From: Dehalococcoidia bacterium | GTDB lineage: Bacteria > Chloroflexota > Dehalococcoidia > Bin125 | DNA length: 64,000 nucleotides | Assembly: GCA_963555985.3 (NCBI GenBank) | Contig: OY820591.1 | Span: forward strand, 448,001-512,000 | Direction: 5' to 3' | In this document: positions 1 through 64,000 of the stretch, one piece after another | How the letters are laid out: each line of letters starts with the position of its first letter | Numbering within the stretch: the first letter of the stretch is position 1 | Made by a program: the position numbers and the translations under genes | The notes under the pieces: model-generated | The model's database searches: none | What the model saw: only the letters and a program-made list of their open reading frames with translations | What the model was told of the DNA's origin: nothing

Positions 1-551
1 CGAGCGGGTCGAATCGACAGTCGCGGCACTGGATCGTTGTGCGCGATCCGGCGGTGAAGCAGCAGCTCGCCGAGCTGAATCGGGCGGGGGTGTCGATGTA
101 CCTCGCCAACAACCGCGAGGCGGCCAATCCGCATGTCGATCAGGGTCGGCGGGAGCGCTTTTTGGCGGCGGTTGAGCACCAGATGAACCATATGCACGAA
201 GTGCCGGCGATTGTGATCGCCTGCGCGGATATGGTGCGGGCGCCTGGAGACAACTTCAACGCCGGCTCGGCCGCTGCGACTGAGGTTTGGGGAGCGGTGC
301 AGAACCTGCTGCTGGCGGCGCGTGCGCTGGAAGTCGGGAGCGTGCCGACTACGCTGGCGTTCATCGGCGACCAGCGTGAGCAGGCGCGGGAGGTTCTGGG
401 TCTACCGGAGCATATTTTGCCGATGGTGCTAATCCCGCTGGGCTGGCCGACGGGGAATTTTGGTCCGATTCGCCGGCGTCCGCTGGACGAGGTGCTGCAC
501 TGGGATCGGTATGAGGAGAAGTCGGAGTCACCGGAAGGGGTCAAGGTATGA
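1..551 (+). CDS. Nitroreductase family protein (5' truncated by window edge)
   Basis: The frame is open from the window start and reads SGSNRQSRHWIVVRDP (nitroreductase APSxxNxQ motif). AVQNLLLAARALEVGSV and LIPLGWP are typical C-terminal motifs. Confidence 0.85.
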   Translation, partial: SGSNRQSRHWIVVRDPAVKQQLAELNRAGVSMYLANNREAANPHVDQGRRERFLAAVEHQMNHMHEVPAIVIACADMVRAPGDNFNAGSAAATEVWGAVQNLLLAARALEVGSVPTTLAFIGDQREQAREVLGLPEHILPMVLIPLGWPTGNFGPIRRRPLDEVLHWDRYEEKSESPEGVKV

Positions 552-1429
552 CCGGCACAGCCGAACTGCGGATGCCCGCGTTGGTCGGCCGCTACACCGT
601 TGCGAAGTCGTTTGAGGTGACGGCGCGTGCGATCACGGCGTTTGCGGGGGGTGTGGGGGATTACAACCCTGTGTATTTCGATGATGACCGGGCGGGCGGT
701 CTGATTGCGCATCCGGGGATGGTGTTTTCCTGGCAGTGGAACTCGCGCTTTACGCCGGACCAGGAGTTCCCCCTGGAGCTCGTCCGTCGCGGCGTCCACG
801 CCTGGATCGATGTCCGCTTCGAGCGCGTCGTGCGCGAAGGCGACGTGATCACCTCGCAAGGCCAGTCGATTGCCGCCCGCCAGACCCGCCCCGGCGTTCT
901 GACAGCACAGCGCTACACGATGCGCGACTCCCAGGGCGAGACCGTCGCTGTGATGGACACCGGCGGGATTACCCGAGGCGCAACCCTCGATGGCGAAGAC
1001 GTTGAGCTCGAGTCGGCTCCGCCGCTGCCGGTTCCGTCGGCGAACGGGGCGTCCGAGCCGGTCTGGAGCGTGGAGTTGCCGATTGATCCGCAAGCGCCGC
1101 ATGTCTACACGGAGTGCGCGGATATCTGGAATCCGATTCACACTGAGCGCAAGGTGGCGCTGGCGGCCGGGCTGCCGGACATCATTTTGCACGGGTCGGC
1201 GAACATCACGATCGCGCTGCGGGAGGTGATTAACCGCAGCTTCGACGGCGATCCGACGCGGTTGCGGCGTTTCGCGGGGCAGTTCCGGGGGATGGTGATT
1301 CCGGGTCGTCCGGTTGTGGTTCATGCGCTGGAAGAGCGGGATGAGGGGGATCGTACGGTCGTCTTTTTCGAGATGCTGAATGATCAGGGTCAGGCAGCGG
1401 TGGCGAACGGGGTGGCTGTGGCGGTTTGA
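548..1429 (+). CDS. Double hot-dog MaoC-like acyl-CoA dehydratase
   Basis: N-terminal half has AFAGGVGDYNPVYFD..AHP. C-terminal half has the hydratase motif YTECADIWNPIH..ILHG. ATGA overlap with the upstream gene. Confidence 0.85.
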   Translation: MTGTAELRMPALVGRYTVAKSFEVTARAITAFAGGVGDYNPVYFDDDRAGGLIAHPGMVFSWQWNSRFTPDQEFPLELVRRGVHAWIDVRFERVVREGDVITSQGQSIAARQTRPGVLTAQRYTMRDSQGETVAVMDTGGITRGATLDGEDVELESAPPLPVPSANGASEPVWSVELPIDPQAPHVYTECADIWNPIHTERKVALAAGLPDIILHGSANITIALREVINRSFDGDPTRLRRFAGQFRGMVIPGRPVVVHALEERDEGDRTVVFFEMLNDQGQAAVANGVAVAV

Positions 1430-1484
1430 GTGATGGAGCTATGGAGGTCTCCCCCGCGCGCAGGTTGTTGCGATCTGCGGATGC

Positions 1485-1871
1485 TTAGGTGGGTACCTCT
1501 GTGAGCGGAGTGAGCAGCTCCAACAGCTCGGCGACGCTCTCAATGTCTCTGGCGATGATTTCGGCGTCGAGATGGCGTTTGCGCCGGTAGTAGTTGCTGT
1601 GGAGGTCGTTGGCGATGGCGCGTAACGCGCGCAAGCGATCGTTGCCGGTCGCGCGACCGGCTTGGTTGAGCACGAGGCTCAAGTCGGCGTGTGTCTCGTA
1701 GCGCCAGCCCTGGGCGTTGGCGGCGGCTTTGGCCATGTGCGCGACGGCTCCCCAAGCCTTCTCCGAGGCTTGGTGCAGATCGTCGGCTGCCAGGTATTCG
1801 CGGCTTTTGTCTAGAAATGCGCGAGCTTGGGCCGCGAAACCAGCGACGGCGAGTGGATCGGCGGTTGTCAT
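1485..1871 (-). CDS. PaREP1-family (HEPN-like) protein
   Basis: FLDKSREYLAADDLHQASEKAWGA...ANDLHSNYY signature. The ATG at 1871 is preferred over the TTG at 1892. Confidence 0.75.
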   Translation of the reverse strand: MTTADPLAVAGFAAQARAFLDKSREYLAADDLHQASEKAWGAVAHMAKAAANAQGWRYETHADLSLVLNQAGRATGNDRLRALRAIANDLHSNYYRRKRHLDAEIIARDIESVAELLELLTPLTEVPT

Positions 1872-2033
1872 CGCGGTTCTCAGTTTCTCCAAGTCGATCC
1901 TAGTCGACTCCCGAGTTCCTTTTCGTGCACCACCTTGGCGACTGGACAGCCTTCGTTTGGCGGTTCGCGTTGCCCTATCCTCTCTCCGAGCACGGTTACT
2001 CAGCCTCGAACGGGGCTAGCGAAGGACGCTGAG

Positions 2034-3809
2034 ATGCATGACATCGTGATTCGGAACGGACGGATTATTGACGGGACGGGGGCGACCGAGTTTGTCGGCG
2101 ACCTGGCGATTGACGGGGAGCGGATTTCGCAGGTTGGCGGGGAGGTTGGGCCCGGGCGCCGCGAGATTGACGCCGAGGGCAAGCTGGTGACGCCGGGCTG
2201 GATTGACATTCACACTCATATGGATGCGCAGGTCTCCTGGGATCCATACATGACGCCCTCCTGCTACAACGGGGTGACGACGGTGGTAATGGGCAACTGC
2301 GGGGTGGGTTTCGCGCCGGTGCGTGAGTCCGACCGCGAGTGGCTGATGGACTTGATGGACGCGGTGGAGGACATTCCGGCGACGGCGATGTCGGCCGGGA
2401 TCACGTGGGAATGGGAGTCGTTCCCGGAGTATCTCGACGCGATCGACGGCAAGCCGCGAGTGATGGACATTGCGGCGCAGTTCCCGCACTGCGCGCTGCG
2501 GACGTACGTGATGGGGCCGCGCGGTGCAGATGATGTGCAGCCGACCGATGAAGAGTTGGCGCATATGCGCCGCCTGGTGCGGGAGGGGATTGAGGCCGGC
2601 GCGGTCGGGTTCTCGTCGAACCGGCTGCTCGCTCACCGGACCAAGGAAGGTGAGCTGATTCCGGGCACGCTGGCGCAGTACCCGGAGCTAGAGGCGGTCG
2701 CCGAGGGCATCTCGCAGGGCGGTGGGGGCGTGTTCCAGCTGGTCGGTCCGTTCGAGCGCGAGTGGGTCGAAGAGATGGCGCTCAAGCACGAGTTGACCAT
2801 CACCTACCTCTCGGGCGAGGGTTCGGTCACGGCTGGCTCAGGCTGGAAGCAAGGTCTGGAAAGTGTCGAAGATGCGACCGAGCGCGGCGTTCGCATCTTT
2901 CCCCAGATTCGCGGTCGCGGCACAACCTTGCTGATGAGCCTTGAGGGTTCGATTCATCCCTACGTGCTCAACTACGCCTACCGCGAACTGGTCGAGCATC
3001 TGCCGCTGGCCGAGCGGATTGAGAAGATGCTCGATCCGGAGATCAAGGCCCAGATCCTGGCCAGTGACTGGGATCTAACCAACGACGTGCGCAAGAAAGT
3101 CCAGAACGCGGAGGATCATCCGTTCCTGGTCGACACCACGCCCGGCAACCTGATGCCCGGGATGTTGGAGATGGTCACGAACTGGCCCGAGGGCGTCTAC
3201 GTGTTGGGCGACCCGCCGGTCTACGAGCCTGAGTACGAGCGATCCGTCGCTGCACACGCCGAGCGTGAGGGCTTGTCGACCGAGGAGGCGTTCTACGACC
3301 TGATGACGCAGGGCGACGGCTCGACGCTGTTGCTGGTCTACCTCGAGGGTTACTCGCAGGGCAACTTCGACTATCAGCGCGAGTTGATGCTGCACCCGTT
3401 GACCCGCAACGGTCTCTCCGACGCGGGCGCGCACGTGGCGGCGGTCTCGGACGCGCACATGGTCTCGTGGAATCTGGCCTATTGGGGACGCGACCGGACT
3501 CGCGGAGAGCGCGTACCGCTGGAGACGATCGTGCATAAGCAGTCGGGCGCGAACGCCGACCTATACAACCTGCGCGATCGGGGCACGCTGGAAGCGGGCA
3601 AGCGGGCCGACGTGAACGTGATCGACTTCGAGCGGCTGGAGACCGACGCGCCGCACATGGTCTACGACCTGCCTGAGGGGGCGAAGCGTTTCATGCAACG
3701 GCCGTCGGGCTATGTCGCCACCATCTGCGCAGGCGAAGTGATCCTCGAGGATGACGAGTTGACCGGCGCGCTGCCGGGCAAGCTGGTGCGGGGAGCGCAA
3801 GGAGCTTAG
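2034..3809 (+). CDS. N-acyl-D-amino-acid deacylase family amidohydrolase
   Basis: Starts MHDIVIRNGRIIDGTG. Motifs PGWIDIHTHMD, GNCGVGFAP, SDAGAH and DRGTLEAGKRADVNV. The upstream extension of the ORF to 1827 is not homologous. Confidence 0.88.
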   Translation: MHDIVIRNGRIIDGTGATEFVGDLAIDGERISQVGGEVGPGRREIDAEGKLVTPGWIDIHTHMDAQVSWDPYMTPSCYNGVTTVVMGNCGVGFAPVRESDREWLMDLMDAVEDIPATAMSAGITWEWESFPEYLDAIDGKPRVMDIAAQFPHCALRTYVMGPRGADDVQPTDEELAHMRRLVREGIEAGAVGFSSNRLLAHRTKEGELIPGTLAQYPELEAVAEGISQGGGGVFQLVGPFEREWVEEMALKHELTITYLSGEGSVTAGSGWKQGLESVEDATERGVRIFPQIRGRGTTLLMSLEGSIHPYVLNYAYRELVEHLPLAERIEKMLDPEIKAQILASDWDLTNDVRKKVQNAEDHPFLVDTTPGNLMPGMLEMVTNWPEGVYVLGDPPVYEPEYERSVAAHAEREGLSTEEAFYDLMTQGDGSTLLLVYLEGYSQGNFDYQRELMLHPLTRNGLSDAGAHVAAVSDAHMVSWNLAYWGRDRTRGERVPLETIVHKQSGANADLYNLRDRGTLEAGKRADVNVIDFERLETDAPHMVYDLPEGAKRFMQRPSGYVATICAGEVILEDDELTGALPGKLVRGAQGA

Positions 3810-3820
3810 CCGGAGCGGTC

Positions 3821-4960
3821 ATGGGGTTCCGCTTCATCCACACCGCCGACTGGCAGATTGGCAAGGTCTTTCGCTTTGTCGATGATGCGGCGATGGGTCC
3901 GTTGCAGCAGGCGCGGTTGGAGGCGGTGACACGGATCGGCGAACTCGCGCGGACGCACAACGCGCACCACGTACTGGTCGCGGGCGACGTCTGGGATCAC
4001 GCTGCGCCCTCTCCGCGCTCGCGCAATCAGGTCGTCGAACGGATGCGGGCGCAGCCCGAGGTGGATTGGCACCTTCTGCCCGGCAACCATGATCCGTACC
4101 AGCCCAACGGCCTCTGGGATCAACTCCGCCAGCGTGAATTGCCCCGCAATGTTCAGATTCACACGGAAGCTGAAGTTGCGATCATTGAGTCAGGCACTGC
4201 CGCACTGCTCCCGGCTCCGCTTCAACACCGGCGCACGCTGACTGATCCCACGGCCTGGATGGACGATGCACGAACGGACGACGGCCTGATTCGGATTGGG
4301 CTCGCACACGGAGCCGTTCGCGGCTTTGGATCGGACGAACAGCAGCGTACGAATCCGATCGATCCCCAACGGGCGCAACAAGCACGGCTCGATTATCTCG
4401 CCCTGGGCGACTGGCACGGCGCATTGGAGATCAACCAGCGCTGCTGGTACAGCGGCACACCCGAGACCGACTCGTTCCAGACGCGGGGCGAGGGCACCGC
4501 CCTGCTGGTAGAGATCGACGGGCCAGGTCAGGCGCCGAAGATCACCACCCTCCAGACCGGCCAGTTCCGCTGGTTGTCGCTGGCGAATGAATATGTGGAG
4601 CGCACGGAAGACATCGATCTGCTCGAGAGCAAATTGCGGAATCTGGGCGGCGACCTGAATCGCACGCTGGTTGAGTTAAGCCTCTACGGGGTGCTCGCGC
4701 TCGCCGACATGCAGTATTTCGAGGAACGGATCGGGGAACGTGCGGCGGCGGCGCTGTACCACCTGCGTCTGAGTGCGGAGCTCCAGCCGGATCCGACGGA
4801 CGACGATCTGGATAGCATCGATCCCGGCGGGATCGTGCGCGCCGCTGCGGACAAACTGCGTCAGATGATCAATGACGACGGCGATGACGCGGAGCTCGCG
4901 GGCGAAGCGCTGCGTCGTCTCTATATCGAACACAAGCGACTGGAAGCGGGTGCACCGTGA
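3821..4960 (+). CDS. Mre11/SbcD-like DNA repair exonuclease (calcineurin-like metallophosphoesterase, YhaO type)
   Basis: Motifs FIHTADWQIG, VAGDVWD, LPGNHD, AHG, YLALGDWH and YSGTPE. Confidence 0.9.
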   Translation: MGFRFIHTADWQIGKVFRFVDDAAMGPLQQARLEAVTRIGELARTHNAHHVLVAGDVWDHAAPSPRSRNQVVERMRAQPEVDWHLLPGNHDPYQPNGLWDQLRQRELPRNVQIHTEAEVAIIESGTAALLPAPLQHRRTLTDPTAWMDDARTDDGLIRIGLAHGAVRGFGSDEQQRTNPIDPQRAQQARLDYLALGDWHGALEINQRCWYSGTPETDSFQTRGEGTALLVEIDGPGQAPKITTLQTGQFRWLSLANEYVERTEDIDLLESKLRNLGGDLNRTLVELSLYGVLALADMQYFEERIGERAAAALYHLRLSAELQPDPTDDDLDSIDPGGIVRAAADKLRQMINDDGDDAELAGEALRRLYIEHKRLEAGAP

Positions 4961-7650
4961 AGCTGCGCTCGCTCGCCGTCAACCAGTTCAAGAAGTTCAC
5001 TACTCCCAGCCGCCTCGAGGGGATCGACGATGCGCTCAATCTAGTGGTGGGTCCGAACGAGTTGGGCAAGTCGACGCTGCTCGACGCCTTGCGCGCGGTG
5101 CTGTTCGAGCGTTATAGCTCGCGGGCGCGGCCGATCATGGCCTTGCAGAACGATCGCAGCGGGGCTGCGCCGGTAGTTGAGTTGGTCTTTGAAGTCGCGG
5201 GCGGTGAGTACAGGTTGACCAAGCGTTTCGTGAAGAGCGCCTACGCGCAGCTGCGCTGTCCAGACGGCACGCTGCTCGAAGCCGATGCCGCCGAAGCGGA
5301 ACTGCGCCGCTTGCTCGGCTTTCGTGAGGCGGGCAGCCGCGGGGCGAATCTCGAAACCCTGGGGATGTGGGGCGTGCTCTGGGTGCAGCAGGGGCAGTCC
5401 TTCGGGCGGCCGGATCTGCCCGAATCGGCCCTCGCCAGCCTCAGCGCGGGACTCGAATCGGAAGTGGGAGCAGTGCTGGGCGGTCGGCGCGGACGGCAGC
5501 TGCCGCAGGTGATTGAGCAGCGCCGGGGCGAGCTGATCACGGCGGCGCGGCGTCAGCCGCGCGGCGAGTACAAGGAGGCTCTTGATCAAGTCGAAGGACT
5601 GCAAGAGCAACTCCACACGCAACAGGCGCAGCGCCAGGAGAGCTCGGAGACATTGGAACAACTGGAGGCCGCTGAGGGCCGCCTGCGCCGGCTTGAGTAC
5701 AGCGATCAGGATCAACTCGATAGCGAAGATTTGCAGCTCACCCGCGAACGTCTGGCTCAGGAGAACCTACTCGAATCGCGGATTGAAGCCGCGCAGAGCG
5801 ATCTACAGCTGCGCCGCGATCAGTGGGAGCGGGCCCGGCGAGCCGCCGCCGCTCGCGCCGATGCGAGAGCTGAACTCAAACAGGAGGCCGCCCAGCTCAG
5901 TGCCGAGCGCCGCCGCCTCGCCGATCTGGAAACCGAAGACCGCGACTCGGCGGCGCAATTCGAGTTCCTGCGTCAGCGCGTCGCGCAGGTGGAGGCGGCT
6001 GCCGTCGCTGCGGAAGACGACGCTGGCCGTCTGCGCGACACGCTCGATTCGCTGCTCTCCAGCGCAGAACTGCGCCAACTTGAGCAGCAACATGATGCGG
6101 CTGCGGCCGCTCAGGAGCAGCTCGAGCAGGCCCGCCGCGAGTCCGAATCGATCCGTGCCACCGATCAGGCTTTACGCCGAATCCGCGAGGCTCTCAACGC
6201 TCACGACCGGGTGCAAGCCCAGATCGGCGGCGCAGCGACCAGAGTCCGCTTCGAGATTCCCCCCGAACAGCGGGCGGGCATCGAACTGAACGGAACACCG
6301 CTGATCGATTCGGAGGCGCCGATCGAGACCGTTGAGCCGCTTGTGATCTCCATCCCCGATCGCGGGCGCATCGTGATCGATCCGAATGTCTCCGATCGCG
6401 AGCTGCTGTTGGATGCGCGCAGCAGCGCCGAGGCGGAGCTGCGGGCCGCGTTGGAGGCGGCCGGCGCGGTCTCGCTGGCGGACGCCGAGTTACAGGCGGA
6501 GCGCCGGCGCGGGCAGGAGCAGGCGGCGGCGCTGGCGCGGCAGCGGCTCGAGTTGCTCGCGCCGGAGGGGATCGCTGCGTTGCGCGAACGTCTGGACAGC
6601 CTGCGCAACCGTCTCGCTGTGCGTCCGCCGGTGACGGACGATCAGCAGCCGCACACGCCGGAAGAGGCGGAGCAGGCCGTGCGTAAGGCGGAGGAGACTC
6701 TGCGCGAAGCCCGAGAGCAGGAACGCGCCGCCCGAGCCGCCGCTGCCGAGCGCGGTGAGGCCGTCGCCCAACAGCGCGAGCGTATCCGCGCCCTCCGCGC
6801 CGAGATTGACTACCGCGACGATCTGCTCGAGCGCCGCCGTACAGAATTCGCGCGAGCCGAAGAGGAACAGTCCGACGACCAGCTGGCGCTCGAGCTCTCC
6901 GCCGCGCAACAGCAGGCTGAACTGAGTGAGAGCGTCGCGCAGACATTGACCGCCAAACGCTCAGCGGGGGCGCGTACGCAGCTGGAGGCGCGGATCGCGC
7001 GGCTTGAGACTGTCCTGCGCGAACGCGGTCAGACTCGCGCGGACCTTCGGACCGAGGTTGCACGGCTCCGTGAGCGGGTCGAACTGCACGACAGCGCCGG
7101 GATCGACGAAGCGATCGAGCACAGCGAGCGCGAACTCGAACAGGCCGTCCGTGAACGCGAGCGGCTGGCGCGGGAGATCGCCGTGCTTGATCTCCTGGCC
7201 GACACGCTCGACGAGGCGGCCAGCGAGGCCCGCGAGCGCTATCTCGCGCCGGTGCTCGATCGTGTTCGCCCCTATCTGCAAATGCTCTTCCCCAACGCCG
7301 AGATCGCAATGGACGAGAACCTTGAGATTGTGGGTATGTCGCGCCAGGCTGGGTACGAGGAGCGCTTCGATCATCTCAGCATGGGCACCCAGGAACAGAT
7401 CGCGGTGCTCGTCCGCCTCGCCTTCGCCGAGATGCTGGTTGAACAGGGCGCTCCGGCGGCGGTGATTCTGGATGACGCGCTGGTCTTTTCCGACGACCAG
7501 CGCATGAGCCTGATGTTCGACATCCTCTCGCACGCCGCCCAGCGTGTGCAGATCATCGTCTTCACCTGCCGCGAGCAACTCTTCGAAGGCCTCGGCGCGC
7601 GCCAGCTCCAGCTTGTCCCGGCCGACCGGGAGTCTCTCCGCTCGGCCTAG
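4957..7650 (+). CDS. Rad50/SbcC-like coiled-coil ATPase (YhaN type)
   Basis: Walker A GPNELGKST, a long Ala/Glu/Arg-rich coiled coil, signature LSMGTQEQ and Walker B VILDD. GTGA overlap with the nuclease gene. Confidence 0.9.
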   Translation: MKLRSLAVNQFKKFTTPSRLEGIDDALNLVVGPNELGKSTLLDALRAVLFERYSSRARPIMALQNDRSGAAPVVELVFEVAGGEYRLTKRFVKSAYAQLRCPDGTLLEADAAEAELRRLLGFREAGSRGANLETLGMWGVLWVQQGQSFGRPDLPESALASLSAGLESEVGAVLGGRRGRQLPQVIEQRRGELITAARRQPRGEYKEALDQVEGLQEQLHTQQAQRQESSETLEQLEAAEGRLRRLEYSDQDQLDSEDLQLTRERLAQENLLESRIEAAQSDLQLRRDQWERARRAAAARADARAELKQEAAQLSAERRRLADLETEDRDSAAQFEFLRQRVAQVEAAAVAAEDDAGRLRDTLDSLLSSAELRQLEQQHDAAAAAQEQLEQARRESESIRATDQALRRIREALNAHDRVQAQIGGAATRVRFEIPPEQRAGIELNGTPLIDSEAPIETVEPLVISIPDRGRIVIDPNVSDRELLLDARSSAEAELRAALEAAGAVSLADAELQAERRRGQEQAAALARQRLELLAPEGIAALRERLDSLRNRLAVRPPVTDDQQPHTPEEAEQAVRKAEETLREAREQERAARAAAAERGEAVAQQRERIRALRAEIDYRDDLLERRRTEFARAEEEQSDDQLALELSAAQQQAELSESVAQTLTAKRSAGARTQLEARIARLETVLRERGQTRADLRTEVARLRERVELHDSAGIDEAIEHSERELEQAVRERERLAREIAVLDLLADTLDEAASEARERYLAPVLDRVRPYLQMLFPNAEIAMDENLEIVGMSRQAGYEERFDHLSMGTQEQIAVLVRLAFAEMLVEQGAPAAVILDDALVFSDDQRMSLMFDILSHAAQRVQIIVFTCREQLFEGLGARQLQLVPADRESLRSA

Positions 7651-7716
7651 CGGGCTGCACTGGGGAGTCATACTCGAGGAGGCTCAGGCAGTCTGAGCGA
7701 ACGTACGCTGGAGGGT

Positions 7717-9597
7717 ATGCAGACGCTCCGGCGGCTCGCAGGACTCGTATCGGCGGTGCTGTGCACGGCCTTGCTCCTGGCCTGCGCTCAGCCGGAACAG
7801 GCAGAGCAGACAGCGCCGCCCGCTCCTACCGCTGCTGAGCGCGCGCCGGCGCAAGCTGCCCAAGCAGAAACGGCTCCGTCCCAGGAGGGCGTCTGCTCGC
7901 GTACGCCTGCGGTGCGGGACGCGCTCGTTGCAGCTATTGAAGGAGTTGACGACTGCGCTGCTGTCACCGCCCGACAGCTCGTCTCGATCGACGGCGCGCT
8001 CGACCTCAGCGGCGCGGGCATTCATACGCTTCGCGCGCATGACTTCAGCGGCCTCTTCAAGCTGCGCGAACTTCGTCTCAACGATAACCAGATTCGCCGG
8101 CTGCCCCCGGAGCTCTTTGCCGACCTCTCCGATCTTCGTCTCCTCCACCTCCACAACAATCCCGGCGCTCCCTTCCCGATCAGATTGCGCCTGATTGAAA
8201 CTAGATTCGAGGACATACCCGGCGTCGCGATCGAAGTGCCGACTGCCGCTCCTTTCCTGATCGACGTTCGTCTGCTCAACGAACACGTCGCCCTCTCCGG
8301 TGCGTTTGTGCGGATCGAAGCAGGCAAGCGCTACAGCGCAGATGTGCAGACCGGCGGCATTTTCGGCTCCGATCAGGGCCGGATCCGGATCGTGGATGCA
8401 ACGTCTGTGCCCAGCGACCGCTGCAACGGCGACCTGTGCTGGCAGGGCCTGACCATCGTCCCGGATCCGACAGCGTTGATCGTGCGCGCCCCGCAGCAGG
8501 ACGCCGGAGTTCATGCGTCTGCTTCTGGCCTCTGTGCCGGGATGCCTACGCAGGTCACCGTGGTCACTCCGCAGAGCTTCGAACACGATGCGCGCATCGT
8601 GCGTCGGGTCTTCGCTCCTTCCGGACAGTGTTCGAGCGCCGTCACGATCAGTCCGGCCCCGAACCGGCCACGCAGAGTGTGCACGCTCACCCAGTACGTC
8701 ACGCCCACCCGCCACGGCTCGAGCGCGTCACATGAGCGCGAGGGCGATTGCCGTTGGCTGGAAATCGAGCATCAGTCCAGTCAGGGCGCGATCCAATCGG
8801 ACACACCCGCCTGTGGCGATCCCGGTGCGCTCACGATCATCGCCAACGCCGAGACCTTCAATCACCGCGGCCGGATCGATGCAGTCTCCTTCGACCCTGA
8901 GACTCGCTGCTACTCCTTCCTGAGCGCCGCGCAAGACCCGAATCGAGCCGAACCGTTCATGTTTTCGCCCGATCAAGAGTGCGTGATCCAGCGAAACCAG
9001 GCTCCGGTCGGTGATTGCGGTGCGATCGTGTTCTGGAGTGGAGAGGGCGTTGGCGGCGTCCGTAACCTTGTGGAAGCTCAAGCCGAGGTCGCGCGCATCC
9101 GGCCACACCGCCAAGGTGAAGAGGAAGCGCAACGGCTCGGATTGATTGAGGCCTGCCGACAGCTGCCGCCGCTCTCCGTCACCGCCGACGCCGGATCATT
9201 CAACGAACAGCGCCTGCTCTATGCGATCGGCGCGGATCCCGACGAGCTCTGCTTCATCACGCTCTATGTCGCCGCCCATCCAGCTGCCGACGAGTCGCGC
9301 GTGCTTGCTGCGGGCGAGCAATGCACGATCAGCGCAACGTTTCAGCTGCTTGGCTTCCCCTATCTCCTGCCGACAACGCAAACCGGCGATTGCGAGGCGT
9401 TGATCCATTGGACGCAGTTCTGGCCTGCGGAAGGCGACGCTTCTGTGGAGGAGATCACACATTGGGCGGAGAGCATCGCGCGGCAACTGGCCGGAACGAG
9501 CGCCGAGGAGTGGGCCGCGCTGGAGTCGCAGTTCTTCTGCATCAACGATGTCTGCACACTCCGACCGTCCGCCGGCGCAGGAGACGAAGAACGGTAG
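7717..9597 (+). CDS. Leucine-rich-repeat lipoprotein with a Cys-rich unknown C-terminal region
   Basis: Lipobox LLAC. N-cap VCSRTPAVRDAL..C. LRR units LDLSGAGIHTL, LRELRLNDNQIRRLPPELF and LRLLHLHNNP. RBS GGAGG. Confidence 0.75.
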   Translation: MQTLRRLAGLVSAVLCTALLLACAQPEQAEQTAPPAPTAAERAPAQAAQAETAPSQEGVCSRTPAVRDALVAAIEGVDDCAAVTARQLVSIDGALDLSGAGIHTLRAHDFSGLFKLRELRLNDNQIRRLPPELFADLSDLRLLHLHNNPGAPFPIRLRLIETRFEDIPGVAIEVPTAAPFLIDVRLLNEHVALSGAFVRIEAGKRYSADVQTGGIFGSDQGRIRIVDATSVPSDRCNGDLCWQGLTIVPDPTALIVRAPQQDAGVHASASGLCAGMPTQVTVVTPQSFEHDARIVRRVFAPSGQCSSAVTISPAPNRPRRVCTLTQYVTPTRHGSSASHEREGDCRWLEIEHQSSQGAIQSDTPACGDPGALTIIANAETFNHRGRIDAVSFDPETRCYSFLSAAQDPNRAEPFMFSPDQECVIQRNQAPVGDCGAIVFWSGEGVGGVRNLVEAQAEVARIRPHRQGEEEAQRLGLIEACRQLPPLSVTADAGSFNEQRLLYAIGADPDELCFITLYVAAHPAADESRVLAAGEQCTISATFQLLGFPYLLPTTQTGDCEALIHWTQFWPAEGDASVEEITHWAESIARQLAGTSAEEWAALESQFFCINDVCTLRPSAGAGDEER

Positions 9598-9619
9598 GCG
9601 CTCGCGAACCACCTGCGCG

Positions 9620-9648
9620 TTGCAAATTCGTTTGCCAATCGCCATACT
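9620..9648 (+). promoter_or_regulatory. Putative sigma70-type promoter of ABC SBP operon
   Basis: TTGCAA-N17-CATACT, and the same pattern recurs before other SBP genes. Confidence 0.6.
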
Positions 9649-9715
9649 CCCTCCAACTGGGGCCAGGATGCGCATATTCGGCTCGTCTGCGCCCGGATCC
9701 GAGAAGGAGTGAACA

Positions 9716-11614
9716 ATGACAGAACGCAACTATTGGCAGCGAATGCGACGGTCTCGCATGAGTCGGCGCGGACTCTTGCGGGCTTCGGCCCGAGCCGGGG
9801 TTGGTGCAGCCGGCCTTGCCCTGGTCGGCTGCGGCGACGATGACGACGACGCCGTCGCGCAGGTCCAGCAGCAGCAACAGCAGCAGGCTCAGCCCGCGGC
9901 TCAGGCGCAGCAGCAAGATCAGCAGCAGCAGGCCGCGCCCGCCCAGCAGCAGCAACAGGCCCAGCAACAGCAAGCCGAAGCGCAGGCGCAGCAGGCCGAA
10001 CAGCAGGAGCAGCAGGCGGCGGCTCAGCAGCAACAGGATCAGCAACAGGCGGTCGCCGCGGCTGATTCGGCGCGCGAAGGCGACACCGACTGGGAGCGCA
10101 CCGTCACCGTGGCGGTACCCAACGCGGTCGGCGGCCTCGACGTGCAGGCGCCGGGCAACTACACGCTCAAGTGGAACGGTCCGCTGCACTTCGATCAGTT
10201 GCTCCAGTACGACCTGGTCACCCGCGAGATCGTGCCGCATGTGGGGAACTTCGAGTGGATCGAGGACTTCACGGCCCTGCTCTGGCACGTCAATCCCGGG
10301 CACGCCTGGCACGATGGCACGCCGCTCACGGCTGAGGACGTCAAGTTCTCAATTGAGCGCGCCGGCGGTACTGCCGCGTACAACGAGAGCGGGACATACG
10401 AGACAGGGATCGCGTACATCATCTCCGCTGTCAACGGCACTGCGGAAGTGATCGACGACTTGACCCTGCGCCTGCCCGTCAATACTGACGTCACCGCTCC
10501 GGGCAGCGTTGGTACGACGATGCCGCTCGTCCCGAAGCACCGGATCGAAGAGCTGGGCGACGAGGGCTATAACCGCGACGGTTTGGCCAGCGGGCCGTTC
10601 CAACTCGCCAATTTCGAGCCTGACATCGAAGTCCGCAGCGTCCGCAACGACAACTATCCGATCGGCTACGAGAACCTGAACCGCAAACACCGCCCCTGGG
10701 TCAAGGAGATCGTGCAGTCGGTGCGGCCCGAGCCGGTCGCGCGACTGGCTGCGATCCAGGCAGGCGAGGCCGACGTCACACCGTCGCTTGAGTGGGAGTT
10801 GGTGCAGGAGTTCGTCGATGAGCCCGGCTACGAGGTGCTCTTCGACCCGGGCTGCTGCCCGCACACGATCTTCCCGAACACGCTGGTGCCGATGTTCGAG
10901 GACGGCTCCAACGCCTACCGCGACATCCGCGTGCGACAGGCGATGAACCACGCCGTTGACGTGGAGACGATCTACACCACGTTGGCAACCGGCCGCGAGC
11001 AGCGCGCCTACGGGATCGGCACGCGGCAACTTGGCGGGATGCAGCCCGAGCAGTCGGGTCCGCTGACGATGGAGTACGACCCTGAAAAGTCGGTCCAGCT
11101 CTTGGACGCCGCCGGCTACCCCGAAGGGTTCGAGTCGGACTTCTACGGCACCGCCGGCTTCTTCGCCTGGACCGACCAGATCGCGCTCTCGGTGCAGCAG
11201 TACCTGGATGTAGTTGGGATCCGGACGAACCTGCAACTGGATCCGCTGCCCGACTTCCGCGCGCGGATGGCGCAGCGAGACGTGCCCGGCTTGCATTACT
11301 ACTTCACCAACCAGTCGCCTGACCCGTTCCAGGTGATCAACGCCGAGGTGGCCGAAGGCGGCACGCTCTCGGTGGCGGAGTACCCCGGCTCGGGCATTCA
11401 GGAGTTGGTCGAGGCGCAGCGCTCGGAGTTCGACCCGGAGAAGCGGAAGCAGTATCTCAACGAGCTCGCCCAGCTGATCTACACCAACGCCTCCTGGCTG
11501 TTCCTCTTCGAGACCGTCGGTACCGGACTGATGCGCGACGACCTCGAGTGGGACATGAAGGGCAACTCACGCGACTACGGCGGCCTCTGGGGTATCCGGC
11601 CACTCGTCACCTAG
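9716..11614 (+). CDS. ABC transporter family-5 substrate-binding lipoprotein (Tat)
   Basis: SRRGLL twin-arginine motif, LVGC lipobox, Gln-rich linker. Family motifs WHDGTPLTAEDVKFS, SGPFQL and RVRQAMNHAVD. Confidence 0.92.
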   Translation: MTERNYWQRMRRSRMSRRGLLRASARAGVGAAGLALVGCGDDDDDAVAQVQQQQQQQAQPAAQAQQQDQQQQAAPAQQQQQAQQQQAEAQAQQAEQQEQQAAAQQQQDQQQAVAAADSAREGDTDWERTVTVAVPNAVGGLDVQAPGNYTLKWNGPLHFDQLLQYDLVTREIVPHVGNFEWIEDFTALLWHVNPGHAWHDGTPLTAEDVKFSIERAGGTAAYNESGTYETGIAYIISAVNGTAEVIDDLTLRLPVNTDVTAPGSVGTTMPLVPKHRIEELGDEGYNRDGLASGPFQLANFEPDIEVRSVRNDNYPIGYENLNRKHRPWVKEIVQSVRPEPVARLAAIQAGEADVTPSLEWELVQEFVDEPGYEVLFDPGCCPHTIFPNTLVPMFEDGSNAYRDIRVRQAMNHAVDVETIYTTLATGREQRAYGIGTRQLGGMQPEQSGPLTMEYDPEKSVQLLDAAGYPEGFESDFYGTAGFFAWTDQIALSVQQYLDVVGIRTNLQLDPLPDFRARMAQRDVPGLHYYFTNQSPDPFQVINAEVAEGGTLSVAEYPGSGIQELVEAQRSEFDPEKRKQYLNELAQLIYTNASWLFLFETVGTGLMRDDLEWDMKGNSRDYGGLWGIRPLVT

Positions 11615-11644
11615 CGTCGACCACTCCCTGCAGGAAGGCCGGAC

Positions 11645-12583
11645 ATGGGTCCGCAGAGTATCTCCGCGATCCTGATTTCGCGCCTCCTGCAGGGGATTCT
11701 GGTCGTGTTCCTGGTCGTTTCGATCGTCTTCCTGGTTTCGCGTCTGGCGCGCAACCCGGTCGAATATCTGACCACGGATGAGACCACGGTCGAAGAGAAG
11801 GAGCTGCTCAAAGAGCAGCTTGGGCTGAGCGGCCCGATCGGCATCCAGTACGTCAACTTTCTCTATGACGCGGTCCAGGGTGATCTTGGCAATTCGTTCA
11901 TCAGCGCGCGTCCGGCGTTGAGTGAGGTCAGCAGCCGCGCGGTGAAGACACTGCAGCTCGGCGTCGCCGCGCTGATCTTCTCGATGGTCCTGGGGATTCC
12001 CCTGGGGATCATTGCGGCGCTGAGACGAGCGACGCCGACGGACTGGCTGGCACGGCTGCTGGCCGTGCTCGGGCAGGCGACGCCCAACTTCTGGTTGGGC
12101 TTGATGCTGATCTTCTTCTTCTCGGTCCAGCTGGACTGGATGCCGACCGGCGGCAGCGGCGGGATCGAACACATCGTCTTGCCGACGATCACCCTGGGCT
12201 TGCTGTCCTCGGCGATCTCGATGCGATTGACCCGTTCCGGCATGATTGACGTGATGAACACCGATTTCGTCCGCACCGCGCGGGCGAAGGGCTTGCGCGA
12301 ATCGACGATCATCTGGCGTCACGCCCTGCGGCACGCCCTGCTGCCGGTGGCGACCATCCTCGGGATCCAGGTGGGATACCTGATCGCGGGCACGATCATC
12401 GTTGAGCAGGTCTTCGCCTGGCCCGGGATCGGGCGGCTGATGCTGCACACGATCACGGTGGGCGACTTCCCGGTCCTGATCGCCGCGATCCTGGTGATCT
12501 CGACCAGCATCGTGGCGGCCAACATCCTGGTCGACCTGTCCTATCCGATCATCGATCCGCGCATCCGGGCAGGAGCGCGCTAA
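11645..12583 (+). CDS. ABC peptide/nickel permease, DppB/OppB type
   Basis: Hydrophobic helices, GDLGNS, EAA-loop VRTARAKGLRE, EQVFAWPGIG. Confidence 0.92.
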   Translation: MGPQSISAILISRLLQGILVVFLVVSIVFLVSRLARNPVEYLTTDETTVEEKELLKEQLGLSGPIGIQYVNFLYDAVQGDLGNSFISARPALSEVSSRAVKTLQLGVAALIFSMVLGIPLGIIAALRRATPTDWLARLLAVLGQATPNFWLGLMLIFFFSVQLDWMPTGGSGGIEHIVLPTITLGLLSSAISMRLTRSGMIDVMNTDFVRTARAKGLRESTIIWRHALRHALLPVATILGIQVGYLIAGTIIVEQVFAWPGIGRLMLHTITVGDFPVLIAAILVISTSIVAANILVDLSYPIIDPRIRAGAR

Positions 12584-13482
12584 TGTCGACGCAGGCGGCA
12601 GCGCCCGCCAGCGGGATCATTCGCCGCCGTTTCCGTCTCGGCGTGTCGTGGCAGCGCGCTGCCTTGCTTGCCCCGGCACTGATCATCCTGGGCGTGTTTC
12701 TGGTCGCCGGGATCTTCGCCGACCTGTTGTCGGCGTACGATCCGGAAAAGATCGACCTGATCAGCCGCCTGACTCCGCCAGCGCTGCAGGAGGGCGGCAG
12801 TTGGGCGCACCCTCTGGGTACCGACAACCTTGGCCGCGACATTCTCTCGCGGGTGATGCACGGCGCGCGAGTGTCGCTGCTGGTGGTGGTGACCTGTATC
12901 CCGGCGTCGGCCTTGATTGGGACACTGATCGGTTTGCTGGCGGGCTGGCGCGTGGGCTGGTGGGACCGGCTGCTGATGCGGCTCGTGGATGTGCAGTTGG
13001 CGTTGCCGGCGCTGCTCTTCGCGCTGTTGATTTCGGTGGTCTTCGGTCGCAGCCTGCTCAATGTGATCGTGATCATCATCATCTTCAGTTGGTCCGGCTA
13101 CGCCCGGCTGGTCAGGGCCGACGTACTCTCGCTGCGCGAGCAGGAGTTTGTCGTCGCCGCGCGGGCCAGCGGAGCCAGCGACAGACGCATCCTCTTCCGG
13201 CACGTCTTGCCCAACATCGTCAACACGATCGTGATCATGGCGACTCTGGACGTGCCGGCCGTGATCCTGATCGAGGCGGCGCTCAGCTTCCTCAACATCG
13301 GGGTCGCGCCGGGCACGCCCTCGTGGGGCGCGATGATCTCAGAGGGTCGCAACTTCATGACGATCGCCTGGTGGCCGATCTGGATGCCGGGGATCGCGAT
13401 CCTGTTGGTCTCACTGACCGGCAACCTGATGGGCGACTGGCTGCGGGATACGTTGGATCCGCGCTTACGCAACGTCCGCTAG
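12583..13482 (+). CDS. ABC peptide/nickel permease, DppC/OppC type
   Basis: HPLGTDNLGRD, EFVVAARASGA, EAALSFL, PSWGAMI. Confidence 0.92.
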   Translation: MSTQAAAPASGIIRRRFRLGVSWQRAALLAPALIILGVFLVAGIFADLLSAYDPEKIDLISRLTPPALQEGGSWAHPLGTDNLGRDILSRVMHGARVSLLVVVTCIPASALIGTLIGLLAGWRVGWWDRLLMRLVDVQLALPALLFALLISVVFGRSLLNVIVIIIIFSWSGYARLVRADVLSLREQEFVVAARASGASDRRILFRHVLPNIVNTIVIMATLDVPAVILIEAALSFLNIGVAPGTPSWGAMISEGRNFMTIAWWPIWMPGIAILLVSLTGNLMGDWLRDTLDPRLRNVR

Positions 13483-13570
13483 CGACACGGACAATCTGAG
13501 CCACCGTTCAACTCTCGAAACTCACCATCCAAGGAATTCCTTACGTATTTTTGAAGGAACCCCCTGATCG

Positions 13571-13599
13571 TTGCAACCTTGTGTGGGTCATGTCATATT
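13571..13599 (+). promoter_or_regulatory. Putative sigma70-type promoter
   Basis: TTGCAA-N17-CATATT upstream of the SBP gene. Confidence 0.55.
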
Positions 13600-13610
13600 G
13601 ACGCTGCACC

Positions 13611-13663
13611 AGAGAGTGGGTCCCACACAGAGAGTGGGTCCCACACAGAGAGTGGGTCCCACC
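13611..13663 (+). repeat. 18-bp tandem repeat x3 in the 5' UTR
   Basis: Two exact copies of AGAGAGTGGGTCCCACAC plus AGAGAGTGGGTCCCACC, directly before the ATG at 13664. Confidence 0.95.
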
Positions 13664-15550
13664 ATGAGCGAACAAAACTACTGGCAGCGGCTGCGGCGCA
13701 AGAGGATGTCGAGGCGCTCGCTCTTGCGCGCTTCCGCCCGCGCCGGAGTCGGTGCGGCCGGACTGGCGCTCGTCGGCTGCGGCGGCGATGACGACGACGA
13801 TGGGCAGCAGGCCGCCGCTCAGACTCAACAGCAAGCCGAACAGCAGCAACAGGCCGCCGAACAGCAGGCGATGCAACAGGAGCAGCAGGAGCAGACTCAA
13901 CAGGAGGCGGACGAGCAGGCAGCAGTCGCTCAGGCGCAGCAGCAGGCCCAGGCCCAGGCAGCTCAGGATGTGCGCCGCGGCGGTACCTGGAGGATTTCGG
14001 ACGCGTTCGCTCCGCAGTGGGGCTTCGACCCACTGGTGACTCCCTCGGGCGGTGACCACTACCAGTCGATCCCGATCTTCTACGACCGCCTGCTCAACTA
14101 CGACGCGCAGGGCGCAGCGTTGCCGATGCTCGCGGAGGCGTGGGAGATCCCCGACGACGTGACCTACGTGTTCAGCCTGCGACCGGGACTGACCTATCAC
14201 GACGGAACGGCCGTCGACGCCGCCTCGATCCAGACCAACATGGACCGAATCGTCAACATCGAGGAAGAGAGCGTCGAGGCGACGCCGAATCAACGTGCGG
14301 TCACGCTCGGTCAGACGATGGCAAACTCCGAGGCGATCGACGACGTGACCTGGCGGTACGTGGCCAACGAGGTCTTCGCGCCAACGCTGTCGCTGTTCTA
14401 CGGCAAACCGCCGGGCATCGCGCCGATTGCGCCCGACTCGTTTGACACCGCCGTGACGCATCCGGTCGGGGCCGGCCCCTTCACCTTTGACAACTACATC
14501 GAAGGTCAGGAACTGACCGCCACCAGGTTCCCGGACTACTGGAACGCCGAGAACATCTACTTCGACAACTACAGCTTTGAGATCCTGCCGGACTCGAACA
14601 CGCAGTGGTTGGCTTTCCTGGGCGGTGACCATGATGTGGTTCGTGTTCCCGGATCACTGGCTGCCGACGCCGACCAGATGGCGGACATCGAAGATGACGG
14701 CTTCGTCGTACTGGGCGACGTATCGAGCGTCTTCGTCCAGACCTGGTTCAATATCAATCCCAGCGGGCCGGAGGAGCTGACGATCTGGCGCGACCCGCGC
14801 ATGCGGCACGCGATCAACCTGGCGACCGACCGCCACGCGATCAACGACGCCGCCTTCAACGGGACCGGCGCGGCCTCGCGCGCGCCGATCGGCGTGACCA
14901 CGCCGCTGCTGCCCAAGGATGTCGACTGGTACGACGACTCGCCCAACCCGGCCGAAGCGGTCAAGCTGATCGACGCCGCCGGCTACACCGGTCAGGTGAC
15001 CGGCGACATGATGACCTACAGCATCGACCCACTCTATCTCGGTACGAGGCCGATGCACGCTCAGCTCGCGGAAGTCGGCATGGACTTCAACCTGGTTGAG
15101 GGCACGATCGCCGGCATCGTTGACCGCCTCTTCCAGGCGGAGGACTACGCCATCGCGGTACTCAGTTGGGAGTCGCCATTCGACCCGGATCAGATCCTGC
15201 GGCCGAGCATGAACGGACTGCGCGAGTGGTACTACAGCGGCGGGCGCGAGCAGTACGACGAGCTGCTGGCAGCCGGCAGCGAGTATGAGGTTGGTCTGGA
15301 AGAAGCGTCACGCCTGCAAGACCTGACGGCGCGCACGACGGACTTTGAGGAACGCGTGAAACGCTACGCCGAGTTCTTCGAAGTCTATGTCGAAGGCGCG
15401 TACACCGTGCCAATCATCCACTACCCGCTCAACTACGGATTCTCACCGGGGGTCAGACATACCGGGGACATCAACAGTCTGTTCCGAGGCTGCGATGGAA
15501 TCGGAGGGACGGCCGACATGCTGGCTGGGGTCTACAAGGTGGATACGTAG
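13664..15550 (+). CDS. ABC transporter family-5 substrate-binding lipoprotein (Tat)
   Basis: MSEQNYWQR..SRRSLL..LVGC, Gln-rich linker, PMLAEAWE, YHDGTAVDA, GAGPF, DPRMRHAINLA. Confidence 0.92.
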   Translation: MSEQNYWQRLRRKRMSRRSLLRASARAGVGAAGLALVGCGGDDDDDGQQAAAQTQQQAEQQQQAAEQQAMQQEQQEQTQQEADEQAAVAQAQQQAQAQAAQDVRRGGTWRISDAFAPQWGFDPLVTPSGGDHYQSIPIFYDRLLNYDAQGAALPMLAEAWEIPDDVTYVFSLRPGLTYHDGTAVDAASIQTNMDRIVNIEEESVEATPNQRAVTLGQTMANSEAIDDVTWRYVANEVFAPTLSLFYGKPPGIAPIAPDSFDTAVTHPVGAGPFTFDNYIEGQELTATRFPDYWNAENIYFDNYSFEILPDSNTQWLAFLGGDHDVVRVPGSLAADADQMADIEDDGFVVLGDVSSVFVQTWFNINPSGPEELTIWRDPRMRHAINLATDRHAINDAAFNGTGAASRAPIGVTTPLLPKDVDWYDDSPNPAEAVKLIDAAGYTGQVTGDMMTYSIDPLYLGTRPMHAQLAEVGMDFNLVEGTIAGIVDRLFQAEDYAIAVLSWESPFDPDQILRPSMNGLREWYYSGGREQYDELLAAGSEYEVGLEEASRLQDLTARTTDFEERVKRYAEFFEVYVEGAYTVPIIHYPLNYGFSPGVRHTGDINSLFRGCDGIGGTADMLAGVYKVDT

Positions 15551-15552
15551 GT

Positions 15553-15624
15553 AGATGCGGCGTGACGGGTCTCCCGTTCGGGAATCAGACACGCCGCGAT
15601 CTCCCCGCTGCTTGAACGGGAGAC
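15553..15624 (+). other. Structured intercistronic RNA (possible pseudoknot)
   Basis: Stem GCGGCGTG (15557-64) / CACGCCGC (15590-97). Loop sequence GTCTCCCGTTC (15569-79) is perfectly complementary to GAACGGGAGAC (15614-24). Confidence 0.45.
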
Positions 15625-15658
15625 ATCTTCCTGAGCGGGAAGCCCTGGAGTCCGGTCG

Positions 15659-16615
15659 ATGATCAGCTACATCGGGGCGCGCTTTCTCTCGTCGTTGTTG
15701 GTCCTCTTCATTGTCAGTGTCGTCGCGTTCGTCTTGATGAACGTGGTCGAGGGCGATCCGGCCCGGGCGATGCTGGAGCTCAACGCGACGGAGGAGAAGC
15801 TCGCGGCCGTGCGGGCCAGTCTCGGTCTCGACAAGCCGCTGCACGAGCGCTATGCCCACTGGATCTACAACGCCTTCCAGGGCGACCTCGGTTTGGCGCT
15901 GACGTCCAGAATTCCGATCACCGAACTATTTCGGGAAAAACTCGTGCCGACGATGCAGTTGGGCATTCTCGCCCTGATTGTCGTGCTCTGTCTCTCGATC
16001 CCGGTCGGCGTACTCGCCGCGCTGCGGCCCGGCTCCAAGACGGAGGTGGCGGCCAGCACATCGATGATCGTGGGCGCCTCGATCCCGGAATATCTCAGCG
16101 GCATTGCGCTCGTCTACATCGTCGGCTTCGAGCTCGAATGGTTGCCCCGCACCGGCTACGTGCCGTTAAGCGAGGACGTGATCGAGAGTCTGAAGCACAT
16201 GGTGTTGCCTGTGATCGCGCTGTCGCTGATCTCGACCACACTGGTCATGCGGCAGACACGCTCGGCGATGATCAACGTGCTCCAGGACGACTACATCCGT
16301 ACCGCGCGGGCCAAAGGTCTGCGCGACCGGGCCGTGATTGTTCGCCACGGACTTCGTAACGCCATGATCCCCGTGATCACGGTGCTCGGCTTCCAGGTCG
16401 GCGTGGTCTTCGGCGGCGCGGTGATCACCGAGCAGGTCTTTGCCATCCCCGGCATGGGCCGGCTGTTCGTGCAGTCGGTGGTGCAGGTCCAGGACTACTC
16501 CGTGGTCCAGAACCTGGTCATGTTCTTCGCGATTATCACGGTCGCCGTCAACCTGTTGGTCGATTTGACCTACCCGCTGATTGACCCGCGCATTCGGCAA
16601 GGGATCAGCGCATGA
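15659..16615 (+). CDS. ABC permease, DppB/OppB type
   Basis: GDPARAML, GDLG, YIRTARAKGL, EQVFAIPGMG. Confidence 0.92.
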   Translation: MISYIGARFLSSLLVLFIVSVVAFVLMNVVEGDPARAMLELNATEEKLAAVRASLGLDKPLHERYAHWIYNAFQGDLGLALTSRIPITELFREKLVPTMQLGILALIVVLCLSIPVGVLAALRPGSKTEVAASTSMIVGASIPEYLSGIALVYIVGFELEWLPRTGYVPLSEDVIESLKHMVLPVIALSLISTTLVMRQTRSAMINVLQDDYIRTARAKGLRDRAVIVRHGLRNAMIPVITVLGFQVGVVFGGAVITEQVFAIPGMGRLFVQSVVQVQDYSVVQNLVMFFAIITVAVNLLVDLTYPLIDPRIRQGISA

Positions 16616-17538
16616 GCCTTGCCGAGCCGGCCACGGATGCCGTTCAGATTGCCGCCCGGCAATCCTGGCGCGACAGCCCGCGGGTCGAGCTCGCGCTGCG
16701 CGTGCTGCGCATCTACGTGCGCAATCGGCCGGCGGTGTTTGGCGCCTTCATCCTCTTCGGCCTCGGCATCGTCGCAGCCTTCGCGCCGTTCGTGGCGCCC
16801 TACGATCCGCTCGGCGCCGACCTGTGCAGCGAGTGCGTCTTCCAGGCACCGACTCTGGACCATGTCGCCGGCACCGACCTGCTGGGACGCGACGTGCTCA
16901 GCCGCACGATCTTCGGCGCCAGGATCGCCTGGCAGGTCGTGGTCGTGGCGATCGGCGTGGCGATCTGCATCGGCGTGCCGACCGGCCTGGTCGCCGGCTA
17001 TGTCGGCGGCAAGCTGGACGAGCTGCTGATCATGCGGATCGTCGACGCGCTCATGGCGATGCCGGCGCTGATTCTGATCCTGGCAATGACGGCCGCGGTC
17101 GGTCCCAACATCATCAACACGATGCTGATCATCGGGATCGTCTGGTCGGCCGGTTACGCCCGGCTGACGCGCGGAGTGGTGTTGTCGATCATGCAGGAAC
17201 CGTACGTCGACGCGGCCAGATCAATGGGTGCCGGACCACAACGGATCATCCTGCGCCACCTGATGCCCAACGTAGTTGCTCCTGTTGTTGTGTTGGCCTC
17301 GCTCTCCGCAGCGGCAATCATTCTTGTTGAGGCGGGATTGAGCTTCATCGGCGCCGGCGTCCAGCAACCGACTCCGGCCTGGGGGGGCATGGTCTTCGAG
17401 GGCTACTCGAACCTCTTCCGCTCGGCCTGGCCAATCGCCGCGCCGGGCATCGCCGTCGTGCTGATGGTGGTCAGCTTCAACTTCGTCGGCGACGGCCTGC
17501 GCGACGCGATGGATCCACGCCTGCGCAACGTCCGCTGA
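16612..17538 (+). CDS. ABC permease, DppC/OppC type
   Basis: GTDLLGRD, YVDAARSMGA, EAGLSFIG, PAWGGM. Confidence 0.92.
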   Translation: MSLAEPATDAVQIAARQSWRDSPRVELALRVLRIYVRNRPAVFGAFILFGLGIVAAFAPFVAPYDPLGADLCSECVFQAPTLDHVAGTDLLGRDVLSRTIFGARIAWQVVVVAIGVAICIGVPTGLVAGYVGGKLDELLIMRIVDALMAMPALILILAMTAAVGPNIINTMLIIGIVWSAGYARLTRGVVLSIMQEPYVDAARSMGAGPQRIILRHLMPNVVAPVVVLASLSAAAIILVEAGLSFIGAGVQQPTPAWGGMVFEGYSNLFRSAWPIAAPGIAVVLMVVSFNFVGDGLRDAMDPRLRNVR

Positions 17539-17602
17539 CTTTCGCTCCGCGACCACCCGATAGCATCGAAGCGCTGCCTCGGCTCATTCAAGGAGCGCCT
17601 CG

Positions 17603-18721
17603 ATGACCACGATCACCGCCGTTCGCTCGCGCATGCTGCGGATTCCGCTCGATAATCCGACCTCGTTCTCCAACCGCACCGTCACTCACCGCGACCATCC
17701 CATAGTCGAGGTCGAGTGCGACGACGGACACACGGGGATTGGCTTTTGCTACGCCGGCAACTCGAACGGTCAGTTGGTCACGTCGGCGATTGATGGTCTG
17801 TTCGCGCCGTTGCTCCTTGGCCAGGACCCGTTCCGGGTCGAAGGTCTCTGGGCCGAGATGTACCAGGAAGCGTTGCTGCACGGCCGCGCCGGCTCGACGA
17901 TTCGCGCTCTGTCGATGCTCGACATCGCGCTCTGGGATCACAACGCGAAGGCGGCGGGGCTGCCGCTCTACAAGCTGCTGGGCGGCTACTACGAGGAGAC
18001 CGTGCCGGCGTATGCGTCGGGCGGGTACTACCTCGAGGGCAAGGGTCACGAGGGGTTGCAGCAGGAGCTGCTGGGCTACGTGGAGCTGGGTTTTGATGCG
18101 GTCAAGATCAAGGTTGGGCGGCTGTCGGTGCGGGAGGAGGCGTCGCGGATGCAGGCGGCGCGGGAGGCCGTCGGACCCGATGTCCACGTCATGCTCGACG
18201 CCAACAACGCCTGGTCGAACCTCGAAGACGCGCTGCGCTACATGGCAGCCTATGAACCATCGAATCCGTACTGGATTGAGGAACCGTTCAGCCCCGACGC
18301 GATCAATCTGCACGCGAAGCTGGCGCAGCGGACGAGCATACCGGTGGCGACCGGTGAGATCGAGGTCGGGCGCTGGCGCTTCAAGGACTTGATGGACCAG
18401 GACGCGGCGATGATCCTGCAACCGGATGCGGCTGTGCTGGGCGGCGTGACTGAGTTTCGGCGGATTGCGAATACGGCGGCGTCGTACGGGGTCTCGATCT
18501 GTCCGCACTGGTTCCATGATCTGCATCGGCACCTGGTGGCGGCGTCGCCGAATGCGACGTATGTGGAGTTCTTCCCGGACGATCAGGTGCACAACTTCCG
18601 CAATGTGATCGACCGTCAGACGGAGGTACGTGACGGCCGGCTGGTGTTGCCGGATACGCCGGGCCTGGGGTTTGAGTTCTTGCCGGAAGCGTTGGCGCGC
18701 TATGCGGTCGGCGGCGAATGA
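17603..18721 (+). CDS. Mandelate racemase/muconate lactonizing enzyme family protein
   Basis: DIALWD, KIK, metal ligands in LDAN, IEEP and TGE, His in CPHW, C-terminal PGLG. Confidence 0.9.
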   Translation: MTTITAVRSRMLRIPLDNPTSFSNRTVTHRDHPIVEVECDDGHTGIGFCYAGNSNGQLVTSAIDGLFAPLLLGQDPFRVEGLWAEMYQEALLHGRAGSTIRALSMLDIALWDHNAKAAGLPLYKLLGGYYEETVPAYASGGYYLEGKGHEGLQQELLGYVELGFDAVKIKVGRLSVREEASRMQAAREAVGPDVHVMLDANNAWSNLEDALRYMAAYEPSNPYWIEEPFSPDAINLHAKLAQRTSIPVATGEIEVGRWRFKDLMDQDAAMILQPDAAVLGGVTEFRRIANTAASYGVSICPHWFHDLHRHLVAASPNATYVEFFPDDQVHNFRNVIDRQTEVRDGRLVLPDTPGLGFEFLPEALARYAVGGE

Positions 18722-18745
18722 ACGGCGCCGACCGCCAGGCGTTCG

Positions 18746-19843
18746 CTATCCACCCGGCATGGGTGGTGTCTCCGGGGATGAGTCAGCGTCGGCGATCGTG
18801 AAGTCGGTAGCGGCTGGCACCAGGTTGATTGCCGCCCCGGGTGGGATCTCGAAATCCCCCACCGCTGAGATCAGAACGCCGTCATCTAGACCAATGGTGC
18901 TCGCCGAGACGCCGTAGCTCTGCGCCACGCCTTGGTCGTAGTAGATGACGCCGCTGTAGTTCGGCAGCGCGGCCAGAAACTCGGACGCCTTGATCGGCAC
19001 GGAGGCCATCCAGGTGGCGTTACCCTGCTCGTCCACAGGCGAGATCGCCGCCGCCACTTCGCCGGCCAGCGAGGTGGTGTAGAGCGAGCCGGGGCCGTAG
19101 TCGAGATCGGAGATCTGGGCGCAGATCAACTGCGGGCTGGCCGTCGGCTGGCCGCGCATCAGCTCCCAGTAGGGCAGGTAGAGCGAGGAATCGCCGTAGA
19201 TGTCGCTGTCCGCATCGAAGGGCGACATCAGGTCGGCGTCGGCCGCGTAGTTGCCGTCGTCGTCCGGGTTGTACTTACCGTTGTAACGCGCGATCAGGGG
19301 AATGCCCTCGCCCTGGGGAGCGGGCAAGCAGACATTGATCGGCTCGCTCAGGGCGCCCGCGATGCGCCGGCTGCGGTTCGGCGCGTCCGTCCATTCCTCC
19401 AAGTCTTTGCGCTCGTAGATGGCGTAGAGCTGGAAATCGTAGACCGGGCTGAGCCAGGGCGTGATGTAGCGGTGATTGCTGATCGTGAAGGCGGTGCGGC
19501 CGTTGTACCAGGGCTGGTAGGAAGTCTCGCGGTGCGCGTAGCCCCAGGTCTGGCTGGGCACCGCGTAGACACCCACCATGCGATCCTTGATCGTCGAATC
19601 GAGGTGGTTGAAGACGTTGAAGATATTGGCGTTGAAGGTGACGCTGCCGCAGGGCAGATGGCCTTCGCCCGGGTCGCGTTCGCAGCGGATCACGCAGGTG
19701 CGCTCGGTGGTGGGAATCTTCAGCGTGATCGGGCCGGGCGAATCGGGGCTCACCGGCGCCACGTCGCTGCGGCAGACCGACGCCTCCAGCTCGGCCCGGT
19801 CCTGGGCCAAGAGCCTGGCCGACCGCAGGAATGAGTAGGTCAC
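18746..19843 (-). repeat. About 1.1-kb duplicated 3' module, copy 1 (partner at 22721-23812)
   Basis: Long identical DNA tracts. Both proteins share VTYSFLRSARLLAQDRAELE...SSPETPPMPGG. Confidence 0.9.
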
Positions 19844-22651
19844 TTTCACAAAGGACACAGGGGCGGTCCAGCGCGTGACGGTCTTGGTGCCCTGGTTCCT
19901 CTGCCAGGCGAACTCGACCCAGCGCTTGTCGCCTCCGGACTCCGGCGGGTTCGTCCAGTAAATCGGGAAGGTTCGAGGCGTGTTGTAGGCGGTGTTCACG
20001 GAACAGGCAGTGTCCGTGGCCGCTTCCCATGAGTCTCCGTCCCAGCGTTTCGCCGTGTCGTTCTCGTACTTGCAACTCCAGTCGATGGTGAACTTGAACT
20101 GCTTCTCGCCGTCCTTCGTGACGGCGACGCTTTCGTTCTCGGCGAAGTCGTCCGAGTAGTCGTACACGACGATCGCCCATTCTTCCGCGTGGGCATCCGG
20201 GTCATTGGAGTCGAACGTGGGAGTCGGCTGCTGAGCCGGGAATCCGCCTGGGTACGTGTAGCGATAGGTTTCGACGAACGTGTGGGTTTTGCTGTCGATC
20301 TTCGGAGTTAAGCGAAGCGCACGATCGAACGGTAGATTCGGAAGATTTGGAGTACCACCAACCGGGTCCTCGGCGATGGCGGTCTGCCCGCTGGCGTTCT
20401 GGATGGTCGGGTGGCTGTTGTTTCCCGTCTTGAGGTGAATGCAGTTTCCGTGACCGAGGGCGTTGCCGCCGGTGGTTTGCAGGGGCCCGCGGAAGGTGAG
20501 CGTGCTGGTGTCTGAGTCGGAGTCGTAGGTCGTGGATACGTAGTCGGCCTTGTAGCCGTCGTGCGCCGCGCTTCTCGGGTCCGGGCAGTTCACGCCCATG
20601 GGGATATAGGGCTTGTTGGCGCCTGAGTTGTCGTCGACCGTGACCTCCTGGGTGAAGGTGACCTCGTAGACGCGCTTCTGACCGTCGGCGGCGGCGTTGT
20701 CGACCCGGGAGACGAATCTGGTCAGCACGGGAACGAGGGTCTGCGAATGTACGGCCGACCAGCCGCCCCAGTCGTCGTTTCCGTCGCTGTCGTGGTCGTT
20801 CGCGCTCCTGACCGCGACAGCGTAGGTGCTGCCGGCGGTCAAGCCGGGGATTGTGTGGCGCCTCTGCTCGCCGCCTTCGATGAGCGGATCGGGAACCTGG
20901 GCGTCTGTCAGCTCGGTGATCGTCCAACTGCTATCCGGCGCCGTTGTGGGACAGGCGCCGCTGCAGAGCTTGTAGGCGACTTGGTGCTTGGTCGGTGCGT
21001 CGGCGTCGTTTTGCCATTTGACAAGCGCCCACGTGACGCGAAGCTGATCGGACTCGGGGCCGGGCAGCAGGAGTAATGTGGACGGTGCGCCGGGTACCGG
21101 GGCTTTCGGCGCGGCGCCGGAGCTGGAGATCTTCCAGGGGCCGTACTTGCTGCTCTTGCCGGCTCGGACCCGGAACCAGTAGGTCTTGTCGTTGGTCAGG
21201 CCGGTGACTCGCTCCTCGCACTTCAGACGCGGGTTCCCGGTGCAGCTGCTGGTGAAGGTGTCGGTTGAGGTCCCCCAATCCATCCAGCTTTGGGAGTTGC
21301 CGTCCGGGTTGGTGAAGGTGTTCGTGTTGGGCGGGTTGTTGTAGCACGGCTCGCTGGTGTCTGGGTCTGTGCCGAAGCAGTAGTCCACGTACTGGATGTC
21401 GTAGTCGTCCCACTTGTCGTCGGGATCGGCGTCGACCTCCCATTCCACATCGATCTTGCCCGAGCCGGCGTTGAATACGTGGACGGTGGGCACGGGCTCA
21501 AGCGTTGCAGTCTGCGTGGCCGAAAACGCGCTCCACTCCGTGTTGACGGCGGTCTTGACGGCGACCGAATAGGTGGCGAAATCATCAAGGCCGGTCAGCG
21601 TGTATTCCCTGACCAAGGGATTCGTCGGCGTCAAGTCGCTGCTCTCGTTGACATTTGTGGACTGCCAGCCATTCGCGGGGCAGGCGCCGCTCGCCAACTT
21701 GCAGTAGGCGATCTGGTATTTGGTCGGCGACGAACCGCCGGGTACCCATTCCACCTTGAGCTCGCCAGACTTACCGGAGTATGTCAACCAGAGCTGGGAC
21801 GGCGCGGGCACGAGGAGCTTACTGGAAGCACCGGACCACACTCCCCAGTCGTTGGCAGTGCCATAGTTGGGTCTGACGCGGATCTGATAGTAGGAGAAGT
21901 CGACCAGGCCGGTCAGCGTGTGCTGCGTGGTTGTGGAAGTTGCATATTGCGGATTCTTGTAGCCGCAGTTCCCCGTACAGTCCCATTTTGCGTATTCGAC
22001 CTGGTAGGAAGCCACCGTTTTTCCGGTCGGCGTTGAGGTGGGAGCCGTCCATGAGACCTGAAGCGAGCCGGATGCGCCGGGCGCGGCCAGGGTCACGCCG
22101 GTCGGGGCGTAGGTAGGAGCGAGCGATATGTATTTGAAATCCGACGAGTCGCCATAGCCGGACGAGTTCTTGGTTTTGACGCGGATCCCGTACCAGTTGT
22201 AGTCGGTCAGGCCGGTCAGAGTGTATGACCTGTTGTCACCGTTCGACGAAGTGTCCGCTTCCGTGATCTCTACGTCTGGCATCGAGGCCCACGAGCCATT
22301 GCTCCAGTGCCAACGCCGAATTGTGTAATGGGTCGGGTTGTCGGTCGCTGCGATTGTCCAGGTCACCTTCAACTGACCGGAGGGTCCCGGCGAGGCCAGG
22401 GTCAGCCCGGTCGGCTTGCCCGGTACTGCTTGAGTCTGGGCGTTCTGGAGAAACGCGAACCCTCCGACCGATTCGCCGGGCCCTTGCTCGGGCAGACCGG
22501 AGGGGGCAGATATCTGCTGCGGTGGAGGACTCTGCGCCGACGCCAACGCCGTAGCCAACGCGAAGAGCGCGCCCACCAGCACCGCGAGGGCCGCCGCGCG
22601 GGCGGCCCTGCGAGATATCGGATCGTCGTCCAATCTTGCCGCAGCGTTCAT
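18746..22651 (-). CDS. Large secreted fibronectin type III repeat protein (about 5 FN3 domains)
   Basis: Signal peptide ending ALASA. Repeats of P..PTG.TL..L.V.W....Y....LTGL...Y...V. followed by unknown domains. Confidence 0.85.
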   Translation of the reverse strand: MNAAARLDDDPISRRAARAAALAVLVGALFALATALASAQSPPPQQISAPSGLPEQGPGESVGGFAFLQNAQTQAVPGKPTGLTLASPGPSGQLKVTWTIAATDNPTHYTIRRWHWSNGSWASMPDVEITEADTSSNGDNRSYTLTGLTDYNWYGIRVKTKNSSGYGDSSDFKYISLAPTYAPTGVTLAAPGASGSLQVSWTAPTSTPTGKTVASYQVEYAKWDCTGNCGYKNPQYATSTTTQHTLTGLVDFSYYQIRVRPNYGTANDWGVWSGASSKLLVPAPSQLWLTYSGKSGELKVEWVPGGSSPTKYQIAYCKLASGACPANGWQSTNVNESSDLTPTNPLVREYTLTGLDDFATYSVAVKTAVNTEWSAFSATQTATLEPVPTVHVFNAGSGKIDVEWEVDADPDDKWDDYDIQYVDYCFGTDPDTSEPCYNNPPNTNTFTNPDGNSQSWMDWGTSTDTFTSSCTGNPRLKCEERVTGLTNDKTYWFRVRAGKSSKYGPWKISSSGAAPKAPVPGAPSTLLLLPGPESDQLRVTWALVKWQNDADAPTKHQVAYKLCSGACPTTAPDSSWTITELTDAQVPDPLIEGGEQRRHTIPGLTAGSTYAVAVRSANDHDSDGNDDWGGWSAVHSQTLVPVLTRFVSRVDNAAADGQKRVYEVTFTQEVTVDDNSGANKPYIPMGVNCPDPRSAAHDGYKADYVSTTYDSDSDTSTLTFRGPLQTTGGNALGHGNCIHLKTGNNSHPTIQNASGQTAIAEDPVGGTPNLPNLPFDRALRLTPKIDSKTHTFVETYRYTYPGGFPAQQPTPTFDSNDPDAHAEEWAIVVYDYSDDFAENESVAVTKDGEKQFKFTIDWSCKYENDTAKRWDGDSWEAATDTACSVNTAYNTPRTFPIYWTNPPESGGDKRWVEFAWQRNQGTKTVTRWTAPVSFVKVTYSFLRSARLLAQDRAELEASVCRSDVAPVSPDSPGPITLKIPTTERTCVIRCERDPGEGHLPCGSVTFNANIFNVFNHLDSTIKDRMVGVYAVPSQTWGYAHRETSYQPWYNGRTAFTISNHRYITPWLSPVYDFQLYAIYERKDLEEWTDAPNRSRRIAGALSEPINVCLPAPQGEGIPLIARYNGKYNPDDDGNYAADADLMSPFDADSDIYGDSSLYLPYWELMRGQPTASPQLICAQISDLDYGPGSLYTTSLAGEVAAAISPVDEQGNATWMASVPIKASEFLAALPNYSGVIYYDQGVAQSYGVSASTIGLDDGVLISAVGDFEIPPGAAINLVPAATDFTIADADSSPETPPMPGG

Positions 22652-22720
22652 GTCTCAGGCCTCTCTAGCCAGCCGGTGTTGCCGGACACGCCGTTGAATT
22701 CAGGCTGGAAGCTTGAGACG

Positions 22721-23812
22721 CTATCCACCCGGCATGGGTGGTGTCTCCGGGGATGAGTCAGTGCCGGCGATCGTGAAGTCGGGAGGCGTGGAGATCAGGT
22801 TGAGTGTCGCCCCGGGCGGGATCTCGAAGTCGCCGACCTCTGAGATCAGGATGCTGTCACCAATGGTGCTCGACAAGACGCCGTAGCTCTGCGCCGCGCC
22901 CGCGTTGTAGTAGATGACGCCGCCGTAGTTCGGCAGCGCCGCGAGGAACTCGGAGGCCTTGATCGGCACGGAGCCCATCCAGGTGGCGTCGCCCTGCTCG
23001 TCCACGGGCGAGATCGCCGCCGCCACTTCGCCGGCCAGCGAGGTGGTGTAGAGCGAGCCGGGGCCGAAGTCGAAATCGGAGACCTGGGCGCAGATCAACT
23101 GCGAACTGGCGGTTGGCTGACCGCGCATCAGCTCCCAGTAGGGCACGTAGAGCGAGGAATCGCCGTAGATGTCGCTGTCCGCATCGAAGGGCGACATCAG
23201 GTCGGCGTCGGCCGCGTAGTTGCCGTCGTCGTCGGGGTTGTACTTGCCGTTGTAGCGCGCGATCAAGGGGATGCCTTCGCCCTGGGGAGAGGGCAAACAG
23301 ACATTGACCGCCTGGCTCAACTGGCCGCTGATCCGGCGGCTGCGGTTAGGAGCGTCCGGCCACTCCTCGGCGTCTTTGCGCTCGTAGACGGCGTAGAGCG
23401 AGAGGCCGTAGACGGGGCTGAGCCAGGGCGTGGTGTAGCGGTGGTTGCCAATCGTGAAGGCGGTGCGGCCGTTGTACCAAGGCTGGTAGGAAGTCTCGCG
23501 GTGTGCGTAGCCCCAGGTCTGATTCGGCACTGCGTAGACGCCGACTGCTCGATCCTTGATCGTCGAATCGAGGTGATTGAAGACGTTGAAGATGTTGGCG
23601 TTGAAGGTGATGTTGCCGCAGGGCAGATGGCCTTCGCCCGCGTCGCGTTCGCAGCGGATCACGCAGGTGCGTTCGGTGGTGGGAATCTTCAGCGTGACCG
23701 GGCCGGGCGAATCGGGGTCGACCGGCGCCACGTCGCTGCGGCAGACCGACGCCTCCAGCTCGGCCCGGTCCTGGGCCAGCAGCCGGGCCGACCTGAGGAA
23801 TGAGTAGGTCAC
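22721..23812 (-). repeat. About 1.1-kb duplicated 3' module, copy 2
   Basis: Aligns by eye with 18746-19843, with few substitutions and one short indel. Confidence 0.9.
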
Positions 23813-26230
23813 CCTCAGATCGTGGTGCGGCGGGACCGCGCTCTCGGCGGTGCCGCCGATGTAGAAATCGACCCAGCGCGTATCGCCTCCGGACTCGGGC
23901 GGGTTCGTCCACTTGATCGTGAAGCTTTTGCCGGTGTTGAAGGCGGTGGCGGCGGAACAGGTGTCGCTCGAATCGGTGACCGCGACCCAGGACGTTCCGT
24001 TCCAGCGTTTCGCCGTATCGTTCTCGTACTTGCAGTTCCAGTCGACCGTGAACGTGTTGTTGCTCACCGAGACGCTTTCGTTGGCTGCGAAGTCGTCCGA
24101 CCAGTCGTGTACGGTGATCTCGAACTCCTGCTCCATCTTGCTCGTGGGAATGTTGTCCAGTTGGGCGAAGCCGGGGGTCGAGTGCTGATAGGTCTCGACG
24201 TAGGTGCGGCGTTCGTGCCTAGCCACCGTCGAGAGTTCGAGCGCGCGGTCGGAGGCGACGTATTTCGGAGTCCCCGAGGCGACGCTGGTCATTAGACCCC
24301 TGTGGCTGAGAGCGGTCTGCCCGAAGCTGTTCTGGATGGTCGGGAGCGTGTTCGTGCCCGTCTTGAGGTGGATGCAGCCCATGTCACCGAGGGCCTTGTC
24401 GCCGTTCATCGAAGGCCCCTTGAAGGTGAGCGTGCGCGTGTTCGAGCCGGAGACGTAGGTCGCCTTGAAGCCGCTGTACACGTCGGTTCTCGGGTCCGGG
24501 CAGAGCACGCCGTCGCCCGCTTCGCGCAAGGGGATGTAGGGCTTCTTGGTGTCGTCCGAGCCGTAGTCGACCGTCACCGCCTGACTGAACGTGACCTTGT
24601 AGACGAGCTTCTGGTTCGCGGCAGCTCCGCTGTCGATCTCGGTCGTGACCGATTCGAGCACGGGAACGAGGGTCTGCGAGGCTATCGGCGACCATGTGGC
24701 GCCCCAGCCGTTTGCATTCTTGGCCAAGACCGCGACCGCATAGGTACTGCCGTCGGTCAGGGCGGTCAGCGTGTATCCCATGTTTGTGTTCGAGCCATCG
24801 ATCGAGACCAGCGTTTTTGTGAGCTCATTGGTGACCACCCAATCGAGCCCGACAAGCTTGGTATCGTTGCCGTCAGGCACCGCCGCCGGACAACTGCCGC
24901 TGCAGGTCTTGTAGACGATTTTGTAGTTGGTCAGACTCTGGTTCTCCGACACGGACCATGAGACTCGAAGCTCGCCGGGCTCGGGACCGGGCAGCAATTC
25001 AGGCTTGGACAGCTGGTCTGGCAGTCGCTGCGGCTTCGCCCCGCTGCCGGAGACTTGCCAGTTGCTGTAGTAGCTGCCCCATTTCGCTCTGACCCGCACC
25101 CAGTAGTTGGTGTCATTGGTGAGGCCGGTGATCGTCGCCTCGCCACTCGCCTTCCCGGCGATGGTCTTCCGGTTGCCCCAACTGGCGTTGCTTGGCGGGG
25201 GATTCACGCATGTCTCGCCGTTGCGTTCGCCATTGCAATAGGCCACGCGCTCAATTTCCAATTTTTCCGGTGCAGGATCGGCGTTGGGATAGGGCGGGAG
25301 GTAGCTCCAGCTCACCTCGAGCGTGCCGGAGCCGGCGTTTCCCACACCCACTGAGTTGGGCTTAGGCGTGACGGCCCGCGATTGCTCACTCGACCAACTG
25401 CCCCAGCCGGTTGAGTTCTTGGCCCGGACTTTGATCTTGTAGGTGACGCCGTTGCTCAGCTTGCTTAGTGTGGTGTTCGTGGCCGAGATGTTCTGCACAC
25501 GTGTCTCGCCCTTGTCGCCGCAGTCCCAGCCGTTATTCACGTACTCACAGCCGTAGTACACGTGCCTGATTTCGTACCCCGTGATCGTACCGCTGGGCGC
25601 CGTCCACTTGACCTGAAGCTTGCCGAGCTCGTCGTGGGCTTCGAGCGTCACGCCGGTCGGCGCACCTGGGCACGCTGCCGTGGGCTGGAGCAACGCCCCT
25701 GCGAAGTCCGACCAGGGGCCGTCGCCGGTTGTGTTCGTGGTCTTGACGAAGATCCCGTAGCTGGCGCAGTCAGTCAGGTCGCTCAGGGTGACCGACCTCT
25801 TTCGACCGTCCTTCGTCGTATCACTTTCCGCGATCACTCTGCCGTAGTCCTCGACGCCCCACTTCCACTCCCATTGCTTGGTGGTCGCATCCTGGAACCA
25901 GCCGTTGCGCTGGATCTGGATTGTGTATTGGGTCGGGTTGTCGCTTGCGCCGATCGTCCAGGTCGCCTTGAGCTTGCCGGAGGCTCCGGGCGAGGTCAGG
26001 GTCACGCTGGTCGGCTTGGCCGGTACCGCCTGGGCTTGGCCGTTCTGGGCAGATGCAAATCCTCCAACCGATTCGCCGGGCGCTTGCGCCGGCTGAGGCG
26101 GCGGCCCGGGGTCAGCGGACGAGAAGGCCGTGGACAATGCGAAGAGCACGCCTGCTAGCACGAGCAGGGCGGTTGCGCGGGCAGCCCAGCGAATGATTGT
26201 GCGGCCGGCCAAACCTGTGGTTGCGTTCAT
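22721..26230 (-). CDS. Large secreted fibronectin type III repeat protein (about 4 FN3 domains), paralog
   Basis: Signal peptide, PGESVGGF motif shared with its neighbour, FN3 repeats and the same C-terminal module. Confidence 0.85.
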   Translation of the reverse strand: MNATTGLAGRTIIRWAARATALLVLAGVLFALSTAFSSADPGPPPQPAQAPGESVGGFASAQNGQAQAVPAKPTSVTLTSPGASGKLKATWTIGASDNPTQYTIQIQRNGWFQDATTKQWEWKWGVEDYGRVIAESDTTKDGRKRSVTLSDLTDCASYGIFVKTTNTTGDGPWSDFAGALLQPTAACPGAPTGVTLEAHDELGKLQVKWTAPSGTITGYEIRHVYYGCEYVNNGWDCGDKGETRVQNISATNTTLSKLSNGVTYKIKVRAKNSTGWGSWSSEQSRAVTPKPNSVGVGNAGSGTLEVSWSYLPPYPNADPAPEKLEIERVAYCNGERNGETCVNPPPSNASWGNRKTIAGKASGEATITGLTNDTNYWVRVRAKWGSYYSNWQVSGSGAKPQRLPDQLSKPELLPGPEPGELRVSWSVSENQSLTNYKIVYKTCSGSCPAAVPDGNDTKLVGLDWVVTNELTKTLVSIDGSNTNMGYTLTALTDGSTYAVAVLAKNANGWGATWSPIASQTLVPVLESVTTEIDSGAAANQKLVYKVTFSQAVTVDYGSDDTKKPYIPLREAGDGVLCPDPRTDVYSGFKATYVSGSNTRTLTFKGPSMNGDKALGDMGCIHLKTGTNTLPTIQNSFGQTALSHRGLMTSVASGTPKYVASDRALELSTVARHERRTYVETYQHSTPGFAQLDNIPTSKMEQEFEITVHDWSDDFAANESVSVSNNTFTVDWNCKYENDTAKRWNGTSWVAVTDSSDTCSAATAFNTGKSFTIKWTNPPESGGDTRWVDFYIGGTAESAVPPHHDLRVTYSFLRSARLLAQDRAELEASVCRSDVAPVDPDSPGPVTLKIPTTERTCVIRCERDAGEGHLPCGNITFNANIFNVFNHLDSTIKDRAVGVYAVPNQTWGYAHRETSYQPWYNGRTAFTIGNHRYTTPWLSPVYGLSLYAVYERKDAEEWPDAPNRSRRISGQLSQAVNVCLPSPQGEGIPLIARYNGKYNPDDDGNYAADADLMSPFDADSDIYGDSSLYVPYWELMRGQPTASSQLICAQVSDFDFGPGSLYTTSLAGEVAAAISPVDEQGDATWMGSVPIKASEFLAALPNYGGVIYYNAGAAQSYGVLSSTIGDSILISEVGDFEIPPGATLNLISTPPDFTIAGTDSSPETPPMPGG

Positions 26231-26292
26231 TGGTTTGGCCTTCTCTCGTTCTCTAGCTCTGCTCCGGTTCGCGCGGTTGGGACCTCTGGGCG

Positions 26293-27354
26293 CTAGCTCT
26301 GGGATACGGCTGAGGCCGACAAGGGGTCGTGGGCAACGGCGAAGTCGCTGGCGGGACTGCGCAGCAAGGTGAACTGCGTGCCCGGCTCGACCGCGAAGTC
26401 GATCAGGTCCACGACCGAGGCGCCGCCCAGGAGGCTGTAGCTTCCGTAGTGCCGGACCAGCGCGTACTCATGCACGTCATGCACCACCAGGGCGTCGTAG
26501 CCCGGATGCGCGGCGAGCAGCTGCGAAGCCATGATCGACACCGACGCCATCCAGACCGACTCCCGCTCCCCGAACCTCGGCGCGGTCGCCGCTACCCCGG
26601 TCGCCATGCCGTACTGCGTGAACTCGTTCCAGTACCAGGCTTGGGACGACTGGTTGTAGCGTAGTTTCGGCTGAAACCTCATACCTTCCGCAAGCTTGTA
26701 ACGACGGAAGGCGTTGACGCTTTCAAAGTTGATGATGTGCGGAAACTCATCGGTGTACTTCTGAACCGGTTTGGGGTCGGTTGGGTGCAGGTTGACGATA
26801 TCGGCGGCGAGCGCGCCGTCCTCATCCGTCGGCAGCAGGATGTAGTTCAAGCTTGGGTAGAGCTCGTTCTGGTCGAGCTCGGGTTCCAGCGCGACAAACC
26901 CGCTGAAGGTGAGCGTGTTGGTGCCGGAGCCGCTGTGGTAGGGCATCTTCGCGGCCGGCGGAGTCTCTTCGCCGTCCTCGAAAAGTTGCTCGCCCTGGCG
27001 GTACATGGGGATGAAGGGCAGCGCGCCCTCGGAGCTGATCTTCACCGGCTGGTCGAACTGCACCGAGATGTCGTACTGGAATTCACTGGGGTTGGTGGCG
27101 TCGGAGTTGATCGGAGTGCCCCAGCCCAGCTCCTGGTAGACCGCGACCGGAACGGGGGCGGTGGAGGAGTCGGAGGCCAGCGCGGTCGTCGCGCCGAGTG
27201 CCGTGAGCGCTGTGACAATCAGTGTGATCAGGGCTGTCACACGGGTAGTCTGTCGCGCGATCGGTGTGATATTCGGCCTGATTGCTGTGATCATGCGTGT
27301 GACACGCTTTCGCTGTGTCTGCTCTAGCTCGTGGGAGCTGCGGACACCAAGCAT
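26293..27354 (-). CDS. Secreted hypothetical protein sharing domains with the FN3 proteins
   Basis: GGAGG RBS before ATG 27354 (alternative start 27294). Hydrophobic signal ending ALA. Shares V.F.Q.V..P.IP..Y.SGSGT.TLTF.G and WMASV.I.AS..LAA.P.Y motifs with the neighbours. Confidence 0.7.
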   Translation of the reverse strand: MLGVRSSHELEQTQRKRVTRMITAIRPNITPIARQTTRVTALITLIVTALTALGATTALASDSSTAPVPVAVYQELGWGTPINSDATNPSEFQYDISVQFDQPVKISSEGALPFIPMYRQGEQLFEDGEETPPAAKMPYHSGSGTNTLTFSGFVALEPELDQNELYPSLNYILLPTDEDGALAADIVNLHPTDPKPVQKYTDEFPHIINFESVNAFRRYKLAEGMRFQPKLRYNQSSQAWYWNEFTQYGMATGVAATAPRFGERESVWMASVSIMASQLLAAHPGYDALVVHDVHEYALVRHYGSYSLLGGASVVDLIDFAVEPGTQFTLLRSPASDFAVAHDPLSASAVSQS

Positions 27355-28045
27355 GTCAACCTCCAGGCGCTAGTTATCGTGCGTGTGGCTGCGCGTAACA
27401 GTCCATGCGCGGGGCAGACTATGAGTGAGGCTCCGCCTTGTCTGCTAACTGGTTTACAGAGCGATTCTGAGTCAAGATGCATCGCTATCAATGACAATTG
27501 ATCGCGTCCGCGCCCTGGGGCGGCGGCGCGGGGGACTCTTGCGCCGCCTCAGCCGCCCAGAGGCCGGACGCGCCCTGAGCGAGCGCCGGGAGTCCGGCGG
27601 GGTGCGTGAGCCAGACCCCTCCCCGCTCCCCAGCGTACGCCTAGGCGAGCTTCTAGGGGGTTTCTGCCCTCTGTTCGGGCAGAGGCGGACTCCGCGCCGC
27701 GCCGGACGCCGCAGATCAGGTGCGGCGGACGGGGGGCGAGTTCGCGCCGAGGCGCGGATGTCCCGGCTCGATTGGGCGCTTGTCGGCGAGCCAAGTGTGT
27801 CTTGCTTTACAGAAGAAACCTCGAAATTTCGTCGTCGGCGCTCGTGTTCGCGCTCTCCGGCCGCTCCGGGCGGATCGCGCCCGGCGGCCCCACAGCGGCG
27901 ATCGGCGCTCTCTGAGGCCATGATCGCCGCCCGACGCAGTGTGATAGGAATCGCATGTTCAGTGGTGACGGCGTGTGATCGAGGGGTTGCGCTCTGTCAC
28001 GAGGTGATGTTTCTCGGTTGAGGCGTGTCGCAGCAGAGCTCTCCG

Positions 28046-29278
28046 TCAGCGGCGATTTGCGGTGAAGCCCGGACCTCTGCCCTTCTCCCAGACCTTCTTG
28101 CGGGCGACATCTTCGTCGAAGTCGATGCCCCAGCCCGGCTTGGTCGGCAGCTCGAGCTGGCCGTCGACGATCTTGAGCGGGCCGCCGCCGAGGTCGTCCT
28201 TCCAGGGCACGTCGTCAATGTCGATCTCCATGATCCGCACATTCGGAACAGTTGCGCAGAGGTGCAGCGCGTGCATCGTGGCCAGGTGCGAGTAGTAGTT
28301 GTGCGGCGCGCAGTTCAACTCATAGCTCTCGGCCAGCAAGGCCACATCACGCGATCGCGCAAAGCCCTGCCAGGGCACGTCGATCATCACGTTGTCCATC
28401 GAGCGCTGCTCGAAGTAGGGACGGTAGTCGCGGATCGTGTAGAGGTTCTCGCCCGAGGTGATCGGCACCGTGGTCTGTCGGCGCACATCCGCCAGCGCTT
28501 CGGGTTCGTACATATCGATCTCGACCCACATCATCTCCAAGTGTTCGAGCGACTGGCAGATCTGGCGCGCCACCAAGGGGGTGCAGTTGAAGTTGAGGTC
28601 GAGCGCGATCTGTACGTCCGGGCCCGCGCCCTCCTTAAGCGCGCCGATGTACTCGGGGATATGGCGCAAGAGCGACGGCGTCGCGTTGCGGTCGATATTG
28701 CCCACGCCGCCCCAGCCCGGTCCGTAGACGCCGGTCGGATCGCCGGGAAAGACGATGTTCGTCTTCAGCGCGTGGAATCCCTTGCCCCTGACCTCTTCGC
28801 CGAGCGCGGTCACGTCGTCCATCGTCCTCAGCGGCGGCGCGCCCACGACCCACTCCGAGCCGTTGTCCCAGAGAATCTGGTCGTAGCTTCGAGCTCGCGA
28901 AGAGCCGCAGTGCGACCAGTAGATCAGCTGCCGCTCGCGCGTCGGACCGCCGAAGAGCGAATAGACCGGCACACCCAGCGCTTTGCCCTTGATATCCCAC
29001 AGCGCCAGCTCGACGCCCGCAATCGCCTTCGCCGCGATCCCGCCCGGCGACTGCCGCGCCAGCCGGTACATGTCCCAGTAGCGAGCCTCCACCGCGAGCG
29101 GGTCGCGGCCGATCAGGATCGGCTCCATATCGGTGATCGCGCCCACGATCCCGTAGGGGTTGCGTCCGTCCGACATCTCGCCGTAGCCGGTGATGCCTTC
29201 GGAGGTGCGCACCGCCACGAACTGCCACGGTCGCCAGCCGGCATCGACGACGAAGGTCTCAATCTCGGTGATCTTCAT
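28046..29278 (-). CDS. Mandelate racemase family enolase (galactonate-dehydratase-like, KxN)
   Basis: MKITEIET, ELALWDIKGKALGVPVY, LKTN, LDLN, VEID, SGEN, APHN, PGWG. Confidence 0.9.
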   Translation of the reverse strand: MKITEIETFVVDAGWRPWQFVAVRTSEGITGYGEMSDGRNPYGIVGAITDMEPILIGRDPLAVEARYWDMYRLARQSPGGIAAKAIAGVELALWDIKGKALGVPVYSLFGGPTRERQLIYWSHCGSSRARSYDQILWDNGSEWVVGAPPLRTMDDVTALGEEVRGKGFHALKTNIVFPGDPTGVYGPGWGGVGNIDRNATPSLLRHIPEYIGALKEGAGPDVQIALDLNFNCTPLVARQICQSLEHLEMMWVEIDMYEPEALADVRRQTTVPITSGENLYTIRDYRPYFEQRSMDNVMIDVPWQGFARSRDVALLAESYELNCAPHNYYSHLATMHALHLCATVPNVRIMEIDIDDVPWKDDLGGGPLKIVDGQLELPTKPGWGIDFDEDVARKKVWEKGRGPGFTANRR

Positions 29279-29345
29279 CAGTTACTCCACTGTGTCCTTG
29301 GGTCAGCCGCAGGCTATCGCGCCGAGATTGATTCACGTTTGCCGA

Positions 29346-29486
29346 AGACCTTTGCAAGAGTCGCATACCTGCTGATCTCGTCATTCCAGCGAAAGCTGGA
29401 ATCTCGCCCGACCGGACAGGCGGCAACTCCGAACGAGATTCCAGGTCAAGCCTGGAATGACGGAAATGGCCGCTTTACCAAGGTCT
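29346..29486. mobile_element. MITE-like element with internal REP/dRS3-like palindromes
   Basis: Ends AGACCTTTGCAA and TTACCAAGGTCT form an inverted repeat (10/12 match). Internal palindromes GTCATTCCAGCGAAAGCTGGAATCTC and GAGATTCCAGGTCAAGCCTGGAATGAC. Confidence 0.65.
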
Positions 29487-29530
29487 CCTTGCCGAGGAAA
29501 TCAAGTCGCGGCAACCCGTTCATCCCGCAG

Positions 29531-30763
29531 CTAGTGCCGAAGCCCGCTAAACCCAGGACCCCGCCCCTTCTCCCAGACTTTCCCTCTCGCCAGCTCCTCG
29601 TTCAGATCAACGCCCCAGCCTGGCTTCGTCGGCAGCTCTAGGTGTCCGTCCACGATCTCGATCGCGCCGCCGGTCAGGTCGTCTTTCCAGGGCACGTCGT
29701 CGATGTCGATCTCCATGATTCGCACGTTCGGCACGGTCGCGCAGAGATGCAGCGATTGCATACTGCCGAGGTGTGAGTAGTAATTGTGCGGCGCGACGTT
29801 GAGCTCATAGCTCTCGGCCAGCAGCGCCACATCCCGCGAACGCGAGAACCCCTGCCAGCAGACGTCGATCATCACGTTGTCCATTGAGCGCTGCTCCAGG
29901 AACGGCATGTACTGGCGCACCGTGTAGAGGTTCTCGCCCGACGTGATCGGCACCGTCGTCGAACGCCGCACGTCGGCCAGCGCTTCCGCGTCGTACATGT
30001 CGATCTCGACCCACATCATCTCAAGATCTTCAAGCGTCTGACAGATCTGCCGAGCCGCCAGCGGCGTGCAGTTGAAATTGATGTCGAGCGCGATCTGCAC
30101 GTCCGGGCCCGCGCCCGCCTTGAGCGCGCCGATGTACTCGGGCACATGCCGCAGCACCGCCGGAGTGGTGTTGCTGTCGATGTTCTCCACCTCTTGCTGC
30201 AACCCAAAGGTGCGAGCAGGATCGCCCGGGAAGAGGACATTTGTCTTGAGCGCGTGGAAGCCCTTGCTGCGTACCTCTTCCCCCAGCGCGGTGACATCGT
30301 CCATTGTCCGGATCGGCGGCGCCCCGATCACCCAGTCGTCGCCGTTGTGCCACTTGATCTTGTCGTAGTTGCCGGCCCGCGAACTGCCGCAGTGCGACCA
30401 GTAGATCAACTGCCGCTCGCGGACAGGGCCGCCGAAGAGCGAGTAGACCGGCACGCCCAGCGCCTTGCCCTTGATGTCCCAGAGCGCCAGTTCGACCCCC
30501 GCGATCGCCTTCGCCACCACCCCGCCCGGCGACTGCCGCGCCATCCGATACATATCCCAATAGCGAGCCTCGACCGCGAGCGGGTCGCGGCCGATCAGGA
30601 TTGACTCCAGGTCGTTGATCGTTCCCACGATCCCGTACGGAGTGCGCCCGTCCGAGATCTCACCGTAGCCGGTGAGGCCGTCGGAGGTGCGTACCGCGAC
30701 GAACTGCCATGGCCGCCAGCCCGCGTCGACCACGAACGTCTCGATCTCTCGAATCTTCGTCAT
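29531..30763 (-). CDS. Mandelate racemase family enolase, tandem paralog of 28046-29278
   Basis: Same length (410 aa) and the same motifs, highly similar throughout. Confidence 0.9.
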   Translation of the reverse strand: MTKIREIETFVVDAGWRPWQFVAVRTSDGLTGYGEISDGRTPYGIVGTINDLESILIGRDPLAVEARYWDMYRMARQSPGGVVAKAIAGVELALWDIKGKALGVPVYSLFGGPVRERQLIYWSHCGSSRAGNYDKIKWHNGDDWVIGAPPIRTMDDVTALGEEVRSKGFHALKTNVLFPGDPARTFGLQQEVENIDSNTTPAVLRHVPEYIGALKAGAGPDVQIALDINFNCTPLAARQICQTLEDLEMMWVEIDMYDAEALADVRRSTTVPITSGENLYTVRQYMPFLEQRSMDNVMIDVCWQGFSRSRDVALLAESYELNVAPHNYYSHLGSMQSLHLCATVPNVRIMEIDIDDVPWKDDLTGGAIEIVDGHLELPTKPGWGVDLNEELARGKVWEKGRGPGFSGLRH

Positions 30764-30899
30764 TCACCTGTCTCCATTTCGGCGCCGGCCTGGAAGCGGC
30801 GGTTCCACCACCGCCCGCACCCCTGCGGAGGCGGCGCGCAAGCCGCTGATCGTCACCCGCGAGTCTAGGCTCGTGGCGGCTGCGGCCGCCGCGCTCACG

Positions 30900-31294
30900 C
30901 TAGGGCCTGTTCACACAACCACGAGCGCGGTCGGCCCGCACGCGCGCTGGTCTTGAGGCTGAGCCTCGGCGCTCCCTTCCCCGCCCTCCGCAACCGAGTC
31001 GAAACCGGGTATGCTCAGAACATATACACGCACGAATCCAATCGGAGACCGCTGTGTCCCACAAACGACTCGCTCCAAACCTGAACAGTGCTGGACATGC
31101 CCGGATTCTCCTGGAAAAAATCTGCCCGAATCGAGATCAATCCGGACAGATCTGGACAAATCTAGACAAATCTGGACAAATCCAGACCCGCGAACGCACG
31201 ATCCTCAGCGCTCACCAGGAGCTCCGCTCAATCCCTCCGAAATTCTCCCGCCAAACAGCGCCGATACACTTCGCGCAGTCTGAACACGCCCTAG
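30900..31294 (+). mobile_element. MITE-like element with IS5-like ends carrying a 10-bp periodic array (element A)
   Basis: CTAGGGCCTGTTCA (30900-13) and TGAACACGCCCTAG (31281-94) form an inverted repeat (13/14 match). No transposase inside. Confidence 0.6.
31141..31187 (+). repeat. 10-bp periodic tandem array (TCTGGACAAA-like)
   Basis: tccggacaga tctggacaaa tctagacaaa tctggacaaa tccagac, with degenerate units extending upstream to about 31080. Confidence 0.85.
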
Positions 31295-31324
31295 CATTCG
31301 CCGCCCGACCACGAGGAGATGCCC

Positions 31325-32722
31325 ATGCCTGATGCACTCTGGAAATGCACCGCCGTCGAGTTGGCCGCGCTGATTCGCGACCGTGAGGTCTCCAGCCGTG
31401 AGGTGATCGAGGCCCACCTCGACCGCATCGCCGAGGTCAACGGCCAAGTGAACGCGGTCACACTCGTGCTCGCAGAAACCGCGCTGGCCGGGGCCGACGC
31501 CGCCGACCGCAGCGAGAGCTCGGGTCCATTGCACGGCGTCCCGTTCACGATCAAGGAGAACATCGACTGCGTCGGCTCGCCCACCACCTCGGGGATTCCG
31601 GCCCTCGCCGACGCCCTGCCGCCGAGCGATGCGCCCGTCGTCGAACGGATGAAGCGCGCCGGCGCAATCCCGCTCGCACGCACCAACCTGCCCGAGATGG
31701 GTGGTCGCCTCGATACCGATAACCCACTCCGCGGCCGCACATTCAATCCCTGGAACCCCGCGCTGACTCCCGGCGGCTCGAGTGGCGGCGAGGCCGCAGC
31801 GCTGGCCACCGGCATGTCGCCGATCGGGCTCGGCAACGACATTCTCGGCTCGCTGCGCAACCCCGCCTACTGCTGCGGCATCACCTCGCTCAAGCCCTCG
31901 GCGGGACGCATCCCCTGCGTGCTCTCGATGGGCGTCGACGCCGGGATGGCCGTGCAGGCGATGCTGGTCGAAGGCCCGATGGCGCGATCCGTCGCCGACC
32001 TGCGCCTCGGCCTCTCCGTGCTCGCCGGCCGCGACGTTCGCGACCCGCGCTCCGTCGATGCCCCGCTCGAAGGCCCCGAACCGGCGGCGCGACAGGCGGC
32101 GCTGGTCACCGCGATCCCCGGCTTCGATCTCCCCGCCGTGACGGTCGCCGAGATCCGCCGTGCCGGAGAGGTGCTCGCCGACGACGGCTGGAGCGTGGAA
32201 GAGGTCGAGCCACCCGAGCTGGACCGAGTCAATGAGATCTGGGCCTATGTCATCGTCGCCGACCAGGACGAGCAATCGCTCCAGGAGCAGGAGGCGCTGA
32301 TCACACCGCAGCTCGCCGCCCTCCATCGACAGATCGGCGAGCGCATCGCCTCTGCGCCGTTGTCCAACTCCGTCGTACACGCGGAGCGTTCGCGACTGAG
32401 CCGCGTGTGGTCTGATTTCTTCGGCGCGTACCCCGTCGTCATCGGGCCTACCTGGACTTGCTTGCCGTGGCCGATCGACTCGGATCTGGATCCCGAAACC
32501 GGGATCGACACGACGCTCGGCACCGCGCATTTCATCAGCCCGGCCAACGTGCTTGGCCTGCCCGCCGTCGCGCTGGCCACCGGCGTCGCCGACGGTCTCC
32601 CAACCGGCGTCCAGGTCTACGCCGACCGCTGGCGCGAAGACCTCTGCCTCGCCGCCGCCGAACAGATCGAAGCGGCAAGCCCGATGCCGACACCGATCGA
32701 CCCCGTACCGCCGGGCGACTGA
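31325..32722 (+). CDS. Amidase-signature family amidase
   Basis: GPLHGVPFTIKENID, PGGSSGG and GNDILGSLRNPA (Ser-cisSer-Lys triad). GAGGAG RBS favours ATG 31325. Confidence 0.92.
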   Translation: MPDALWKCTAVELAALIRDREVSSREVIEAHLDRIAEVNGQVNAVTLVLAETALAGADAADRSESSGPLHGVPFTIKENIDCVGSPTTSGIPALADALPPSDAPVVERMKRAGAIPLARTNLPEMGGRLDTDNPLRGRTFNPWNPALTPGGSSGGEAAALATGMSPIGLGNDILGSLRNPAYCCGITSLKPSAGRIPCVLSMGVDAGMAVQAMLVEGPMARSVADLRLGLSVLAGRDVRDPRSVDAPLEGPEPAARQAALVTAIPGFDLPAVTVAEIRRAGEVLADDGWSVEEVEPPELDRVNEIWAYVIVADQDEQSLQEQEALITPQLAALHRQIGERIASAPLSNSVVHAERSRLSRVWSDFFGAYPVVIGPTWTCLPWPIDSDLDPETGIDTTLGTAHFISPANVLGLPAVALATGVADGLPTGVQVYADRWREDLCLAAAEQIEAASPMPTPIDPVPPGD

Positions 32723-32807
32723 CGGGCCAGGCGGTCCATGTCCCCATAGCGGGCCACGGCCGCCAGCCCGCGTCGACGACGAACGTCTCGATGTCAGTGA
32801 TCTTCAT
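32707..32807 (-). pseudogene. Remnant of a third KxN-type enolase paralog
   Basis: MKITDIETFVVDAGWRPW is joined out of frame to RYGDMDRLARQSPGG. Both pieces match the enolases at 28046 and 29531. Confidence 0.85.
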
Positions 32808-32888
32808 GGTCTGATCCAACCCGCCCGTGCGTCAGCCGCAGGCCAGTCCCACGTGCTCAGTTGCTAGATTTGGCACGGAGGCTGTGTT

Positions 32889-35384
32889 GTGAACGATCAA
32901 GCGGAGTTGCTCTCCCCCTACCGCGTCCTCGATCTGACCGACGAGCGCGGCCAGTTCGCGGGCAAGTTGCTGGCCGACCTCGGCGCCGACGTGATCAAGG
33001 TCGAGCCGCCCGGCGGCGATCCCGTGCGGCATCGCGGTCCGTTCGTCGATCACGAACCGGGTCCGGATCGGAGCCTGCGCTGGCTGGCCTGGAACACGAA
33101 TAAGCGCAGCGTTGCGCTCGACCTCCACGACGCTGCCGGCCGCGACCGGTTCCTGCGGCTGGTCGAATCGGCTGATTTTGTCCTGGAGTCGTTCGCGCCT
33201 GGATATCTCGATCAGCTCGGTCTCGGTTACGAAAGACTTGCGCAGGCCAACCCGGGACTCATCCTGGTCTCGATCTCGCCGTTCGGTCAGAGCGGACCGT
33301 ACCGCGACTACCAGGCCACCGACATCGTCTTCTGGGCGATGAGCGGCAACATGTCGATCATGGGTGAGTCGTCGAGACCTCCCGCGCACATCAGCGACGA
33401 TTGCCAGTCCTTCCTCCATGCCGGGGGCGACGCGGTGATCGGCGCGTTGATCGCGTTGACCCAACGACATCGAACCGGGCGCGGGCAGCATGTTGATCTC
33501 TCGATCCAGGAAGCCACGTCCAGAGGCCTCTATCAGGTCACCGGTAGCTGGGATATGACTGGCCGCAATCTCTCACGTGAACTTCGCCCGAATGTCGGTG
33601 GAGCCGAACTGCCGTGGACATGGCGGTGCCGCGACGGCTACGTGGTCTGGATCTGCGCCGTCGGACCGAGCGCCAGTCGGCGACTGAGCGGGTTCTTCGC
33701 CTGGCTCGACGAGATCGGCGAGGGACGCGAGCTGAAGTCGATCGACTGGGAGCATCTACCGCTCCAGGAGATGACGGCGGATGACTGGGAACCCCTGGGT
33801 CGATTGTTTGCCGACCTGTTTATCAATCGAACCAAGCACGAGCTGTACGAAGCGGCGACGCGGCACGACTTCTTGCTCTACCCATCCGCGACATCGGCCG
33901 ACACGCTCGCCAACGAGCAATTGCAGGCCCGCGGTTTCTGGCGCGACGTGGAGCACCTTGAACTGGGTCGCAGCATTCGCTTTCCCGGCGCGATTGCCAA
34001 AGGTGATCGCACGATCCCGTCGCAGACTCGTGCGGCTCCGACGATCGGTGAGCACAACGGCGTAGTCCTGGGCAGGCTTGGCAAGACGACCGATCCGAGT
34101 GATGCGGCGGTCTCGGAGGCACCGGGGAGCGAGATTCCAGGTCAAGCCTGGAATGACGGGGTTGCGCCTGTCTTGGCCAGCACAGCGCCGCTGGCGGGGA
34201 TCAAGATCGCCGACTTCGGCTGGTTCATGGTCGGACCGTTGACGATCAAGCCGTTTTCCGACTTTGGCGCCGACGTGATTCGCGTGGAGAGCACTGCTCG
34301 GCTCGACGCGCTGCGTCTGGTCGGACCATTCAAGGATGACGTGCCGGATCCCGAGTGCAGCGGCGAGTTCGCACAGGTGCGCACCGGCGCTCGCGCGCTC
34401 AACATCGACCTCGGGACCGAGCAAGGCATGGCGATCGCCCGGCGACTGGTCAAATGGGCCGATGTCGTCTTCAACAATTTCTCGGCCGGCGCGATGGATC
34501 GGATGGGCCTGGGGCATGAGGCGGTGCGTGAACTGAACCCGGACGTGATCGTGCTCAGTTGCAGTGGACAGGGGCAGGACGGCCCGCACGCTCAGGGGAA
34601 GGGCGGCGGCGGACACTACGCCGCGCTCGCCGGATTCAATGAACTGACCGGTTGGCCCGAGGGCGAGCCCGGATACCTCAGCGCCTATACCGACTTCATC
34701 GCGCCGCGCTTCAACGTCCCGCTGTTGCTGGCCGCGCTCGATCACCGCCGCCGCACCGGCCAGGGTCAGTACTTCGACGTTTCGCAATACGAGGCGGGCG
34801 TTCACTGGCTCGCGCCGTCACTGCTTGATTACACCGTCAACGGCCGCGTCGCCGAACGACTGGGCAACCGCCAGCCCGACGCTGCGCCGCATGGAGCTTA
34901 TCGCTGCGCGGGCGAGCGCTGGTGCGTCATCGCAGTCACCAGCGACGCCGAGTGGCAATCGCTATGCGCCGGAATGCAAGCGCCCGATCTTGCTGCAGAC
35001 CCGCGTTTCACCACCATCCAGGATCGCAAGGCGAACGAGGATGAGCTGGATCGGATCGTGGAAGTGTGGACGAAGCAGCGAGACGCGCGCGAGGTCATGA
35101 CGCTGCTGCAAGGCTGCGGTGTGCCCGCAGGTGTCGTCCAGACCGGCGAAGACGTCTTGGAACACGACCCGCAACTCCGCCATCGCAACTTCTATCAGCG
35201 CCTCGAGCATCCGGCGCTCGGCAGCTACCGCGCGCCCCAATCGTCATTTCGGCTGTCCGACGCTCCCTGCGAGTTGCAGCGCGCCCGCCTGATCGGCGAG
35301 GACACCTATGCGGTGCTGAGTGCGACGCTCGGCTACTCCGACGAGGAGATCGAGCGGTTCGCTCTCGCGGGGGCGTTGCAGTAG
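32889..35384 (+). CDS. Fused two-domain family III (CaiB/BaiF) CoA transferase
   Basis: Two repeats: RVLDL..LADLGADVIKVEPPGGD..NKRS and PLAGIKIADF..FGADVIRVES. Candidate catalytic Asp in SAYTDF of the second domain. Confidence 0.9.
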   Translation: MNDQAELLSPYRVLDLTDERGQFAGKLLADLGADVIKVEPPGGDPVRHRGPFVDHEPGPDRSLRWLAWNTNKRSVALDLHDAAGRDRFLRLVESADFVLESFAPGYLDQLGLGYERLAQANPGLILVSISPFGQSGPYRDYQATDIVFWAMSGNMSIMGESSRPPAHISDDCQSFLHAGGDAVIGALIALTQRHRTGRGQHVDLSIQEATSRGLYQVTGSWDMTGRNLSRELRPNVGGAELPWTWRCRDGYVVWICAVGPSASRRLSGFFAWLDEIGEGRELKSIDWEHLPLQEMTADDWEPLGRLFADLFINRTKHELYEAATRHDFLLYPSATSADTLANEQLQARGFWRDVEHLELGRSIRFPGAIAKGDRTIPSQTRAAPTIGEHNGVVLGRLGKTTDPSDAAVSEAPGSEIPGQAWNDGVAPVLASTAPLAGIKIADFGWFMVGPLTIKPFSDFGADVIRVESTARLDALRLVGPFKDDVPDPECSGEFAQVRTGARALNIDLGTEQGMAIARRLVKWADVVFNNFSAGAMDRMGLGHEAVRELNPDVIVLSCSGQGQDGPHAQGKGGGGHYAALAGFNELTGWPEGEPGYLSAYTDFIAPRFNVPLLLAALDHRRRTGQGQYFDVSQYEAGVHWLAPSLLDYTVNGRVAERLGNRQPDAAPHGAYRCAGERWCVIAVTSDAEWQSLCAGMQAPDLAADPRFTTIQDRKANEDELDRIVEVWTKQRDAREVMTLLQGCGVPAGVVQTGEDVLEHDPQLRHRNFYQRLEHPALGSYRAPQSSFRLSDAPCELQRARLIGEDTYAVLSATLGYSDEEIERFALAGALQ
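34130..34159 (+). repeat. Palindromic REP-like unit in frame within the CoA-transferase linker
   Basis: CGAGATTCCAGGTCAAGCCTGGAATGACGG is identical to intergenic 29434-29463. Confidence 0.85.
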
Positions 35385-35499
35385 TCGTGACACGCCTCCG
35401 GCCCGATGCCGGTCGCAGGCCACTGCCGTTAGAAGTCCGAGTGAACGTGGCGAGAGAGTAGTTGCACGTATCTGCGACGCGATTGATGGAGGAGCGGCC

Positions 35500-36912
35500 A
35501 TGAACCGCGAACCAGGTGACGGCGGACTGCTTGGGCTTGCTGAGCGAGGGTTCCGCCCTGGGAGCGCGATCCCACTCAAGGAAGTGTCGGCGATCGCGGC
35601 TGAAGTGCGGCAGCTGATCTCGCTTGGCCGGGAGGAGCAGGCGATCGAGCTGATGCGCAGCCTGCATCCGGCCGACATGGGCTTGATCATCGCCGGTCTG
35701 CCGCGTGCCGGACGTGAGGCCGTGTTAGGCATCATGTCACCGGACACGGTGGTCTGGATGCTGCGCCAGATGAACCCGGTCGAGGCCGGGCGCGTGGGGA
35801 CCCGCCTTGGTGTTCAGGCCCTCTCCTTCGTACTCGACCAGGTGCATCCGCAGACCGCGCTGGCCACCCTGCGGCGCTTGCCCCTGTACCGCGCCCAGAC
35901 GGTGGCGGAAACACTGGACGCGCCGCTCGCCGACGATGAACTGCTGACCCAGGAAGCGGATACCGCTGGCGCATTGATGGTGGTTGAGTTCCCGGCAGTG
36001 TCCGTTGATGGTACCGCCGGTGACGCGCGCGCCAGCGTTCGTGAGGTCGGGGTCGATCGCTTCGAGTTCACCTACGTCTATGTCCTCGATCAGGCTGGGG
36101 AGTTGGTCGGCCAGATTCCGATGCCGGAATTGGCGATCGCCGATGACGACACTGCGGTCGAATCAATCGCGCATCCAATTGTGGCTTCAGTTACCACGGA
36201 TATCGATGCGGCGGAGTGTGCCCGGCTGCGCCGGCATTACAACCTGACCCAGTTGCCGGTCGTCGAGGAGGGCCGGCTGATCGGGGCGATCCTGCCGGAG
36301 TCGTTGCTGGGCGCACTGGTCGAGCAGGACACGCGGCAGATGCTGCAAGTCGCCAACGTCGCCGGCGAGGCCGCCGACGGACCGCTGGCCGGATCGATCC
36401 GCACCCGCCTGCCCTGGTTGACGGTCAACCTGGCGACGACCTTCCTCGCCGCCGCCGTCATCTCCGTCTTTGAGTCGACCCTGGCTCAGGTCGTGGTGCT
36501 GGCGGCGTTCTTACCTGTGGTCGCGGGTCAGGGAGGGATCGGCGGGACGCAGACCTTGACGCTGATTGTCCGCGCGATTGCGCTCGGGCAACTGGTCGGG
36601 ATTACCGCGCGGCGCTTGCTGGTGCGCGAAGCCTTGCTCGGCCTCTTCCACGGGGTCTGGCTGGGCTTGCTCGTCGCCGTGATCGCGCTGCTCTGGCAGC
36701 AGAATCTTGGGTTGGCGCTGGTGCTCGGCCTGGCGATGCTGGGCAACATGATCATCGCCGGTTCGGTTGGCGCCGCGATCCCACTGATCCTGCGCCGGAT
36801 CGGGGTCGATCCGGCGGTCGCGTCGGCCGTGATCGTCACGACCTTCACCGACGTGTTTGGGTTCCTGTTGTTCCTGGGCATCGCGCGGGCAGCGATCGAC
36901 CTGCTCGTGTAG
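35500..36912 (+). CDS. mgtE: Magnesium transporter MgtE
   Basis: N-domain LHPAD, a CBS pair (TAGALM, LPVVEEGRLIG), TM motifs RLPWL, GQGGIGGTQ and DPAVASAVIVTTFTD. GGAGGAG RBS before ATG 35500. Confidence 0.9.
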   Translation: MNREPGDGGLLGLAERGFRPGSAIPLKEVSAIAAEVRQLISLGREEQAIELMRSLHPADMGLIIAGLPRAGREAVLGIMSPDTVVWMLRQMNPVEAGRVGTRLGVQALSFVLDQVHPQTALATLRRLPLYRAQTVAETLDAPLADDELLTQEADTAGALMVVEFPAVSVDGTAGDARASVREVGVDRFEFTYVYVLDQAGELVGQIPMPELAIADDDTAVESIAHPIVASVTTDIDAAECARLRRHYNLTQLPVVEEGRLIGAILPESLLGALVEQDTRQMLQVANVAGEAADGPLAGSIRTRLPWLTVNLATTFLAAAVISVFESTLAQVVVLAAFLPVVAGQGGIGGTQTLTLIVRAIALGQLVGITARRLLVREALLGLFHGVWLGLLVAVIALLWQQNLGLALVLGLAMLGNMIIAGSVGAAIPLILRRIGVDPAVASAVIVTTFTDVFGFLLFLGIARAAIDLLV

Positions 36913-36995
36913 CGAAGTCTCAGGCCCCACCGCTACCGGGTCGTCGCTCAGTTGATAGCTTCTGCCCTGACAGCCATCCCCAGAAAGACGACGCC

Positions 36996-38168
36996 ATGAA
37001 GATCACCAAGATCAGCGCCATCCCTGCCTCGCCGGGGACTACTGCCCACCCGATGTTCAACTTCCCGCCCTGGAACTTTGTCTTCGTCAAGGTCGAAACC
37101 GACGAGGGCATTGTCGGCTGGGGGGACGCGACCTGCGGGCCGATGGCGGTGGCCTCGTTGGTCGAGGAGTACGGCGGCATGATCGTCGGCGAGGATCCGT
37201 TTCGGATCGAAGAGCTGTGGCAGACGATCCACCACCGTTATTTCACGCGCGGCGGGCCGATCCAGAACAGCGCCCAGGCCGGGATCGAGATGGCGCTCTA
37301 CGACATTAAGGGCAAGGCCCTGGGCGTGCCGGTCTACGAGCTGCTGGGCGGCAAGATGCGCGACCAGATCTGGTGCTACGGCCGTTGGGACGGCCCCTCG
37401 CCGGAGAGCGCGGCGGAATTCGCGCTCAGCCAGCTCGCGCTGGGATTCACGGCGCTCAAGGGCGACCCGTTCGATCACCGGGGCCTGTTCATTTCGTACG
37501 AGGCCGAGAAGAAGGCGATTGACACCCTCGCCGCGGTGCGCGACGCGGTTGGCTTCGAGGTCGAATTGCTGGTTGAGGTGCATGGTCGCCTGACTCCGGC
37601 TGAGGCGATCCGGATCGGTAACGCGATGGAGGAATACCGGCCCTTCGTTTATGAGGAGCCGGTGCCGTTCGAGAACATCGACGCGATGGAGCAGGTGGCC
37701 CGCCACACCAACATCCCGATCGCTACCGGAGAGCGGATCTACAGTCCCTTCACCTACTTCGATCTGCTCCAGCGGCAGATCGTGGCGATGATCCAGCCCG
37801 ACATGATCCAGACCGGCGGGATCGGCCAGATGAAGCGGATCGCGGCGCTGGCTGAGGCGCAGTACGTCGGTGTTCAGCCGCACGCGATTCACGGACCGAT
37901 GGAAGTGCTCGCTGCGCTGCACGTTGACGCCTCGATCCCGAACTTCAAGATCCATGAGGGCGGCTCGCGCGCGTGGTTCCAGGATGCCTGCATCGGCGAG
38001 TTCCCGGCCCAGGTGGACGGCTACCTGTCGGTGCCCGAAGCGCCGGGCCTGGGGGTCTCGATCGACGAGGACTGGCTCGCCGCCCATCCGCCGCATCCCG
38101 AACCGGGCTGGGCGCCGGCGTTGGGGACGCTGCCGTCGAAGCAATTCAGCAAGGTCGCTTCGCCGTAG
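36996..38168 (+). CDS. Mandelate racemase family enolase (D-galactonate dehydratase-like, KxD)
   Basis: VKVETDEGIVGWGD, LKGDP, EVHGR, YEEP, TGER, QPD, PH, PGLG. Confidence 0.88.
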   Translation: MKITKISAIPASPGTTAHPMFNFPPWNFVFVKVETDEGIVGWGDATCGPMAVASLVEEYGGMIVGEDPFRIEELWQTIHHRYFTRGGPIQNSAQAGIEMALYDIKGKALGVPVYELLGGKMRDQIWCYGRWDGPSPESAAEFALSQLALGFTALKGDPFDHRGLFISYEAEKKAIDTLAAVRDAVGFEVELLVEVHGRLTPAEAIRIGNAMEEYRPFVYEEPVPFENIDAMEQVARHTNIPIATGERIYSPFTYFDLLQRQIVAMIQPDMIQTGGIGQMKRIAALAEAQYVGVQPHAIHGPMEVLAALHVDASIPNFKIHEGGSRAWFQDACIGEFPAQVDGYLSVPEAPGLGVSIDEDWLAAHPPHPEPGWAPALGTLPSKQFSKVASP

Positions 38169-38260
38169 GGCCTGATCCGGCGCGAGGGCGGGGAATTGCT
38201 GGGCAGCTGACGCGAATTGTCAGCCGTGGATGGGGAATTGTGCGCGAAGGCGGCGCGATC

Positions 38261-38320
38261 CTGTTTCAGCTTGTTTCATTCTGTTTCATTTTGTTTCAGT
38301 GTGTTTCATCTCGTTTCGGT
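38261..38320. repeat. 10-bp periodic tandem array (nTGTTTCAnn x6; element B)
   Basis: ctgtttcagc ttgtttcatt ctgtttcatt ttgtttcagt gtgtttcatc tcgtttcggt. Confidence 0.9.
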
Positions 38321-38463
38321 GGTGTCGGCTCTGTATGGCTCTGTCCGGGTGGTGTTGCGCCGTGTTGGGGATTCGAGTTCGAGCGCGCCGGGGAGTGTGC
38401 AGGCCAGGCTGGGTGGTCGTGCCGGGCCCCGCCGAGCGGCTGGAGCCGGGTCGCACGGAGGTC

Positions 38464-38492
38464 AGTATATACGTACAGGCGTACGATGGCAG
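38464..38492 (-). promoter_or_regulatory. Putative promoter with a LexA-like palindrome in its spacer
   Basis: Minus strand CTGCCA-N17-TATACT. Palindrome CGTAC-AGGC-GTACG at 38472-85. Confidence 0.5.
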
Positions 38493-38619
38493 GTGCGGGG
38501 TGGTGCGAGTGTTGCAGTGGCGACAGTCGGCTTGGCCGACGGATGGCTGCGCCGCCGATGTGCGCAGTCCCGAGCGAGCCTGCCCCGGCTTGAGCGCAGG
38601 GATGAGGTAGCCAGGCCGC

Positions 38620-38648
38620 TTGACAAGCAAAATTGAGCGCACTACGTT
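38620..38648 (+). promoter_or_regulatory. Putative sigma70 promoter of SBP operon
   Basis: TTGACA-N17-TACGTT. Confidence 0.6.
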
Positions 38649-38706
38649 CGCGCAGATCGCCGATAGATGCAAATACTGACCAGGCGATTTTCGAGGAGAC
38701 GTCCCA

Positions 38707-40479
38707 ATGAGCGAGCGAAACTACTGGCAACGGATGAAGGGGCGTCGGTTGAGCCGGCGATCGCTGCTGCGAGCCTCGGCTCGCGCGGGGATCGGTGCGG
38801 GCGGCCTGATCCTGATCGGCTGCGGGGACGATGACGACGATGGCCAGCAGCAGGCGGCGCCGGCTGCGGCTCAGGCGCAGCCGCAACAACAGCAGCAGCA
38901 GGCTGCGCCCGCGCAGCAGCAGCAACAAGAGCAGCAGCAAGCCGCTCCGGCGCAACAGCAGCAAGAACAGCAGGCCGCCGTCGCTCAGGCTCAGCAGGCC
39001 GACGACGGCCCGCGGCAGGGCGGCAGGCTGATCGCCGGCGACACGACCAACTTCGAGGACGATGTGACGCTGCCCTACGCGATCGCTGAGGGCCGATTCA
39101 CTCAGCCGCCTGACGCTGGGATCTGGGACTGGTTGGCACAGCGCGGGGACTCGCTGGAGCCGGAGCCGCGACTCGCCGAGTCGTGGGAGCAGAACGCCGA
39201 CGCGACGGCCACGATCTTCAAGCTGCGTCCGGGCCTCGAATTCCACAACGGCAAGCCGCTCAACGCCGAGGCGGTCAAGCTCAGCTATGAGGCGATGAAC
39301 TGGGAGGACACGCCCAACAGCCAGGTGCGAGGGCTCGCAGGCGTATACCTCGAATCGATCGACGTGATCGATGATGTGACCGTGCAGTTCAACCATTCGA
39401 ACTGGCCGGGGCCGGTGATCTACGACCTGGTCACGTTTGCGCCGATCGCCGACTCTGACACGATCACGGCCTTGGCCGCGATGGAGGAGATCAATGGCAG
39501 CGGCCCGTTCAAGTTCGACTTCAGCGAATGGGAAGCGGGCGCGAAGTGGGTGTCGGTACCGCACGAGAACGGCTACCTGACCCCGCACCTCGACGCGATC
39601 GAATATCGCAAGATCCCAGACGAGGACACGATCGTGCTGGCGCTCGAGAGCGAAGAACTCGACATGGCCGTCATTCCGCTCCCGCAGTTCGACCGCCTGA
39701 GCCAGATAGAGCACCTGACCACCGATGTCGGGCCGGCATTCGGGTACTGGGTCGTCGGGCCGACGCAGACGGCGCTCGGCGGCGGTCACCCGGCGAACGA
39801 CGATCCGCGCTTCCGTCGCGCGCTGCAAAAGGCGATCGACCGAGAGCGCATCCATGAAGATGTCTTCTACGGCGTGATGCCGATTGCGAACCAGATGTGG
39901 CTGCCGACTTCGTCGGCGTATGACCCGCAGTACGACGTGGTCGCATATGACCCGGAAGGGGCGAGGGCGTTGCTGGAAGAGGCCGGTCTGTTGGGCACCA
40001 AGCTGGACATGCACATCTTCGAGGGCTGGCTCCCCGCCGGCGCGCCGGAGATCATCCAGGCGAACTTCAACGCCATTGGACTCGAGGTCACGATCAAGGT
40101 GATCGACCGGGCAGAATGGATCGAGCTCTTCCTGGCCGGCCAGATGCCCGGCTTGTACATGGCGAGCACGGGCTTCTTCTGGATGGAGCCAGAGACACTG
40201 CCGAACATGAACTATCAGTTCCGGCAGCCGGTCAACGCCGTGGCCGAGGTTTCGGACGCGTACGTCTCGATCCTGGAGGGATTTGCTTCGCAACCGACTC
40301 CGGCCGAGCGTCAAGAGTTGTTCGACCGCTGGAACCAGCTCTATTTCGACGCGCCGTGGTTGCTGCCGTACGCGGGCGCGGCCAACATCGGGGCCTATAA
40401 CCACAATCGCGTGGGCGGGTTCTACACCACGACCGCCTCCGGGAAAGTGCACAAGGAAGAGCTCTGGTTGAAGGCGTAG
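38707..40479 (+). CDS. ABC family-5 substrate-binding lipoprotein (Tat)
   Basis: SRRSLL, LIGC, Gln-rich linker, PRLAESWE, FHNGKPLNAE, GSGPF, DPRFRRAL. Confidence 0.92.
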   Translation: MSERNYWQRMKGRRLSRRSLLRASARAGIGAGGLILIGCGDDDDDGQQQAAPAAAQAQPQQQQQQAAPAQQQQQEQQQAAPAQQQQEQQAAVAQAQQADDGPRQGGRLIAGDTTNFEDDVTLPYAIAEGRFTQPPDAGIWDWLAQRGDSLEPEPRLAESWEQNADATATIFKLRPGLEFHNGKPLNAEAVKLSYEAMNWEDTPNSQVRGLAGVYLESIDVIDDVTVQFNHSNWPGPVIYDLVTFAPIADSDTITALAAMEEINGSGPFKFDFSEWEAGAKWVSVPHENGYLTPHLDAIEYRKIPDEDTIVLALESEELDMAVIPLPQFDRLSQIEHLTTDVGPAFGYWVVGPTQTALGGGHPANDDPRFRRALQKAIDRERIHEDVFYGVMPIANQMWLPTSSAYDPQYDVVAYDPEGARALLEEAGLLGTKLDMHIFEGWLPAGAPEIIQANFNAIGLEVTIKVIDRAEWIELFLAGQMPGLYMASTGFFWMEPETLPNMNYQFRQPVNAVAEVSDAYVSILEGFASQPTPAERQELFDRWNQLYFDAPWLLPYAGAANIGAYNHNRVGGFYTTTASGKVHKEELWLKA

Positions 40480-40637
40480 CCGCTCAACCGCATGTGTCGC
40501 GCCCCGCAGGAGCGCTCGGCGACGGCTCCTCATCCATCGGCTGATGGCCGAGGGGCAGTCGTCGCTCGCGCCCGTCCGCAGATCCGCCCTGAGCTCTGTG
40601 GGATTCGGTATGGTCAGCCCTCAGAGGAGCGTCGTCC

Positions 40638-41582
40638 ATGGGTTCGTTCCTGATCCGCCGCTTCGCTCAGGGCGTGGTGACGGTCTTGCTGGCCAGCATC
40701 CTGGTCTTTTTGGTCATGCGCTTGATTCCCGGCGATCCGGCGCTGCTGCTGGTCGGAACGGATGCGAGCGCCGAAGATATCGAGCAAGTGCGGGAACGGC
40801 TCGGGCTGAACGAGCCACTGGTCGAGCAGTACGTCGACTGGCTGGCGGGCGCGGTGCAGGGCGACTTCGGGCCGTCGTTTACGAAGGGCGCCGAGGTCGG
40901 GTCGCTGATGACGGTCGCGCTGGTGCCCAGCGCGGAACTCGCGGTGGCCGGCTACCTGTTCGTGCTCGTCGTTGGCATCCCGCTGGGAATCTTCGCCGGC
41001 CTGAGACCGGGCGGTGCGCCCGACTACGCCGCGACCGGATTCACGATGTTCACGCTCGGGATCCCGAACTTTGTGCTCGGGATCATCCTGATCTGGGTGC
41101 TCGCAGTCGAGTTGAGCCTGTTACCGATCACGGGCCGGGTCGCGATCACTGAGGATCCACTGGAGGCGCTCAAGTTCCTGGTCATGCCGATGATCGCGGT
41201 GGGGGCGGGGACGGCGGCGATCCTGGCTCGGTTCGTGCGGGCCTCGATCATGGAGACGTTGAACCAGGACTACGTGCGGACGGCGCGGGCCAAAGGGCTG
41301 CGGGAGCGGACGGTGGTGCTGCGGCACGCGATGCGCAACGCGCTGATCCCGGTGATCACGGTTGCGGCACTGCAGATCGGTTTCCTGATCTCCGGCGCGG
41401 TGATCGTTGAGGTCGTCTTCGCGCGGCCTGGTTTCGGGTCGCTGATCATTGACGGCGTGATCGGCCGGGACTACCAGCTCATCCAGGGAATGCTGACGGT
41501 GCTGGTGACGGTTTTCGTGGTGGTGAATACGCTTGCCGATGTCGCCTACGGGTTCGTTGATCCCCGGATCCGGGTGCAATGA
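40638..41582 (+). CDS. ABC permease, DppB/OppB type
   Basis: PGDPA, GDFGPS, YVRTARAKGL. Confidence 0.92.
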   Translation: MGSFLIRRFAQGVVTVLLASILVFLVMRLIPGDPALLLVGTDASAEDIEQVRERLGLNEPLVEQYVDWLAGAVQGDFGPSFTKGAEVGSLMTVALVPSAELAVAGYLFVLVVGIPLGIFAGLRPGGAPDYAATGFTMFTLGIPNFVLGIILIWVLAVELSLLPITGRVAITEDPLEALKFLVMPMIAVGAGTAAILARFVRASIMETLNQDYVRTARAKGLRERTVVLRHAMRNALIPVITVAALQIGFLISGAVIVEVVFARPGFGSLIIDGVIGRDYQLIQGMLTVLVTVFVVVNTLADVAYGFVDPRIRVQ

Positions 41583-42502
41583 TGGCGAACGTACAGCAAG
41601 CGCTACCCGGATTCGGAAGCGGGCCCGTTCGTGCCCGGGTCTTGCGCTGGCGGCAGCAGTCGCAGTGGTTCGATGTCGCCTATCGCGTGTCCCGCGAACG
41701 GCGAGGCCAGATCGCGATCGTGATCCTCGGCGTGTTCCTGGTCTGCGCCATCTTCGCGGGACAGATCGCTCCGTATGACTACGCGGAGCAGATTCGCGGA
41801 GCCCGGCTCTTGTCGCCGTCGTGGACGCATCCATTCGGCACCGACGAGATCAGTCGCGACCTGTTTAGCCGGGTGGTCTACGGCATCCGGATCTCGCTCT
41901 CCGTGAGTGCCGGCGCGATCGCGATCGGGATGCCGATCGGCGTCGCGATCGGCTACGCGGCGGGCTACTTCGGCCGCTGGACGGACGCGGTGGCGATGCG
42001 GTTCATCGACACGATGTTGGCGTTTCCGGGGATTCTCACGGCGCTGGTCGTGTTGGCCGTGCTCGGGACGGGCACGCGGGAAGTGGCGATCACGCTCGGG
42101 ATCGGGGCGATTCCGGTCTTCGCGCGACTGGCGCGGGGGCAAATGTTGCAGGAGAAGGAGCGCGATTACGTGATGGCGGCGCGCACGTTGGGCGCTCGGC
42201 CGATCCGGATCATCATGCGCCACATCGCGATCAACACACTGCCGCCGCTGATGATCCAGGCGGCGCTGTACATGGCGTTCGCGGTGATCGCGGAGGCGTC
42301 GCTGAGCTTTCTCGGCCTGGGCGCAGCGCCCCCGACGCCGACAATCGGGCTGATCCTGAACGCGGCCAGGCCGTTCCTGACGCTTGGCGCCTGGTGGTTC
42401 CTGCTGACGCCGATCGCGGCGCTGGCGCTGCTGCTGATTGCGCTGAATTTCCTCGCTGACGCGATTCTTGAGGCGACGAGTCCGTATGTGCGGAACAAGT
42501 AG
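41579..42502 (+). CDS. ABC permease, DppC/OppC type
   Basis: HPFGTDEISRD, YVMAARTLGA, EASLSFLGLG. Confidence 0.92.
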   Translation: MMANVQQALPGFGSGPVRARVLRWRQQSQWFDVAYRVSRERRGQIAIVILGVFLVCAIFAGQIAPYDYAEQIRGARLLSPSWTHPFGTDEISRDLFSRVVYGIRISLSVSAGAIAIGMPIGVAIGYAAGYFGRWTDAVAMRFIDTMLAFPGILTALVVLAVLGTGTREVAITLGIGAIPVFARLARGQMLQEKERDYVMAARTLGARPIRIIMRHIAINTLPPLMIQAALYMAFAVIAEASLSFLGLGAAPPTPTIGLILNAARPFLTLGAWWFLLTPIAALALLLIALNFLADAILEATSPYVRNK

Positions 42503-42531
42503 CGACCGAGCCGAAGCCCCGGCAAGTTCGC

Positions 42532-42560
42532 TTGCAAGCAGCAATCCAAATCGCCATACT
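42532..42560 (+). promoter_or_regulatory. Putative sigma70-type promoter
   Basis: TTGCAA-N17-CATACT. Confidence 0.6.
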
Positions 42561-42606
42561 GCGCGGAACCTTCACCACACCTTCGTGCAACAGGGAAGAG
42601 GCGACC

Positions 42607-44439
42607 ATGGCCGAGCGAAACTATTGGACCCGAATGCGCCGAAATCGAATGTCGCGGCGCGGACTGCTGCGTGCCAGTGCGCGGGCTGGCGTCGGCGCGG
42701 CCGGACTCGCGCTGGTGGGCTGCGGCGATGACGACGACGATGGCCAGCCGGCAGCGGCTCAGGCGCAGCCGCAAGCTCAGGAGCAGCCTGAACAGCAGGC
42801 CGAACAGCAGGCGATGCAGCAAGAGCAGCAGACACAGACTGCCGACGAACAGCAGGCGCAGCAGGCGGCCGTCGCCCAGGCTCAAGCGGCCGGCGGAGCC
42901 AAGTTCGGCGGCATGGTTCAGATCGCGGGCGACGACGGCGGCCTGTTCGACCCCGCCGCGACCATTCACGGCGGCACCGACGCATCCATCTTCCAGTGTT
43001 TCGACTTCATCAACTACCTCGGCGCGGGCAACGAGATCACCGATGCGATGGCTGAGTTGCCGGAGATCGTCGACGAGACCAATTTCGTCTACCAGATCAA
43101 ACCCGACGTCTACTGGCAGGATCTGCCGCCGCTGAACGGGCGCCAGTTCACAGCAGAAGACGCCGTGTTTGGCTACGAACGCTTCGGTTGGGACAACCCC
43201 GAGTTCGTCTATCGAGATCGCTACGTGCTGGTTGAGAGTTTCGAGGCAGTCGACGAGCTGACGATGCACGTCCAGGCCTCGGAGCCGTTCGCGCCGCTGC
43301 TGGTGGCGATGGCGGAGACCGGCGCGCTGATGGTCGCGCGCGACATCGTCGACCAGTTCGGCGACGCCGAAGTCGGCAGCAATCCCGACCTCGTCATTGG
43401 TACCGGCTCGATGATGCTAGATTCGCGCGAGCCGGATGTCGAGACCGTGCTCAAGCGCAATCCGAACTACTACCGCCCGGCCCCCGAGGGCGGCACACTG
43501 CCTTATTTCGACGGCTACAACATCATCTGGGGCCTCGACAACGCGAACCGGATCGCGCAGTACATCGCCGGCAAGACCGACTTCCTCTGGTTGCAGTGGT
43601 ACGGCGAGCTGCAAGAGATCGAGACCGTCCAGGCGGAGATCGGCGAAGACTCAATCGTGGTGGTGCCCAACCCGGTCGCGTTCGGTCTGGCGACGCACGT
43701 GCACTGCGAGGTCGAACCGTACACCGATCCGCGCGTGCGCTTGGCGCTGCACCACGCCGTCAACCGGCCCGCGATCATCGCGACCACGCTCGGGGCCGGC
43801 AATATTGGCGGCCCCATCGCCGAAACGATCGCCCCCTACGGCTGGGGGGTGGACATCCTCACGCAGTTGCCCGGCTACCGTTCCGGCGACGAGCGCGAAG
43901 CCGACCTGGCCGAGGGCCGCAAGCTGCTCGAGGCGAGCGGCTACGACCCGTCGGCAGTGCCGCCGATGGAAATCTGGGACTGGGCCTCCGATCAGGGCCA
44001 GGTGTTGCAGCAGAACTTCGGTGAAGTCGGATACGAGGTCGAGATTCTCGAACTCACCACGGCCGACTCCCTGGCCGCCCGCCAGAACCGCGAGTTCTCG
44101 ATGATCACCTTGGGCCAGCAGGCCGCAGCGGACCCGGATCTGCTCTACAACGACCTGCACACCACCGGCGGCCAGAACTACGGCAACTTCTCCGACCCGG
44201 CGATCGACGAGATGCTGGTCAAGGGCCGGACGACGTTCAGTGTGGAAGATCGCAAGGCGATCTACGACGAGATTCAGACGATTCTGCTTGAGCAGTACGC
44301 CCCGAGGCTCTGGTGGCATTGGAGCCAGGCCACGATCGGACACCGCCCCTGGTTGCAGGGCTACTACCCGACGCCGGGTATTACGCCCACCAACCAGGTC
44401 ATGAACCAGTGCTGGTTCGACGACACGAGAACCATCTAG
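42607..44439 (+). CDS. ABC family-5 substrate-binding lipoprotein (Tat)
   Basis: MAERNYW..SRRGLL..LVGC, Gln-rich linker, PPLNGRQFTAEDAVF, DPRVRLAL. Confidence 0.92.
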   Translation: MAERNYWTRMRRNRMSRRGLLRASARAGVGAAGLALVGCGDDDDDGQPAAAQAQPQAQEQPEQQAEQQAMQQEQQTQTADEQQAQQAAVAQAQAAGGAKFGGMVQIAGDDGGLFDPAATIHGGTDASIFQCFDFINYLGAGNEITDAMAELPEIVDETNFVYQIKPDVYWQDLPPLNGRQFTAEDAVFGYERFGWDNPEFVYRDRYVLVESFEAVDELTMHVQASEPFAPLLVAMAETGALMVARDIVDQFGDAEVGSNPDLVIGTGSMMLDSREPDVETVLKRNPNYYRPAPEGGTLPYFDGYNIIWGLDNANRIAQYIAGKTDFLWLQWYGELQEIETVQAEIGEDSIVVVPNPVAFGLATHVHCEVEPYTDPRVRLALHHAVNRPAIIATTLGAGNIGGPIAETIAPYGWGVDILTQLPGYRSGDEREADLAEGRKLLEASGYDPSAVPPMEIWDWASDQGQVLQQNFGEVGYEVEILELTTADSLAARQNREFSMITLGQQAAADPDLLYNDLHTTGGQNYGNFSDPAIDEMLVKGRTTFSVEDRKAIYDEIQTILLEQYAPRLWWHWSQATIGHRPWLQGYYPTPGITPTNQVMNQCWFDDTRTI

Positions 44440-44459
44440 GCGGTGCCTCTGTCAATCGG

Positions 44460-44488
44460 TTGCAAGCCTGATCGCCGCGCGTCATACT
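44460..44488 (+). promoter_or_regulatory. Putative sigma70-type promoter
   Basis: TTGCAA-N17-CATACT. Confidence 0.6.
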
Positions 44489-44550
44489 GCGCGGGTATCG
44501 CGTGAAGCACGCTCTGGATCACGTGTGCTCATTAGACGGAAGAGGTCGGC

Positions 44551-46398
44551 ATGAGTGAGCGAAACTATTGGAAACGGATGAGCCGCAATCGCCTGTCGCG
44601 GCGCGGATTGCTCCGCGCCAGCGCCCGCGCCGGTGTCGGCGCGGCGGGACTGGCGCTCGTCGGCTGCGGCGACGATGATGACGACGGCCAGCCCGCCGCC
44701 GCCGCTGTCCAACAGCAGCAAGAGCAGCAGGCGGCCCAGGTGGAGCAACAGGCCGAGCAGCAAGCCGCCCAGCAACAGGCCCAGACCCAGACCGCCGAAG
44801 AACAGCAGGCCCAGCAGCAAGCTGCCGCTCAGGCGCAGGCCCAGGCGGCCGACGGACCCAAGCAAGGCGGCATCGTCCGGATCGTGATGTCGGACGGTGG
44901 CATCTTCGACCCGGCGATTGTGATCCACGGCGGCACCTACGCCGGCGTGCACCAAATCTACGACTGGGTCAACTACCTCGACGAGGGCTTCGTGATCACT
45001 TCGGGGATGGCGGAGTTGCCGGAAGTTGTGGACGAGCTCAATTTCGTCTACTCGATCAAACCGAATGTGTATTGGCACGACAAGTCGCCTCTGGACGGGC
45101 GCCAGTTCACCGCCGAGGACGCCGTCTTCGGACTTGAGCGTTTCGGCTTCGATAATCCGGAGTTCGTGTTCAAGGATCGCTTCTCGATCGTCGAAAAGTT
45201 TGAAGCGACCGACCAACTCACGATGCACGTGGAGGCAGGTCAGGTCTTCTCGCCGATTTTGACGGCGATCGCCGAAGACAACATGCTGATGGTTTCCCGT
45301 GACGCGGTCGAGGCCTTCGGCGACGAAGGCTTGTCGACGGACTTCGAGGCGCAGATCGGCACGGGCGCATTCATGGGACTCTCACGAGAGCCGGAGGTCG
45401 AGCTCAGGCTGGAACGGAATCCCAACTATTACAAGGAGGGGCAACCCTACTTTGACGGCTACAAGGGCATCGCCCTGCCTGACGACGCTCTGCGCACCGC
45501 CGCCTTTGCGGATGGCCAGATCGATTTCCTCGACTACCAGTGGACCGGTAGCCAAACCAATCTCGAAGAGGCGGCCTCGGTGCTCGGCGAAGACGAAGTC
45601 GTGGGCGTCCAGAATCCGGTTACCTACGGTATGGCCACGCACATCCATTGCGAAGTCGAGCCCTATACCGACCCTCGCGTCCGCACTGCTGTGCATCTGG
45701 CCGCCGACCGCGAACAGCTCATTGCGCTCTCTCAGGGTTCGCTGGTGATTGGCGGCCCCATCGCGGTCGCAATCGCACCGTATGGCCGAAGCGAGGACGA
45801 GCTTCGGCAGCTGCCCGGCTACCGCTCGGGCGATCTCCGCCAGGAGGACCTGGCCGAATCGCGCGCCATGCTCGATGCGGCCGGCGTCGACCTCAACGGC
45901 TTCCCACCGATGGACATCTGGGCGCCGAGCGCGTCGGACTACGCCCAGGTGCTACAGCAGAATCTCGCCGAAGTAGGCATCAACATCGACATCAACGAGT
46001 TGACCACCACCGACGCGCTGGCCGCCCGTCAGAACCGTGAGTTCACCATGATCATGCTCGGTCAGCAGGGAGCGTCCGACCCGGATCTGCTCTACAACGA
46101 CCTGCACACCACCGGCGGTCAGAACTACGGCAACTTCTCCAACCCCGAGTTCGACGCGATGGTCGAGAAGGGCCGCTCGGTCTTCGACGTGGAAGAGCGC
46201 AAGGAGATCTACGACGAAGCGCAGGACCGTCTGCTCAACGAGTGGAACCCTCGCCTCTATTGGTCCTGGAGCAACGCGGTCGTCGCCTTCCGTCCGTATC
46301 TGAGAGGATTCCGTCCGACACCAGGACCGACCGCGTCGAACGCCATCATCTGGGGCATGTGGTTCGATCAGATCCCCGATGGCGCCGAAGAATTCTAA
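44551..46398 (+). CDS. ABC family-5 substrate-binding lipoprotein (Tat), tandem paralog of 42607-44439
   Basis: Shared blocks FDPA..IHGGT, ATH.HCEVEPYTDPRVR and DPDLLYNDLHTTGGQNYGNFS. Confidence 0.92.
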   Translation: MSERNYWKRMSRNRLSRRGLLRASARAGVGAAGLALVGCGDDDDDGQPAAAAVQQQQEQQAAQVEQQAEQQAAQQQAQTQTAEEQQAQQQAAAQAQAQAADGPKQGGIVRIVMSDGGIFDPAIVIHGGTYAGVHQIYDWVNYLDEGFVITSGMAELPEVVDELNFVYSIKPNVYWHDKSPLDGRQFTAEDAVFGLERFGFDNPEFVFKDRFSIVEKFEATDQLTMHVEAGQVFSPILTAIAEDNMLMVSRDAVEAFGDEGLSTDFEAQIGTGAFMGLSREPEVELRLERNPNYYKEGQPYFDGYKGIALPDDALRTAAFADGQIDFLDYQWTGSQTNLEEAASVLGEDEVVGVQNPVTYGMATHIHCEVEPYTDPRVRTAVHLAADREQLIALSQGSLVIGGPIAVAIAPYGRSEDELRQLPGYRSGDLRQEDLAESRAMLDAAGVDLNGFPPMDIWAPSASDYAQVLQQNLAEVGINIDINELTTTDALAARQNREFTMIMLGQQGASDPDLLYNDLHTTGGQNYGNFSNPEFDAMVEKGRSVFDVEERKEIYDEAQDRLLNEWNPRLYWSWSNAVVAFRPYLRGFRPTPGPTASNAIIWGMWFDQIPDGAEEF

Positions 46399-46491
46399 CC
46401 TCCCGGCTGGTCGCCCATGGTTGGCCAGTTCGAGCCTGGCCAATACCAGGATCACAGTAAGTAGAGTCTGCGTCCGGACAAACAGCGAGCG

Positions 46492-47448
46492 ATGCGCAAC
46501 TACATCTTCCGCCGCTTGATGCTCTTGCCGATCACGGTGATCCTGCTGTCGATCTTTGTCTTCGGACTGATTCGCCTGGTGCCCGGCTCGGTGATCGACG
46601 CGCGGCTCTCGGCCGGCTTCCCCGGGACCGCCAACGCCGACGACCGGGCCAAGCTGGAAGCGCACTTTGGACTCGATAAACCGGTGCATATCCAGTACGT
46701 CAACTGGATCGGTCAGGTCTTCAGCGGCGACTTCGGCACCTCCTGGCTGACCAAGGAAGACATCCTCGACAACTTCCGCCGCCGGATGCCGGTCACGATT
46801 GAGTTGCTCTTCTTGACGCTGCTGATCTACATCCCGCTCGGGATTGGAACGGGGGTGTGGTCGGCCGTTCGCCAGAACAAGACTGATGACTACAGCATTC
46901 GCTTCGTCACGATCCTCTTCCTCGCCATTCCCAACTTCTGGCTGGCGACGCTGGTGGTCGTGGTCCCGCTCGTGCTCTGGGGGTATGCGCCGCCCGTTCC
47001 CTATGTGCAGTTGTGGGAGGAACCCGATACCAACCTGATCCAGATGATCGTGCCCGCTGCGATCGCCGCGCTGGCTGGCGCGGCCGTGCTCGGCCGCGTC
47101 GCGCGCTCCGAAATGCTCGAGGTCTTGCGTCAGGACTATGTTCGCACCGCCTATGCCAAGGGCTTGAGCGGCTATGTCGTCGTTCTCCGCCACGCGCTGC
47201 GCAACGCGATGATTCCGTTGATCACCCTGATCGGCCTCGTCTTCGCCAACGGCGTGGCCGGGGCGGTGATCGTCGAGCAGATCTTCGCCATCCCCGGCAT
47301 GGGACGCTATCTCGTGCAATCGCTGCTCAACAACGATCTGCCAGTGGTCCAAGTTTGGATGCTGATCTTTGGAGCGGCGTTCATCCTGGTTAACCTGCTC
47401 GTCGACCTGAGCTACGGCATGTTTGATCCAAGGATTCGGTTCCAGTGA
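46492..47448 (+). CDS. ABC permease, DppB/OppB type
   Basis: GLDKP, GDFGTS, YVRTAYAKGL, EQIFAIPGMG. Confidence 0.92.
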   Translation: MRNYIFRRLMLLPITVILLSIFVFGLIRLVPGSVIDARLSAGFPGTANADDRAKLEAHFGLDKPVHIQYVNWIGQVFSGDFGTSWLTKEDILDNFRRRMPVTIELLFLTLLIYIPLGIGTGVWSAVRQNKTDDYSIRFVTILFLAIPNFWLATLVVVVPLVLWGYAPPVPYVQLWEEPDTNLIQMIVPAAIAALAGAAVLGRVARSEMLEVLRQDYVRTAYAKGLSGYVVVLRHALRNAMIPLITLIGLVFANGVAGAVIVEQIFAIPGMGRYLVQSLLNNDLPVVQVWMLIFGAAFILVNLLVDLSYGMFDPRIRFQ

Positions 47449-48335
47449 GCAGCGCAGAACCTGCCGCAGTGGCGTTTGACGTCTACGGGCTTCCAGAGAA
47501 GCCGCCGCTCCGCGTCCGCGCGCGCCGGCTCCTCCGGCAACATCCTCTGGGCGCATTTGGGTTGCTGATCGTCGTGTTCGTCATCTTCCTCGCCGCGGTT
47601 GGGCCGCTGATCGCGGGCGACGCGGAGACGATTTCCCCCGACATCCTGGTCGGGCCCAGCGGCGAGCACTGGTTCGGCACCGATCGACTCGGCCGCGATT
47701 ACCTGGCTCGGGTGGTCGCGGGCGCTCGACTCTCGATGTCTCTCGCGCTGGGCGCGATGGCAATCGGCGTCGGCGTCGCGCTGGTGCTGGGCATGGTCTC
47801 GGCCTACGCCAAGGGTGCGGTCGATCTGTTCTTGCAGCGGATTATCGACATGCTGCTGGCCTTCCCCGGTCTGGTGTTGCTGCTCCTGCTGTCGCAGGTG
47901 ATCGGGAGGGGCTGGCAATCGGTCGCCCTTGGTATGGGCATCATCTTCGCCGTCGGCATGGTCCGCATTGTCCGCGCGAGCACGCTCGCCACTCTGGCCG
48001 AGCAGTACGTCGAGGCTGCCCAGTTGATCGGCGCGTCGCCCTACCGCATCCTCTGGCGGCACGTCCTGCCCAATATGGGACCGCCGCTGCTGATCTACGT
48101 CACCGCATTGCTCGGCGGGGCCATCCTCTTTGAGGGCGCGCTTTCATTCCTCGGCCTCGGCGTTCCCCCGCCTGACCCCTCATGGGGACGGATGCTGACC
48201 GAAGCCCGCACGAACTGGAAGCACCCGCACTTGAGCATCTTCCCCGGTGTCGCCATGACGATCGCCGTACTCGGCTTCAACCTCGTCGGCGACTCTGTCC
48301 GCGACATCTTCGACCCTCGTCTGCGCGGGGCCTAA
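47445..48335 (+). CDS. ABC permease, DppC/OppC type
   Basis: HWFGTDRLGRD, YVEAAQLIGA, PSWGRML. Confidence 0.92.
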   Translation: MSSAEPAAVAFDVYGLPEKPPLRVRARRLLRQHPLGAFGLLIVVFVIFLAAVGPLIAGDAETISPDILVGPSGEHWFGTDRLGRDYLARVVAGARLSMSLALGAMAIGVGVALVLGMVSAYAKGAVDLFLQRIIDMLLAFPGLVLLLLLSQVIGRGWQSVALGMGIIFAVGMVRIVRASTLATLAEQYVEAAQLIGASPYRILWRHVLPNMGPPLLIYVTALLGGAILFEGALSFLGLGVPPPDPSWGRMLTEARTNWKHPHLSIFPGVAMTIAVLGFNLVGDSVRDIFDPRLRGA

Positions 48336-48399
48336 GGGCCATTCACATGATTCACCTGAGGGGCTGCCGCGGACTCAAGGGGAGTGAGGCCAAGACCGC

Positions 48400-48759
48400 C
48401 TAGTCGAGGACGTCTTGCAACCGACCGACGAACTCTTCGACATTGGCAAGCCCGCCGGAGACGGCTGCCTCAGTCATCCAACCCTCATAGAAGTTTTGAT
48501 GCAAGGCGTTCGCTGATTGGAAGAGAATCCGCAGCCGTTGGTCATTGGTTTCGTCCGTCAGGAGATCAACGGAGCGATACAGGTCGCCGTGAGAACTGTG
48601 CCGCCAGCCGCGAGTCTCCGCGACGGCTTTCACCATGCGCGCCGCGGCTCCCTAGCCCTTCTCCGAGGCCTGCAACAGATCATCATCGGCGAGATACACG
48701 CGGGCCTTGCTCAGGAATTCGTTCGCAGCGTCGGCGTGGTAAGTGGCGCGCGTCGTCAT
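48400..48759 (-). pseudogene. PaREP1-family gene with an in-frame amber stop
   Basis: MTTRATYHADAANEFLSKARVYLADDDLLQASEKG*GAAARM...LHQNFYE. TAG at 48654-48652 replaces the Trp seen in ASEKAWGA of the paralog at 1485. Confidence 0.8.
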
Positions 48760-48817
48760 GGCTTGACGATACTACGAATATGAGAGCGTTAGTACTGATT
48801 CGGAACGCCGGCCGTTC

Positions 48818-50086
48818 TCAGTCTGGCAACGCTTCGGCCACCGCGCCGCAGGCGATCAACTCCGCAATCTCGTCGTCTCCATATCCCAACTCGCCCAGCA
48901 CCTCTCGAAGGTGTTCGCCAAACGCCGGCGTCTCGGTCGCCGCCGTATAGCGACTCTCACTGAATTGCACCGGGGCCTGCGGCATCAGGACCGGCCCGAC
49001 TGCCGGGTGGTCGAAGCTGTGCACGTAGTCGTTCGCGCGGGCGTGCTCGCTGAGCATCGCCTCCTCAAGTGAACTCAGCAGCGCACAGGGCACTCCGGCC
49101 GCCTGCATCCGGTCGCGCATCTCTGCTCCGTCGTGCTTGAGCGCGACATTGCGAATCTGCTCTCGGATAGAGCGGAAGTGTTCGCGCGGGTCGTCGGGCA
49201 TCTCCCAGTCCGGATCATGCACGCTCGGATCCTCAATGCCCAATACCTCCAGCAGGCGCTCATAGGCCGCCTTCGATGAACCCAACGTGATCCAACGCCC
49301 ATCCCGCGTCTCGTAGAGTCCGCCAACGATCAGCGCGGTCTGCTCGCGCCGATACTGCGCGGCGTCGGTTGGGTGCGGCCGCTCCTGCGCCATCCAGTCG
49401 GCGAACTCTCGTTTCCAACCGTCGACCGCGTCGAACAGGTTGGCGGTCGCGTGTTGCAGCGAGAGTCCGGCCTGGTAGAGCGAGGTGCGTACGTGCTGTC
49501 CCTTGCCCGTGAATTCGCGCCGGTAGAGCGCTCCGGCGATGCCGAAGGACAACAGCGTGCCCGCGTGGAAGTCGCACAGGTAGGCGTCGAGGATTTGCGG
49601 CTCGTCGCCCTCGAAGTTGGCTGTTGACAGCGCCAGCCCCGACGCCGCAGCGGCTTGGAAGTCGGCGCCCAGGTGCATCCCGTAGGGGCCTTGCTCGCCC
49701 ATCGCGGAGATTTCGGCCACGATGATCCGCTCGTTTTCGGCGCTCAGCGATTCGTAGTCCAGACCTAAGCGCTTGAGCGCGCCGGGGCGCATATTCGAGA
49801 TCAGCACATCGCTGTCCAGCGCCAATTCGCGCGCTAGCGCTCGACCTCGCGGATGGCTGAGGTTGATCGGGACGCCGCGTTTGCCCCGCGCCTTGATGAT
49901 GTAATGGCGACCCTCGCCGTGGACGATGGCGCTATTGAATCGGGTGGCGTCGCCAGTGACGGGTTCAATCTTGATCACGTCGGCGCCGCCGTGGGCCAGC
50001 AGTTCGCTCGCGTACGGTCCGGCGACAAACAGTCCAAATTCGAGCACGCGCACGCCGGAGAAGATGCCGTCCGGCTCGCTCGTCAT
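48818..50086 (-). CDS. Family III (CaiB/BaiF) CoA transferase
   Basis: GVRVLEF..AGPYA..GADVIKIEP, NMRPG, candidate catalytic Asp in YLCDF, PAFGEH. Confidence 0.9.
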   Translation of the reverse strand: MTSEPDGIFSGVRVLEFGLFVAGPYASELLAHGGADVIKIEPVTGDATRFNSAIVHGEGRHYIIKARGKRGVPINLSHPRGRALARELALDSDVLISNMRPGALKRLGLDYESLSAENERIIVAEISAMGEQGPYGMHLGADFQAAAASGLALSTANFEGDEPQILDAYLCDFHAGTLLSFGIAGALYRREFTGKGQHVRTSLYQAGLSLQHATANLFDAVDGWKREFADWMAQERPHPTDAAQYRREQTALIVGGLYETRDGRWITLGSSKAAYERLLEVLGIEDPSVHDPDWEMPDDPREHFRSIREQIRNVALKHDGAEMRDRMQAAGVPCALLSSLEEAMLSEHARANDYVHSFDHPAVGPVLMPQAPVQFSESRYTAATETPAFGEHLREVLGELGYGDDEIAELIACGAVAEALPD

Positions 50087-50157
50087 CGCCTCGCTCCCAA
50101 CCTCTCTCAATGCTAACGAGCGCGCTCTCTCGGAAAGAACTGGCTACGATCAATCCC

Positions 50158-50904
50158 ATGACGACGCTCCAAGCTCCAGCGGACATCAACGCCGCCATTG
50201 ACAAGATGGTCGAGATCATCGTGCAAGGTTGGGATCCGTTGCAGATCGTCCTGTTCGGCTCCCGCGCCCGAGGCGACCACCACGAGGCCAGCGATGTCGA
50301 CCTGCTGGTCGTCCTCGACCAGTGTGAAGACCGCCACAAATCGAGTTCGGCGATCAGCGCCGCCCTGCCCAAGCTGGGGATACCGACCGACGTCATCGTG
50401 ACCACGCCCGCGCTCTTCCTCAAGCGCGCTTGTCTGGTCGGCGCGGTCGAGCGCAAAGCCCTAATCGACGGTCGCATACTCTACGTGCGGGGAGGCGGCG
50501 ATCCGGTGATCGAGGAAGCCCTGCACCAGCTTCGACTGGCATTGGAAGACTTGGGTGCCGCTGAGTTCCTAATGAGCATTGAGAGCCAACCGCCGCGCCA
50601 GCCTTGTTTCCTCGCGCAACAGGCCGCCCAGAAATCGCTCAAAGCGGCCCTCGAACTGGAGCGCAACGATTACCCCCACTTCAACCGGCTCGACAATCTG
50701 CTCCCGCAGTTGCCGCCGGCTTGGCCCGTACACCACCTTCAGGTCAATCTCAAACGACTCAATGCCTTGATCGTTGACGCCAGCTATCGAGACGTCGCCA
50801 AGCTACCCACCAGCGCCGAGGCCGCCGTCGCTGTCTCGGACGCCCGCCTGGTCGTCGAGGCCATCGCCGATGAGTTCCAGCGCCGGGGCCTCGAACTCCC
50901 CTAG
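50158..50904 (+). CDS. Minimal nucleotidyltransferase (MNT)-HEPN fusion protein
   Basis: LFGSRARGD..SDVDLLVV (MNT) followed by CFLAQQAAQKSLKAAL (HEPN helix). The start is uncertain (50110 or 50158). Confidence 0.8.
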   Translation: MTTLQAPADINAAIDKMVEIIVQGWDPLQIVLFGSRARGDHHEASDVDLLVVLDQCEDRHKSSSAISAALPKLGIPTDVIVTTPALFLKRACLVGAVERKALIDGRILYVRGGGDPVIEEALHQLRLALEDLGAAEFLMSIESQPPRQPCFLAQQAAQKSLKAALELERNDYPHFNRLDNLLPQLPPAWPVHHLQVNLKRLNALIVDASYRDVAKLPTSAEAAVAVSDARLVVEAIADEFQRRGLELP

Positions 50905-50999
50905 CCGCCCCGGATCGTCCCGCTACCGCGACGCGTCGCCGTCCGTCGTCCTATCTTCTCCGAACCGCGTATGACTGGGCTCAGGATCAGGAGTGGCAG

Positions 51000-53276
51000 A
51001 TGTCCGTACAAGAAGAATTCGGCGGAGTGATTGGGCGCACCTTCCGCGACTCCGAACCGTGGTGGCCGCCGCTGCCGACTGCGCCGCAGGATCGCCCCAA
51101 CGTGGTGATCATCCTCTTTGACGACACCGGCTTCTCGCACTTGGGCTGCTACGGCTCGACGATCGCCACACCGAACATCGACCGTCTCGCCGCCAACGGT
51201 CTGCGCTTCACCAACTTTCACGTCACCGCGCTCTGCTCCCCCACTCGCGCCTCTCTGCTGACCGGACGCAATCACCACACGGTCGGGATGCGCTCGATCG
51301 CCAGCTATGACCCCGGTTTCCCGAACATGCGCGGCGCGGTGAGCAGGAACGCGGCGACGATGGCTGAGATGCTGCGCGACGAGCACTACGCCACCTTTGC
51401 CGTGGGCAAGTGGCACCTCAATCCCTCCGAGACCTGCTCGCAGGCCGGCCCCTTCCACGATTGGCCGCTCCAGCGCGGCTTCGACCGCTACTACGGCTTC
51501 CTCTCCGGCGAGACCGATCAGTTTTACCCCGACCTGGTCTATGACAATCACCTGATTGATCCGCCGCGCACACCGGAGGAGGGCTACCACTTCAGCGAAG
51601 ACATCGTGGATCAGGCAACCGGATTCCTGCGCGACCACCAGTCGGTCTATCCGGGTCAACCCTTCTTCCTCTACTTCGCGCTTGGCGCGACGCACTCGCC
51701 GCATCAAGCTCCGCAGGAGTACATCGAGCGCTATCGGGGCAAGTTCGATCAGGGCTGGGACGAGGTGCGGAAGGAATGGTTTGCGCGGCAGCTCGAGCTG
51801 GGCGTGATCCCCGAGGGCACCGAGCTTGCGCCGCGCAATCCGGGCGTCAAGGCTTGGGACGAGCTTTCGCCCAACACGCAACGGTTTTTCGCCGCCTTCC
51901 AAGAGGCCTTCGCCGGCTTTCTCACGCACACCGATGAGCAGATCGGACGGCTGATCGGCTATCTCGAGGACTCGGGACAGCTCGACCACACGATCCTGAT
52001 GCTGATGGCTGACAACGGGGCGAGCCAGGAGGGCGGGCCGCAGGGCGTCTCCGACTCGGCCCGCTACGGGCAGCCGCTCTGGGATGACATCGACGAAGCG
52101 CAGTCGCGCCTCCACCTGATCGGCGGGCCGCGCAGTTCGCCCAACTATCCCTGGGGCTGGGCCCAGGCCGGCAACACGCCGCTGAAGTGGTACAAGCAGA
52201 ACACCCACGGCGGCGGGGTGCGGGTGCCGCTGATTGTGCACTGGCCCGACCGGATTCAGGATGGCGGCAGCTTCCGCCGGCAGTTCCACCACGTCAGCGA
52301 CGTATTGTCGACGGTGCTTGAGGCGGTCCAAGCGACGGCTCCGGACGAGTACGCCGGCCACCGGCAGTTGCCGGTGAGCGGTACCAGCTTCGCCTACGCC
52401 CTTGACGACGGGGACGCGGAGACGGCCAAGGAGGCGCAGTACTTCGAGATGCTCGGGCATCGCGGGATCTGGGTGGACGGCTGGAAGGCGGTCACGCGGC
52501 ACGAGAAGAACGACCCCTGGGGCGACGACGAGTGGGAGTTGTACCACGTCGCCGAGGACTTTTCGGAGTCGCGCAATCTCGCGGCCGAGCAGCCTGAGCG
52601 TCTGCGCCAGCTGATCGACCGCTGGTGGGTCGAGGCGGGACGCTACGGCGTGCTCCCGCTTGACGACCGCAGCTTCCAACTCGGCGGGCCGTCGCAGCGA
52701 GCGGGAGGGCCGCACAACGGTCTGAGCTACCGCTACACACCGCCGGTCTCGCACTTGCCCGGCGAGATCGCGCCTGCGATTGGCCTCGGTTCGTGGACGC
52801 TTGAGGCGGAGATCGAGCGCGACGGCTTGGGCGACGGAGTGATCTTCGCGCGCGGCTCGATCATGGGCGGACTGAGCCTCTACATCCAGGACAACCGCCT
52901 TCACTTCGACTACAACGCCTTTACCGAGATCACCCAGATCGTCTCGGAGGGCGAACTGCCGGACGGCCGCTGCACGATCGGTCTGCGTATGGACGGCGAA
53001 GCGCCTTCCGCGCCTGGCTACGTCACGCTCTCGCTCAACAGCGAGACCATCGCCGAAGGGGGCGTTCCTTTCCTCGTTCGGGGAGGCTTCGGCGGCCGCG
53101 GCGGAGCCGATATTGGCTCTGATCGCAAGTCGCCGGTGACCGATTCCTACGAAGCGCCGTTTGAGTTCGAGGGTGCGATTCACGAACTCCAGGTCGTCGT
53201 CACGCCCTATCCCAAGTCCGGAGCCGCTTACGAGGCGGCGCGCAACGCCTTCCGCGAACTCATGGCCCAGCAGTAA
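51000..53276 (+). CDS. Arylsulfatase (Cys-type, no signal peptide)
   Basis: PNVVIILFDD, CSPTRASLLTGR, GKWHL, HSPHQ, ADNG. Confidence 0.93.
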   Translation: MSVQEEFGGVIGRTFRDSEPWWPPLPTAPQDRPNVVIILFDDTGFSHLGCYGSTIATPNIDRLAANGLRFTNFHVTALCSPTRASLLTGRNHHTVGMRSIASYDPGFPNMRGAVSRNAATMAEMLRDEHYATFAVGKWHLNPSETCSQAGPFHDWPLQRGFDRYYGFLSGETDQFYPDLVYDNHLIDPPRTPEEGYHFSEDIVDQATGFLRDHQSVYPGQPFFLYFALGATHSPHQAPQEYIERYRGKFDQGWDEVRKEWFARQLELGVIPEGTELAPRNPGVKAWDELSPNTQRFFAAFQEAFAGFLTHTDEQIGRLIGYLEDSGQLDHTILMLMADNGASQEGGPQGVSDSARYGQPLWDDIDEAQSRLHLIGGPRSSPNYPWGWAQAGNTPLKWYKQNTHGGGVRVPLIVHWPDRIQDGGSFRRQFHHVSDVLSTVLEAVQATAPDEYAGHRQLPVSGTSFAYALDDGDAETAKEAQYFEMLGHRGIWVDGWKAVTRHEKNDPWGDDEWELYHVAEDFSESRNLAAEQPERLRQLIDRWWVEAGRYGVLPLDDRSFQLGGPSQRAGGPHNGLSYRYTPPVSHLPGEIAPAIGLGSWTLEAEIERDGLGDGVIFARGSIMGGLSLYIQDNRLHFDYNAFTEITQIVSEGELPDGRCTIGLRMDGEAPSAPGYVTLSLNSETIAEGGVPFLVRGGFGGRGGADIGSDRKSPVTDSYEAPFEFEGAIHELQVVVTPYPKSGAAYEAARNAFRELMAQQ

Positions 53277-53279
53277 GTC

Positions 53280-53358
53280 GCAGCAGCCGTTCGCATGAGC
53301 GGCTGTTGCGCTGCCTGCCGCTTCGATGCTCTCTCCCCTGAGGTGCGGGAGGAGAGAG
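53280..53358. terminator. Hairpins between convergent genes (possible terminator)
   Basis: 13-bp stem GCAGCAGCCGTTC/GAGCGGCTGTTGC with two G-U pairs, plus a CTCTCTCC/GGAGAGAG-type stem. No U-tract. Confidence 0.35.
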
Positions 53359-53369
53359 GAGTGACGGAA

Positions 53370-54314
53370 TCAGTCGAAGGTGATCACGAAGCGGCCGCGG
53401 TGGCCTCCTTGCTTGAAGAGGCGGTGGGTTTCTGAGGCTTGTTCGGCGGGGTAGGTGGAGTTGACGCGGAGGGTGACCTGGCCGTCCTCGACTTGCTGGC
53501 GAAGGGTGTCGAGCAGGTCGGCGCGGCGATCGTAGGTGAAGACCATCGTGACGTGGAAGTTGATGTCGCGCTGGGGTTCTCCGCGCCAGCCGCGGACGCT
53601 GGCGTAGTGGCCGCCGTCCTTGATTGCGCCGACCGCGAGCTGGTTCTGGACGGCTCCGTCGGCGAGCCCGTCGACGCCCTCGGGGATGACTTTGCGGATC
53701 TGCTCGGAGATGTCGTCGCCGCGCGGGACGACGATGTCTGCGCCGAGGTCTTTGACCAGCTGGACGTCCTTCTCGGAGGCGTCGCCGATCACGGTGAGGC
53801 CGTCGGCCTTGCCCAGTTCGACCATGTAGCCGCCGTAGCAGCCGGCGGCGCCGGTGACGGCGAGGGTCTGGCCGGGTTGGAGGCCCATCTGGTCGAGCGA
53901 TTGGCGGGCGGTGAGGGCGTTCATCGGCAGAGTCGAGGCCTCGGCGTGGCTCGCGCCGGCGGGAGCGCGGGTGACGGCGTCGGCCTTGAGCACGATGCTC
54001 TCGCGGTAGGCGCCGTGGCTGCCGCGCGGGATGACCATGGCCATGACTGCATCGCCGACCTGGAGGCCGGTTTCGGTGTCGGGGCCGACCTCGTCGATGA
54101 CGCCGGCGGCGTCCATGCCGGGGATGTAGGGCGGCGGGCCGGACTCGCGCAGGGCCTCGGCGCGGGCGCCGCCGCGAATGAAGGTGTCGGTGGGGTTGAC
54201 GGTGGCGGCGTGGACGCGCAGGCGGACCTCGCCGGGTCCGGCGTGGACTTCGGGCAGGTCGACGACCTGTAGCGCTTCGGGTCCGCCGAATTCGATTACT
54301 CCTACGCCGCGCAT
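53370..54314 (-). CDS. NADP-dependent MDR-family (quinone) oxidoreductase
   Basis: MRGVGVIEFGGPEAL, VNPTD, PGMDAAGVI, VTGAAG. AAGGAG RBS. The longer 515-aa ORF runs through repeat DNA. Confidence 0.9.
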   Translation of the reverse strand: MRGVGVIEFGGPEALQVVDLPEVHAGPGEVRLRVHAATVNPTDTFIRGGARAEALRESGPPPYIPGMDAAGVIDEVGPDTETGLQVGDAVMAMVIPRGSHGAYRESIVLKADAVTRAPAGASHAEASTLPMNALTARQSLDQMGLQPGQTLAVTGAAGCYGGYMVELGKADGLTVIGDASEKDVQLVKDLGADIVVPRGDDISEQIRKVIPEGVDGLADGAVQNQLAVGAIKDGGHYASVRGWRGEPQRDINFHVTMVFTYDRRADLLDTLRQQVEDGQVTLRVNSTYPAEQASETHRLFKQGGHRGRFVITFD

Positions 54315-54406
54315 GGTCTGCTCCTTGTGCTTGGGGAATCTGGTGAGGTCAGAGTAGAGGCTGTTCGGTTTGTTCGGCTGTGTTCGATTGCGTTTGGCGC
54401 CGGGAT

Positions 54407-54793
54407 GTCGGCGCAGGACGCGGCGAGATTCCCGCGGCGAGCGCGGGAATGACGGAGATGGGCGGTGGAAAGTCGAAAAACTTTTTGGGCGATCCAGTTT
54501 GGAAGCCCAGTGTTTTGCGGGAGATCGTGCGGTTGGGGTGGAAGGTGGCGGAAAGTCCTGGATGGTCGAAAGCGTTCGGTTGTGTTCGATTCCGTTCGGC
54601 GTCGGTGCAGGACGCGGCGAGATTCCCGCGGCGAGCGCGGGAATGACGGAGATGGGCGGTGGAAAGTCGAAAAAACTTTTTGGGCGATCTGGTGCGGAAA
54701 TCCAGTGTTTTGCGGGAGATCGTGCGGTTGGGGTGGAAGGTGGTGGAAGGTTCTGGATGGTCGAAGGTGGTCGATTTTGTTCGATTCCGTTCG
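54407..54793. repeat. About 194-bp tandem duplication containing a REP palindrome and 10-bp periodic units (element C)
   Basis: Units start at 54407 and 54601 (GTCGG(C/T)GCAGGACGCGGCGAGATTCCCGCGGCGAGCGCGGGAATGACGG...). A partial third unit lies at 54372-54399. Confidence 0.9.
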
Positions 54794-54910
54794 ATTTCGT
54801 GCGGTCTCGTTCGGTGTCGTTTGAGTCTGGTGCGTTGGGGTCGGGAGCGGTCGCTGGCAGTTGGCTGCGACGGGTGAGCGGGCATGAGACGGCTCCGGAT
54901 TCAGGTGTCA

Positions 54911-54945
54911 CGTACAAATGTACTGTGTAGATCGCGATCGGTCAA
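54911..54945 (-). promoter_or_regulatory. Putative promoter with a LexA-like box over the -10
   Basis: Minus strand TTGACC-N17-TACATT. CGTAC-AAAT-GTACT at 54911-24. Confidence 0.55.
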
Positions 54946-54964
54946 GCAGGTTCCCGTGTGAAGG

Positions 54965-55231
54965 AGACGTTTGCAACAGTCGGAGTTCTCCGTCATTGCC
55001 GCGCTTCGACGCGGCAATCTCGCTGTCTGAGCGACGACGGTGCAGATAACAGCGAGTGATCCCCGCCTTCGCGGGGACAGGCTCCGCGGCAAGCGCGAGT
55101 ATGACGGAGTGGGGAAAGGGAGTGGTCGCCCGCGTGCAGCGAGGACTGGGATGTGCGTTGGGGTACTCCCTTTGCCCTCACCCTAGCCCTCTCCCAGAGG
55201 GAGAGGGAACAGCTGGATTTTGCAAACGTCT
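54965..55231. mobile_element. MITE-like element containing several palindromic units
   Basis: Perfect 12-bp inverted ends AGACGTTTGCAA/TTGCAAACGTCT. Internal hairpins GTCATTGCCGCG..CGCGGCAATC, TCCCCGCCTTCGCGGGGA and CCCTCTCCCAGAGGGAGAGGG. Degenerate extra ends extend to about 55316. Confidence 0.65.
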
Positions 55232-55336
55232 GCCTGCGCGGGAATGACGGATTTTGAGATTACGCGCAGGTCTCCTCTCAAGGGGGAGATCGATGAGAGT
55301 TTATGCACAAGTCTCCCGAAGGGCGGCATTGAGCGT

Positions 55337-57610
55337 TTATTGGCGGGCCATGGTCTGGCGCTGGCGCGCGGCTTGGGCGTGGAAGGCGGCTTCGCCTTTG
55401 TAGGGCGTGACCTCGATGTCGACGGTGTGGATTTGGCCCTCAAACGCGAAGGGGGGGGCGTAGTTGTCGCCGACGGGTGAGCGCTTGTCGGCGCCGATGT
55501 CGAACTCGCCGTGGGCGAAGAGGATGCGTCTTTGCAGGACTGCGACCTCGCCGGTTGCGACCTCTTGGCCGTCGATCGTCAGCGTCAGCTGGGCGGGTCC
55601 GTTGTAGGACTCGCTTTGCAGGGATACACCGAGGACGAAATCTCCGACCGGTACGGGTACTTCGGACTTGATCCGGGCCCAGTCGTCGTAGGCGTGGTAG
55701 TCGAAGTGGAGGCGGTTGTCCTTGATGTAGCAGGTGACGCCGGTGAGGATGGAGCCGCGGTTGAAGATCACGCCCTGCTGCTCGCTGGAGGATCTTGAGA
55801 TGGACGCTTCGAGCGTCCAACTGCCCAGATCGAGGGCCGGCGATGTCTCAACCGGCATGTGAGCGATTGGCGGGGTGTAGTGATAGCGGAGTCCCGCGTG
55901 GGGCGCGCCGGGGAGTTGGGAGGGTTGATTGATCTCGATCGTGCGGTCGTCGAGCGGGAGGACGCCGTGGCGTCCCGCCTCGATCCACCAGCGATCGATC
56001 AGGGTTCGCAGCCGCTCGGGTTCCTGTGCGGCCAGATTGTTGGTTTCGGAGAAGTCCTCGTCGACGTGATAGAGCTCCCACTCGTCGTCGGACCATTCGG
56101 TTCCGCGCCGATGCCAGGTCACGGCTTTCCAGCCGTCTACCCAGATGCCGCGGTGTCCGAACATCTCGAAGTACTGGGCTTCTTTCGGGGTTTCCGCCTC
56201 AGCGTCTGCGAATGCGTAGCTGAAGCTGGCGCCGGCGATGGGGATTTGGGTTTCGCCGCGCACGCTGGACGGGGCTTCGACGGCCAGGGTCTCCAGGACG
56301 GTTGGCAGCACGTCGGTGACGTGGTGGAACTGTCCACGAATCGCGCCGCGTTGGGCGATGCCCTCCGGCCAGTGGACGATCAGGGGGACGCGCACGCCGC
56401 CGCCGTGGGTGTTCTGCTTGTACCAGCGCAGCGGCGTGTTTCCGGCCTGGGCCCAGCCCCAGGGATAGTTTGAGTCCGAGCGTGGGCCGCCGATCTCGTG
56501 CAGGCGTGATTGGACTTCATCGAGGTCGTCTAGCGGTCCGAAGACTCGCGGCTCGTCGGAGACGCCACGTGGTCCGCCCTCCTGCGAGGCGCCGTTGTCG
56601 GCGAGCAGCATGACGATCGTGTTGTCCAGTTGGCCCGAGGACTCCAGGTACGAGAAGAGTCGACCAAGCTGTGCGTCGGTGTGTTCGAGGAATCCGGCGA
56701 ATGCTTCTTGCAACGCGAGCGCGAAGTTGCGGGCGTGATCGGACATGTCCTCCCAGGCTTCGACGCCTCGGTTGCGCGGCGCGAGTTGCGTGCCTTGGGG
56801 CACGATGCCCATCTCTTGCTGGCGGGCGAACCATTGCTCGCGGATCGTGTCCCAGCCGGCATCGAACTTGCCGCGATAGCGCTCGATGTACTCCTGCGGG
56901 GCCTGGTGCGGGGCATGGGTCGCGCCCAGCGCGAAGTAGAGGAAGAAGGGTTGGCCGGGATAGATCGACTGATGATCGCGCAGGAATCCGGTGGCGTGGT
57001 CGACGAGGTCCTCGGTCAAGTGATAGCCCTGCTCTGGGCGTCGCGGCGGATCGATCAGGTGATTGTCGTAGCAGAGTTCGGGATAGAACTGGTCGGTCTC
57101 GCCGGAGAGGAAGCCGTAGTAGCGGTCGAAGCCGCGTTGCAGCGGCCAGTTGTCGAACGGTCCGGCCTGGCCCATCGCGTCGACGGGACAGAGGTGCCAC
57201 TTGCCGATTGCGAAGGTCGCGTAGTTTTCCTCGGAGAGGATTTCCGCCATGGTCGCGGCGCTGCGCGGGATCTGGCCGCGCATGTTCGGGAAGCCGGGGT
57301 CGAATTGGGTGACGGAGCGCATGCCGACGGTGTGATGGTTGCGTCCGGTGAGGAGCGAGGCGCGGGTCGGAGAGCAGAGCGGGGTGACGTGGAAGTTGGT
57401 GAAGCGCAGACCGTTGGCGGCGAGTCGGTTGATGTTGGGCGTTTCGATGGTGGAGCCGTAGCAGTTGAGGTGGGCGAAGCCGAGGTCGTCGAAGAGGATG
57501 ATGAGGACGTTGGGGCGGTCTTGCGGTGCGGTCGGAAGCGGCGGCCACCAGGGTTCGGAGTCGCGGAAGGTGCGGCCGATCTTGCCCTGGAAGTGGTCGT
57601 GATTCGTCAT
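55337..57610 (-). CDS. Arylsulfatase (Cys-type), paralog of 51000-53276
   Basis: CSPTRASLLTGR, GKWHL, and the same N-terminus IGRTFRDSEPWWPPLPTAPQDRPNV. Confidence 0.93.
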   Translation of the reverse strand: MTNHDHFQGKIGRTFRDSEPWWPPLPTAPQDRPNVLIILFDDLGFAHLNCYGSTIETPNINRLAANGLRFTNFHVTPLCSPTRASLLTGRNHHTVGMRSVTQFDPGFPNMRGQIPRSAATMAEILSEENYATFAIGKWHLCPVDAMGQAGPFDNWPLQRGFDRYYGFLSGETDQFYPELCYDNHLIDPPRRPEQGYHLTEDLVDHATGFLRDHQSIYPGQPFFLYFALGATHAPHQAPQEYIERYRGKFDAGWDTIREQWFARQQEMGIVPQGTQLAPRNRGVEAWEDMSDHARNFALALQEAFAGFLEHTDAQLGRLFSYLESSGQLDNTIVMLLADNGASQEGGPRGVSDEPRVFGPLDDLDEVQSRLHEIGGPRSDSNYPWGWAQAGNTPLRWYKQNTHGGGVRVPLIVHWPEGIAQRGAIRGQFHHVTDVLPTVLETLAVEAPSSVRGETQIPIAGASFSYAFADAEAETPKEAQYFEMFGHRGIWVDGWKAVTWHRRGTEWSDDEWELYHVDEDFSETNNLAAQEPERLRTLIDRWWIEAGRHGVLPLDDRTIEINQPSQLPGAPHAGLRYHYTPPIAHMPVETSPALDLGSWTLEASISRSSSEQQGVIFNRGSILTGVTCYIKDNRLHFDYHAYDDWARIKSEVPVPVGDFVLGVSLQSESYNGPAQLTLTIDGQEVATGEVAVLQRRILFAHGEFDIGADKRSPVGDNYAPPFAFEGQIHTVDIEVTPYKGEAAFHAQAARQRQTMARQ

Positions 57611-57687
57611 CGTTGACTCTCCTACACGTCGTGATCCTCAGCAGGAGAATAGCCGAGCGCCATCGGCATTCCTGATATGGTGGGTGC

Positions 57688-57990
57688 ATGACAACGCCAC
57701 GAATCTCCCGCCCCAAACTGATTCCCAAGGAAGCCCTGAAGATCGATCCGGAGCGGCTCGACCGCGCCATCGAGTCGATGAAGCGCAACGAAGCCTATTT
57801 CCGGGAGCACATGGAGGAGCTGTTCGAGCAGTGCCCGGAGGGTTGGATCCTGATCTACGGCGACCAGCAGGTGGAGATGTTCGAGGATCCCATCGCCGTC
57901 GCGAAACGACGCTGGAGCTTGAGCGAGGCGGACCGAGATGGCGCGATCATGAGGCATCAGTGGTCGGGGACCCGGATCCGGATCTTGTGA
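57688..57990 (+). CDS. Small hypothetical protein (DUF5678-like)
   Basis: NEAYFREHMEELFEQCPEGWILIYGDQ resembles the DUF5678 pattern. Translationally coupled to the downstream protease. Confidence 0.65.
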   Translation: MTTPRISRPKLIPKEALKIDPERLDRAIESMKRNEAYFREHMEELFEQCPEGWILIYGDQQVEMFEDPIAVAKRRWSLSEADRDGAIMRHQWSGTRIRIL

Positions 57991-58463
57991 CCGACCTCAT
58001 CCGCGGTCACTTCCGCCCTCAGCGTCCTGATCTGAGGAGCTATCCCGCCAACGCGCCGTTCGCCTCCGGCGCTCTCTTGTATGGCAATCGTCTCGAAGGG
58101 ATCGACTGGTTGATCGACACCGGAGCCGATCAAACGATCGTCAGCCCGCAGGACGCCTTCAATTTGCTGGGCTTGGACCGATATGTGGAGATCATGCGAC
58201 AACGCCCGACCCTCACGATATCGGGGATTGGCGCGAGTTCAGCAGTCCAGTTGGACATTCAGATCCATTTGTACGATTTAGAGGGAGGATTTGCGTCGTT
58301 TGATCATACTGCTATCGTCATGAACGTAGCAATCGACGATAGCGGCAACCCGCTTAACTGGTCGATGCCATCGTTGTTAGGGCGAGACATCCAGGAGGAT
58401 TTTCGGCTCACCATTGCTCACCGCCCGCCTGATATCGAACTCCTTCGCCTAGACGATATCTAA
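57987..58463 (+). CDS. Retropepsin-like (clan AA) aspartyl protease
   Basis: WLIDTGADQTIV active site, ISGIGA flap, SLLGRDI. GTGA overlap with the upstream gene. Confidence 0.8.
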   Translation: MTDLIRGHFRPQRPDLRSYPANAPFASGALLYGNRLEGIDWLIDTGADQTIVSPQDAFNLLGLDRYVEIMRQRPTLTISGIGASSAVQLDIQIHLYDLEGGFASFDHTAIVMNVAIDDSGNPLNWSMPSLLGRDIQEDFRLTIAHRPPDIELLRLDDI

Positions 58464-58475
58464 CATCAAACGCTG

Positions 58476-59492
58476 CTACAGTCGAACGCAGCGGAAGCCG
58501 GTGTTGCTGGTGGCGCTGTCGGGGGTGAGCGCCATTCTGGCGGCGGTTCGGTAGCGGAGGCAGTAGCTCTCGTGGCAGAGGAAGCTGCCGCCCTTGAGCA
58601 CTTTGAGGTCGCCGCTGGGCGGTCCGGTCGGATCGGTGAGCGAGTTGGGGTCGTGGAAGATGCCGAACCAGTCGGCGCACCACTCCCAGACGTTGCCGGT
58701 GGTGTTGAAGAGTCCGTAGGCGTTGGGTTCGTAGGCGTCGACGGGGCAGGTGGCGTACCAGCCGTCGGCGTTGGTGTTGTCGGTGGGGAACGCGCCTTGC
58801 CAGACGTTCATGCGGTGTTGGCCGCCGGGGGTGAGTTCGTCGCCCCAGGGGTAGGGCTGGGACTTGAGGCCGCCGCGGGCGGCCCGCTCCCACTGGGCTT
58901 CGGTGGGGAGGGTCTTGCCGGCCCAGTGCGCGTAGGCGACTGCGTCGTTCCAGCTGACGTGGACGACGGGGTGATTGAGGCGGTCGGCGATGTCGCTGCG
59001 GGGGCCTTCGGGGTTGCGCCAGGAAGCGCCTTCGACCTGTCTCCACCAAGGCGCGTCGGCGGCGGCGCGGGTGGGCGGGAAGTCGTCGGGCAGGAGTCCG
59101 GCGAAGACGAATGACCAACCGAGTTGTTCGGATTCGGTGCGGTAGCCGGTGGCGTCGGCGAATTCGGCGAATTCGGCGTTGGAGACGGCGCAGCGGTCGA
59201 TTTCGTAGTCGGTGAGGTGGATTTGGCGGAGAGGGCCTTCGCCGTCGCCGGGGTAGGCGAGGTGGTCGGTGGCGCCCATGGTGAAGGTTCCGGCGGGGAT
59301 TGGGGCCATGCGGTTGTTGGCGGGTGGGACGGACCCTCCTCTGTCCCCCGATCGAGTCGGGGGCAGGCTCCTACGCGACATCTCCCCCTGCGATGCGGGG
59401 GGCGAGGAGGGACTTGCTTCGGGAATCTTCGCCCGCGGTGCGGGGGGAGAGATGGGATCCGTGCTGCGGTTCGGGGCGCAACAGTGGGTCAT
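58476..59492 (-). CDS. Formylglycine-generating enzyme (sulfatase-modifying factor 1)
   Basis: MTHCCAP, FTMG, HPVVHVSWNDA, LPTEAQWERAARGG, GNVWEW, and GGSFLCHESYCLRYR with both catalytic Cys. Confidence 0.92.
   Translation of the reverse strand: MTHCCAPNRSTDPISPPAPRAKIPEASPSSPPASQGEMSRRSLPPTRSGDRGGSVPPANNRMAPIPAGTFTMGATDHLAYPGDGEGPLRQIHLTDYEIDRCAVSNAEFAEFADATGYRTESEQLGWSFVFAGLLPDDFPPTRAAADAPWWRQVEGASWRNPEGPRSDIADRLNHPVVHVSWNDAVAYAHWAGKTLPTEAQWERAARGGLKSQPYPWGDELTPGGQHRMNVWQGAFPTDNTNADGWYATCPVDAYEPNAYGLFNTTGNVWEWCADWFGIFHDPNSLTDPTGPPSGDLKVLKGGSFLCHESYCLRYRTAARMALTPDSATSNTGFRCVRL
59334..59411. repeat. Palindromic element inside the FGE N-terminal linker
   Basis: Outer stem CCCTCCTC/GAGGAGGG encloses hairpins CCCCCGATCGAGTCGGGGG and CCCCCTGCGATGCGGGGG. 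Confidence 0.6.
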
Positions 59493-59656
59493 GCGAGTGG
59501 TCTCTGCGGGTTGCTGCCGGCTATGCGTTTTGGGCGGGTGTTGTCGGTTGTGCCGTCGATGGGGCGGGCCACGTTTTGCGGCGGCTCCGGATCGTGTTCT
59601 CGTGCTCGCTTGAGAACGATGCCAGTTTCCTTGTTGGGCCGGCGCAGCGCGGTTTG

Positions 59657-61411
59657 CTAAGTCGCCTTGGCGGGATCCGCGACCAGCAGCTCGGCCTCGA
59701 CATCGTCGGCGAGGTTCTCGAGCACCGGGGTCTCGCCCAGACAGCCGTCCTCGACTTGCATGTCGAAGGCGTCGGCGAAGTAACGGTAGGACTGGTACTG
59801 GTCGCCGTACTTCATGTGACCGGCGGTGTGATGGGCGGCCGAGAGCAGCAGCGTGTTGCGCAGCTCGGACGTGGTGCGGCGGTAGTCCTCCAACATGCAG
59901 AGGCCGATCTCCTGGTTGTGGGGGTCGTTGCCCTGCTTGGCGATGCCGTCGGCCAGGGTCTCCACCAGCGGCCCGTCGCCGTAGCCCTGCTTGAGGTAGT
60001 GCTCGACCCAGAAGACCGACTGCTCGCTGTCGAGCGCGAGCATGGCGTCGTTGAGTTCGCCCAGCAGCTTGCCCTGCGACATCGGCGGCGCGTCCTCGTC
60101 CATCGAGTAGCCGGCGAAGTAAGTAACGGCGCCGCGGGTCTTGTTGCCCTTGGAGTTGGTCACCCAGTGGGCGCACTGGTTGATGAAGTTGGCCGCGATG
60201 AAGAGCAGCTTGGTCTTGTGCGGGTGGTCGAAGTGCTGGTAGAACCAGCCGAGCATGTTGGTGTACTCGTAGCCGTGCTGGGGCATCGAGAAGTTGGCGG
60301 GCAGACCGCATTCGAGCACCACGCGCGCGGCCGCGATCTGGATCGCGTCGAGGATCGACTTGGGCGAGCGCCCGGCCTTGAGCAGGGCCACGATGTCCTC
60401 GATATAGGACTCCTCCGGCTCGCGGATGATCGCGCGGATCAGACCCTCGGCTTCGGGCGGGGAGAGCGGGAGTTGGTTGCGGAAGAGTTCGACATCGCGG
60501 GTGGAGTCCGCCGTCGCGTTGAGCGAGGAGGCGGGCGGCTCCTCTTCGAGGTGGTACATCATGATCTGGCAGGCGGACTCGTAGAGCGAGTACCAGCGCG
60601 GGCCGACGGCGAGGTCGGGCACGCCGGCGTAGAGCACGTGCTGGGCGTTGTCCCAGCCGATCGCGCGTCCGAGTTGGATCGTGCTGCGCGCGCGGAAGGA
60701 CTTGTGGCCGGTGGTGTAGGAGCGGTTCCAGAACATTCTGTCCTGCACGTCGATCAGGCCGGCGAACATCAACTGAGCCAGGATCTCTTCGCGCCGCTCG
60801 GGGAACTTGTGCCAGAGGCCGAGGAAGAGTGAGTACTCCTCGTTGACGTGTCCGTACTGGACCAGCGTGAGCCAGTCGTTCAGGCCCTCTTCCAGGGAGC
60901 CGTCGTAGTCGGCCGGCTCCTGCTCGTCCCAGTGCGCGGCGGGCGGGGCGGGGCCGTCGGGGTACTTGGCCGGGTCGTAGGTGCGGCGCGAGTAGTGGCC
61001 CGGCATCCGGCCTTTGAGTTGGTTCCAGATGTCGAGGCCGGTGGGCACGTACCAGGCGGTCTGGCTCAAGGGCAGGTGGCGCAGCTCCTCGGAGACCAGG
61101 TTCTGCAAGCCCAGCGTGGCGCGCGAGGAGAGCAGGCAATGGTCGTTGTTGACGAAGCGGACGACGCCGGCGTCGATCCGCTGGTGGTAGGGCACATGCG
61201 TGTAGGGCGCGTGGGCGCGGATCGTCTCGGAGAGGATCTCGGTGGTCGGGCGTCCGTCCCTGATCAGGTCGAAGGCCTGGTGCAGGGCGGAGGCGTTGTC
61301 GCGCTCGACGACGGTCTCGCGGTAGCGGTCGTAAGCGGCGGCGGTTGTGCGATCCATGTAGGCGGGGGACTTGCCGCTGTCGCCGTTGCCGGATGTCTTG
61401 TGCAGACTCAT
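59657..61411 (-). CDS. Hypothetical 584-aa helical protein with four His-containing pseudo-repeats
   Basis: Strong GC-ending codon bias, GGAG RBS before ATG 61411, motifs NNDHC, TTGHK, MPQHG and NDPHN. No family recognised with certainty. Confidence 0.8.
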   Translation of the reverse strand: MSLHKTSGNGDSGKSPAYMDRTTAAAYDRYRETVVERDNASALHQAFDLIRDGRPTTEILSETIRAHAPYTHVPYHQRIDAGVVRFVNNDHCLLSSRATLGLQNLVSEELRHLPLSQTAWYVPTGLDIWNQLKGRMPGHYSRRTYDPAKYPDGPAPPAAHWDEQEPADYDGSLEEGLNDWLTLVQYGHVNEEYSLFLGLWHKFPERREEILAQLMFAGLIDVQDRMFWNRSYTTGHKSFRARSTIQLGRAIGWDNAQHVLYAGVPDLAVGPRWYSLYESACQIMMYHLEEEPPASSLNATADSTRDVELFRNQLPLSPPEAEGLIRAIIREPEESYIEDIVALLKAGRSPKSILDAIQIAAARVVLECGLPANFSMPQHGYEYTNMLGWFYQHFDHPHKTKLLFIAANFINQCAHWVTNSKGNKTRGAVTYFAGYSMDEDAPPMSQGKLLGELNDAMLALDSEQSVFWVEHYLKQGYGDGPLVETLADGIAKQGNDPHNQEIGLCMLEDYRRTTSELRNTLLLSAAHHTAGHMKYGDQYQSYRYFADAFDMQVEDGCLGETPVLENLADDVEAELLVADPAKAT

Positions 61412-61552
61412 GGAGCGCTCCAGGGACGGGATGCAAAATTGCTGACGCCGGTGGGCAGTATAGGGCGGCCTGATGATCAGACTTGGCGGCTGGTCGTGCT
61501 TTGTGGATTGGCACTCGGGAGCGGGGGCATCTGTGCTGGATGCGGCGTTTTC

Positions 61553-61711
61553 ACCCCCTCTGCTTCGGGGCAGCTCCCTCCCCGCCTGCGCGGGGACAGG
61601 CTCTTGAGGGGTAGATTTTGGGGAGGTGGGATGGGGGTTGATAGTGCTCACATCGAGATACCCGCGACGGGGCGCGGGTATGACGGAGTTGTCGAGCGCG
61701 GGTATGACGGA
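61553..61711. repeat. Cluster of REP-like palindromes
   Basis: TCCCCGCCTGCGCGGGGACAGGCTC matches 55060-84 at 24/25. GAGATACCCGCGACGGGGCGCGGGTATGACGGA is similar to the unit at 54425. Confidence 0.7.
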
Positions 61712-61732
61712 AGTGGGTGCGGGAGTGTTTTG

Positions 61733-62659
61733 TTAGCGGACGTTGCGTAGGCGTGGGTCGAAGGCGTCGCGGATGCCGTCTCCGACGAAGTTGAAGGCGA
61801 TCACCATGAGGATGATGGCGGCGGCCGGACCGAGCATCGGCCAGCCGTTACGGCGGATTAGTGTGCGATACGCCTCTGAGACCATGCCTCCCCAGGCTGG
61901 GGTGGGGGGCTGGACGCCGGCGCCGATGAAGCTCAGCCCCGCTTCGACCAGGATGATCCCCGCCGCCGAGAGCGAGGCCAGCACCATGATCGGCGCGACT
62001 GCGTTGGGTAGCAGGTGACGCCACATGATCCGCCACGGCGACGCGCCCAGCGCCCGCGCCGCATCGACATACACGTCGTTTCGGATCGACACCACAATCC
62101 CGCGCGTCAGCCGCGCATATCCGGGCGACCAGACGATCCCGATCACGATCATCGAGTTGGTGATCGATGGCCCGAGCGCACCCGTGACGGCGAGGATCAG
62201 GATCAGGCCGGGCATCGCCATCAGCGCGTCGACGATGCGCATGATGATCAGTTCGTCGAGTTTGCCGCCGATGTAGCCCGAGATCAGGCCGAGCGGGACG
62301 CCGAGCACGATCGCGACCCCGATCGCGGCGAGCACGATCTGCCAGGCGATGCGCGCGCCGTAGAGAGTGCGGCTGAGCACGTCGCGGCCTTGCGCGTCGG
62401 TGCCGAAAATGTGATCCCAGCTGGGCGCTTGGAAGACGGATTCAAGGCGGAGATTGGTGGTGAGGGGGTCGGCTGGTGCGATCAACGGCGCAAAGGCCGC
62501 CACGATGCCGAAGCCGAACAGCAGCAGCCCGCCGATCACGGCGGGTCGATTGCGCACGTAGACGCGGACGATCGGGGCGGCTTCCTGGACCATGCCGAGG
62601 TTTCTGATGCGCTGCCACAGCCCCTGGCGTTCGCCCGTCGTCTCGATGATCGCGGTCAT
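61733..62659 (-). CDS. ABC permease, DppC/OppC type (close paralog of 16612-17538)
   Basis: YVRNRPAV, FGTDAQGRD, EAGLSFIGAGVQ, DPRLRNVR. Confidence 0.92.
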   Translation of the reverse strand: MTAIIETTGERQGLWQRIRNLGMVQEAAPIVRVYVRNRPAVIGGLLLFGFGIVAAFAPLIAPADPLTTNLRLESVFQAPSWDHIFGTDAQGRDVLSRTLYGARIAWQIVLAAIGVAIVLGVPLGLISGYIGGKLDELIIMRIVDALMAMPGLILILAVTGALGPSITNSMIVIGIVWSPGYARLTRGIVVSIRNDVYVDAARALGASPWRIMWRHLLPNAVAPIMVLASLSAAGIILVEAGLSFIGAGVQPPTPAWGGMVSEAYRTLIRRNGWPMLGPAAAIILMVIAFNFVGDGIRDAFDPRLRNVR

Positions 62660-63618
62660 TCGCTCGCCTCCGCTCCCATGCGGATGCGCGGGTCAAGCAG
62701 CGGATAGGAGAGATCGACGAGGAGGTTGACGGCGATCACGGAGACGGCGAAGAACATCGTCACGTTCTGGACGACGGCGTAATCGCGCTCCTGCACGACC
62801 GCCTCAACGAACAGTCGCCCCATCCCGGGGATGGAGAAGACGGTCTCGGTGATCACCGCGCCCGAGAAGATCAAACCGGCCTGAAAGCCGAAGACCGTGA
62901 CGATCGGGATCAGCGCATTGCGCAGTCCGTGGCGGACGATCACGATCCGCTCGCGCAGCCCCTTCGCCCGCGCGGTGCGGATGTAGTCGTCGGTGAGCAC
63001 ATTGATCATCGCCGAGCGGGTCTGGCGCATCAGCAGAGTGGTTGCGGTCAGCGAGACGGCAATCACAGGCAACGCCATATGTTTCATGTTCTCGGCCGGG
63101 TCTTCCCAGAACGGCACATAGCCGAAGATCGGGAACCAGCCGAGTTGCAGTCCGAGCACGATCACCAGCGCGATGCCGGTGAGGAATTCGGGGATCGAGT
63201 TGCCGACAATCATCAGCGTGCTGGCGCTGACCTCCTTCTTCGAGCCCGGGCGCAAGGCGGAGAGCACGCCCACCGGGATCGCGACCGCGATCACGACGAT
63301 CAGGCTGAGAATGCCTAACTGCATGGTCGCCGGGACGCGGCGCTCGAAGTACTGGTTGATCGAGACCTCGCCGATCAGCGAGGTGCCCAGATCGCCCTGG
63401 AGCGCGTTCCAGATCCAGCGTCCGTAGCGCTCGACCAGCGGCTTGTCGAGGCCGAGGCGGCGCTTGGTCGCTTCAATCAGCTCGGGCGTCGCTTCAACGC
63501 CGAGGATGCCCGCAGCCGGATCGCCCGGGAGGACGTTCATCAGCGCGAAGACGAGCACGCTGATCACCCAGAGGATGAAGAGCGAGGAGATCAGCCGCGT
63601 GGTGACGTAGCGCAGCAT
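62656..63618 (-). CDS. ABC permease, DppB/OppB type (close paralog of 15659-16615)
   Basis: PGDPA, ALRPGSK.EV, YIRTARAKGL. Confidence 0.92.
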   Translation of the reverse strand: MLRYVTTRLISSLFILWVISVLVFALMNVLPGDPAAGILGVEATPELIEATKRRLGLDKPLVERYGRWIWNALQGDLGTSLIGEVSINQYFERRVPATMQLGILSLIVVIAVAIPVGVLSALRPGSKKEVSASTLMIVGNSIPEFLTGIALVIVLGLQLGWFPIFGYVPFWEDPAENMKHMALPVIAVSLTATTLLMRQTRSAMINVLTDDYIRTARAKGLRERIVIVRHGLRNALIPIVTVFGFQAGLIFSGAVITETVFSIPGMGRLFVEAVVQERDYAVVQNVTMFFAVSVIAVNLLVDLSYPLLDPRIRMGAEASE

Positions 63619-63639
63619 CGCAGGTCAGGACCTCAATTC

Positions 63640-63664
63640 AGACCTCCCCCAGAGGGGGAGGTCT
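63640..63664. other. Perfect hairpin between SBP and permease genes (mRNA stabiliser or attenuator)
   Basis: AGACCTCCCCC-AGA-GGGGGAGGTCT. Confidence 0.5.
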
Positions 63665-63690
63665 TGGTCAGGCCAGGCGCGCGCCCCCAA

Positions 63691-64000
63691 TCAGACGTTG
63701 TTGAACCAGATGCCCTTGTAGCTCATGCCCTTGGGGAAGCCGAAGAAGGGGATGATCTCGAAGCCCTCGACGTGCGGTTGGGCGACCCAGTTGGCCGGCC
63801 ACTGCGCGATGTAGGCGGAGAACATGTGCTCCTCTTCGGCCTCGAAGACCTTGGCATAGAGCGGGACGCGAGCGTCCTGACTGGCGGGGATGGCCGCGGC
63901 ATGGACCAACTGCTCGGTGGCGTTGATGTTGGCCAGCACCTGATCGTTGGGGTAATCCGCCGTGCTCGCGCGACCGGTGCGCGGGCCGCCTTCCGGCGAG
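63691..64000 (-). CDS. C-terminus of an ABC family-5 substrate-binding protein (partial)
   Basis: ARVPLYAKV...QPHVEGF...YKGIWF C-terminal pattern, located directly upstream of the permease pair. Confidence 0.7.
   Translation of the reverse strand, partial: SPEGGPRTGRASTADYPNDQVLANINATEQLVHAAAIPASQDARVPLYAKVFEAEEEHMFSAYIAQWPANWVAQPHVEGFEIIPFFGFPKGMSYKGIWFNNV

Follow-up and report, generated by a model that had tools for sequence, protein, structure and literature searches.

An IS5-type MITE carrying a variable 10-bp tandem array, and its diverged relatives, in an uncultured Chloroflexota genome

Three elements in one window

The DNA considered here, which we call the window, is a 64-kb stretch (G000:C1:448001-512000) of a MAG of 3.33 Mb (65% GC, 11 contigs, 96% complete, 7.5% contamination), and its intergenic regions hold three elements, A, B and C, each with an array of 10-bp units. 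Element A lies on the plus strand at 30900-31294 (395 bp including a CTAG at either end) and is one of 13 copies found by blastn. Its left terminal inverted repeat occupies 30899-30916, with the target CTAG at 30900-30903 (either CTAG or its central TA being duplicated), and its right one 31278-31295, with the CTAG at 31291-31294 as the second target copy; these 18-nt arms, which carry the inverted-end sequence CTAGGGCCTGTTCA, are 89% complementary and have a CTAG on each side, much as the original prediction had described both ends. Within A, and on the same strand, a block GAAACCGGGTATGCTCAGAACATATACGCGCAC that is kept in all copies and is homologous to the promoter-like block of a dispersed repeat named T1 (see below) contains the hexamer TATGCT (31011-31016), which had been read as the -10 of the element; the consensus promoter scan picks instead TGGACA-18-AAAAAT at 31092-31121, directly upstream of the array, a consensus match only (one found against 0.0 in shuffles). 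A Shine-Dalgarno-like GGAGAC followed by a GTG at 31054 (31040-31056) opens a 92-codon ORF (31054-31332), and the array itself, at 31139-31187, is built from AATCYRGACA units, of which TRF run on the window counts 4.4 copies with 85% matches (31139-31182/31187). Further along come an imperfect inverted repeat, CGCACGATCCTC...CAGGAGCTCCG, at 31196-31230, equivalent to the CACGATCTCC...GGAGATCGTG hairpin of what we call Type II modules, and a AATTCTCC box at 31242-31249 that is present in 13/13 A copies.

Element B (38166-38617, minus strand), which has TGAAACA units, belongs to the T1 superfamily as a diverged member; it had been thought to stop at 38492 and in fact reaches about 38617. Its orientation is antisense to the genes on either side, the stop codon of the upstream gene is overlapped by its TAGGGCCTGATCC end, its left part matches the T1 left block, and in a syntenic relative (G013) the spacer measures 165 nt and lacks the element. 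Beyond the B array (38262-38317, minus strand; 5.6 copies, 78%, by TRF on the window), in the minus-strand direction, come three AATTC boxes with a spacing of about 21 nt (38166-38260), and the consensus scan places a promoter-like site, CTGCCA-17-TATACT, at 38464-38492 on the minus strand. Just outside B, on the plus strand at 38620-38648, TTGACA-N17-TACGTT probably serves the downstream solute-binding-protein gene as its native promoter; it was read by eye and not called by the promoter scan, and it fits the family pattern upstream of hppA orthologues. Element C (54355-54945, minus strand) is a composite Type II module that combines a promoter-like site and arrays with a CCGCACGATCTCCCG motif, with REP-like palindromes and with a tandem duplication of 195 bp inside the element; REP-like palindromes are abundant in the same genome. 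Its main array (54771-54821, minus strand; units CGAACnnAAT; 5.1 copies, 80%) is joined by shorter ones that TRF on the window places at 54362-54386 and 54573-54598, and its promoter-like site TTGACC-17-TACATT (consensus scan, 54917-54945, minus strand) has the architecture of this genome's recA promoter. The end-like motif of C sits 42 nt upstream of a minus-strand gene start, and a near copy of the element (C1:965598-966236; 92.9% over 294 nt) lies upstream of enolase.

The scan finds in each element a single promoter-like site, which precedes the array on the array strand, against an expectation of 0.0-0.1, and for B and C it selects the very hexamers (TATACT and TACATT) that had been proposed; TRF likewise bears out the three period-10 arrays, starting at 31139, 38262 and 54771. 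End-like motifs stand at 38166 in B and at 54355 in C, and the oriented layout seen in all three elements does recur, B and C being diverged relatives drawn from larger repeat families.

Element A and its partner insertion sequence

All 13 copies of A in its own genome lie on contig C1, 11 of them full length and two truncated, and the others are 88-94% identical to A by blastn. Full-length copies measure 385-406 bp and have no transposase gene; the inverted ends are conserved in 11/11 of them, with CTAG on both sides in most, and the deviant flanks of two copies (TGAG...CGAG and CTAG...CTAA) fit a duplication of the central 2 bp better than one of all 4 bp. An exact 14-mer of the end occurs eight times in the 3.33-Mb genome, where simple arithmetic predicts about 0.03, and 26 times with at most one mismatch. 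The alleles without an insertion that such an element should leave in relatives were also recovered: at the orthologous intergenic region, beside an amidase gene 89-93% identical, three relatives (L002, L006 and L009) have a single CTAG where the window has CTAG-element-CTAG, and contigs of a related population join 30884 to 31305 and 30903 to 31300, skipping element A altogether. Among the 13 copies the array falls into three length classes, set apart by exactly 10 and 20 nt, with three to six units placed head to tail, without the unique spacers that separate the repeats of a CRISPR, and it is thus an internal VNTR that gains and loses whole units.

The transposase that could have moved A has to be sought in other genomes of the family. 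With at most one mismatch, the 15-nt end of A is present in 46/61 family genomes, with a maximum of 76 matches per genome (0-2 for the reversed pattern), and a search for pairs of ends separated by about 845 bp brought up L129, which is 844 bp long, is flanked by CTAG and has A-type ends and two overlapping ORFs, of which orfA matches PF13340 (DUF4096, E 5.8e-25) and orfB matches PF01609 (DDE_Tnp_1, E 5.6e-16) and PF13586 (E 2.9e-9). This 844-bp IS, found in G058, G021 and G055, carries the same 15-16-nt ends as A; L130 and L131 are further copies of it, and L132 looks degenerate from its sequence. The combination of DUF4096 and DDE_Tnp_1 in two overlapping ORFs is what we take to be the architecture typical of the IS427/IS1031 groups, and the partner resembles IS of that type in its length of 844 bp, its two ORFs and its insertion at CTAG, whereas A encodes no transposase. 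A-type ends also bound array-less MITEs of about 290 bp (L133, L134) and, in the genome of the window, several heterogeneous short elements.

Element A has what is used to recognise a bacterial MITE, being short and without a transposase, with terminal inverted repeats, a target duplication and an empty site, dispersed copies, and ends shared with an IS; it is a non-coding MITE derivative that uses the terminal repeats of the 844-bp IS5-family element, as the original prediction of a non-autonomous IS5-type mobile element anticipated. The hoped-for transposase with matching ends was found in related genomes and not in the element's own, where a search with PF01609 gave no transposase, tblastn with both IS ORFs gave no match, blastn with the IS gave one weak 67-nt match only, and each of the eight listed pairs of terminal repeats 0.7-3.5 kb apart has at least one weak end. 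Movement would have involved a transposase supplied in trans that recognises the GGGCCTGTTCA ends and excises the element, which would then be pasted into a CTAG with duplication of CTAG or its central TA. Since neither transposase nor IS is present in the genome as assembled, the 13 copies, which have diverged by 6-12% from A, are probably immobile fossils and their mobility there is historical, or else the IS is unassembled, the genome being 96% complete in 11 contigs.

Period-10 arrays and the wider repeat superfamily

Period 10 stands far above its neighbours throughout this genome, with 114 TRF rows at a score threshold of 40 (against 5 for period 8, 17 for period 11, 20 for period 13 and 25 for period 14), which merge into 99 arrays; contigs C2, C6 and C10 duplicate stretches of C1, so that two to three array and T1 rows are counted twice. 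The units vary (GGACAAATCT, TGAAACAAAA, CGAACAAAAT, CGAACGGAAT, TGAACAAACC, CGTCCAAAAT and others) around a common YGNMCAAA-like core, and they hold a GRACA core at fixed spacing while the other positions change. For the 86 arrays not belonging to A copies, and with the same motif reversed as control, CGCACGATC-type motifs are present downstream of 14/86 arrays (control 0/86), AATTCTCC-type motifs of 39/86 (3/86) and the end motif of 8/86 (1/86). An obligate tie between arrays and IS5 ends is therefore not supported, and the two features also separate between genomes.

Two kinds of module lie downstream of the arrays: Type I has three AATTC boxes about 21 nt apart, and Type II has the hairpin already mentioned, an A-run with ATTCTCC and then CTGAACACCTGAAC. 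Type I belongs to T1, a dispersed repeat of about 330 nt, of which 31 copies, 68-81% identical, were kept from 49 blastn rows (at least 170 nt aligned, query start at or before position 200). Its conserved blocks comprise GAAC-N4-GTYC-N-TATAnnAT, CCATGACC (which ranks with the best conserved of them), a pair of GGAC arrays and the AATTC boxes, and an ATG stands at the anchor in 26/31 copies. The GAAC-N4-GTYC block, which lies beside a TATA-rich hexamer, was considered as a candidate LexA-type operator; of the 15 intergenic GAAC-N4-GTTC sites in the genome only two are in T1 copies, and this exact palindrome is absent from the upstream regions of recA and lexA. A left inverted repeat was found in 0/22 anchored T1 copies (the other 9/31 have no anchor and were not scored), and an IS5-end-like motif follows some 40-50 nt further on in some copies, with at most four mismatches in only 2/22 of the anchored ones, so that a superfamily-wide spread as IS5-type MITEs is not supported. 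Homology between A and T1 covers the promoter-like block and the array region, A-like and T1-like copies also occur in G018 and G068, and 7/31 T1 copies sit between convergent gene ends. A is the youngest branch of an older, diverged and lineage-specific superfamily of strand-asymmetric intergenic repeats (C/A-rich, G/T-poor), which includes T1, the Type II modules, B and C. What its members have in common, besides the arrays, is a promoter-like block, a start codon behind an SD-like site, and either a hairpin or phased AATTC boxes; the families of B and C are mostly without intact ends.

The orientation of the arrays relative to genes was scored with our own crude GC3-based gene caller (2764 genes, 86% coding) after 16 arrays with |A-T| < 4 had been set aside, and of the 83 that were left, nine are genic, one is at a contig edge, 18 lie between divergent genes, five between convergent ones and 50 between co-directional ones. 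The A-rich strand is the sense strand in 44/50 co-directional arrays (binomial p = 3e-8), a bias seen in T1 (17/21) and in A (6/7), and the seven arrays that fill short stop-to-RBS spacers are all in the sense orientation. Thus, of the associations expected for the arrays, orientation is strong and the end motif exceeds its control, whereas a canonical -35/-10 within 260 nt upstream accompanies only 9/62 sense arrays. The genes downstream are diverse (rpsD, rplS, eno, hppA, sufB, pth, tmk, ahcY, asd), and Pfam applied to 40 of the 62 sense-array genes, those at the shortest distances, revealed no common functional theme. The arrays had been called purine-rich, but they are better described as having much more A than T within elements that are C-rich and G-poor: on the array strand C makes up 36-41% and G 18-24%, against 33% and 30% in background intergenic DNA. 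Among all 876 co-directional spacers, 95 are strongly A+C-rich on the sense strand versus 23 on the opposite one; an explanation of the orientation bias by replication strand finds no support, for cumulative GC skew does not form two clean arms and genes divide about 50:50 between strands in each 250-kb bin.

A pattern of three GRACA-core units with at most one mismatch (controls 0-3 matches per genome) is found in 26/61 family genomes, which belong to genera g1, g7 and g8, with up to 246 matches per genome, and outside the family in 2/144 genomes of the class, with a single match each. Arrays and IS5 ends are not co-distributed over the 61 family genomes, which are related and hence not independent samples: G068 has 40 array matches, seated in the same T1/Type II modules, and 0 end matches, whereas G060, G061, G074, G067 and G024 have 54-76 end matches (76 in G060) and 0 arrays. 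At the amidase, hppA and SBP-spacer loci the elements are specific to their own genome among orthologous sites. The rpsK-rpsD spacer measures 4-14 nt in distant genera, is 32-68 nt and C/A-rich in closer ones, and reaches 103 nt with a 10-nt array in the genome of the window, which looks like expansion in situ within an operon transcript and not like an insertion. Several isolate labels among the closest Chloroflexota/Dehalococcoidia MAGs look sponge-derived.

What the arrays may do, and what is already known

The original prediction offered a small RNA or a low-complexity peptide (31054-31332) as the product of A, and we regard either as highly improbable. An open frame of 72-117 codons does exist in 13/13 A copies; however, because the array copies differ by 10 or 20 nt, and with 1-nt indels besides, the ORF continues beyond the array in three different frames, so that no peptide is conserved, and even the shared N-terminal part has many amino-acid changes. 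The ORFs of T1 behave likewise. A structured RNA fares no better, for the sense strands of A and B have no significant fold (z -0.5 and -0.3), the folding energy of A being -64.1 kcal/mol on the sense strand versus -111.1 kcal/mol (z -2.1) on the antisense strand, and Rfam at gathering score has 0 matches in the whole 64-kb window. Both readings were rejected on the frame inconsistency of the A and T1 ORFs and on the fold z-scores.

What we favour instead is that elements settle or grow within transcribed leaders and the spacers of operons, where a C/A-rich strand would give weakly folding RNA and be tolerated, and where its G/U-rich complement would be selected against; such an orientation filter may be the main reason that elements point the same way as genes, though we hold this tentatively. 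It is possible, if far from assured, that some copies have additionally been recruited as upstream bent DNA or as portable promoter/leader cassettes. Against a filter of mere tolerance, the blocks conserved between T1 copies that are 70-80% identical, together with the conserved ATG, suggest a positive function. The account as a whole (an IS5-type MITE, a VNTR array, an older superfamily, and an orientation filter with some co-option) is in our judgement probably right.

Two functional readings compete with this orientation filter, one placed in the DNA and one in the RNA. Perhaps the arrays, together with the AATTC boxes, make up a segment that is helically phased and either intrinsically bent or wrapped by protein and that MITEs have spread upstream of promoters, acting as an upstream activator or as a docking site for a regulator that would contact direct repeats at every helical turn, a reading that we consider possible and no stronger. 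The A/T content of the T1 consensus has a sharp peak at 10.5 nt over about 280 nt (power 4.6, the next unrelated peak 0.9), A has a period of 10.4 nt and the 95 nt after the B array one of 10.5 nt (each reached by 0/500 shuffles), and the GRACA core keeps its spacing while the rest of the unit varies; moreover, a native promoter-like TTGCCC-N17-TACCCT of hppA lies downstream of a T1 copy, and the putative native promoter beside B abuts that element. A precedent exists at the 3' end of IS5, where permanently bent DNA and a site for IHF are reported to activate a downstream promoter in a phase-dependent manner (Zhang and Saier, 2009; PMC2753651); there as here, phased DNA borne by a transposon near one IS5-type end would be able to act on a host promoter by orientation and phase (PMC2753651). 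The likeness is a functional analogy only, and the arrays here are tandem repeats of varying number. Against a DNA-level role, the phasing of A outside its array is not significant (40/500 and 112/500 shuffles reach the observed power), several CGAACACCAG-type arrays have no A-tract and lie between a stop codon and the next RBS with no room for a promoter, 7/31 T1 copies are found between convergent gene ends, and B is oriented antisense to both its neighbours.

Alternatively, the elements might supply a promoter, an SD site followed by a start codon, and a transcript that is long, C/A-rich and only weakly structured, whose short ORF would be translated for the act itself and not for the peptide, for example to prevent termination in a leader that is C-rich, G-poor and attractive to Rho, or to couple ribosomes to the next gene; we find this doubtful. 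It would account for an SD-like site (GGAGAC-N4-GTG/ATG) in 13/13 A copies, for the ATG and the well conserved CCATGACC of T1, and for the strong SDs of copies in G018 and G068 (AGGAGG or AAAGGAG, 7-10 nt before ATG); two A copies lie 30 nt upstream of a gene and have an ORF that ends 7 nt beyond the start codon called for that gene, the sense strand contains roughly twice as much C as G, the arrays in operon spacers directly adjoin ribosome-binding sites, and Rho is encoded in the genome (PF07497, 92 bits), although the link to Rho is one that we infer. The frame after the array nevertheless varies between copies and the peptides are not conserved, the SD of T1 is weak in its own genome, and the scarcity of canonical promoters upstream of the arrays noted above weighs against this reading. 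A more far-reaching proposal, and in our view an unlikely one, is that certain genera of this sponge-associated family have evolved a genome-wide set of sense-oriented leader or intercistronic modules, made of GRACA-core units one helical turn (10 nt) apart and propagated by IS5-type MITEs as well as by expansion in situ, which would be read by a dedicated DNA- or RNA-binding factor (candidates being a direct-repeat-binding regulator, Rho or ribosomal protein S1) and would amount to a new global control of transcription, termination or translation.

Returning to the favoured account, repeats of a broadly comparable kind are familiar from other bacteria. Correia/NEMIS and REP/BIME sequences are abundant, short, non-coding intergenic repeats that are co-transcribed with their neighbours and biased in orientation; they are hairpin-forming palindromes, whereas the elements here are strand-asymmetric, fold weakly in the sense direction and consist of tandem 10-bp units. 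A closer match is BrickBuilt of Porphyromonas gingivalis (Klein et al., 2015; PMC4596501), a MITE that has promoters and IS5-like ends and in which a tandem repeat of 23 nt has been trapped, so that the layout, for which no named element had been known to the original prediction, is in its general form not new. BrickBuilt (PMC4596501) and the present elements have in common IS5-family-like terminal repeats, a spacer-less tandem direct repeat, internal promoter elements, and multiple intergenic copies of which many have degenerate or missing ends. The unit is 23 nt there and 10 nt (one helical turn) here (PMC4596501), a difference which makes this a likeness of kind and not of membership in a comparison made by description. 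Further differences are that here several sister families with different units keep the same period, that a strong C/A-rich strand asymmetry goes with a bias towards the sense orientation, that arrays also occur outside any MITE in operon spacers, and that the host is an uncultured member of the Chloroflexota, in which the promoter-like sites of the elements are consensus matches only. Our full-text literature search returned no description of MITEs in sponge Chloroflexi, and among the elements it returned only BrickBuilt matched the layout.

What emerges is an IS5/MITE system that looks active, and a VNTR-bearing MITE, in an uncultured lineage of Chloroflexota, together with arrays that are lineage-specific, oriented with transcription and placed before housekeeping genes (rpsD, rplS, eno, hppA, sufB and pth). 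Whatever their role, such arrays break short-read assemblies and create long spurious ORFs that annotation pipelines may call genes. If they are read by a cellular factor, they would constitute a new regulatory layer; if they are merely tolerated selfish DNA, they would illustrate cleanly how repeats can colonise transcribed spacers by virtue of a strand-asymmetric composition.

Repeats within and ahead of solute-binding-protein genes

Several paralogous solute-binding proteins encoded in the window carry Gln/Ala-rich linkers immediately past the signal peptide, the product of CAG/GCA-rich arrays (9866-10048, 13826-13959, 38862-38997, 42782-42867 and 44710-44826), and such an array is likewise present in the orthologue from the related genome G013. 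One solute-binding-protein gene, whose product has a twin-arginine-like leader, is preceded by three perfect 18-bp tandem repeats of the unit CAGAGAGTGGGTCCCACA (13610-13662), which stop 2 nt short of the ATG and each contain the palindrome GTGGGTCCCAC; these look like a putative triple operator or leader hairpin array.

Promoter-like sites and the neighbourhood of A-like elements

The recA promoter region of the window's own genome (contig C1, 1783700-1783760) reads TTGACA-N17-TACATT followed by CGTTC, while the promoter-like site of element C, the composite Type II module (window 54917-54945), and a MITE at C1:2234210 read TTGAC(C/T)-N17-TAC(A/G)TT followed by TGTAC; the GTAC/GTTC half-sites around the -10 are a candidate shared operator. 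At the amidase locus, the site of the IS5-type MITE copy called element A, the gene left of the amidase (29531-30763, minus strand) is single-copy in the window and is represented by two tandem paralogues in several relatives (loci L001, L002, L003 and L010). An A-like element of a further relative, G018 (locus L081, C1, approximately 3083250-3083330), directly adjoins a putative tRNA-gene-like sequence, read by eye.

Duplicated contigs and mosaic intergenic regions

Three small contigs of the genome contain near-exact repeats of C1 stretches (C2:767 matching C1:3068853, C6:7446 matching C1:1906837 and C10:36887 matching C1:1832130), and strain variation or duplication in the assembly may account for these contigs, which would fit the 7.5% contamination figure. 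A REP-like palindrome of approximately 50 bp, which reads GAGATTCCCGCGGCGAGCGCGGGAATGACGG or has a variant form whose core is GGTAT or GGCAAT, occurs in the window at 54409-54457, 54603-54651 and 55000-55090 and is highly abundant genome-wide, giving 429 blastn rows with element C as the query, among which a single site may count twice because that query contains two copies; these palindromes frequently lie within or adjoining MITE-like elements. A second hairpin repeat, CTCTCCCCCCGCAnTGCGGGGGGAGAG and then GTCACGnAGTGAC with a G-run, stands 5' of many copies of T1, a dispersed intergenic repeat of approximately 330 nt (C1:563036, 2723742 and 3096, for example), in many cases 20-40 nt ahead of its left boundary. 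The intergenic regions of this genome are mosaics of several kinds of repeat.
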